This document shows, in pieces, positions 1 through 32,000 of a stretch of 32,000 nucleotides of DNA. The DNA comes from Gemmata obscuriglobus (GTDB taxonomy: Bacteria; Planctomycetota; Planctomycetia; Gemmatales; Gemmataceae), in NCBI RefSeq assembly GCF_008065095.1, contig NZ_CP042911.1, positions 5,370,001 to 5,402,000 on the forward strand, in the 5' to 3' direction. Positions within the stretch are counted from its first letter, which is position 1. Every line of letters begins with the position of its first letter. The position numbers were made by a program, and so were the translations under genes. A model generated the notes under the pieces. The model had not been told where the DNA came from and searched no databases. It worked only from the letters and a program-made list of their open reading frames with translations.

Positions 1-458
1 TTCCCGCCCACCTGGAACAGGGACTGCGCGAACCCGTGCCGCCCGCCAGACGCCAGCCGCGCGACCCGCGACGCCTCCGGGTGGAAGACCGCCGATCCGA
101 CGCCGACGAGGGCCGCCGCGAGCAGGATGAGCGGAAAGGTGTTCGCCACCGACAGCAGGAGCAACCCGCCGAGCGTGACGCTCATCCCCAGCGTCAGCGA
201 GAACGGAAGGGGGCGGCGGTCGGTGTACAGGCCGACGAGCGGTTGAAGGAGCGACGCGGTGAGCTGGAAGGCCAGGGTGATGAGCCCGATCTGCGTGTAG
301 GTGAGGGCGTAGGACTCCTTGAGCACCGGGTACACGGCCGAGATCAGCGACTGGATCGTGTCGTTCAGCAGGTGCGACACGCTGAGCGCCACAATAACCG
401 TGAGTGCCGTCGTTGCCGCCGCCGGTGCCGTTTGTTGTTCTTCCGTTCCGACCACCAC
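1..458 (-). CDS. MFS transporter (Fsr-like), N-terminal part; gene continues beyond the left edge of the window
   Basis: Absent from the ORF track because it runs off the edge. Hand translation of the minus strand from GTG at 458 gives VVVGTEEQQTAPAAATTALTVIVALSVSHLLNDTIQSLISAVYPVLKESYALTYTQIGLITLAFQLTASLLQPLVGLYTDRRPLPFSLTLGMSVTLGGLLLLSVANTFPLILLAAALVGVGSAVFHPEASRVARLASGGRHGFAQSLFQVGG. This shows successive hydrophobic helices and a G-x-x-x-D-R loop typical of major facilitator proteins. The start codon is uncertain (GTG 458 or 455). Confidence 0.7.
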   Translation of the reverse strand, partial: MVVGTEEQQTAPAAATTALTVIVALSVSHLLNDTIQSLISAVYPVLKESYALTYTQIGLITLAFQLTASLLQPLVGLYTDRRPLPFSLTLGMSVTLGGLLLLSVANTFPLILLAAALVGVGSAVFHPEASRVARLASGGRHGFAQSLFQVGG

Positions 459-664
459 ATACCCCCGTGTTAATCCGTCTCCGCACCGACACCGCTCGCG
501 CCGTCAAAGTTCACTGTGTCGGGAGGAAAGGATACCCCGTGCCGGGGCACGCATTACGTGATATCCTCATACCCGCGGAGCGGTCCCCACCGTTTGCAAG
601 GAACGCGGGCTCCGGCGGTATCTCGAGTTGCCCTCCGCCGCGCCTGTCCGACGAGGATCCCGTG

Positions 665-1831
665 ATGGCGCTCAGCCGTTTGCCGCTTGGATACTGCGCC
701 AACGTCCACCCGGCCCGAACCTTCGCCGACCTCCTCAGCGGCCTCGACCGCTTCACCGTGCCCGTGATGCGACGGATCGGGCGACCGCTGGGAGCCGGGC
801 TGTGGCTCGCCCGGCCGGTCGTCGACGAGGTTCTGGCCGCGCCGCACGGAACTGCCCGGCTCGCCGACGAACTGAAACGTTGCGGGCTCACGGCACACAC
901 CTTCAACGCGTTCCCTTACGGCGATTTCCACGCCGCGCGGGTGAAAGAGAACGTGTACCTGCCGGACTGGACTTCGGTGGAGCGGCTGGCTTACACGGAG
1001 CGGTGCGCGACCGTGCTCGCCGCACTGCTGCCCGAAGGCGGCGAGGGGTCCATCTCGACCCTGCCGATCGGGTTCAAGGGATTCAACAGCCAGCCCGGGT
1101 TCCTCCAGGCCGCCGAGCGGCTAACGGATTGCGCTCTCACCCTGGCCCGCCTCGCGGCCGAGAACGGGCGCGTGATCCGGGTGGCGATCGAGCCCGAGCC
1201 GTTCTGCCTGCTGGAAACGACGGAAGAAACGATCGAGTTCTTCCACGTTCTTTGGGGAGTGGCCGCTGCGCGCGGGGCGGAAGAGGCCGTGCGGGAGCAC
1301 ATCGGGGTGTGCTACGACGTCTGCCACCAGGCGGTAGAATTCGAGGACCCGGCCGCCTGCGTCGCCGCCCTGGACCGGGCCGGGGTGCGGGTGAACAAGG
1401 TTCAGGTGAGTTGTGCCGTCGAGTTGACGGACCCGGCCGAGAACCGCGCGGGGCGTGAGGCCCTGCGCCAGTTCGTCGAACCGCGATACCTGCACCAGGT
1501 GTTCGCGCGGTTGCGCGACGGCCGGACGGTTGGCGCAGTGGACCTGACCCCGGAGTTCCTGAACGATCCCGGACCGGAGTTCAAATCGGCCGAGGTGTGG
1601 CGCATCCACTTCCACGTTCCGGTGGACGCGGAACGGCTCGGGCCGCTCGGAACGACGCGGTCCGCACTCGCTCCGGCCCTCGCCGCCGTCGCGGCGCTGA
1701 GCTATGCCCCGCACATTGAGGTGGAAACGTACACCTGGTCGGTGATGCCAGGGCAGGGGGGGGCCGATCTCGTGACGGCGCTGGCGAACGAGATCGAAGC
1801 CACTCAGAAGATCATGAACGACCTGGGGTGA
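665..1831 (+). CDS. Xylose-isomerase-like TIM-barrel protein (sugar phosphate isomerase/epimerase family, EboE-like)
   Basis: Frame of track ORF 404..1831. I chose ATG 665 (MALSRLPLGYCANVHPARTFADL...) because the upstream extension is P/R-rich and reaches into the MFS start region. The N-terminal LGYC-x-N-V-HP and the ~388 aa size match my recollection of EboE-type TIM-barrel proteins. Not verified by search. Confidence 0.6.
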   Translation: MALSRLPLGYCANVHPARTFADLLSGLDRFTVPVMRRIGRPLGAGLWLARPVVDEVLAAPHGTARLADELKRCGLTAHTFNAFPYGDFHAARVKENVYLPDWTSVERLAYTERCATVLAALLPEGGEGSISTLPIGFKGFNSQPGFLQAAERLTDCALTLARLAAENGRVIRVAIEPEPFCLLETTEETIEFFHVLWGVAAARGAEEAVREHIGVCYDVCHQAVEFEDPAACVAALDRAGVRVNKVQVSCAVELTDPAENRAGREALRQFVEPRYLHQVFARLRDGRTVGAVDLTPEFLNDPGPEFKSAEVWRIHFHVPVDAERLGPLGTTRSALAPALAAVAALSYAPHIEVETYTWSVMPGQGGADLVTALANEIEATQKIMNDLG

Positions 1832-1850
1832 CGACTGATTGTAGCTGTTC

Positions 1851-1916
1851 TGTGGCACAGGCATTCCTGTCTGTGCGGCCTTTTCTCGCCGCACAGACAG
1901 GAATGCCGGTGCCACA
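1851..1916. repeat. REP-like palindromic element, copy 1 (28-bp arms, 1 mismatch, 10-nt loop)
   Basis: TGTGGCACAGGCATTCCTGTCTGTGCGG (1851-1878) pairs with CCGCACAGACAGGAATGCCGGTGCCACA (1889-1916). It lies between the convergent stops at 1831 (+) and 1971 (-). Related copies are at 7693-7760 and 27268-27337. Confidence 0.85.
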
Positions 1917-1970
1917 AAGATAGCGGCCCAAACTGACACGAAGCGAAAAGATCGATCGCGTTGGCCGAAA

Positions 1971-2780
1971 TTAGATCGTAACGGAAGAGAAGCCGCCGTC
2001 CACGACGATGTTCTGCCCGGTCACGAACCCGGACGCCCGCTGCGAGGCCAGCCACACCGTCGCGCCCGCGAGTTCTTCGGCGGTCCCGAAGCGGCTCATC
2101 GGGGTGTGCCCGATGATCGCCTGACCGCGCTCGGTGTAGGTGCCGTCGTCCTTCAGGAGCATCCGGCGGTTCTGCTCTGCTGGGAAGAACCCCGGGCTGA
2201 TCGCGTTCACCCGCACGCCCTTCGTGGCCCACTCGCGCGCCAGCCACAGCGTCAGGTTTAACACCGCGGCCTTCGATGCTGAGTACGCCACCACCCGCGA
2301 CAGAGGGATGATGCTGGCCATCGACGCGATATTGATGATGCTCCCTTTGCCCGCCGCCACCATCTTCTCGCCGAAGATCTGGCACGGGTAGAGCGTCCCC
2401 CCGACGAGGTTCAGGTCGAACACCGCGTTCCACCCCTCGGCGCCCATCTTGCAGAAGTCGCCGCCGGGTGCGATGGTCCCTTCGGGTTTGTTCCCCCCGG
2501 CCCCGTTAATCAGAACCGTGACGTTGCCGAGCTTGGAAATGATCGTGTCGCGGGCGGCGGTGAGCGACTCGCGGCTCATCGCGTCCGCCGAAACGAAGAT
2601 CGCTTTTCCGCCGGCCTGCTCGATGGCGCGAACGCGCTCCAGGCCGCGCTCCTCACTGCGGCCGACCACCGCGACGGTCGCGCCGGCGGCCGCGAGCGCG
2701 TCGGCCATCGCACCGCCGAGCACCCCGGTCCCGCCGAGCACCGCGGCCACTTCGCCTGTGAGGTTAAACAGATTCGTCAT
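1971..2780 (-). CDS. SDR-family oxidoreductase (short-chain dehydrogenase/reductase)
   Basis: Gly-rich Rossmann motif LGGTGVLGGAMA, NGAG, and catalytic Y-x-x-x-K (YSASKAAV). I moved the start to ATG 2780 (MTNLFNLTGE...) because the nine codons up to the track start at 2807 have poor GC3. 2807 remains possible. Confidence 0.85.
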   Translation of the reverse strand: MTNLFNLTGEVAAVLGGTGVLGGAMADALAAAGATVAVVGRSEERGLERVRAIEQAGGKAIFVSADAMSRESLTAARDTIISKLGNVTVLINGAGGNKPEGTIAPGGDFCKMGAEGWNAVFDLNLVGGTLYPCQIFGEKMVAAGKGSIINIASMASIIPLSRVVAYSASKAAVLNLTLWLAREWATKGVRVNAISPGFFPAEQNRRMLLKDDGTYTERGQAIIGHTPMSRFGTAEELAGATVWLASQRASGFVTGQNIVVDGGFSSVTI

Positions 2781-2849
2781 GTGAAACCTGGATTGAAGAG
2801 AACTCACCGCAGAGGAGGTTCCCTCCGCTGCGGTGACATCGGTGTTTTG

Positions 2850-4100
2850 CTACCCGACGAACAGCGGCTTCAGGTGCCGGTCGAACAGGTTCGTTGTCAC
2901 GTTGCGCGACACCGCGGCCTCGCACACCTTCAGCGCGTCGAGGTACTGGGTGCCCATTTGTGCCGCGACCTTGAACCCGACGTGGATCAACTGCCGCAGC
3001 GACGGGTTGAACAGCGGGTTCGACTGGTCGTGGCGCAGGGCGCCGACGAACTGCTCCGAGGTCCAGCCGTTCACCTCGTCGGCGCCCGGCAGTTGCGCGG
3101 CGTCGATGTCGATGACGGTCGCGTAGGGGGCGCACAGCTCGTCTTTCTTGGCGAGCGCCTTGCCGTAAATGGTTTTCGCCAGGGCCAGCCCCTCGCCGCC
3201 GCTCTCGGCCAGCCCGATCACCTCTTCGAGCCACGTGGTGCCGGCGGTCTTGAGGTGGACCCCGGCGCCCGTGTCCCGCAGGGCGCGCCGGATCGGGCCG
3301 TACAGCGAAAACTTGTCGCTCCCGGAGTGGACGCTCAGCTTCAGGCTCGCCGGGAGCCGGTACTTCTGCACCGCGTAAGCGATCACCGCCAGGTCGTCGC
3401 GGAACTCGCGCTCGAACTGCGCCACGTTGCCGACGTAATCGACGCCCTTGTTGAACCGGCCGGTGAACTTCGGGGCGATCGTCTGCAGCGGCACCCGCTC
3501 GTCCGCCAGCGCCGCCAGGATCAGCAGCAGCTCCTGCGGCGTCTGGGGCGCGTCGGTCTCGTCCATGGACACTTCGGTGATGAAGTTGTCCGACCCCTTC
3601 GACCACGAAATCTTGTTGTAGATCGCGCCCGCGTCCTTGACGGCCTTGAGGTACTTGCCGATGATGCGGGCGATGTCCGCGGGCGCGAGGGTGAACGGCT
3701 CGGACACCCCGGGGATGGCGATGGTGCCGAGCAGCTCCGGGTGCCGGGTCGTGAAGATCTTGATCGCGTCCGCGGTGGCCGGGCGCCCGATGGAGTCCGC
3801 CACGTCGATGGTGTAGAAGTCGCAGGCGGGCAGGAACCGCTCGACCGTTTCGAGCCGGATGTGGTCGGCGTCGACGTGGTAGGGCTTGGTCCAGTTAAGC
3901 TCTTTCACCGCCGCGTCGGCGCTGGTCCGCACGCTCGCCGGGTCGGACCCGATGATGGTGTGCTCGCGGTTCGACTTGTTCCACACGGGGGTGACTTCTG
4001 CGCCGGCCGCGGCGGCGAGCTGGCACGCTCGGAGTTGCGCTTTGGCTTGGTGTGCGAACCGGTCGCCGACCCCGACCGAGAACTTGCCGAGCGTGAGCAT
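2850..4100 (-). CDS. uxaE: Tagaturonate/fructuronate epimerase family protein (UxaE-like)
   Basis: Track ORF 2850..4478 trimmed to ATG 4100 (MLTLGKFSVGVGDRFAHQ...). The longer form would run through the infA gene. The blocks SVDETD, FEREF, LSVHSGSDKFSLY, HLKTAGTTWLEE and LRQLIHVGF resemble, from memory, the Thermotoga UxaE family. It lies 69 nt (from ATG 2780) upstream of the SDR gene on the same strand. Confidence 0.7.
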   Translation of the reverse strand: MLTLGKFSVGVGDRFAHQAKAQLRACQLAAAAGAEVTPVWNKSNREHTIIGSDPASVRTSADAAVKELNWTKPYHVDADHIRLETVERFLPACDFYTIDVADSIGRPATADAIKIFTTRHPELLGTIAIPGVSEPFTLAPADIARIIGKYLKAVKDAGAIYNKISWSKGSDNFITEVSMDETDAPQTPQELLLILAALADERVPLQTIAPKFTGRFNKGVDYVGNVAQFEREFRDDLAVIAYAVQKYRLPASLKLSVHSGSDKFSLYGPIRRALRDTGAGVHLKTAGTTWLEEVIGLAESGGEGLALAKTIYGKALAKKDELCAPYATVIDIDAAQLPGADEVNGWTSEQFVGALRHDQSNPLFNPSLRQLIHVGFKVAAQMGTQYLDALKVCEAAVSRNVTTNLFDRHLKPLFVG

Positions 4101-4343
4101 GAGGGGGTACAGCCTTTGGGGTGTGGTGGGGTGATTGTAGCGGGCCGCCGGGCCATTTACGATGTGAGGACCGCTATTCGACTGGTGTGCGCGCGGCGAA
4201 TCTGTAACCAATCTCGTAACCCAGTCAGTCGCGCGATACAATATAACTAGTGCGCCCGCACCCGGGCGCACACCGGGCGTGTACCGCGCCCGTTTCTCGC
4301 TCCCGGCTTCGCCCGTTACTCGTAGAGGTTCAATACCGGAAAC

Positions 4344-4571
4344 ATGCAAAAAACAAAAGAAGAAGCGATCGAAGTGGAGGGCCGCGTGACGCAGGCCCTC
4401 GCGAACACCACGTTCCGCGTCCAACTGGACATCGGCGGAGAAGTGGTCGCGCACATCGGCGGCAAGATGCGGAAGCACTACATCCGCATCATCCCGGGCG
4501 ACCGGGTGAAGGTGGAGATCTCACCGTACGACCTGACGAAGGGGCGGATCACCTTCCGTATCCGCGGTTAG
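4344..4571 (+). CDS. infA: Translation initiation factor IF-1
   Basis: 75 aa: [75 protein letters not shown]. This is the unmistakable IF-1 S1-fold sequence. Confidence 0.97.
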
Positions 4572-4585
4572 TCGGCACTCGCCTG

Positions 4586-4605
4586 GCGCCGGCTCCCGCC
4601 GGCGC
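4586..4605 (+). terminator. GC-rich stem-loop downstream of infA (8-bp perfect stem, TCCC loop)
   Basis: GCGCCGGC-TCCC-GCCGGCGC. A TTTTT run follows only at 4614-4618, so this is a weak intrinsic-terminator candidate. It sits between convergent infA and the WD40 gene. Confidence 0.4.
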
Positions 4606-4632
4606 GGCTGACCTTTTTGAGGCCGCACCTGC

Positions 4633-5556
4633 TTAATCCGCGTCCCACACCACGACGCGACCCAGGTCACCGCCGGCCGCAAGGCGGAACCCGTCCGGTG
4701 CGTAGCTCACGCAGTACACGCGACCGATGTCCCATTTGAAACTGGCCCGCTCGTTGCCCGTGGCAACGTCCCACAACCGCACCGTGAAATCGAAGCTGCC
4801 CGTGGCGACCGTTCTCCCATCCGGCGAGAAGGCCACGCACAGCACCTGCCCCTTATGCCCCTTCAGTACGGCACGTTCTCGTTTGGCCCGGAGGTCGTAA
4901 AGCTTGGTGCTCCGGTCGCTCGCGACCGCGAGCACCGAGCCGTCGGAGCTGAGCGCGATGGCGGGGCAATCGCTCGCCTGCGGGAACTCGGTCATCGGCT
5001 TCGGCGTGGTGATGTCCCACACCCGAACCTTGCGGTGGCCGGTCCCCCATGCGACGATTTTCTTGGACGGGCTGACGGCGATCGTCCGGACGCCGTTAGG
5101 TTCGGTGAAGTGCGGGCTTTGCTTGCGGTCGTTCGACACGTCCCAGATCTCGAGCGCCCCACCGCTCGCCTTGAACCGGTCGCCGGTGCCGACCGCAACG
5201 GTTTGCTCGTTGAGAACCGTCAGGGCCGTGACCGGGAGCGACGCCTTGGAGTCGACCTCCTTGGAACTGGCTTCTCTCCACCCGCTCTCGGTCTGCCGGT
5301 AACGGTACCACCCGGAGGCACCGCCCACGAACAGCGCGGTGCCGCTCGGGGAAAAACTGAGCGCGTGGACGGGCGACGATTTGGGCGAGCGCTCCAGCAC
5401 GGGCACCACGTGTCCGGCGGCGTCGCGCACGAAGACGGAGCCGTCGCGGGCGCCCGTGGCGAGCGTCGACCCGTCGGGGGAGAACGCGACGGCGTACACG
5501 ACCGCCTTGTGAACGACGGTGGCCGTTTCGTCCCTGTGGTCTTCGAAAAGGAGCAT
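4633..5556 (-). CDS. WD40-repeat protein
   Basis: Repeated units of the type VYAVAFSPDGSTLATGARDGSVFVRD, VHALSFSPSG, VLCVAFSPDGRTVATGSFDFTVRLWD and VYCVSYAPDGFRLAAGGDLGRVVVWD. I chose start ATG 5556 (MLLFEDHRDE...). The track start 5811 would overlap the divergent small ORF at 5666. Confidence 0.8.
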   Translation of the reverse strand: MLLFEDHRDETATVVHKAVVYAVAFSPDGSTLATGARDGSVFVRDAAGHVVPVLERSPKSSPVHALSFSPSGTALFVGGASGWYRYRQTESGWREASSKEVDSKASLPVTALTVLNEQTVAVGTGDRFKASGGALEIWDVSNDRKQSPHFTEPNGVRTIAVSPSKKIVAWGTGHRKVRVWDITTPKPMTEFPQASDCPAIALSSDGSVLAVASDRSTKLYDLRAKRERAVLKGHKGQVLCVAFSPDGRTVATGSFDFTVRLWDVATGNERASFKWDIGRVYCVSYAPDGFRLAAGGDLGRVVVWDAD

Positions 5557-5665
5557 CGTCCGATCAACTCCGCGACCGCCGACCCGAACCGAACCGGGCT
5601 CCCCGCAACCGGCTCCGATCCGGTATCCTGGGAATTGTACACCCAAACCCGGCGCGTGCGACAAC

Positions 5666-5944
5666 ATGGAAATCGAGTGGACCGAGCGCGACCCTGACAC
5701 CAGGGACAAGCGCACCGTGCGGGCCGAGCGGTTCGCCCGCAAGTGGGGTTTCAAGGTGCAGACACGGCGGTACGAGCCGTGGGTGCCTGTGCCCCAACCC
5801 TCGCGGGACATGTGGGAAACGCTACTCGACGCGCTCGAGCGCCGCTATCCCCGTCGTGAAGGAGTGACGGACGAAGACCTGAAGCAGGTTCGCGCCATCG
5901 TCGCGGCCCTTCCGGCGGAAGAAACCGATTCGCCCGACGAGTGA
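5666..5944 (+). CDS. Hypothetical protein (92 aa), no recognisable domain
   Basis: ATG 5666 (MEIEWTERDPDTRDKRTV...). GC3 is high throughout. It is divergent from the WD40 gene, and its stop overlaps or abuts the Nudix gene. Confidence 0.55.
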   Translation: MEIEWTERDPDTRDKRTVRAERFARKWGFKVQTRRYEPWVPVPQPSRDMWETLLDALERRYPRREGVTDEDLKQVRAIVAALPAEETDSPDE

Positions 5945-5970
5945 GCCCCGTTTGTTTGCAGGACGCACAC

Positions 5971-6471
5971 ATGCCCTACACGCCGATCCTCGCCACCCTC
6001 GGCTACGTGTTTTCACCGGACGGAACCCGCGTGCTGATGGTCCACCGGAACGCCCGCCCGGGGGACTTGCACCTCGGCAAGTACAACGGCCTGGGCGGGA
6101 AGCTCGAGCCGGGCGAGGACGTGGTCGCCGGGATGCGGCGCGAGATCCGCGAGGAAGCCGGCATCGAGTGCGACGCAATGCAACTGGCGGGGACCATTTC
6201 GTGGCCCGGGTTCGGAAAGGGCGGCGAGGACTGGTTCGGATTCATCTTTCGCGTGAACCGGTTCACCGGTGTTCCACATAGCGCCAACGTGGAGGGGACG
6301 CTGGAGTGGGTGGACGTCGAGCGCGTACCGGCGCTCCCGCTCTGGCCGGGGGACAAGTTCTTTCTCCCGCTGGTTTTCGACCGTTCGGGGCCGCAGTTTC
6401 ACGGCGTCATGCCGTACCGGGACGGGCACCCGCTCTCCTGGAACTGTAGCACCGTTACCGCCAACGTTTGA
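5971..6471 (+). CDS. Nudix hydrolase (MutT-like)
   Basis: Nudix box GGKLEPGEDVVAGMRREIREEAGI. I preferred ATG 5971 (MPYTPILATLGYVF...) over the GTG at 5941. Confidence 0.85.
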   Translation: MPYTPILATLGYVFSPDGTRVLMVHRNARPGDLHLGKYNGLGGKLEPGEDVVAGMRREIREEAGIECDAMQLAGTISWPGFGKGGEDWFGFIFRVNRFTGVPHSANVEGTLEWVDVERVPALPLWPGDKFFLPLVFDRSGPQFHGVMPYRDGHPLSWNCSTVTANV

Positions 6472-6529
6472 TTGTGCGGGTCGGGGCGAATTCGCCGGAT
6501 CGGGGAGAAACCGGCTTCCTGCGCCCTTC

Positions 6530-7645
6530 ATGCCCACCGGGGTGTGCTACAGTTCGGCAGGAATTCAGTCCCTCCCTCCGCCGCGCGCGACACCGGCAGC
6601 GGAACGATTCACAGGGGATGTGGTGTTGTCTGCCCTTCCCAACAACATCCGTTCGACCACGCCCGGCGCGTTCGTCCCCGCCGTCGGTGCGGAGCCGTCG
6701 CCGGGGTACCGGCTCCGGTGCGTCCGCGGTCGCGGCGGGTTCGCCGAGGTGTGGGAGGCGGAAGCGCCGACCGGGCCGCCGGTGGCGCTCAAGTTCATGC
6801 CGACCTCGAACACGGCCACCACGGCCCGCGAGCTGCGGTCGGTGAAGTCGTTTCAGGGGATGGAGCACCCGTACATCGTCAAGACGTACGACGTGTGGTC
6901 CATCCCGGGCTACCTCGTCATCAACATGGAACTGGCCGAGGCAACGCTCCTCGACCTGATGCAGGTGTACCGCGACGAGTTGGGGCAGGACATCGAGCCG
7001 GCGACCCTCTGCCTGTACCTCTGGCAGGTGGCCGAAGCGCTGGACTTCCTGAACGCCCGGCAGCACGTCCGCGACGGCCGGCGGGTCGGGTTCCAGCACG
7101 GCGACGTGAAGCCGAACAACATCCTGCTGTTCGGCGACGTGGCGAAGCTCACCGACCACGGCCTGGCGACCCCGACGCACGCCCCGAGTACGCCGTGCGC
7201 GCGCCAGGGGACGCGCGAGTACGCAGCCCCGGAAGTGTTCCTCGGGTCCATCTCTGACTGGTCGGACCAGTTCAGCCTTGCGGTGACGTATTACGCGCTG
7301 CGCACGGGGACGTTTCCGTTCGCGCCTCCGGTGAAGGCCGCGTCCCGGTCGTCGCTGCGCCCGCTCGCGAACCTGAGCGGCGTGACCGACGCCGAACAGC
7401 CGGCCCTGCGGCGGGCGCTGGCCCCGGTCCCGCAGGAGCGGTTCCCGAACTGTCTGGAGTTCATGGCGGCGCTGCTCAAGGCCCTGAAGTTGCGTGTCGA
7501 ACTGCCCGACGGCGAGGGCGGCCGGATGAAGGTGACGCGCGAGGCGGCGATCAGCGCCGGGTCCGGGGTTCGCAAACTGGCGACACCCGCACTGAGCGTA
7601 TCGTCGGCCGCCCGAAAGACCCCGTTCGGCAGCGGTAACGTGTAG
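6530..7645 (+). CDS. Ser/Thr protein kinase (Hanks type) with variant catalytic motifs
   Basis: GRGGFAEVWEA (Gly loop), VALKFM (VAIK Lys), HGDVKPNNILL (catalytic loop), TDHGLA (DFG position) and TREYAAPE (APE). The start is uncertain: ATG 6530, or an in-frame GTG near 6619. The track start 6269 overlaps the Nudix gene. Confidence 0.8.
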   Translation: MPTGVCYSSAGIQSLPPPRATPAAERFTGDVVLSALPNNIRSTTPGAFVPAVGAEPSPGYRLRCVRGRGGFAEVWEAEAPTGPPVALKFMPTSNTATTARELRSVKSFQGMEHPYIVKTYDVWSIPGYLVINMELAEATLLDLMQVYRDELGQDIEPATLCLYLWQVAEALDFLNARQHVRDGRRVGFQHGDVKPNNILLFGDVAKLTDHGLATPTHAPSTPCARQGTREYAAPEVFLGSISDWSDQFSLAVTYYALRTGTFPFAPPVKAASRSSLRPLANLSGVTDAEQPALRRALAPVPQERFPNCLEFMAALLKALKLRVELPDGEGGRMKVTREAAISAGSGVRKLATPALSVSSAARKTPFGSGNV

Positions 7646-7692
7646 CCGTAGTGGTCCACGGCCCGTTGATGGTGTCTGTTTTGTGTTGGTCT

Positions 7693-7760
7693 TTGTGGCA
7701 CGGACATTCCTGTCTGTGCGATATTCTCACGCCGTACAGACAGGAATGTCTGCGCCACAA
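7693..7760. repeat. REP-like palindromic element, copy 2
   Basis: TTGTGGCACGGACATTCCTGTCTGTGCG (7693-7720) and CGTACAGACAGGAATGTCTGCGCCACAA (7733-7760). There are 3 mismatches, all G-U compatible in RNA, and the loop is ATATTCTCACGC. It lies between the convergent stops at 7645 (+) and 7811 (-). Confidence 0.85.
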
Positions 7761-7810
7761 GAAACAGACACAGTCAGCCGGATCGAATCTGGACGCGTTC
7801 CCGTTTGAGT

Positions 7811-8947
7811 TTACACCGCCGCGAGAGCGGCCTTCAATTCCCGTAACAGCCTCTCGATGTCGTCGTGCGTGTTGTACCCGTGAACCGCAACGCGGAGCCG
7901 GCCGGTCGGGTTCATGACGTGAACGTTACCCGCGTGGAGCCGGGCGTTGATCTCGGCGGCCTTCGGGTGCTTGAACGCCAGAATCCCCGCGATGTGATCC
8001 GGCTCGTCCGGGGTGAGCACCTCGACGGGGAGCTTCCGTAGCTCGGTGAGGCAGTGGAGTACGAGCGGTCGCGCGTGCGCGTCGATGTTCGCCACACCCA
8101 CCCCGCGCAAGTACTCCAGGCCCGCCCGGACGGCGTAGAGGGCGGGGTAGTTCGGCATCCCGACCATGAAGCTCGCCGCGCCCGGCTTGCTCTTCACGGC
8201 CTCGAAACTGCCCGGCCCGAACGCGTCTTCGAGGTTGAACCACCCGCCGGCCGGCGCGGTCCACTCCTTCGCCCGGTCCTTCGGCACGCCAACCAGCCCG
8301 CCGCCGTGCGACGCCAGAATCCACTTGTGCGTGCTGCTGACGATGAGGTCGGCGCCGCGCAGGTCGAGCGGGATTCGCCCGATCGCCTGCGTCACGTCCA
8401 CCCCGAGCAGCGCGGGCGAGTGCTTCCGGACCGCTTCCACGATCGGCGGCAGCGCCACCGTGAACCCGTTGTAGAAGCTCACCAGCGACACGTTCACCAA
8501 CCGCGTTCTGGGACTCAGCAGCGGAATTAAGTCTTCTACGTGCAGGGCGCCGCTGCGGTGCTTCCAGAGGCGGAGGGTGGCCGGGCACGCGGGCTGGAGC
8601 CACGGCGTCGAACTGGCCGGAAAATCGAGGTCGGTGCAAATCACCTCGTCGCCCGGCTGGAGTTGCAGCGCGAGCGCGGCCAGGTTGTACGCCTCGGACG
8701 AGCACGAACAGATCCCGATCTCCGCGGCCGTCAGTCCCAAGAACTCGGCGGTGAGTGCCCGCGCCGCCTCCCACTGCGCGGCGTGGGGCACGCGGCCGTC
8801 CATGCCGAGTTGCTTGTCCCGAAAGTACTGCGCGAGCGCCTCGCCGACCGCCAGCGGGGGAACCCCTTCCGCCGCGGTGTTGAGGTAGGCACGGCCGTCG
8901 AGGGTCGGGAAGTCGCGGCGCCGGGATTCGCTGGTGAGCATGGTCAC
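7811..8947 (-). CDS. Class V aminotransferase / cysteine-desulfurase-like PLP enzyme
   Basis: YLNTAAEGVPP at the N-terminus, and SSTHKWILASHGGG containing the PLP lysine context. The length and layout are typical of class V fold proteins. The track start is GTG 8947, with ATG two codons later at 8941. Confidence 0.85.
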   Translation of the reverse strand: MTMLTSESRRRDFPTLDGRAYLNTAAEGVPPLAVGEALAQYFRDKQLGMDGRVPHAAQWEAARALTAEFLGLTAAEIGICSCSSEAYNLAALALQLQPGDEVICTDLDFPASSTPWLQPACPATLRLWKHRSGALHVEDLIPLLSPRTRLVNVSLVSFYNGFTVALPPIVEAVRKHSPALLGVDVTQAIGRIPLDLRGADLIVSSTHKWILASHGGGLVGVPKDRAKEWTAPAGGWFNLEDAFGPGSFEAVKSKPGAASFMVGMPNYPALYAVRAGLEYLRGVGVANIDAHARPLVLHCLTELRKLPVEVLTPDEPDHIAGILAFKHPKAAEINARLHAGNVHVMNPTGRLRVAVHGYNTHDDIERLLRELKAALAAV

Positions 8948-9093
8948 ACTTGGAAGAGGGGGACGGGGCGTTCACCTCACTGTATCGGTGCGGTACGGAT
9001 TTCACCGCCGACACTGCCCGGCAGCATAATGGCCGCAGCGGAATGAGTCGGTCGGTAGTGGCTTTTAGCCCATGCGGGGCTCGTGTTCACAAA

Positions 9094-9170
9094 GACAGGT
9101 TTTGACAGGATCAACAGGATATCGAATTGATCGGTCTTCATCCTGTTCATCCTGTCGATCCTGTCAAAAT
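9094..9170. repeat. Large imperfect palindrome built from ACAGGAT / ATCCTGT heptamers
   Basis: The arms 9100-9120 (TTTTGACAGGATCAACAGGAT) and 9149-9169 (ATCCTGTCGATCCTGTCAAAA) pair over 21 bp with 1 mismatch. A third ATCCTGT sits in the loop (9140-9146) and an ACAGGT at 9095-9100. It is intergenic, ~145 nt downstream of the dnaB stop. Confidence 0.75.
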
Positions 9171-9312
9171 GCTCTTGGCCTCTCCGTCTCGTGTGAGTGC
9201 CACATTGCCCTCGCCTCGAGTTGGCAACGCCCCCGAGCGAAGCTCATTCCGCCCCGCGTTCTCAAGAAGACGCGATTGAAATCACGCGCGCCGCGCGCCA
9301 CCCGGCACGGAC

Positions 9313-10695
9313 TTACATGCCGTCGCCCATGCCCACGTCGGCGATGTAGTTCTCGTAGCGGTTGTACTCCTTCCGCCACGTCAGCGTGACCTCGCCCGTC
9401 GGGCCGTTACGCTGCTTGGCGATGATGATTTCGAGGACGTTGTCGTCCGTCTGGCCGTCGAACTTCCCGGGGCGGTGCAGCATCCAGGCCGTGTCGGCGT
9501 CCTGCTCGATCGAGCCCGACTCGCGGAGGTCGGAGAGACGCGGCTTGTGGTCCTGGCGGTCTTCGGACGCCCGGTTCACCTGAGCCAGCGCGATCACCGG
9601 GATGTGCAGCTCGCGCGCGAGGAACTTGAGCCGGCGGCTGATCTGGGCGACCTGCTCCTGCCGCGGGTCGCGGCGGTTCTCCGGCTCGATGAGCTGGAGG
9701 TAGTCGATGACGATGAGCTTCAGCCCGCCCTCCTTTTCGTGCTTCTTCATGAGCCGCCGGGCGCTCGCCGCGATCTGAATCATGGTCCGGCTGGGGGTGT
9801 CGTCGATGTACAGCCGGCACTTGCGGAGGGTGTCGCCGGCGGCCATCAGCTTCTGGATGTCGTCGGAGTTCAGGAGCCCCTTACGCACCTTGTGGCTGTC
9901 CACGCGGGACTCGCAGCAGAGGAGCCGCTCGGCGAGTTCGATGCGGGCCATTTCCAGGCTGAAGAACAGCGCCACCGGCGGTTCCCCGGTTTCGTGCCCT
10001 TGTGTGATGACGTTTCGGACGAGGTTGAGTGCGAAGGCCGTTTTCCCGACGGAGGGCCGGGCGGCGATGATCACGAGTTCCGTTTTGTGTAAGCCCGCGG
10101 TCATGTTGTCGATGTCGACGTACCCGGTGGGCAGCCCGCTGATCGCGAGGTTGTCCTGGCCGATGCGCGAGTCGAGCCGGTCGAACGCCTCCTTCACGAC
10201 GGTCGAGAGCGCGGCGGTTTCGCCCACCATGCCCTGCTTCGCCACCTCCATGATCTTCCGCTCGGCCTGCGACACCAGTTCGTCGCCGGACTGGGTGCGG
10301 TCGTAGGCGTCGCGAAGGATCTCGTTGCTCGCGTGGATAAGCCCGCGAACCATCGCGGTGTCCTTCACCAGCTTGGCGTGGTACTCCGCGTTGGCCCCGG
10401 TGGGCACCGCCTCCCACAGGTCGACGAGGTACTCCTTCCCGCCGATGTCCTCGATCTGCTTGTTCTTGCGCAGCTTGTCGTACAGGATGACGAGGTCGAT
10501 GGGCTGGTTCTCGGTCGCCAGGTCGCTCATCGCCTGGTAGATCTTCTGGTGCGCGTCGAAGTAAAAGTTGTCTGCGATAATGTGCTGCTGAACGGTCGAC
10601 AGCGTGTCGGGGTCGCGTAGGATGCCCCCGAGCACGCCGCGCTCGGCGTCACGGTTCTGGGGCGGCAGGCGATCGGTCAGGGGGTCGCTCGACAT
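9313..10695 (-). CDS. dnaB: Replicative DNA helicase DnaB
   Basis: PPQNRDAERGVLGGIL N-terminal motif, Walker A ARPSVGKTAFALN, LIVIDYLQL, and the RELHIPVIALAQVNR / SDLRESGSIEQDAD blocks. 460 aa with no intein-sized insertion. Confidence 0.97.
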   Translation of the reverse strand: MSSDPLTDRLPPQNRDAERGVLGGILRDPDTLSTVQQHIIADNFYFDAHQKIYQAMSDLATENQPIDLVILYDKLRKNKQIEDIGGKEYLVDLWEAVPTGANAEYHAKLVKDTAMVRGLIHASNEILRDAYDRTQSGDELVSQAERKIMEVAKQGMVGETAALSTVVKEAFDRLDSRIGQDNLAISGLPTGYVDIDNMTAGLHKTELVIIAARPSVGKTAFALNLVRNVITQGHETGEPPVALFFSLEMARIELAERLLCCESRVDSHKVRKGLLNSDDIQKLMAAGDTLRKCRLYIDDTPSRTMIQIAASARRLMKKHEKEGGLKLIVIDYLQLIEPENRRDPRQEQVAQISRRLKFLARELHIPVIALAQVNRASEDRQDHKPRLSDLRESGSIEQDADTAWMLHRPGKFDGQTDDNVLEIIIAKQRNGPTGEVTLTWRKEYNRYENYIADVGMGDGM

Positions 10696-10827
10696 GGCTG
10701 ATTAGCTCACGACTTACGGCGCGCCGGGCCGAACTGAAAGCGCGCACACTATTTGGGGCCGGCGCTGTTTGATAGCCGTTCGCCGCGAGACGTGGAAGGG
10801 CATTTTGGGCGGAGGTGCGGGCCGGGC

Positions 10828-12077
10828 CAGGGCCTTTCCTTATTTCACCTTGCTTACACGAGGGAACGTGGCTATGTGGGGCGCCTTCTCGCAGCCAGGA
10901 AGGTACCCATGTCTCCTTGCACCCTGGTCGATGCCCTGGCGGCGGTTCCCGATCCCCGCAGCAAGCACGGCCTTATCCACCCACTCGCCCCCTTCCTCGG
11001 ACTCGTCGCCCTCGCCATGCTCATGGGGCGCACCAGCCTCAATGGCATCGCTCGCTTCGGGCGACAGCACGGACCCGCCCTCGCCCATGCCCTCGGCTTC
11101 CGACGCGGCAAGACCCCGGCCGTTTCCACGCTCTCCCGCACCCTGCGACGCTTCGACGCCGACCAACTGGAGCACGTCCTCTCGTACTGGATCGCCAGCC
11201 GCGTCGACCCGGCCGCCTTCACACACATCTCCATCGACGGCAAGACCCTTCGAGGCTCTCGCAACGGCGCGATCCCCGGTCAGCACCTGCTGGCCGCATA
11301 CGCCCCCACCGTCGGTGCCGTACTCGCCCAGGTCAAGGTCGATGCGAGCACCAACGAGCACAAGGCCGCCTTGACGCTCCTCGGCATTCTGCCGCTGCGA
11401 GGGAAGGTCGTGGTCGGCGACGCCATGTTCTGCCAGCGAGACCTGGCCGAGGAGGTGGTCGGGGCCGGCGGCGACTACGTGCTCACGGTGAAGGACAACC
11501 AACCCGGATTGGGGATCGACATCCGAGCCGGGTTCGCCTTCGAGACCGCCGCCCGATCGATCGCGGCGGCCACTTCCCCCTGGGGATCGGCCTCCGCCCG
11601 CCCCGAGCCGCATCGCCACGACCGTCGATAAGGGTCACGGCCGCATCGAGAAGCGGACGCTGCAAACGACCTCGATTCTGACGTGCTCGCCGACGTGGGC
11701 GGGGGTGAAGCAGGGCTTCCAGTTGACGCGTGAGCGGACGGTCCGAGGCCAAACGACGGTCGAAGTGCATTTCGGCATCACGAGCCTGTCGGCCGAGAAG
11801 GCGGATGCGGCCACACTCCTGAACCATGTGCGGACGCACTGGCGCATCGAGAACGAACTGCATTACGTGCGTGACGTGACACTGGGCGAGGACGCGTGTC
11901 GTGTGCGCATGGGGCACGCACCACAGGTGCTGGCGGCGCTGCGGAACGCCGTGGTGCACCTGTGGCGTGAGGTCAAGGCGGTGAGTTGCCCGGAGGCGAT
12001 CGAGCGGCTCCAGATGGACCCGGCAATGGCCAAGGGACTTATCGGAGTTACGTAGAGTGAATCAAGGAAAGGCCCTG
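10828..12077 (+). mobile_element. ISAs1-family insertion sequence, copy 1 (1250 bp)
   Basis: Terminal inverted repeats CAGGGCCTTTCCTTATTTCA (10828-10847) and TGAATCAAGGAAAGGCCCTG (12058-12077) match at 18/20. An exact 10-bp direct repeat CGGGCCGGGC flanks the element (10818-10827 and 12078-12087). The CAGGG termini agree with my recollection of this family. Confidence 0.85.
10909..12055 (+). pseudogene. ISAs1-family (H-repeat-associated type) transposase, split over two frames
   Basis: N-terminal/DDE part 10909-11631: VPDPRSKHGLIHPL, SIDGKTLRGS, STNEHKAA, VVGDAMFCQRD, GGDYVLTVKDNQPG. The C-terminal part is in the +1 frame, open from 11492 to 12055: TVDKGHGRIEKRTLQTT, HWRIENELHYVRDVTLGEDACRVR. 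There is one frame break somewhere in 11492-11631. Confidence 0.8.
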
Positions 12078-12088
12078 CGGGCCGGGCC

Positions 12089-13315
12089 CAGGGCCGTTCC
12101 TTATTTCATCTTGGCGCGAGCGGGTTTGTTGGGTCGCGGGCACTCCTTCGGCCCGAGGTGCTCGATGCCCGCGCGCGCTGGCAGTATGAGGAGTAGTCAA
12201 CGGTCCCCGACCCGCGCGGGTTGCAGGGCCGGATCCACCCGCGGCCGGCGGTCCTCGGGTTGGTCGCGTTGGCGGTACTGATGGGCCGCACGGGCCCCCA
12301 GGGGATCGCCCGGTTCAGGCGCCAGTACGGGACCCCTGGCTCACGCGCGCGGGTTCCGGAGGGACCCGACGCCGTCCGCGTCGACCCTGTCCCGGACCCT
12401 GCGGCGGATCGACCCGCAGCAACTGGAGGCGGCCCTGGGCCGGTGGATCGCGGGGCGCCTGGACGCGCCCGCGCGCATGTGGCCCTGGACGGCAAGTGCC
12501 TGCGCGGGAGCCGGGACGGGGACGGGCCAGCACCGGGTGGCCGCGTACGCCCGCACGCCGCGGCGGTGCTCGGCCAGATCCGGGTGGACGCCCAGACGAA
12601 CGAGCACCAGGCCGCCCTGGCGTTGCTCGGGATCGTCCCGGTGGGCGGCTCGGCTTTGACCGGGGATGCCACGCTCTGCCCGCGGGACGTGGCCGCGGCG
12701 GTGGTCGACGGCGGGGGCCATTACGTGCTCACGGCCAAGGACAACCAACCCGGCCTGGTGGCCGACATCGAGGCCGGGTTGGGGTTCGAGGACGCCGCCC
12801 GAGGGCTCGCGGCGGCCACGTCCCCCTGAGCCGGTCCCGACGCCCGAGCAACTGGGGCGCCCGGCCACGTCGGTGGACCCGGGGCACGGGCGGATCGAGA
12901 CGCGGACCGTGCGGGCCACCCCGCTGCTGACGTGCCACGATCGGTGGACCGGATTGAAGCACGGGTTCCGCATCACCCGCACCCGGACGGTCAAGGGTGT
13001 GACCACCGTGGAGGTGGTGCACGGGATCACCAGCCGGCCGGTCGAGCGGGCCGACGCGCGAGCACTTCTGGGCCTGGTGCGGTCCCATTGGCGCATCGAG
13101 AACCAACGCCACGACGTGCGCGATGTGACCCTGCGTGAGGATGAACCGAGGTGCCGCGCCGCAGGTGCTGGCCGCGCTCCGTAAGGCCGTGATCCACTTG
13201 TTACACACCGTCCCAGCCAACCGTTGTTCCGAAGCCATTGAGTGGCTCCGGATACACCCCGACCCTGCCCAACGGCTTATCGGGATCCCCCAACATGAAT
13301 AACGGAACGGCCCTG
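12089..13315 (+). mobile_element. ISAs1-family insertion sequence, copy 2 (older, degenerate)
   Basis: IRs CAGGGCCGTTCCTTATTTCA (12089-12108) and TGAATAACGGAACGGCCCTG (13296-13315) match at 17/20. I found no flanking direct repeat. It begins 11 nt after the end of copy 1. Confidence 0.8.
12139..13302 (+). pseudogene. ISAs1-family transposase remnant with several frame breaks and an early stop
   Basis: Homologous to copy 1 but with a lost start and an in-frame TAG near 12195. Frame changes near 12325 and 12475 (hand translation of the shifted frame gives TGPLAHARGFRRDPTPSASTLSRTLRRIDPQQLEAALGRWIAGRL). A stop follows AAATSP (12827-12829) and another shift lies near 13150. The recognisable blocks are LDGKCLRGS, QTNEHQAA, TGDATLCPRD, GGHYVLTAKDNQPG, VDPGHGRIETRTV and HWRIENQRHDVRDVTLRED. 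Confidence 0.8.
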
Positions 13316-13460
13316 GAACCTTAACAATACGCCAAGCCTGTAAAGCCTGAAAGACGTGCGGGTCAGAGCGGTGATTTGTTTCGAGCGTTCTGCAGTAACT
13401 GTTATGCGATAAGGCTGGGTCTGAAAATTCATCGGGCAGCATAAAGTCGCATAACTGTGT

Positions 13461-13475
13461 AGACAACGGTTGTCT
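13461..13475. promoter_or_regulatory. Palindrome AGACAAC-G-GTTGTCT upstream of the antiporter-MarR-flavoprotein genes (candidate MarR operator)
   Basis: 7-bp perfect arms around one central base, 41 nt upstream of ATG 13516, inside an unusually A/T-rich intergenic stretch. Assigning it to the MarR protein is inference only. Confidence 0.25.
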
Positions 13476-13515
13476 GAACAGGTATTATTCGGGAGATGTT
13501 CTGTCGGAGACCACG

Positions 13516-14943
13516 ATGTCCCAGGCCGACACGCTGCCCACAGCCCGACCCGCGCTGTGTTCCAGCATCGCAGGATACACGGCTCTACTTGTAATCGGGG
13601 TTGGTCTGGTCCTCCTCATCTGCCGTGCCGGTGCCGGACTCACCTCCGCAACCCCTGCCGCGGCCGCGCCCACGGCCTCAAAACCGGTGGACGTTGTGCT
13701 GCACGTCATGGCCACGCTGGTTGCCGTCATCCTGCTCGGAACGGTCCTCGGGCGCGCCTGCCGGTGGGTCGGTCAGCCGCCTGTGATCGGGGAAGTGGTC
13801 GCCGGGATCGCGCTCGGTCCGTCCCTACTCGGGACCGTCTGGCCCGAAGCAATGCACCTACTGATTCCCTCGGCGACCGCCGACCCGAACGGGCAGGTGC
13901 CGGCGGCGATCAAGGCCGTCGCAACGATCGGGGTCGTGTTGTACATGTTCCTCGTCGGCCTCGAACTCAACGCCGTGCGGTTGCGCGAGCAGGCCCGGTC
14001 CGCCGTGGCCGTTTCGCACGCGAGCATCGTAACCCCGTTCGTTCTCGGGTCTGCTCTGGCGCTAGCCTTGTACCGCCCTCTGGCCCCGAACGAAGTGCCG
14101 TTCACCAGTTTCGCACTTTTTATGGGCGTGGCGATGTCCATCACCGCCTTCCCGGTGCTCGCGCGCATCCTTACCGACCGCAAGATGGAGCGGACCGAAC
14201 TGGGTATCGTCGCGCTCGGGTGCGCGGCCGCGGACGACGTGACCGCATGGTGCCTGCTCGCGCTGATCGTCGGGATCGCGAAGTCCGAGATGACCGGGGT
14301 GGCCGCAGTCGCCGCCCAGGCCGTCGCGTTCATCGCTGTCATGCTGCTGCTGGTCCGGCCGCTCGCCGCCCGGCTGAGCGCGCGACTGGACGCGGCGCCC
14401 GGGCCGCTCCCGCCGCTAGTGGTGTCGGGCACGTTCCTTGCTGTCCTGGCGTCAGCAATGACTACCGAGGCGATCGGCATTCATGCCCTGTTCGGGGCGT
14501 TCCTGCTCGGCGCCGTCGTCCCGCACGACGGGCGGTTAGCCCGCGAGTTCGCCGCGAAGCTGCGGGACCCGGTCACGGTGCTTCTGCTCCCGGCGTTCTT
14601 CGCGTACACCGGGATGCGGACCCAAATCGGGCTGGTGAGTTCCAGCCAAGACTGGCTGTGGTGCGGGGCGATCGTCCTGGTGGCGACGGCCGGGAAGTTC
14701 GGCGGGGCGACGATCGCCGCCCGGCTAACCGGGCAGTCGTGGCGGGACGCCGCAGCCCTCGGCGCGCTGATGAACACCCGCGGGCTGATGGAACTGATCG
14801 TGCTGAACATCGGGCTGGACCTGGGGGTGATCAGCCCGACGCTGTTCGCCATGATGGTGATTATGGCCCTGGTCACTACCGCCATGACCAGCCCGGTCGT
14901 GAGCCGGCTCGTCCCGCAACCGTCGGGCGTGGCCGGGCACTGA
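13516..14943 (+). CDS. Cation:proton antiporter (CPA2 / Kef-type Na+/H+ exchanger family)
   Basis: GQPPVIGEVVAGIALGPSLLG signature near the N-terminus, and about a dozen hydrophobic segments over 475 aa. Confidence 0.85.
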   Translation: MSQADTLPTARPALCSSIAGYTALLVIGVGLVLLICRAGAGLTSATPAAAAPTASKPVDVVLHVMATLVAVILLGTVLGRACRWVGQPPVIGEVVAGIALGPSLLGTVWPEAMHLLIPSATADPNGQVPAAIKAVATIGVVLYMFLVGLELNAVRLREQARSAVAVSHASIVTPFVLGSALALALYRPLAPNEVPFTSFALFMGVAMSITAFPVLARILTDRKMERTELGIVALGCAAADDVTAWCLLALIVGIAKSEMTGVAAVAAQAVAFIAVMLLLVRPLAARLSARLDAAPGPLPPLVVSGTFLAVLASAMTTEAIGIHALFGAFLLGAVVPHDGRLAREFAAKLRDPVTVLLLPAFFAYTGMRTQIGLVSSSQDWLWCGAIVLVATAGKFGGATIAARLTGQSWRDAAALGALMNTRGLMELIVLNIGLDLGVISPTLFAMMVIMALVTTAMTSPVVSRLVPQPSGVAGH

Positions 14944-14969
14944 CGCACCTTACCCGCGGGAGGCACCGC

Positions 14970-15440
14970 ATGGCCGCGCTCCAGCGCCGGTTCGACTCGC
15001 CCGAGCAGGAGGCGTTCCTCGGCCTGTGGCGGACGTTCGACCGCCTCCGCGCGCTGGAGGACGAACTGTTCGCCCGGTACGAGTTGACGCCCCAGCAGTA
15101 CAACGCGCTGCGGCTGTTGCGGGCCACTCAGCCGGGCACGCTCCGGACGCTCGATCTAGCCGCCCGGCTCGTGTCCCGCGCCCCGGACGTGACCCGCATG
15201 CTCGACAAGCTGGCGGATCGCAAGCTGGTCGACCGCCAGCGGTCGGAGGCGAACCGGCGCGAGGTTCACGTTTCCATCGCCCCGGCGGGCGTCGCGCTCC
15301 TCGACGAACTCCAAGAGCCGCTGCGCGAGTGCCACTCCCGGCAGCTCGGTCATTTGAGCCGCGAGCAGCTCCGCGACCTGACCGCGCTGCTCCGGGCCGC
15401 CCGACTGCCCCACGAAGACGCCGACAGCAGTTGGCGATGA
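14970..15440 (+). CDS. MarR-family transcriptional regulator
   Basis: ATG 14970 (MAALQRRFDSPEQEAFLGLWRTF...). The winged-helix region is LTPQQYNALRLLRATQPGTLRTLDLAARLVSRAPDVTRMLDKLADRKLVDRQRSEANRREVHVSI. It is the only credible part of the 656-aa track ORF 13470..15440. Confidence 0.85.
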   Translation: MAALQRRFDSPEQEAFLGLWRTFDRLRALEDELFARYELTPQQYNALRLLRATQPGTLRTLDLAARLVSRAPDVTRMLDKLADRKLVDRQRSEANRREVHVSIAPAGVALLDELQEPLRECHSRQLGHLSREQLRDLTALLRAARLPHEDADSSWR

Positions 15441-15476
15441 TTCCCTCACACTCTTGTAACCCGAGCGGAGTTCCCC

Positions 15477-16790
15477 ATGAGTACCGATAGCAGCGTCGAT
15501 GTTGCCGTGATCGGCGGCGGACCGGCCGGCAGCACCGTCTCAACCCTCCTCGCCCAGCGGGGCGCCAAGGTCCGGCTGTTCGAGCGGGACCAGTTCCCGC
15601 GGTTCCACATCGGCGAGTCGCTGATCCCCGAAACGTACGATGTGCTCAAGCGGCTGAACATGCTGCCCAAGATGAAGGCCAGCGGGTTCGTCAAGAAGTA
15701 CAGCGTCCAGTTCGTGAACGCCCAGGGGAAGATGTCCGCGCCGTTCTACTTCGACGAGAACAAGCCGGGCGAGCGGTCACAGACGTGGCAGGTGGTGCGC
15801 AGCGAGTTCGACACCATGATGCTCGACAACGCGCGCAAGCACGGGGTCGACGTCCGTCAGCCGGCCCGCGTGCTGGAGGTGCTGTTCGAGGGCGACCGCG
15901 CCGTCGGCGTGAAGGTACAAAAGGAGGGCGGCGGGTCCGAAGAGGTGCGGGCGAAGGTGGTGGTGGACGCCAGCGGCCAGAGCACCATGCTCCAGAACAA
16001 GTTCAAGCTGCGGCTGTGGGACCCGGTGCTTAACAAGGGGGCGATCTGGACCTACTGGGAGGGCGCGTACCGCGACGCCGGCAAGGACGAGGGCGCGACG
16101 GTCGTGATCCAGACCCCGAACAAGCAGGGGTGGTGGTGGTACATTCCGCAGCACGACAACACGGTGAGCATCGGGGTGGTGGCCCCGTTCGACTACCTGT
16201 TCAAGGGCCGTGGGAGCCACGAGCAGGTGTTCAACGAGGAGAAGGACGCCTGCCCCGAGGTCACCAAGCGGCTCTCCACGGGCCAGCGCCGCGGCGGCTA
16301 CTACGCGACCAAGGACTACTCGTACCGGTCGTCGCAGGTGGCGGGGGAAGGCTGGGCGCTCATCGGGGACGCGTTCGGGTTCCTCGACCCCCTGTACTCC
16401 TCCGGCGTGCTGCTGGCGCTGAAGTCGGGGGAACTGGCCGCGGACGCGATCGCCGACGGGCTGGCCTCGGGGGACACCTCGGCGGCGCAGTTGGGCCGTT
16501 GGGGCGACGTGTTCAACAAGGGCGTGGACCGGATGCGCCGGCTGGTGTGTGAGTACTACGACGGGTTCAGCTTCGGCCAGTTCGTGAAGGCCTACCCACA
16601 CCTCAAGGGGAAGGTGACCGACCTGCTCATCGGCGACCTGTTCGACGACCACGTGGACGAGGTGTGGGGTCCGCTGGAGTCTCTCTACCCGCCGGACAAG
16701 AAGGCCATCCCGACCTGGAAGGACGGCACCCCGCCCGACGAGGTCAACAAGGTCAACGAGCTGTACCTCCCGGCCAACCCGATGCGGTAG
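15477..16790 (+). CDS. FAD-dependent oxidoreductase with flavin-dependent-halogenase-like motifs
   Basis: GxGxxG (VIGGGPAGS), FPRFHIGESLIP, and W-x-W-x-I-P (GWWWYIP). The size is 437 aa. Confidence 0.8.
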   Translation: MSTDSSVDVAVIGGGPAGSTVSTLLAQRGAKVRLFERDQFPRFHIGESLIPETYDVLKRLNMLPKMKASGFVKKYSVQFVNAQGKMSAPFYFDENKPGERSQTWQVVRSEFDTMMLDNARKHGVDVRQPARVLEVLFEGDRAVGVKVQKEGGGSEEVRAKVVVDASGQSTMLQNKFKLRLWDPVLNKGAIWTYWEGAYRDAGKDEGATVVIQTPNKQGWWWYIPQHDNTVSIGVVAPFDYLFKGRGSHEQVFNEEKDACPEVTKRLSTGQRRGGYYATKDYSYRSSQVAGEGWALIGDAFGFLDPLYSSGVLLALKSGELAADAIADGLASGDTSAAQLGRWGDVFNKGVDRMRRLVCEYYDGFSFGQFVKAYPHLKGKVTDLLIGDLFDDHVDEVWGPLESLYPPDKKAIPTWKDGTPPDEVNKVNELYLPANPMR

Positions 16791-16821
16791 GCCAGCGCCC
16801 GCGGTCGTGACTCGTTCCAAC

Positions 16822-16850
16822 CTGTAGCCGGCCGATCAAACCGGCTACAG
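16822..16850. terminator. 10-bp perfect stem-loop between convergent genes
   Basis: CTGTAGCCGG-CCGATCAAA-CCGGCTACAG, between the stops at 16790 (+) and 16865 (-). There is no T-run on either side. Confidence 0.35.
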
Positions 16851-16864
16851 AAGAGTGTCGTTAC

Positions 16865-17734
16865 TCAGCTCTCGGCCACCACCGGGTTCTTGAGCGTGCC
16901 GATGCCCTCGATCTCGACCTCGGCCACGTCGCCGGCCTTCAACAGCACCGGCGGCTTCCGCGCGATGCCTACGCCCGGCGGCGTGCCCGTGAAGATGAGG
17001 TCGCCCGGTTCCAGCGTGATGACCTGCGAGAGGAACGCCAGCACCGCCGGCACGCCGAAGATGAACTCTTTGGTGTTGGAGTTCTGAAGCGTTGTACCGT
17101 TCAGGCGCAACTGGATTTGCAAGTTGTGCGGGTTCTTCAGCTCGTCCGTCGTGACGAGCACCGGCCCGGTCGGGGCGAATGTGTCGAACGTCTTACCGAT
17201 GATCCACTGCTTCTCCTCGCCCCGGAACTGCCAGTCGCGGGCGCTAACGTCGTGCCCCACGGTGTACCCGCCGACGTACTCGAACGCGGCGTCGGTGTCC
17301 GGGATGTGTTTGCCCTTCTTGCCGATCACGATCACCAGTTCCGCCTCGTAATCGATCTTCTGGGCCACCTTCGGCAGCACGATCGGCTCGCCGTGCGCGA
17401 CCAACGTATTAGGGAACTTGCCGAAGATCACCGGTTCGGTCGGGATCGCTTTGCCACCCTCGATGGCGTGGTCGCGGTAGTTCAGCCCGATACAGAGGAT
17501 CTTCCCCGGGTTCGGAACCGGTGGGAGCAGTTTCACGGCGTTCGCCGCGTACTTCACGGCGTTGGGAGAGGACGCCACTTCCGCGGCCAACTTGCGCACC
17601 GCGGGCGAGGCGGCGAGGAGCGTTTTGACGCACGACGGCAGCCCCGGGTCGGTGGCGTGCAGGTCGATGTAGCCGTCGGCGACGGCCAGGGCGGCACGCG
17701 GGCCGTTCGGGGTCTGAATTGTGGCGAGCTTCAT
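16865..17734 (-). CDS. Fumarylacetoacetate hydrolase (FAH) family protein
   Basis: ATG 17734 (MKLATIQTPNGPRAALAV...). Also GLNYRDHAIEGG, PVIFGKF, the acidic metal-site context YEAELVIVIGKKG, and GDLIFTGTPPGVG. The track extension to 17959 is R/G-rich junk. Confidence 0.85.
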   Translation of the reverse strand: MKLATIQTPNGPRAALAVADGYIDLHATDPGLPSCVKTLLAASPAVRKLAAEVASSPNAVKYAANAVKLLPPVPNPGKILCIGLNYRDHAIEGGKAIPTEPVIFGKFPNTLVAHGEPIVLPKVAQKIDYEAELVIVIGKKGKHIPDTDAAFEYVGGYTVGHDVSARDWQFRGEEKQWIIGKTFDTFAPTGPVLVTTDELKNPHNLQIQLRLNGTTLQNSNTKEFIFGVPAVLAFLSQVITLEPGDLIFTGTPPGVGIARKPPVLLKAGDVAEVEIEGIGTLKNPVVAES

Positions 17735-18050
17735 TCGAGGTGCTCCTGGGGAGGGATTCTCGATGTATTCAATGGAGCGCCCGCCGATTGGGAAGGGGTT
17801 CCGGCCCGCGCCGCCACGGCGGGCGGCAGCACGCAACCGGTTGTACCGACACCGACCGTCCCGCCCGTGATTGATCGGACGGCGATCATAATTGGCTCGC
17901 CGCCGCCCTCGTGGCCGACCGTAATCACAACCGTCGTCCGCAGCCCCATCTTGCCACAAAAAGGACTCACGACCACCGGATCGTAAGCCTATTCCGAACG
18001 GCGGCTCTGATTGTTCCGGTCAGCCGCGCCGGCCGCTCTTTGCGGTAACT

Positions 18051-18986
18051 CTACTTGGCATGCTTGGCGAGGAACTCCCGCATCAGCTTCGCGATCTCGG
18101 TGCCGTTGGTTTCCAGGGCGAAGTGCCCTGCGTCGAGCAGGTGGAACTCCAGCGTCTTGAGGTCGCGCTTGTAAGGCTCGGCGCCGGCGGGCGGGAAGAT
18201 GGAGTCGTTCTTGCCCCAGGCGATCAGCGCCGGCGGCTGGTGCTTGCGGAAGTATTCCTGCCACTTCGGGTACAAGGGCGGGTTGCTGCCGTAGCTCAGG
18301 AACAGGTCGAGCTGGATGTCCGCGTTCCCGGGGCGGTCGAGGAAATACTGGTCCGTGATCCAGGCGTCCGGGGGCACCAGTTCCGGGTTCTTCAGCCCGT
18401 GGGTGTACTGCCATTTGGTGGCGTCGAGCTTCGTGAACGGCCGTAGCGCCTCACGCTTCTCCTTGCTCGCCGGCTCCTTCCAGTACGCCTTAATCGGCTT
18501 CCAGAAATCGTTGTCGAGCCCCTCCTCGTAGGCGTTCCCGTTCTGCACCACGATCGCGGTCACCCGCTCCGGGTGTTTGCTCGCCAGGCGGTACCCGACC
18601 GGTGCTCCGTAGTCCTGCACGTACAGCGCGTATTTTTTGAGCCCGACGGCCTCTGTGAACCGCTCGACGACCGACGCGAGGTTGTCGAAGGTGTAGCTGA
18701 ACGTGTCGCGCGACGGCATCGAGCTGTTGCCGAAACCGGGGTAGTCCGGGGCGATCACGCGATACCGGTCTGCGAGCTGTGGGATCAGGTTGCGGAACAT
18801 CTGCGAGCTAGTCGGGAACCCGTGCAGCAGCAGCACCGCGGGCGCGTCCTTCGGCCCGGCCTCGCGGTAGAAGATGTCGAGTTCGCCGACCTTCACGGAC
18901 TTGTGCAGCACCTTCGGCGGGTCGGCCGCCAGCACCGGCGCAGCGGTCAGTGTCAGGGCCGCGGCGAGAAGAGACGCGCGGGACAT
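18051..18986 (-). CDS. Secreted alpha/beta hydrolase (epoxide-hydrolase / haloalkane-dehalogenase-like fold)
   Basis: Signal peptide [21 protein letters not shown], oxyanion region [24 protein letters not shown], and nucleophile-elbow region VQDYGAPVG (Asp nucleophile type). Confidence 0.85.
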
Positions 18987-19011
18987 GGTTCATACTCCTG
19001 AAAGTTCGGGG

Positions 19012-19482
19012 TTATTCGACACCGGAGAGGCCGGGGTGATCGTCGGGACGCGGGCCGGGCGCGGGCCAGTGGAACTTACGCTCTTCGGGCTTGATGGGGC
19101 GGTCGTTGATGCTCGCCTCCCGGCGCCGCATCAGCCCCGCCGCGTCGAACTCCCACAGTTCGTTGCCGTAACTGCGGAACCACTGCCCGCTGTCGTCGTG
19201 CCACTCGTACTGGAACCGCACCGCGATGCGGTCCGCGGTGAAGCTCCACAGCTCCTTCACGAGCCGATAGTCCAGTTCCCGCGACCACTTGCGGCGGAGG
19301 AACGCGCGGACCTCGTCGCGGCCCTTGGGGAACTCAGAGCGGTTGCGCCACACGGTGTCTTCGGTGTAGGCGAGCGCCACGCGGTCGGGGTCGCGGGTGT
19401 TCCAGGCGTTCTCCGCAGCTCGCACTTTCAGGCGTGCCGTTTCGAGCGTGAACGGCGGAACGATCGGGATCGGGGCGGACAT
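19012..19482 (-). CDS. DUF1348 / NTF2-like (SnoaL-fold) protein
   Basis: [41 protein letters not shown]...ELWEFD matches my recollection of the DUF1348 family. I preferred ATG 19482 because the track start 19509 would overlap the terminator tail at 19503-19513. Confidence 0.75.
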
Positions 19483-19502
19483 CGGAACCAACCTTTCTGG
19501 GT

Positions 19503-19538
19503 GAAACAAAACGGCCCCGGCTCACCGCGAACCGGGGC
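19503..19538 (-). terminator. Intrinsic terminator after the CMD gene
   Basis: The minus strand reads GCCCCGG-TTCGCGGTGAG-CCGGGGC followed by CGTTTTGTTTC. It starts 12 nt after the stop at 19550. Confidence 0.55.
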
Positions 19539-19549
19539 GCTACGGGATC

Positions 19550-20134
19550 TTACCGGGTCGGGTCACAGCCCTGGATCTGGCCGCACGCCTCGTGGTGGTC
19601 GATCGGCTCGGCCTTCGGGAAGTCGATCTCGGTTTCGGCGACGTTGTTCACGTAGTTGGTGAACGTGTTCAGCGCGACGTGTGCGACGATCTCGGTGATT
19701 TCGGCGTCGCTGTAGCCGGCGTCACGAACCCGCTGCACTTCGGAGTCACTCGCTTTACCGTGCTTCGCCACCAGTGTGCGGACAAAGGCGAGTGCCGCTG
19801 CGGTCTTCGAATCTTCCGAGGTCCCCTTGCGTCCCTGGATCAGTTGCTCGGCGGTCAGCCCGACACGTTTGCCGATGGCGGTGTGAGCCGACACACAGTA
19901 GTCGCACCCGTTGACCTCGCCCACGGCCACCGCTAGCAGTTCCTTGAGCTTCACCGGAAGCGTGCCGCCCGCCAGCGCCCCGGACAGCCCGAGGTACCCT
20001 TCGAGGACGGCCGGCGCGGTCGCCATCACTTTCGTCAGATTCGGGGTGATCCCCATCTTCGCCTTCACCGCGTCCAGCAGCACCTTGGCCTTGCCTTCAG
20101 CACGGATCGGATCGACTTGGTTCAAGCGGGACAT
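19550..20134 (-). CDS. Carboxymuconolactone decarboxylase family / AhpD-like peroxidase-fold protein
   Basis: NGCDYCVSAHTAIG (the C-x-x-C/S-x-H motif of the family). ATG 20134 is preceded by AGGAG 7 nt upstream (CAGGAGTCGATCATG). Confidence 0.8.
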   Translation of the reverse strand: MSRLNQVDPIRAEGKAKVLLDAVKAKMGITPNLTKVMATAPAVLEGYLGLSGALAGGTLPVKLKELLAVAVGEVNGCDYCVSAHTAIGKRVGLTAEQLIQGRKGTSEDSKTAAALAFVRTLVAKHGKASDSEVQRVRDAGYSDAEITEIVAHVALNTFTNYVNNVAETEIDFPKAEPIDHHEACGQIQGCDPTR

Positions 20135-20204
20135 GATCGACTCCTGACGTGTTCGCGGTGCCGGGCTCGTTTGGGCGGGCACCTTTTCGCCCCTGACGGG
20201 GTCT

Positions 20205-20224
20205 TATACAGACCGGTCTGTATA
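20205..20224. promoter_or_regulatory. Perfect 20-bp palindrome TATACAGACCGGTCTGTATA, candidate TetR operator
   Basis: Exact self-complement, verified base by base. It is A/T-rich relative to its surroundings. It sits 21 nt downstream of the tetR stop and 71 nt upstream of the CMD start codon. Confidence 0.45.
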
Positions 20225-20244
20225 GCGCTTACAGAAAAAAAATC

Positions 20245-20817
20245 TCAGGCCCGTTGCAGGAGCGTGCGGGCCACTTCAAAAGCCTGATCCGCGCTGTCCG
20301 AAGTGCCGTCGCGCGCTGCGGCCACAATCGCGCCGTCGATCAGCATCGTCACGGCCGCCGCCACCGTATCGGCATCGTTCACGCGAGCCTTTTTGAGCGC
20401 GTCTGCCACGGCAGCGGTGAACCGGGCAGCGTGTTCGTCGATCGCGCTTCGCCCCGGGTGCGACGGGTCGGGCAGTTCGGCGGTCGCGTTGATGAATGCA
20501 CAGCCGCGGAAGTCCGGGGTGCGGAACCACTCCTTCAGCGCCGCGAAGATCGCGTCGAGCCAATCGCCCGACTGTTCGGCGTACCGGACCACCGCACTCG
20601 CGAACCAGGTGCAGACGTGCTCGCTGCGACGCCGCAGGTACGCCGCGATTAGCTCGTCCTTCGATTTGAAGTGCGCGTACAGAGTCATCTTCGCGACCCC
20701 GGCCGCGGCGATGACGGTATCGACCCCGGTGGCGCGGATCCCGTCGCGGTAGAACAGGCGGTCCGCGGCTTCGAGTACCCGCTCGCGGGCGTCGGCCGTC
20801 GGCTTGGTGCGAGCCAT
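20245..20817 (-). CDS. TetR/AcrR-family transcriptional regulator
   Basis: ATG 20817 (MARTKPTADARERVLEAADRLFYRDGIRATGVDTVIAAAGVAKMTLYAHFKSKDELI...) is a canonical TetR N-terminal HTH. The track extension to 21069 overlaps the upstream gene. Confidence 0.9.
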   Translation of the reverse strand: MARTKPTADARERVLEAADRLFYRDGIRATGVDTVIAAAGVAKMTLYAHFKSKDELIAAYLRRRSEHVCTWFASAVVRYAEQSGDWLDAIFAALKEWFRTPDFRGCAFINATAELPDPSHPGRSAIDEHAARFTAAVADALKKARVNDADTVAAAVTMLIDGAIVAAARDGTSDSADQAFEVARTLLQRA

Positions 20818-20923
20818 AGATTCCCCACGGTGCCGGGCATGAAGTGCAGCGACCCGGCACCGCGCTCGCGGAACCGGGTCGACACTCGGATAGTACACCG
20901 CGCGCCGGGGCAGTGTTACACCG

Positions 20924-21628
20924 TCACTTCCACAGCTTCTTTTCGTCGATGATCTCCCCGCCCGCCACGGTAATCGCCTTCTTGAACTCGTCCGGGTCGA
21001 GTTTGCGGCGCACCCGCCGCACCGAGCCGTCGCACAGCGCCACGTTAAACACGCCGTCGAACAACCCACCGAGCTTGGGGAGCGGCTTCTGTTCGTCGAA
21101 CGGAAGGTCTGCCGGCTTGGTCCAGATCACCGGATCGCCGGCCTCGACCGCCAGGACCGTGTTCGAGGTGCCGTCGGTGATGTCGGTCAGTTTGATGTCG
21201 GCCTTATCCCCGAACAGCGCCCCCTTGCCGGTGAACGTCTGGTAGAACGTCTCGCCCGCCTTGGCCTTCACCCGGACCGGGGCGTACACCTTCGGCATCT
21301 TCTCGATCAGCTTCTTGTTCGTGTCCGAGTCCCACGGCTCGTCCAGCTTGAACTGTTTGTACAGGTCATCCTGTTCGAAGTACGGCAACAGGGCCACGCG
21401 CCAGCTCAGCAGCGGTTTCCCGTCCTTGTCGACGATGTTCCCGGTGAACTTACCGTTCGCGTCGTGCAGGTTGTGGAACGCCAGCGCGATCTGCTCCAGG
21501 TTGTTCGACGACCTGGCGAGTTCAGTCAGCGTGGGCGGTTCGTCCTGTGCGCCTGCGGGCACCACGAGGGCGCTCACGAGGGCCGTGGGAACCCAAAGAG
21601 CCGGGGTCCAGAGCCAGGGCGTGCGCAT
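20924..21628 (-). CDS. DUF1559-like exported protein, paralogue B (signal peptide instead of prepilin leader)
   Basis: MRTPWLWTPALWVPTALVSALVVPAGAQ, then NLEQIALAFHNLHD, LLSWRVALLPYFEQDDLYKQFKLDEPWDS, ITDGTSNT and CDGSVR. An alternative GTG start at 21658 overlaps the upstream stop as GTGA. Confidence 0.7.
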   Translation of the reverse strand: MRTPWLWTPALWVPTALVSALVVPAGAQDEPPTLTELARSSNNLEQIALAFHNLHDANGKFTGNIVDKDGKPLLSWRVALLPYFEQDDLYKQFKLDEPWDSDTNKKLIEKMPKVYAPVRVKAKAGETFYQTFTGKGALFGDKADIKLTDITDGTSNTVLAVEAGDPVIWTKPADLPFDEQKPLPKLGGLFDGVFNVALCDGSVRRVRRKLDPDEFKKAITVAGGEIIDEKKLWK

Positions 21629-21654
21629 AAGGAGACCTCGGAGGAAACGGAGCG

Positions 21655-22344
21655 TCACTTCTTTATCAGCCTATCAGTGTTAACCGGCTGTCCGTCGTTG
21701 GGCATGATCACTTTTTTCATCTCGCCCGGGTCGCCACCCTTTTTAAAAAGGTAAACCGACCCGTCTCCCATGAGAACGTGAAAGTCCCCGTCGAACGACC
21801 CGCCGAGCCCCGGCAGCGGCAGTTTCTCGTTAAACGTCTGGTCGATCGGCTGGCTCCAGGTCACAGGATTGGCGGCTTCCACGACGAGGGCCGTGTTCGA
21901 CAAACCGTCGCCAATCTGTGCCCACTTGAGCGAACCCTTTTCGGTCCAGATGGTGTCCTTGCCGACGAACCGCTGGTAGAAGGTCTCGCCCGCCTTGGCC
22001 TTGCCGCGTGCCGGGGCGTACACCTTCGGCATCTTCTCGATCAGCTTCTTGTTGTTCGGCCCGTCCCACGGCTCGTCCAGCTTGAACTGCTTGTACAGCT
22101 TCTCTTCTCCCAGGTACGGAAGCAGGGCGACGCGCCAGCTCAGCAGGAGCCGGCCGTCCTTATCGGCGATGTCGTCGGCCGGCCGGCTGTCGTGTTCGTC
22201 GGCGTGCGCGTGAAACGCCAGACCGACCTGTTTGAGGTTCTCGGATGCGGTTTCAAGTTCCTTCTTGGTCACCGGCTCGGCCGCTAGCACGACCGAACCG
22301 CACAGCACCGCCGCCGCCGTAAGAGTCCGCCAGGTGTTCATCAT
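21655..22344 (-). CDS. DUF1559-like exported protein, paralogue A
   Basis: MMNTWRTLTAAAVLCGSVVLAAEP, then NLKQVGLAFHAH, LLSWRVALLPYLGEEKLYKQFKLDEPWDG, IGDGLSNT and GDGSVY. ATG 22344 is preceded by GGAGGG. The track start is GTG 22365. Confidence 0.7.
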   Translation of the reverse strand: MMNTWRTLTAAAVLCGSVVLAAEPVTKKELETASENLKQVGLAFHAHADEHDSRPADDIADKDGRLLLSWRVALLPYLGEEKLYKQFKLDEPWDGPNNKKLIEKMPKVYAPARGKAKAGETFYQRFVGKDTIWTEKGSLKWAQIGDGLSNTALVVEAANPVTWSQPIDQTFNEKLPLPGLGGSFDGDFHVLMGDGSVYLFKKGGDPGEMKKVIMPNDGQPVNTDRLIKK

Positions 22345-22446
22345 CGCCCTCCGTCTCAGGAGCACCTCAACCCCAAACGAGACGCCGCAGCCGGTTCACG
22401 ATCTCAGCAGCCGCGCCGATTTATTCCGACCGGAGGTGGGCCGCGG

Positions 22447-22878
22447 TCATTTCTTACTGAGCGTGATGTTGATGGCGCTTTCCGCGGTGACCGTGTAGGT
22501 CAAGCCGGAGGTACCGACTTCCTCATACCGTTTCGGGACCGGGACGAAGGTGCCGCCGCGCCCGCCGACGGTCACCGCTTTGCCGTCTTTGGATTTCGGG
22601 GCCGCGAACTGGGCGTGATTGGAAGTCCGAACGGCGGCCTTCACCTTCCCCAACGGGGCGGACGGCACGCGGTAGTTGCCGTCCGGCGCGATCTCACCGC
22701 GGGCGCTGGCGGACCCGTCCTCGGCCTCGAAGTAAACCTCACCCATCGTCAGTTTCTCGCCGTCGAGGGTGACGGAACCGGTCACGACGGTCTCTTTGGC
22801 CGGCGGAGGCGGCGAGCACCCCACCGCCGACATTCCGACAACGGCCGCACCGAGCACGAACAGCCTGACACACCGCAT
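22447..22878 (-). CDS. Small lipoprotein (carboxypeptidase-regulatory-like beta-sandwich type often found next to DUF1559 genes)
   Basis: Lipobox MSAVGC after a hydrophobic leader, then a VTGSVTLDG...G.Y.V pattern. 143 aa. Confidence 0.65.
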   Translation of the reverse strand: MRCVRLFVLGAAVVGMSAVGCSPPPPAKETVVTGSVTLDGEKLTMGEVYFEAEDGSASARGEIAPDGNYRVPSAPLGKVKAAVRTSNHAQFAAPKSKDGKAVTVGGRGGTFVPVPKRYEEVGTSGLTYTVTAESAINITLSKK

Positions 22879-22913
22879 GGATCGAGCGCCTGGAGAGGAA
22901 ACGGGAGGGATAC

Positions 22914-22950
22914 CAATTAAAACGCGGCCCCGGCGGTGTGCCGGGGCCGC
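22914..22950 (-). terminator. Intrinsic terminator after the DUF1559 gene
   Basis: The minus strand reads GCGGCCCCGG-CACACCG-CCGGGGCCGC (10-bp perfect stem) followed by GTTTTAATTG. It starts 13 nt after the stop at 22963. Confidence 0.55.
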
Positions 22951-22962
22951 GGACCGGGGCGT

Positions 22963-23946
22963 TTACCAGTCGCTGCCGAGCACGCCGCCGTCCCGCGGCT
23001 GCACGGCCATGCTCCAGGTTTGCTGGGTGACGCCGGACGACACCGAGCGAACGCTGCCGTCTCCCAGCCCGATGAGGACCACGTTCGAGCTGTGCCCCTG
23101 CGCGCGATTGTTGTCGCACTGAGCGGCGGTGGGGTTGAACTGCGGCACCGGGAACTGCCGCTGGTCCACGGCCACCGACGTGCTGATCGGGTACCGGGCG
23201 AAGGTCGGCCAGAAGCGGTCGTCCGCCGGGTGGCCCCAGGCGGTACCGAACGTGTCCGACCCGTTCGGCGAGCCGGCCGGGCCGCACCCCTTGCGCTTCT
23301 CCGCCACGAAGATGACGTTCGAGGTGCCGTCGGTCAGGCTCGACAGGTTGTTTTTGCCGGCCGTGTTCTGCCAGTCGCCCGGGCTGGCCGGGAGCTGGCC
23401 CGGACGCCCGAACACCTGGAAGTTACAGGCGTAGCTGCACAGGGCCACGTCCACCCCGCCGGCGCTCTTGGCCGGCTCCCACATCCAGTCGGCGTTGAAC
23501 CCGCGCGCGAACACCCCGCTCCCGCCGGTCGAATCGGCCGGGGCCACGAGCAGTTTGAGCGGGATGCTCATCGCGGCTTGGCTGGTGCTGCCGATCTGAC
23601 CCAGTCCGCTCCCCGGCCAGTTGCCGATGCTATTGGACACGGCGCCCTGCTCGTAGTACGGGAGCAGCGCGAAGAAGAACGTCGAGTCACTGCTCGAATA
23701 CGTAAAGTTGGTCGGGTTGCTCCACCAGAACGACACCACCGGCGGCAGGTAATTGGTCGTGTCGTGCCCGTTGTGGCACGCGAGGAGGGTCTGCTTAATG
23801 TTGTTCTGGCTGCTCATCCGGGCGGCGGCCTCACGCACCTTCTGAACGGCGGGCAACAAGAGGCCGATCAGGATTGCAATAATCGCGATCACCACCAGCA
23901 GTTCGATCAGCGTGAACGCACGGCGTACGCGCAGGGACGTTACCAT
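22963..23946 (-). CDS. DUF1559 domain protein with prepilin-type N-terminal cleavage/methylation motif
   Basis: ATG 23946: [52 protein letters not shown]. Also LTDGTSN, and a C-terminal H...GDGSV block. This is the classic planctomycete family. Confidence 0.9.
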
Positions 23947-24060
23947 TACGACCTCGGGAGAGAGGTGAAGAACAGATGAAACCTCCTCCATCCTTACCAG
24001 ACCAATCCCGACACGTCAATCACTTGGTGTCCGGGGGGTGCCCCTCTGGATTTTGGCCCG

Positions 24061-24369
24061 TTATTGGTTTTCCCAAAACCCCTTCCACTCCGGCCCCGCT
24101 GCTAATGCCCCCAGTTCGACAAACGGTGCCACATGCCCCAGATTCCATCTCGCCCCAGTTTGTTTCATTCTGATGTTGAGCAATTGCTTAACCGTTCCCT
24201 CCACCAACCCGCTTCCAATCGACTGCCCCCGCCGCAAACGCACCGCATAATTCAACCGCCCCTGTCGGCCACAAAAGTAATTCAATACGCCGCCCAAGGC
24301 GGCTCCGTCGCCTCCGGCGGGCATCTGCCCGGTCAGTTCTCCGATCCAGTCCACCAACCCGGGATATCC
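24061..24369 (-). pseudogene. ISKra4-like transposase, C-terminal fragment
   Basis: GYPGLVDWIGELTG...YFCGRQGRLNYAVRLRRGQSIGSGLVEGTVKQLLNIRMKQTGARWN. This is the IGSG-x-VE...K-x-x-G-x-RW tail that I associate with ISKra4-family transposases. Confidence 0.7.
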
Positions 24370-25966
24370 CAGTGCTGTGCACAACTGAGTTCAGGGATCC
24401 TCGTTGGGCTTGTGGGCTTGTCGACGCCGTTGGACGGAGGTGTGTGCCCCCTTCTGTTTCGCGGCGTGCGGGTGGGCACGGGGCGCCTTGTTGCGTGTCT
24501 TGTCCCAGCCCGGCTTCCACATCGTGCCCAATAACTGATCCAACAACGTTCCCACACTCTCTGCCGTCTGATCCGTCGGGATCAGGGACACGATCATCGA
24601 CACCTCGACCAACTCCTTGAGCGCGGCCAACTGACGATGCCAGTCCGTGCAGAACTGCGCCGTCGAGAGGTCGTCGATGGTCACCTTCCGCTTCGCAACC
24701 ACATAGCCCTGGAGGACCTGCACCACGTTCGCGAGGACGAAACACATCGACGCCTGAAACACGGTCGCCTCCGGTGTCGAACCGATGAACCGACCCAGGG
24801 CGAAGATCGCCGTCACCTTTTGGAACGTGCCTTCGATGGTCCACCGGATGCGGTACAGGTCCAACAGATCGGTCGCCGGGTATGGGGCCGAATCGAGCAG
24901 GTCCGTGAGGATTGTAATCGCTTCGCCCACCGGGCGCGCGACGGTGATCCGCCGGACGTACCGGCGGAGCTTGTCCTTGGGCTTCCCGGCCCACCCCCAT
25001 TCTTCGACCACGGCTCGTTGGGATGGGTCCGCGGTCGTGACCGCGGGGCGCTTCGGGTCGGGTTCGAACGACAGGGTCCGCGCGTACCGCACCACGAAAT
25101 GACCATTGTCCTTGGTGAACTCGGCGAAGTGCTTCGACGCACAGAACAACCGATCCCCGACCACCAGTTTCGCCGGACCGCCTCGGGCGTGCACTCGGGG
25201 CATCAAATCGGGGATCAGTTTGGCCTCGTTGGTTTCGCCATCGAGATCGGCCGCCATGTCGAGCACCAACCCGTCACGGGGCCGGTACGCCACGAGCAGT
25301 TTTCCGCCCAAGAGCTTGCCCGGTGTGCCCCGCGTGTCGACGAGTCGCTTGGCCACCTTCTTGAGACTCTTGCCGTCGAGGATCAGAACCTCCAGGCGGT
25401 CGAAGGAGGTCGGAAGGCGGTGCGCGACGACCTCGGGGAACAGGGCGGTGAACCGGTCGGTGACGTCCCGCAGGAACGCTTCGCTCAGGCCCCGGGGGAT
25501 GCGCCGGAGCTTGCCGTAGAACGCTTCGTGGCACCCGTCGTCGGGTTGCCGGTGGCGTCGCAGGTGGGCCTGCCGCCCCGAGCCCTGGTGTTCGATGAGC
25601 GCATCGAAGATCCAGGTGACCAGTTGGGCGAAGGTCACGACGTCCTCATAGCCGCGTCCCCGATGTCGCTCGTAGAGGTCCGCGAGGACCGGGTCGGGAA
25701 CGCCATAGGCGAAGAGTGCGAGCGACGCGTGGGCCAGTGGCAGGCCCTCCAGGACCTGGCGCGCGAAGTCCGTGGGCGCGTGCGGTTGGGAGCGTGGGAC
25801 GCGCTGATGAGGTGGCAGAATCACGGTGACCTCCATGTCCCGGGTCGCGGACCCCGCACCACCCCGCGTCCCACGACCACTCGGTTAACCCCAATTTCGT
25901 CGCAGTGAAAACCCTAAATCAGCAATCCGCAATCAGTTATACAAATCCAAGATGTGCATAGCACTG
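24370..25966 (-). mobile_element. IS4-like insertion sequence (1597 bp) nested inside the ISKra4-like transposase gene
   Basis: The ends are CAGTGCTGTGCACA (24370-24383) and TGTGCATAGCACTG (25953-25966), a 13/14 inverted repeat. An exact 9-bp direct repeat GGGATATCC flanks the element (24361-24369 and 25967-25975). Confidence 0.8.
24391..25836 (-). CDS. DDE transposase, IS4-like family, apparently intact (481 aa)
   Basis: Candidate DDE residues in LILDGKSL, VVGDRLFC and the Y-x-x-R-x-x-x-E block YRIRWTIEGTFQK. The ORF nearly fills the element. Confidence 0.75.
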   Translation of the reverse strand: MEVTVILPPHQRVPRSQPHAPTDFARQVLEGLPLAHASLALFAYGVPDPVLADLYERHRGRGYEDVVTFAQLVTWIFDALIEHQGSGRQAHLRRHRQPDDGCHEAFYGKLRRIPRGLSEAFLRDVTDRFTALFPEVVAHRLPTSFDRLEVLILDGKSLKKVAKRLVDTRGTPGKLLGGKLLVAYRPRDGLVLDMAADLDGETNEAKLIPDLMPRVHARGGPAKLVVGDRLFCASKHFAEFTKDNGHFVVRYARTLSFEPDPKRPAVTTADPSQRAVVEEWGWAGKPKDKLRRYVRRITVARPVGEAITILTDLLDSAPYPATDLLDLYRIRWTIEGTFQKVTAIFALGRFIGSTPEATVFQASMCFVLANVVQVLQGYVVAKRKVTIDDLSTAQFCTDWHRQLAALKELVEVSMIVSLIPTDQTAESVGTLLDQLLGTMWKPGWDKTRNKAPRAHPHAAKQKGAHTSVQRRRQAHKPNEDP

Positions 25967-27024
25967 GGGATATCCGTCTTCCAGCAGCTTCGACTTGCCC
26001 CGGACAAACGCCGTCGCGGCTTGGCCCCCGGGACCGAACACCGCCTTCGCCCCGCTGGCGAGGTACTCCGCCCCATGCCAGAAGTCGAGGACCTGGGTCG
26101 CGTCACGGAAGTGCTGCTCGGACACGTTCCACAACCACTCGGCCCCATCCCCCAGTACCGTCATTTGGCTCGAATCGGTCCACTCCAGTCGCGTGGCCTC
26201 GTCGTGACACCGCTTCCCGAACAGGCTCGCCTCCTCCACGGCCGCGATCACCGACCGCGCCAACGGGGTTGGCAGGTCGCGTCCCTCCCAGTCCATCGCC
26301 GTGGTCGGCGCACTTCGCTCGCGCCGGGCAAAAACGGCCATCTTGAGATCCCGCCAACCGTCCTCCACAGTGTTGACCTTGCCCGCGTCGATGTGCAACT
26401 CGCTGTCCACCGGCCGCTCGGTCCTGGCCGCGGCTTGGGCTCGGGTGAAGACTTCAGCGGTCGAGCGGTGTTGCCGGGTGGCGGTGGCCTGGGCCGCCGT
26501 GGCGTGGCAGAGTTGCCGGATGGTGTTGTCGTCCAATTCCCAGCCGACCACCTCGGCCAGAGTCACTTCGGCTTTGGCGAAGGACTGTTGGACGCCCAGC
26601 AAGACGGCCATCCGACAGGCGCCCGGGGTGACGTAGCCGCTGAGGCCCAGCCCGCGATCGGCTCCGAACTCGCCTTGCCCGCAAGTGGGGCAGTGGAAAT
26701 ACCTCCGCTCCAGCTCAATCGGACCAACGGCGGTCACAACCGTTCGGGTGTGCGGTCCTTTGGAGCGCCCGGGGTGCGTCTTCGCGCAGGTGCGGGCGCG
26801 CCCCCTTTTTGCTCGTCCTTCTCGATCCGTGAACCCAAGGCGGCACCGAGTGTGGTCCGCAACAGTTTGCGCCCTTGATCGAGTGCATGCTTCTCGCAGG
26901 CGGCCAGGACCGTGCCGTCGGGAGCTTCTTGGGCCAGACGATTCAGGTCCGTGAAATAGCCCAGCAGTTGTTCCAAGGCCAACCGTTCGGATTCGGTACT
27001 GTATTCTATAGTCAGCGTCGGCAT
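25967..27024 (-). pseudogene. ISKra4-like transposase, N-terminal and central fragment, with an internal frame break
   Basis: ATG 27024 (MPTLTIEYSTESERLALEQLL...) is preceded by GGGAGGG. This frame stops at 26734. The -1 frame continues with TVVTAVGPIELERRYFHCPTCGQGEFGADRGLGL...LGDGAEWLWN...VLDFWHGAEYL...KLLEDGYP, up to the nested insertion. Confidence 0.7.
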
Positions 27025-27267
27025 CAGCATCCCTCCCAGATTGCCACGGCTTCCCCAGCCGGCTCCCATACCGTTCACAAATGCCAAAATCCAGAGGGGC
27101 ACCCGTGTCCGGGCGACACGTGCCGCGCCGAAGGCCGATCCCGAAAAGAAACAGTGATTATTAGATATTTTCGATAGTCGCGAGCAGAAAGATCTGTCGA
27201 CAAGAAGTGCTGGGCGTGTCACTGCCACCGCCGGATCGGTTGCGAGTGCCCGTCTTGGGCTGATACC

Positions 27268-27337
27268 CTTGTGGCACAAACCTTCCTGTCGGTGCTGCCG
27301 TCTCGCGCCGCACGGACAAAAAGGTTCGTCCCACAAG
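27268..27337. repeat. REP-like palindromic element, copy 3 (degenerate)
   Basis: CTTGTGGCACAAACCTTCCTGTCGGTGC (27268-27295) and GCACGGACAAAAAGGTTCGTCCCACAAG (27310-27337). It has the same TTGTGGCAC...CCTGTC...GTGC framework and a TCTCGC-type loop as copies 1 and 2, but more mismatches. It lies 94 nt downstream of the TPR gene stop. Confidence 0.65.
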
Positions 27338-27430
27338 AAACAGGCACAACTACCTGGACCGTGTATCAGAAGATGCCCGGCCCGGCGGTCACATGAGCCA
27401 TGCCTTCAAACCCGGACCCAAATCCCGCGC

Positions 27431-30106
27431 TCATCCTTTCAGGCGCGTCAGCGCCTCCTTCGCCTCCCAGTATTTCGGGTGCTCCTCAAACGCGGTCACC
27501 GCGTTGTAGAACTTCGCGGCGTTCGCCGGGTCGCCCAGCGCCTCGTAGCACCTGGCGATGTTGAACAGCGTGTCGGCCCCGCTCTTGTGGTACTCCTTGT
27601 AGTCCGAGTACGCTTTCAGCGCAAGATCCGGTCGACCCAACTCCTCCAGGTACAACTGTCCGAGAAGCCGGGTCGCATTGTACCACGCCTCCTCTTCGTC
27701 GCCGGACCCTTTCGCGGTCTCGCGCACATCTTCCAGGAGTTGCACCCCGCCGTCGCGGTTGCCCACCCGGAGCAGGCAGCGGGCCTCGACCAGCCGCACC
27801 CGGTTGCTGGTCGGCTCGATCACCTTGGCGAGCCGGGTCAGGTGCGTGGCCCAGTCGAGCAGGTCGGCGTCGGCCTCGGCCCGGTTCAGCACCGCCATCG
27901 CCTTCTTTACGCAGTACGCAACATCGAACCACTTCCCCACCCGCTCGCGCGCCGCGGTCAGTTGCTCCACCGTGACCGAGTAGTAGTACGAGTCCTTCTT
28001 GCGCAGCAGGTCGGCGTCGAGGCTGCTGTACGCAAGGGCCGCTTCGACGTTCACCACGGCGTTGAGCGTGTGGTTCGGCACGCCGCGCATCTTGCCGTAC
28101 AGCTCCGCGATCTTGCGGTAGGCTTCGAGAACGGCCCCGCCGCCGTCGTCGCGATAGAGCTGCAGGTCGGCGACCGCCGATTCGTAATACGGGCGTGCTT
28201 CGGCGTCTTTCGCTTCGCGGGCCGCGCGGTCGCCCGCGGCTTCGGCTGCGTCCGCCTGGCCCTTGATCGCGTCGCCCTCGGCTTCCGCGGTTGAGGCGAG
28301 CCGCCGCAGGGCGTTCAGGTATATCTCCCGCTGCTCTTTCGCGAGGTTACGCGGGCCGAACGTGCGGGCGCTGATCTTGATCTGTTCGAGGCACCCTCTG
28401 GCGCTCGTGGCGTCGCCGTACTTCTCGGCCACATCGGACAACTTCTTGAAGATCCCCGGCGCGCGGTCCGGGAGCCCACGGCCCGCCATCCGGAGGTACC
28501 CCAGCCCGCGCTCGCGACGTTCCGGGTCGTTGTCGTCGGCGAGCTGGTAGCCGAGTTGCTCGACGTACTCGTAGCTGAAATCCGCCGGCGCCCCGGCGGT
28601 CGCGACGGCCGCGACGAACTCGCCCTCTTGAAGCTCCGCGTACAAGACGGTGCGGTACTCCTTCGCCTTATCGTTACCGGGGTCCGCTTTGAGCTTGCGC
28701 TCGACGGCCCCGATCGCCTCCATGCGGCGGCCGGGTTTGTTCAGCTCGCGCCACCCCAGTCGGTCCGAGAGGCCCTTCGGGCCGTCGATCGCGAGGGACC
28801 AGGCGTCGAACAGCAGCGGGCCGCGCACGGCGGGGTGGTACCCCGGGGTTTCGGGGCTCAGCAGCCGTGCCAGTGTTTCCGCCGCGGCGTCGTACTGCTT
28901 CGAGTGGACGAACGCGATCGCCCGCAGGTACTCGACCCGCGCGAGGTACACCGGCTTCTTCTGCTCGACGAGTTCGAGGAACCGCCCCGCCTCCTCGCGC
29001 CCGGCGGGGGTCGGCGGGGTCATCAGTAGCGCGGTCGCGCGGTCCAGGCAGAGTTTGAAGTCGAGATCGGCGATGAGGTCGGGGTAACGCTCAAGCGTGA
29101 CGAGGTTAATACCGTTGTGAAGCTGACGCATACCTTCGCTCGCCAGCTCGCTGTTCGGGTTCAGTTCGAGCGCGCGCCGGAAGAACTTGAGCGCCAGCCC
29201 GAGTTGCCCGTGGTGCATGTAGCTGAACCCGCGGAGGACGTGCTTGAACACCCGCAGCCCCGGGAGAATGCGGATCGCGTACACCCCGTACAGGGTGACC
29301 GGCAGCAGGAACGGAGCCGCCCCGCTCACCCCCGGCAGCCCCGTGGCGAAACCGAGCAGGTGCAGCGCCACCCCAAGGCCCGCGCAGATGGTCATGATCT
29401 CCACTTCGGACTCTTCCGCCTCCCCACTGAACGTGAGCAGGTAGAAGAAGGGCAACCCGAGCAGCAAGTAGATGCCGAGGTTCTGGCGCGCCTCGGGGCT
29501 GGCGAAGAACGAGACCAACTTGTCCGGGTCTGCGGGGTCGTTGGCCGACACCTTGATGTCGAGGAGGTACGTCGAGGCGATGTACACCAGCAGCGCCGCT
29601 GCGCCGGCACCAGCCGCCAGGCGCCACATCCCGTCTTCGATCTGGCGCATCCGGTACAAGCCGAACCCCAGGACCGCGCCGCCGACCGCGCAGAACCCGA
29701 GCCAATCGCCGACGGGCGGGTTGTGCTTGATCTCGGCCCAGCTCAAGCCGAACAGCTCCGCGAGCGGCTGCGCCCACGGTTGCGCGAAGTCGCGCCCCGA
29801 GAGCACGCCCGCGGTCAGCCCGATCATAATGCCCGAGTAGATGAACACCGGGCTCTCGAGCAGCACCAGAAGCGGAAACGCCTTCCAGTTGTCCCACGGC
29901 TTCACGCCGCGCCGCATCAGCCGGCCGGTGCCCAGCGCGAGTCCCACGGCGAGGCCGGTGCCGACCCACCCGAGCACCCACGCGATGTCCCGCCAGGCTT
30001 CGGCAGGGCTGGTGGGCACTTGGAGCGCGAAAAAGATCCAGAGACCGAAGAACAGGCCCTTGAGGACGTACTCGTTGCGGTGCCAAGGGGTCATGATCGG
30101 TTTCAC
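27431..30106 (-). CDS. Large membrane-anchored TPR-repeat protein
   Basis: The N-terminal ~290 aa have multiple hydrophobic helices (GLFFGLWIFFALQV, LGWVGTGLAVGLALG, LLVLLESPVFIYSGIMIGLTAGVL, FCAVGGAVLGFGLY, AAALLVYIASTYLL, IYLLLGLPFFYLLTF, ICAGLGVALHLLGF, FLLPVTLYGVYAI). The remaining ~600 aa are TPR-like helical repeats (LALKFFRRALELNPN..., ARCYEALGDPANAAKFYNAVTAFEEHPKYWEAKEAL). The start is GTG 30106 or ATG 30094. Confidence 0.8.
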   Translation of the reverse strand: MKPIMTPWHRNEYVLKGLFFGLWIFFALQVPTSPAEAWRDIAWVLGWVGTGLAVGLALGTGRLMRRGVKPWDNWKAFPLLVLLESPVFIYSGIMIGLTAGVLSGRDFAQPWAQPLAELFGLSWAEIKHNPPVGDWLGFCAVGGAVLGFGLYRMRQIEDGMWRLAAGAGAAALLVYIASTYLLDIKVSANDPADPDKLVSFFASPEARQNLGIYLLLGLPFFYLLTFSGEAEESEVEIMTICAGLGVALHLLGFATGLPGVSGAAPFLLPVTLYGVYAIRILPGLRVFKHVLRGFSYMHHGQLGLALKFFRRALELNPNSELASEGMRQLHNGINLVTLERYPDLIADLDFKLCLDRATALLMTPPTPAGREEAGRFLELVEQKKPVYLARVEYLRAIAFVHSKQYDAAAETLARLLSPETPGYHPAVRGPLLFDAWSLAIDGPKGLSDRLGWRELNKPGRRMEAIGAVERKLKADPGNDKAKEYRTVLYAELQEGEFVAAVATAGAPADFSYEYVEQLGYQLADDNDPERRERGLGYLRMAGRGLPDRAPGIFKKLSDVAEKYGDATSARGCLEQIKISARTFGPRNLAKEQREIYLNALRRLASTAEAEGDAIKGQADAAEAAGDRAAREAKDAEARPYYESAVADLQLYRDDGGGAVLEAYRKIAELYGKMRGVPNHTLNAVVNVEAALAYSSLDADLLRKKDSYYYSVTVEQLTAARERVGKWFDVAYCVKKAMAVLNRAEADADLLDWATHLTRLAKVIEPTSNRVRLVEARCLLRVGNRDGGVQLLEDVRETAKGSGDEEEAWYNATRLLGQLYLEELGRPDLALKAYSDYKEYHKSGADTLFNIARCYEALGDPANAAKFYNAVTAFEEHPKYWEAKEALTRLKG

Positions 30107-30360
30107 CCGGAGCAGATGGGGTGTGGTCCCGCCGGGTCGCCGGAAGGTCGGCGCGGGGCCACCTGATGACGGTCACTCCCGCGCTCGCGCGCCCGGAAGG
30201 TCGGGGCGGCCCGCGGGACCGGTAGGGAATGTCGAACGGTGTCACCATATCGCGCCCCGAGCGGTGGTGGTAGGGGTGGGGCCGGCGCAACGCGAATTGG
30301 TGCTTGACTCTGCTGCGCCGCGGCCCTAGACTCGTCCCGACTTTCCCGACGGGAACCCTC

Positions 30361-30888
30361 GTGCGCCTGCGCTCCCCCACCCTGCGGTTCGTGCTGACGG
30401 CCCTGGCCCTTTTGGGCCAGGTGGCGCCGTCGGTCGCGCACCCATTGGCAGCGCAGTTGCGGACCGGTGGCGCTGGCGGGTGCGCGGCCGGGTCGTGCGC
30501 CTGCGGTGCGGTCGAGAAGGCCCTTTCAGGGTGCTGCTGTTCCAAAGCACTCCCGCCAGTGCCGGCGGCCAAACGTTGCGGGGAGGCCGCCCCGAAGGTC
30601 AAGAAGTCCTCGTGTTGCGCATCAGCAAAAGACGAATCACCCCGCCCCACCGTCAAACCAGCCGCACGAGAACCGCTCCGCATCACCGCCGGCAACAACT
30701 GCCGTTGCGAGAAGCCAGCGAAAGCCGCCACGAGCGAGCCAACCGCACCGCCCCCGAGCGGCGTGATCGTGGTACTCTCGCTCGCCCCCGTTGTGCAAGC
30801 GGCGCGGTGGTCCGCCACGCCCACCGCCGTTCTCCACGCACCGCCCTTCCCTCCCCCGCGGTGCCCGACACTCCCGCCGAACCGGTGA
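30361..30888 (+). CDS. Cys-rich exported/membrane hypothetical protein
   Basis: GTG 30361: VRLRSPTLRFVLTALALLGQVAPSVAHP signal-like leader. About a dozen Cys residues occur in clusters (CAAGSCACG, GCCCSK, SSCCAS, NCRCEK), with a hydrophobic segment GVIVVLSLAPVV near the C-terminus. GC3 is high in this frame, while the overlapping 598-aa minus-strand ORF is R/P/G-rich junk. The start is uncertain (TTG 30304 in the track). Confidence 0.45.
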   Translation: MRLRSPTLRFVLTALALLGQVAPSVAHPLAAQLRTGGAGGCAAGSCACGAVEKALSGCCCSKALPPVPAAKRCGEAAPKVKKSSCCASAKDESPRPTVKPAAREPLRITAGNNCRCEKPAKAATSEPTAPPPSGVIVVLSLAPVVQAARWSATPTAVLHAPPFPPPRCPTLPPNR

Positions 30889-30949
30889 CGCCGCTCCCGC
30901 ACGGAGCGCTCTCGCTGTTCGCGCGGGTTCCCGTGAATACCACACGAAC

Positions 30950-31122
30950 GGCTCGCGTCTCAACCGGCGAGAGGCCGATGTTCACGGCCACCGACGTTGC
31001 GAACGGATCGCGAGAGGTGATTCTGTGAGAGGAACCCCACACTCTCGGTGATTGGAAACGATCCGACCGGGCGCCGCGACGGCGGTCCAGTCGGCGGCAG
31101 GTTCGATCCCTGCCGCGAGCCA
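30950..31122 (+). ncRNA. tRNA-like structured RNA candidate (four tRNA-type arms plus a ~105-nt insertion at the variable-arm position)
   Basis: Canonical T-arm GCAGG-TTCGATC-CCTGC (31097-31113). An 8-bp perfect acceptor-like pairing joins GGCTCGCG (30950-30957) and CGCGAGCC (31114-31121). The D-like arm is TCTC-AACCGGC-GAGA (30958-30972). The anticodon-like arm is GGCCG-ATGTTCA-CGGCC (30973-30989). It is not a canonical tRNA. Confidence 0.3.
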
Positions 31123-31154
31123 CTGGCTACCCTGAAAATGAAGTTTGTCCGCAT

Positions 31155-31188
31155 CTCGGCTCGGACCCCGAGCGGGGTCCGAGCCGAG
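31155..31188 (+). other. Perfect 15-bp GC-rich stem-loop (tetraloop GAGC)
   Basis: CTCGGCTCGGACCCC-GAGC-GGGGTCCGAGCCGAG. It lies 33 nt after the tRNA-like element and 109 nt before the cytochrome start codon. It is followed by AGCGTTTG, a poor T-tract. Confidence 0.6.
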
Positions 31189-31296
31189 AGCGTTTGCCCC
31201 GTGGGGCGCACCCACGGGAGCCAATACACTCCGCCGATCGGCCCGGGTGACGGTCGCCCGAACCGGTCGGCGGCCGTGTCTGTCAGGAGTGTTTCA

Positions 31297-31722
31297 ATGC
31301 AGAAGCTGATTCGGGCGAGCCTGTTCGCCGCCCTCGGCGCGGCAGCGGTCCTGTTCGCGTTCGGGAGCGTCACCGCGGCCCCGGCCGACGACAAACTGCC
31401 GGAAATCGCGGAGATTATGAAGAAGGGGCACGCCAAGACGGACGGTTACATCACCAAGGTCAAGGAAGCGGTCAAGGGCGGCAAGTGGGAGGACGCCCAG
31501 AAGTACGCCAAGGACATGAACATCTTGGGCGCCGCGATCGGCAAGAACAAGCCGCCGAAGGGCGACGACAAGTCGTGGAAGGCCCTGACCGACAAGTATG
31601 CCGATACGACCCAAAAGATCCTGAAGGGGACCGAAGACAAAGACGCTAAGGCCACTAACGCGGCCATCAGCACGATCAGCATGTCGTGCGGCGGGTGCCA
31701 CAGCAAGCACAAACCGAAATAA
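31297..31722 (+). CDS. Class II cytochrome c (cytochrome c-prime / c556-like four-helix-bundle type)
   Basis: ATG 31297 is preceded by CAGGAG 8 nt upstream. The signal peptide is MQKLIRASLFAALGAAAVLFAFGSVTAAPA. The mature part of ~115 aa is Lys/Ala-rich and helical, with a single CxxCH heme motif (CGGCHSKH) six residues from the C-terminus. That placement is the hallmark of class II c-type cytochromes. Confidence 0.75.
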   Translation: MQKLIRASLFAALGAAAVLFAFGSVTAAPADDKLPEIAEIMKKGHAKTDGYITKVKEAVKGGKWEDAQKYAKDMNILGAAIGKNKPPKGDDKSWKALTDKYADTTQKILKGTEDKDAKATNAAISTISMSCGGCHSKHKPK

Positions 31723-32000
31723 CCAAGCGGCCGGTGCGGCACGACCCGGCGGTTTTCGACTCGCCGGGCCGTGCTCCTTCTATCACCGCGACAATGGCAT
31801 TGGAATGGCATCATTGACAGCGGTACGAGCCCGGATGCCGACGATGCCGACACCTGAACTCACTGCCGCCACGGAATGAGGTCAAATCGAGCGCCCCGCG
31901 GGCGTATGATGGGTGAGCCGCGCAACTAACGTCACCCGGACCCGGAGAGCCGCCGTGCCGCTCAAGCAGGAGCAGCCCATGTTCGAACCCACCGAACCGA

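What the first reader, a model, noticed from the sequence alone, without database searches (positions are those of the whole stretch)
30950..31122. tRNA-like fold with all four arms but a ~105-nt structured insertion where the variable arm belongs
This lies in the 408-nt intergenic gap between the Cys-rich ORF and the cytochrome gene. 31097-31113 is a textbook T-arm (GCAGG / TTCGATC / CCTGC). The next 8 nt (CGCGAGCC, 31114-31121) are perfectly complementary to GGCTCGCG at 30950-30957. Directly after that 5' strand come two hairpins. The first has a 4-bp stem and a 7-nt loop containing GG (TCTC-AACCGGC-GAGA), which is D-arm-like. The second has a 5-bp stem and a 7-nt loop (GGCCG-ATGTTCA-CGGCC), which is anticodon-arm-like. 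That loop has T at position 2 and GTT in the anticodon slot, but C rather than a purine at position 37. Between this arm and the T-arm are about 105 nt, at the topological position of a class II variable arm. They are closed by CCGAC (30991-30995) / GTCGG (31090-31094). They contain further helices: CGGATCG 31004-31010 with CGATCCG 31059-31065, and CGAGAG-GTG 31011-31019 with CAC-A-CTCTCG 31038-31047. GAGAGG and GGTGATT motifs also recur. No normal-length tRNA can be folded onto the T-arm, because no acceptable 5' acceptor strand lies 70-95 nt upstream. There are also no linker nucleotides at positions 8/9 and 26 if the 8-bp acceptor is used. I know of no bacterial RNA class with this layout. 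Possibilities include a tRNA-derived regulatory or decoy RNA, a tRNA gene disrupted by an inserted element, or a tRNA-3'-end remnant of an old integration site that pairs by chance.
Basis: partly seen in the sequence, partly recalled or inferred. Interest (0 to 1): 0.7.

Follow-up and report, generated by a model that had tools for sequence, protein, structure and literature searches.

The report
New tRNA-like small RNA in Gemmata
This is a real, conserved gene for a roughly 173-nt RNA in Gemmata and close relatives, with the acceptor, D and T arms of a tRNA but a long helical rod with a conserved tip in place of the anticodon arm; it matches no described RNA family and its function is unknown.

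Summary
The tRNA-like features at 30950-31122 (+) are real and far beyond chance. The window is Gemmata obscuriglobus. Full-length homologues (141-204 bits with a covariance model) occur in 6 other Gemmataceae genomes and 14 metagenome or SRA contigs, always at the same locus. Covariation is strong: 95.5% of cells paired against 37-51% in slid controls, 16 pairs with double changes, 0/500 shuffles.

An 8-bp acceptor, a 4-bp D-stem with a canonical D-loop (AACCGGC), a 5-bp T-stem with UUCGAUY and A73 are all supported. There is no anticodon arm and no variable arm. A roughly 115-nt rod sits in the anticodon-arm position. It ends in a junction with a near-invariant loop (AUUCUGUGAGAGGAACCC) and a GNRA hairpin.

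ARAGORN and Rfam 15 do not recognise it. It fails the defining features of tRNA, tRNA-Sec, tmRNA and YrlA.

It looks like an independent gene, with a -10-like box at -12..-7, a downstream hairpin and no encoded CCA (as in neighbouring true tRNA genes). It is present only where an adjacent, unnamed Cys-rich exported protein gene is present, and it has decayed where that gene was lost.

My best guess is a tRNA-derived scaffold that stabilises and presents a conserved effector loop. The function is unproven.

The parts
30933..30943 (+). Conserved upstream box GTGAATAC-CAC. It contains a putative -10 hexamer TACCAC (TATCCC in most homologues) at -12..-7 relative to G1, preceded by a conserved GTGAA.
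   Evidence: GTGAATA is invariant in all 17 upstream flanks, while the sequence further upstream is only partly conserved. It resembles the -10 boxes inferred for the two neighbouring genes: TAGACT/TATCCT upstream of the Cys-rich ORF (with TAGACT also) and TACACT/TACAGT/TATAGT upstream of cytochrome c'. The promoter role is inferred, not shown.
30950..30957 (+). Acceptor stem, 5' strand (GGCUCGCG), pairing with 31114-31121.
   Evidence: 8 pairs, 94.5% of cells paired, 3 pairs with compensatory double changes. G8-C is invariant. Position 5 is C-G, or C.A in 6 sequences. The structure-blind MAFFT plus RNAalifold run gives the same helix.
30958..30972 (+). D-arm: 4-bp stem UCUC/GAGA and 7-nt loop AACCGGC, which reads as A14 R15 Y16 Y17 G18 G19 N. 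It is followed by an invariant unpaired G (30973) at the position of nucleotide 26.
   Evidence: Nearly invariant: 15 of 17 homologues are identical, with a 1-nt insertion in L004 and one substitution in L067. Because it barely varies, covariation says nothing for or against the stem. The loop matches the canonical tRNA D-loop pattern (established tRNA knowledge).
30974..30979 (+). Base helix of the long arm (GCCGAU), pairing with GUCGGC at 31090-31095. It occupies the position of the anticodon stem.
Evidence: 6 pairs, 100% of cells paired, with U-G, C-G and U-A alternation at pair 27:152.
30980..30985 (+). Asymmetric internal loop, 5' side (6-8 nt, variable sequence). The 3' side is the conserved dinucleotide CA at 31088-31089.
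   Evidence: Alignment and separate MFE folds of each homologue.
30986..31010 (+). Rod, 5' strand, pairing with 31064-31087. About 20 base pairs with a few mismatches. The sequence varies but the length is kept.
   Evidence: Helices 4 and 5 pair in 90.2% and 86.5% of cells, and 9 pairs have double changes. MFE folds of most of the 16 distinct homologues, each folded alone, give a near-continuous rod. Total RNA length is 172-176 nt in 17 sequences.
31011..31047 (+). Hairpin A: stem CGAGAGGUG/CAC-A-CUCUCG closing the near-invariant 18-nt loop AUUCUGUGAGAGGAACCC (31020-31037). It may contain an inner 4-bp stem UUCU/GGAA.
   Evidence: The stem pairs in 97.2% of cells and has compensatory changes (A-U to G-C). 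The loop is identical in 18 of 19 homologues. One homologue found without reference to the RNA sequence (L086) has AUUCAUUAAGAGGAACCC. The inner stem never varies, so it is untested.
31050..31063 (+). Hairpin B: 5-bp stem GAUUG/CGAUC closing a GNRA tetraloop (GAAA here; mostly GCAA, GGAA, GUAA or GAGA elsewhere).
   Evidence: 98.8% of cells paired. Pair 107:114 is C-G (6), U-A (5) or U-G (5). The loop keeps the GNRA pattern in most homologues. In L087 an extra hairpin of about 45 nt with a GCAA loop is inserted next to it.
31064..31095 (+). Rod 3' strand, the conserved CA bulge and the base-helix 3' strand (GUCGGC). A single linker nucleotide follows (31096; G, C or A).
31097..31113 (+). T-arm: 5-bp stem GCAGG/CCUGC and loop UUCGAUC (canonical U54 U55 C56 R57 A58 N59 Y60, with G53-C61).
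   Evidence: 98.8% of cells paired. Pair 51:63 is G-C in 14 sequences and A-U in 2. The loop is UUCGAUY in every full-length homologue.
31114..31122 (+). Acceptor 3' strand CGCGAGCC plus an invariant discriminator-position A (31122). No CCA is encoded; the next bases are CUG.
   Evidence: Conservation stops at the A plus CU. Three true tRNA genes in related loci also lack an encoded CCA and continue with CTC or CCT.
31155..31188 (+). 15-bp GC-rich hairpin 33 nt downstream of the RNA, followed by AGCGUUUGCC. Probably a transcription terminator.
   Evidence: Read from the sequence. A hairpin at 20-60 nt downstream is visible in most homologous loci, although the sequences are unrelated. The simple terminator scan did not call it because the T-run is short. 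The role is inferred.
30361..30888 (+). Co-inherited upstream gene: a Cys-rich, Pro-rich protein (175 aa from GTG 30361) with an N-terminal hydrophobic segment that looks like a signal peptide. It has its own sigma-70-type promoter, TTGACT-17-TAGACT, at 30304-30332.
   Evidence: Conserved motifs in all RNA-bearing loci with enough flank: LALLGQLTPAVALP, SCAC, GCCCSKPE, SCC, KCxCDKP, AEPAVP and a C-terminal PPPxPPPRA. There are 14 representatives in 1.84 billion proteins and no Pfam or NCBIfam family.

Best explanation
30950-31122 (+) is an independent gene for a stable small RNA of about 173 nt that derives from, or mimics, a tRNA. It belongs to a previously undescribed family restricted to Gemmata and close Gemmataceae.

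Shown:
- The RNA folds into an 8-bp acceptor stem, a D-arm and a T-arm with the canonical loop nucleotides that make the tRNA elbow (G18 G19 with U55 C56), and an A at the discriminator position.
- The anticodon arm is replaced by a helical rod of fixed length, about 26 bp.
- The rod ends in a three-way junction carrying a nearly invariant 18-nt loop and a GNRA hairpin.
- It has no anticodon and cannot decode.

Inferred:
- Transcription starts at or within a few nt of G1, from a -10-like box at -12..-7, and ends at a downstream hairpin.
- The 3' trailer is removed at the discriminator and CCA is added, as for the CCA-less true tRNA genes of these organisms.
- The tRNA-like core serves as a maturation and stability handle recognised by tRNA enzymes. 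This is the natural counterpart of the engineered 'tRNA scaffold', in which a foreign RNA replaces the anticodon arm.
- The near-invariant distal loop, held at a fixed distance from the core, is the part that binds a still unknown protein or RNA partner.
- Its strict co-inheritance with the adjacent Cys-rich exported protein gene suggests the two act in the same pathway.
For: Homologues:
- Found through the flanking TPR protein (7 full-length RNAs including the window among the 64 loci and the window, 161-204 bits).
- Found through a 20-mer of the loop in metagenomes (12 of 15 loci, 141-189 bits).
- Found through relatives of the Cys-rich protein (L086 at 156 bits, L087 at 76 bits).

Structure:
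- 95.5% of 895 cells are paired, against 37-51% when partners are slid. 16 pairs have double changes and 0/500 shuffles reach the observed values.
- A structure-blind alignment gives the same acceptor, D, base, A, B and T helices, with 15 compensatory pairs.
- Each homologue folded alone gives the same architecture in most cases. Lengths are 172-176 nt.
- z = -2.9 for the window sequence.

Strand:
- The opposite strand scores about 16-18 bits, against 161-204.
- There are many G-U pairs, and the D- and T-loop sequences are canonical only on the + strand.

tRNA-gene-like anatomy:
- A73 is followed by CUG or CUC, with no CCA, as in the true tRNA genes of related loci.
- There is a conserved box at -17..-7 and downstream hairpins.

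Scaffold precedent: an acceptor, T and D core with an insert replacing the anticodon arm is processed and stable in vivo (PMC3753655).

Coupling to the Cys-rich ORF:
- Every RNA-bearing locus with enough flank has the ORF, and none of about 20 TPR-plus-cytochrome loci that lack the ORF has the RNA.
- L015 has two separate deletions, about 480 nt of the ORF and 111 nt of the rod. L016 keeps only the 5' part of the RNA and has no ORF.
Against: - There are no expression data. The transcript, its ends, CCA addition and stability are all inferred.
- The -10-like box lacks a T at its last position in most homologues, and no -35 element is conserved. Co-transcription with the upstream ORF, followed by processing, is therefore not excluded.
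- No partner is known. Duplex searches of the loop against the neighbouring mRNAs gave no conserved target.
- More distant relatives of the Cys-rich protein (L080, L082, L083-L085) have no such RNA, so the protein family does not need it in general.
- Co-loss could partly reflect physical linkage.
- Twelve of the homologues were retrieved with the loop 20-mer, which inflates its apparent invariance. Among the 9 retrieved independently of the RNA sequence, 8 have the identical loop.
- The core lacks the 8/9 linkers and a normal variable loop, so a true L-shape is plausible but unproven.
Confidence: 0.5

Rival explanations
1. An aminoacylated tRNA mimic. After CCA addition the RNA is charged by a synthetase that does not read the anticodon. 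It then acts on the ribosome (tmRNA-like) or as a dedicated aminoacyl donor or handle for a tRNA-dependent enzyme, possibly in biogenesis of the adjacent Cys-rich exported protein.
For: - It has an open acceptor stem with a free discriminator-position A73 in all homologues, and a gene end like those of true CCA-less tRNA genes.
- The elbow nucleotides are canonical.
- The 13-bp acceptor-plus-T stack (8/5) is the geometry of bacterial tRNA-Sec, which is handled by dedicated factors. The rod-less natural variant gives its best, though weak, Rfam hit to tRNA-Sec (22.4 bits, E 0.013).
- It is co-inherited with a Cys-rich protein gene.
Against: - No G3-U70: position 3:70 is C-G or U-A. No long variable arm and no G-1, so the well-known anticodon-independent identity sets for Ala, Ser and His are absent.
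- No conserved reading frame. The only short frame is broken by 1-nt indels in L014, L075 and L068.
- No tRNA-dependent transferase or synthetase paralogue was found among the window's large ORFs.
- The 22.4-bit tRNA-Sec hit is far below the gathering score of 47.
Confidence: 0.12
2. A processing or punctuation element. The RNA is co-transcribed with the upstream Cys-rich ORF. The tRNA-like fold recruits RNase P and RNase Z to cut the transcript, which defines the mRNA 3' end (as mascRNA does for MALAT1). The released RNA is a by-product or has a secondary role.
For: - It lies on the same strand 40-90 nt downstream of the ORF stop in all loci.
- There is no convincing -35 for the RNA.
- The two are strictly co-inherited.
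- M. smegmatis YrlA shows that a tRNA-like fold with a 7-bp acceptor-like stem is cut by RNase P in bacteria (PMC4201824).
Against: - A cleavage signal would not need a fixed-length rod, a near-invariant distal loop and a GNRA hairpin, which are the most conserved parts.
- A small hairpin followed by a conserved -10-like box lies between the ORF and the RNA. The same hairpin-then-box arrangement lies between the RNA and the cytochrome gene.
- Distant relatives of the ORF lack the element.
Confidence: 0.15
3. A cis-regulatory leader (riboswitch-like or protein-binding) of the downstream cytochrome c' gene. The hairpin at 31155-31188 would be its expression platform.
For: - The arrangement is structured RNA, then hairpin, then gene, on one strand in all loci.
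- In G. obscuriglobus the hairpin's 5' arm contains GGCUCG, which could pair with the acceptor 3' strand.
Against: - About 20 related loci have the cytochrome gene next to the TPR gene without the RNA.
- The possible alternative pairing is not conserved in the other homologues I inspected (L028, L013).
- A conserved -10-like box (TACACT at 31225-31230) and a conserved TGACGGTC box (31248-31255) lie between the hairpin and the gene, which suggests a separate promoter.
- An open acceptor stem ending in a discriminator-like A is not a riboswitch feature.
Confidence: 0.08
4. Not a functional RNA: a decaying tRNA gene with an insertion, or a tRNA 3' fragment left at an old integration site that pairs by chance.
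For: - ARAGORN and Rfam find no tRNA here.
- There are transposase genes elsewhere in the window.
- Some lineages (L015, L016) do show decay.
Against: - The full-length structure is kept in 19 homologues, with compensatory changes in the acceptor, rod, hairpin A, hairpin B and T stems.
- Length is conserved at 172-176 nt.
- The 'insert' contains the most conserved nucleotides.
- The flanking non-coding DNA is not alignable between the same genomes.
Confidence: 0.02

Closest known systems
tmRNA (SsrA), tRNA-like domain plus helix P2
   Same: Open acceptor stem with a discriminator-position A, a canonical T-arm, and a long helix leaving the tRNA-like core where the anticodon arm would be. It is a stand-alone gene followed by a hairpin.
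   Different: - No G3-U70 alanine identity pair: position 3:70 is C-G or U-A.
- It has a true D-stem, an 8-bp acceptor and half the length of a tmRNA.
- No conserved tag reading frame, and no pseudoknots were detected.
- It is not found by ARAGORN's tmRNA search or by the Rfam tmRNA models.
- It is absent from many Gemmataceae, so it cannot be the essential tmRNA.
Bacterial Y RNAs of the YrlA type (PMC4201824)
   Same: A non-coding RNA that combines a tRNA-like module (D-arm, T-arm and acceptor-like stem with tRNA tertiary nucleotides) with a second, functional module. M. smegmatis YrlA is even cut by RNase P and receives CCA.
   Different: - The topology is the other way round. [quoted passage not shown] Here the ends form the acceptor stem and the second module replaces the anticodon arm.
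- I found no GNCGAAN0-1G motif in the RNA sequence (read by eye).
- No TROVE or Ro60 gene was found among the window's large ORFs.
Engineered tRNA scaffold for recombinant RNA (PMC3753655)
   Same: The architecture is exactly the same: acceptor stem, T-arm and D-arm are kept and an unrelated structured RNA is inserted in place of the anticodon stem-loop. In E. coli this gives correct processing and protection from nucleases.
   Different: The scaffold is artificial. Here the arrangement is natural, conserved and under selection. Whether it works the same way in Gemmata is inferred. This core also has an 8-bp acceptor and no 8/9 linkers.
Bacterial tRNA-Sec and other 8/5 or 9/4 tRNAs (Rfam RF01852)
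   Same: A 13-bp acceptor-plus-T coaxial stack (8 + 5). The rod-less natural variant (L015) gives its best Rfam hit to tRNA-Sec.
   Different: - No anticodon loop and no UCA.
- D-stem of 4 bp with a 7-nt loop, instead of 6 bp with a 4-nt loop.
- A73 instead of G73, and no linker nucleotides.
- The score of 22.4 bits is far below the gathering score of 47, and the full RNA gives no hit at all.
mascRNA/MALAT1 and viral 3' tRNA-like structures
   Same: tRNA mimics that recruit tRNA-processing enzymes without decoding.
   Different: Those are eukaryotic or viral elements at the 3' ends of long RNAs. None has a long rod with a conserved distal junction, and there is no sequence or model similarity.

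Membership tests
Canonical tRNA (Rfam RF00005; ARAGORN) | Recognised by tRNA gene finders or the tRNA covariance model | tested here: not met
   ARAGORN finds 0 genes in the window. It also finds none with introns allowed at default thresholds; only junk calls on both strands appear at 70-80% thresholds, and a synthetic rod-less construct is not called at default thresholds either. Rfam gives no tRNA hit at E<=10.
Canonical tRNA (Rfam RF00005; ARAGORN) | 5-bp anticodon stem with a 7-nt loop, U33 and a conserved anticodon | tested here: not met
   The candidate hairpin pairs in 87.5% of cells, against 100% for the competing base helix that uses the same strand. Its loop is 7-9 nt and varies in sequence.
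Canonical tRNA (Rfam RF00005; ARAGORN) | 7-bp acceptor, two linker nucleotides (8, 9) and a 4-5-nt or long variable region | tested here: not met
   The acceptor is 8 bp with an invariant G8-C pair. There is no linker before the D-stem and one nucleotide before the T-stem.
Canonical tRNA (Rfam RF00005; ARAGORN) | Elbow nucleotides: D-loop A14 R15 .. G18 G19; T-loop U54 U55 C56 R57 A58; G53-C61 | tested here: met
   The D-loop is AACCGGC and the T-loop is UUCGAUY, with a G-C closing pair, in all full-length homologues.
tRNA-Sec (Rfam RF01852) | 13-bp acceptor-plus-T stack (8/5 in bacteria) | tested here: met
   8 + 5 pairs. The alternative 7 + 6 arrangement fails in the sequences that have C at the linker position.
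tRNA-Sec (Rfam RF01852) | UCA anticodon, 6-bp D-stem with 4-nt loop, G73, and a score above the gathering threshold | tested here: not met
   No anticodon loop, a 4-bp D-stem with a 7-nt loop, and A73. The full RNA gives no hit. The rod-less L015 remnant scores 22.4 bits against a gathering score of 47.
tmRNA | G3-U70 pair (alanine identity) | tested here: not met
   Pair 3:70 is C-G in 14 and U-A in 2 of 16 distinct sequences.
tmRNA | Internal tag-peptide reading frame with a resume codon and a stop | tested here: not met
   The only short frame (GUG AGA GGA ... UGA in hairpin A) is broken by 1-nt deletions in L014, L075 and L068. The variable positions covary as a helix instead.
tmRNA | Detected by ARAGORN's tmRNA search or by the Rfam tmRNA families, including permuted forms | tested here: not met
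   There is only a 10.7-bit local T-arm match to the permuted-tmRNA model, in L015.
YrlA / bacterial Y RNA | [quoted passage not shown] | tested here: not met
   Features as described in PMC4201824. Here the ends form the acceptor stem, the order is D then T, and I found no such motif when reading the RNA sequence by eye.
YrlA / bacterial Y RNA | Encoded within a few kb of an rsr (Ro60/TROVE) gene | tested here: not met
   Pfam scans of the large ORFs of the 32-kb window show no TROVE, RtcB or related genes. The rest of the genome could not be searched.
Riboswitch / cis-acting 5' leader of the downstream gene | Present upstream of the regulated gene across species, with conserved alternative pairing to an expression platform | tested here: not met
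   About 20 loci have the cytochrome c' gene without the RNA. The possible anti-terminator pairing seen in G. obscuriglobus is not conserved in the homologues inspected.
Integration-site (att) tRNA fragment | Only the 3' part of a tRNA is kept; the remainder is unconstrained | tested here: not met
   Both acceptor strands and all internal helices are conserved and covary.

The most novel reading that the evidence does not exclude
This is a third kind of bacterial tRNA mimic, after tmRNA and YrlA. It would be an anticodon-less, CCA-tailed RNA with a tRNA-Sec-like 13-bp acceptor/T stack that is charged, or is at least bound by tRNA-handling factors. Its fixed-length rod would place a conserved effector loop at a defined distance from the acceptor end. 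It would act as a dedicated adaptor in the biogenesis or control of the co-inherited Cys-rich exported protein. Examples would be an aminoacyl or peptidyl carrier for a tRNA-dependent modification, or a ribosome-directed regulator.
Probability: 0.1. Interest if true: 0.9.

Novelty: new variant of a known kind. Interest (0 to 1): 0.66.

Why it matters
Bacteria are known to have very few non-decoding tRNA mimics, essentially tmRNA and the YrlA-type Y RNAs, and each has revealed a new piece of RNA biology. This locus adds a well-supported new family with a different architecture: an open acceptor stem and elbow, with the anticodon arm replaced by a length-conserved rod carrying a near-invariant loop.

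It is found in Gemmata obscuriglobus. It looks like a natural version of the engineered tRNA scaffold. It is genetically tied to an uncharacterised family of Cys-rich exported proteins next to a cytochrome c'. That gives concrete experiments: transcript ends, CCA addition and charging, pull-down of partners, and deletion. It also gives a covariance model that could be used to annotate Planctomycetota genomes.

If it turns out only to be a stable scaffolded small RNA with a local regulatory role, the interest is moderate. If it is charged or acts on the ribosome, the interest is high.

Tried and rejected
1. Known families. Rfam 15 at gathering thresholds on the whole window and at E<=10 on 30700-31400 gave nothing on the RNA. 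The only hits were weak matches to the downstream hairpin, for example PreQ1-III on the minus strand at 25 bits against a gathering score of 63.
2. ARAGORN with introns and relaxed thresholds gave only junk.
4. A small ORF or tmRNA-like tag in hairpin A is ruled out, because the frame is broken by indels and the variable positions covary as a helix.
5. Shine-Dalgarno mimicry by GAGAGGUGAU. The variable positions of this stretch covary with the opposite strand (GAGGGGUG/CACCCCCC, GAGGUGUG/CACGCACUC), so the constraint is the helix, not pairing to 16S rRNA.
6. Sarcin-ricin-loop or GNRA-like reading of UGAGAGGA in the conserved loop. This is contradicted by the L086 variant UUAAGAGGA.
7. A hammerhead-type three-way junction. 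The junction strands are only 0-2 nt.
8. Base-pairing targets of the conserved loop in the flanking mRNAs. RNAduplex gives about -18 to -27 kcal/mol everywhere in this GC-rich DNA, with no conserved site.
9. An anti-terminator pairing between the acceptor 3' strand and the downstream hairpin. This was seen only in G. obscuriglobus among the homologues inspected.
10. A viral origin. The loop 20-mer is absent from viral contigs.
11. Literature searches for a described Gemmata or Planctomycetes tRNA-like RNA found nothing relevant.
12. A word-indexed protein search for the Cys-rich ORF found nothing. The full HMMER search found a small family.
13. TGAATAY and TGACGGTC are not enriched in the window by count.
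Full report
**Source and observation**

The window comes from Gemmata obscuriglobus. The 891-aa TPR protein on the minus strand at 27431-30106 is 100% identical to C1280_10610 of that species.
- the T-arm at 31097-31113;
- the 8-nt complement 30950-30957/31114-31121;
- the D-like hairpin at 30958-30972;
- the helix 31011-31019/31038-31047.

ARAGORN finds no tRNA or tmRNA in the window. Rfam 15 finds nothing at gathering thresholds. At E<=10 nothing lies on the RNA itself; the only hits are weak matches to the downstream hairpin. The 173-nt segment folds with z = -2.9 on either strand, so folding energy alone does not decide anything.

**Homologues**

I aligned 33 relatives of the TPR protein and used the alignment to fetch 64 Gemmataceae loci. 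nhmmer found full-length matches to the 173-nt segment in six of them. A covariance model built from these seven sequences scored them at 161-204 bits. The opposite strand scored only about 16-18 bits.

An exact search of metagenome contigs for 20 nt of the most conserved loop returned 15 loci. Twelve of them carry a full-length RNA at 141-189 bits. The other three are one unrelated AT-rich sequence.

Two further homologues were reached through relatives of the neighbouring protein, so they are independent of the RNA sequence. L086 scores 156 bits and L087 scores 76 bits. Together these make 19 different homologues.

**Structure**

On the 17-sequence model alignment (16 distinct rows), 95.5% of 895 cells form standard pairs, against 37-51% when the 3' partners are slid by 1-3 columns. 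Sixteen pairs show changes on both sides, and 0 of 500 column shuffles reach the observed values. A structure-blind MAFFT alignment with RNAalifold recovers the same acceptor, D, base, hairpin A, hairpin B and T helices, with 15 compensatory pairs. Most of the 16 distinct sequences, each folded alone, give the same architecture.

The supported structure is:
- An 8-bp acceptor. G8-C is invariant. A 7+6 split with the T-stem fails in sequences that have C at the linker.
- No linker, then a 4-bp D-stem with loop AACCGGC, which reads as A14 R15 Y16 Y17 G18 G19.
- An invariant G at position 26.
- A 6-bp base helix, 30974-30979/31090-31095, paired in 100% of cells.
- An asymmetric internal loop.
- A rod of about 20 bp whose sequence varies but whose pairing and length are kept. 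Total length is 172-176 nt.
- A three-way junction with hairpin A and hairpin B. Hairpin A has a 9-bp stem and the loop AUUCUGUGAGAGGAACCC. Hairpin B has 5 bp and a GNRA loop, and its pair 107:114 alternates between C-G, U-A and U-G.
- One linker nucleotide.
- A 5-bp T-stem with loop UUCGAUY.
- The acceptor 3' strand and an invariant A at the discriminator position.

The supposed anticodon loop varies in sequence and length.

So the RNA has the acceptor, D and T arms of a tRNA and a long arm in place of the anticodon arm. There is no anticodon, and the variable region is a single nucleotide.

**Gene anatomy**

Conservation begins with a box, GTGAATA(Y), that ends 9 nt before G1. This places a TAnnnC/T hexamer at -12..-7. 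The upstream ORF has a clear TTGACT-17-TAGACT promoter that is conserved in all loci. The cytochrome gene has a conserved TACACT/TACAGT/TATAGT box. These suggest that such boxes are -10 elements in this clade.

Downstream, conservation stops after the discriminator A plus CU. No CCA is encoded. In most loci an unrelated GC-rich hairpin follows within 20-60 nt (31155-31188 in the window). Three true tRNA genes in related loci likewise lack CCA and continue with CTC or CCT. Two of the three (L037, L062) have -10-like boxes a few nt further upstream.

I therefore read the element as an independently transcribed, tRNA-gene-like unit. This is an inference, because no expression data were available.

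**Context**

In every locus with enough flank the order is: TPR gene (divergent), Cys-rich ORF, RNA, hairpin, cytochrome c'-like gene.

The Cys-rich ORF (30361-30888) is a real gene.
- Its homologues share an N-terminal hydrophobic segment that looks like a signal peptide, several Cys motifs and a C-terminal PPPxPPPRA.
- It has no Pfam or NCBIfam family.
- A full HMMER search of 1.84 billion representatives finds 14 relatives.

The RNA is present only where this ORF is present. About 20 loci in which the TPR and cytochrome genes are adjacent, but the ORF is missing, have no RNA. Two loci show parallel decay:
- L015 has two separate deletions relative to its relative L014. One removes about 480 nt of the ORF. 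The other removes 111 nt of the RNA, exactly the rod, between GTCGGC direct repeats. This leaves a 56-nt acceptor/D/T remnant with an altered T-loop.
- L016 keeps only the upstream box and the 5' third of the RNA.

More distant relatives of the ORF, in other genomic contexts, have no RNA. The window's other large ORFs encode nothing related to tRNA or Ro biology.

**What it is not**

- It fails the defining features of a decoding tRNA: no anticodon arm, no 8/9 linkers, and not detected.
- It fails those of tRNA-Sec. It shares only the 8/5 geometry. The rod-less L015 remnant scores 22.4 bits against a gathering score of 47.
- It fails those of tmRNA. Pair 3:70 is C-G or U-A, there is no conserved frame, and it is not detected.
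- It fails those of YrlA. The topology is opposite, there is no Ro60-binding motif, and no rsr gene lies nearby.
- A pseudogene or att remnant is excluded by the covariation.
- A riboswitch for the cytochrome gene is unlikely, because many orthologous cytochrome genes lack it and no alternative pairing is conserved.

**How it most likely works**

Shown: this is a conserved, structured, + strand RNA with a tRNA-like core and a conserved distal module held at a fixed distance from it.

Inferred:
- The core is handled by tRNA enzymes (3' trimming at the discriminator, CCA addition, elbow modifications) and gives the RNA defined ends and stability. The engineered tRNA scaffold does exactly this when an RNA replaces the anticodon arm (PMC3753655).
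- The near-invariant loop is the effector that binds an unknown partner.
- Co-inheritance links the function to the Cys-rich exported protein.

I give this about 0.5. The rivals are RNase P/Z-mediated punctuation of the ORF transcript (0.15), an aminoacylated mimic acting with the ribosome or a tRNA-dependent enzyme (0.12), a cis leader of the cytochrome gene (0.08), and a non-functional remnant (0.02).

**Limits**

- All homologues lie at one syntenic locus. I could not scan whole genomes with the model, so extra copies or distant relatives may exist.
- Twelve homologues were retrieved with the loop 20-mer, which biases the apparent invariance of the loop. Of the nine retrieved independently of the RNA sequence, eight have the identical loop and one differs at three positions.
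- The D-stem and the inner stem of hairpin A never vary, so covariation does not test them.
- The promoter, terminator, processing and partner are all inferred.

**Novelty**

No Rfam 15 family matches. Full-text searches for a tRNA-like or structured RNA of Gemmata or Planctomycetes found nothing relevant. It is a new family within the small class of bacterial tRNA mimics, with an architecture not described for tmRNA or Y RNAs.

Noticed in passing
window 30304-30888 (+): A conserved protein with no Pfam or NCBIfam family (175 aa from GTG 30361). It has an N-terminal hydrophobic segment that looks like a signal peptide, Cys clusters (SCAC, CCCSK, SCC, CxCEK/CxCDK) and a proline-rich C-terminus (PPPxPPPRA in homologues). 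It has a textbook TTGACT-17-TAGACT promoter at 30304-30332. The word-indexed 5.8-billion protein search did not find it, but a full HMMER search found 14 relatives. Relatives in L080 and L086 lie near cytochrome c-thioredoxin/AhpC fusion proteins.
   Followed up: partly
L015 5475-5530 (-), compared with L014 3616-3790 (-): A natural rod-less variant of the RNA. A 111-nt deletion between GTCGGC direct repeats leaves a 56-nt acceptor/D/T remnant with T-loop UUCGGUU. Most of the Cys-rich ORF is deleted separately in the same locus.
   Followed up: yes
L016 5412-5560 (-): Only the upstream GTGAATA box, the 5' acceptor strand and the D-arm of the RNA remain. The rest has diverged and no Cys-rich ORF is detectable.
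   Followed up: partly
L087 1606-1827 (+): A homologue with an extra hairpin of about 45 nt (GCAA tetraloop) inserted between hairpins A and B, which makes a four-way junction. It has a G.G mismatch at acceptor pair 4. This shows that the junction tolerates insertions.
   Followed up: partly
L065 10519-10538, L070 6268-6287, L071 3522-3541: The same 20-mer, GATTCTGTGAGAGGAACCCC, occurs in an unrelated AT-rich contig (one organism, three samples). There is no tRNA-like RNA around it and no Rfam hit. It may be chance at this database size, or an independent use of the motif.
   Followed up: partly
window 31225-31255 (+) and 30167-30174 (+): A conserved TACACT (-10-like) box followed by TGACGGTC(A), a near-palindromic box, lies upstream of the cytochrome c' gene in most loci. 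The same octamer also occurs in the TPR/Cys-ORF divergent intergenic region. It may be a shared operator. It is not enriched in the window by count (3 found, 2 expected).
   Followed up: partly
window 31129-31242 (-): A weak Rfam match to the PreQ1-III riboswitch (25.4 bits against a gathering score of 63, E 0.0077) on the minus strand. It is driven by the GC-rich hairpins downstream of the RNA and is judged to be a chance match.
   Followed up: no
window 10753-11631 (+), 24391-25836 (-), 25937-26737 (-): Two DDE transposase genes and a UPF0236-like fragment. Mobile elements are present in the window, but they are 4 kb or more from the RNA and are not part of the conserved locus.
   Followed up: no
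L018 5705-5778 (-), L037 9499-9572 (+), L062 10295-10366 (+): True tRNA genes (Thr, Val, Gly) of related Gemmataceae do not encode CCA. Their trailers start with CCT or CTC, like the trailer of the tRNA-like RNA.
   Followed up: yes
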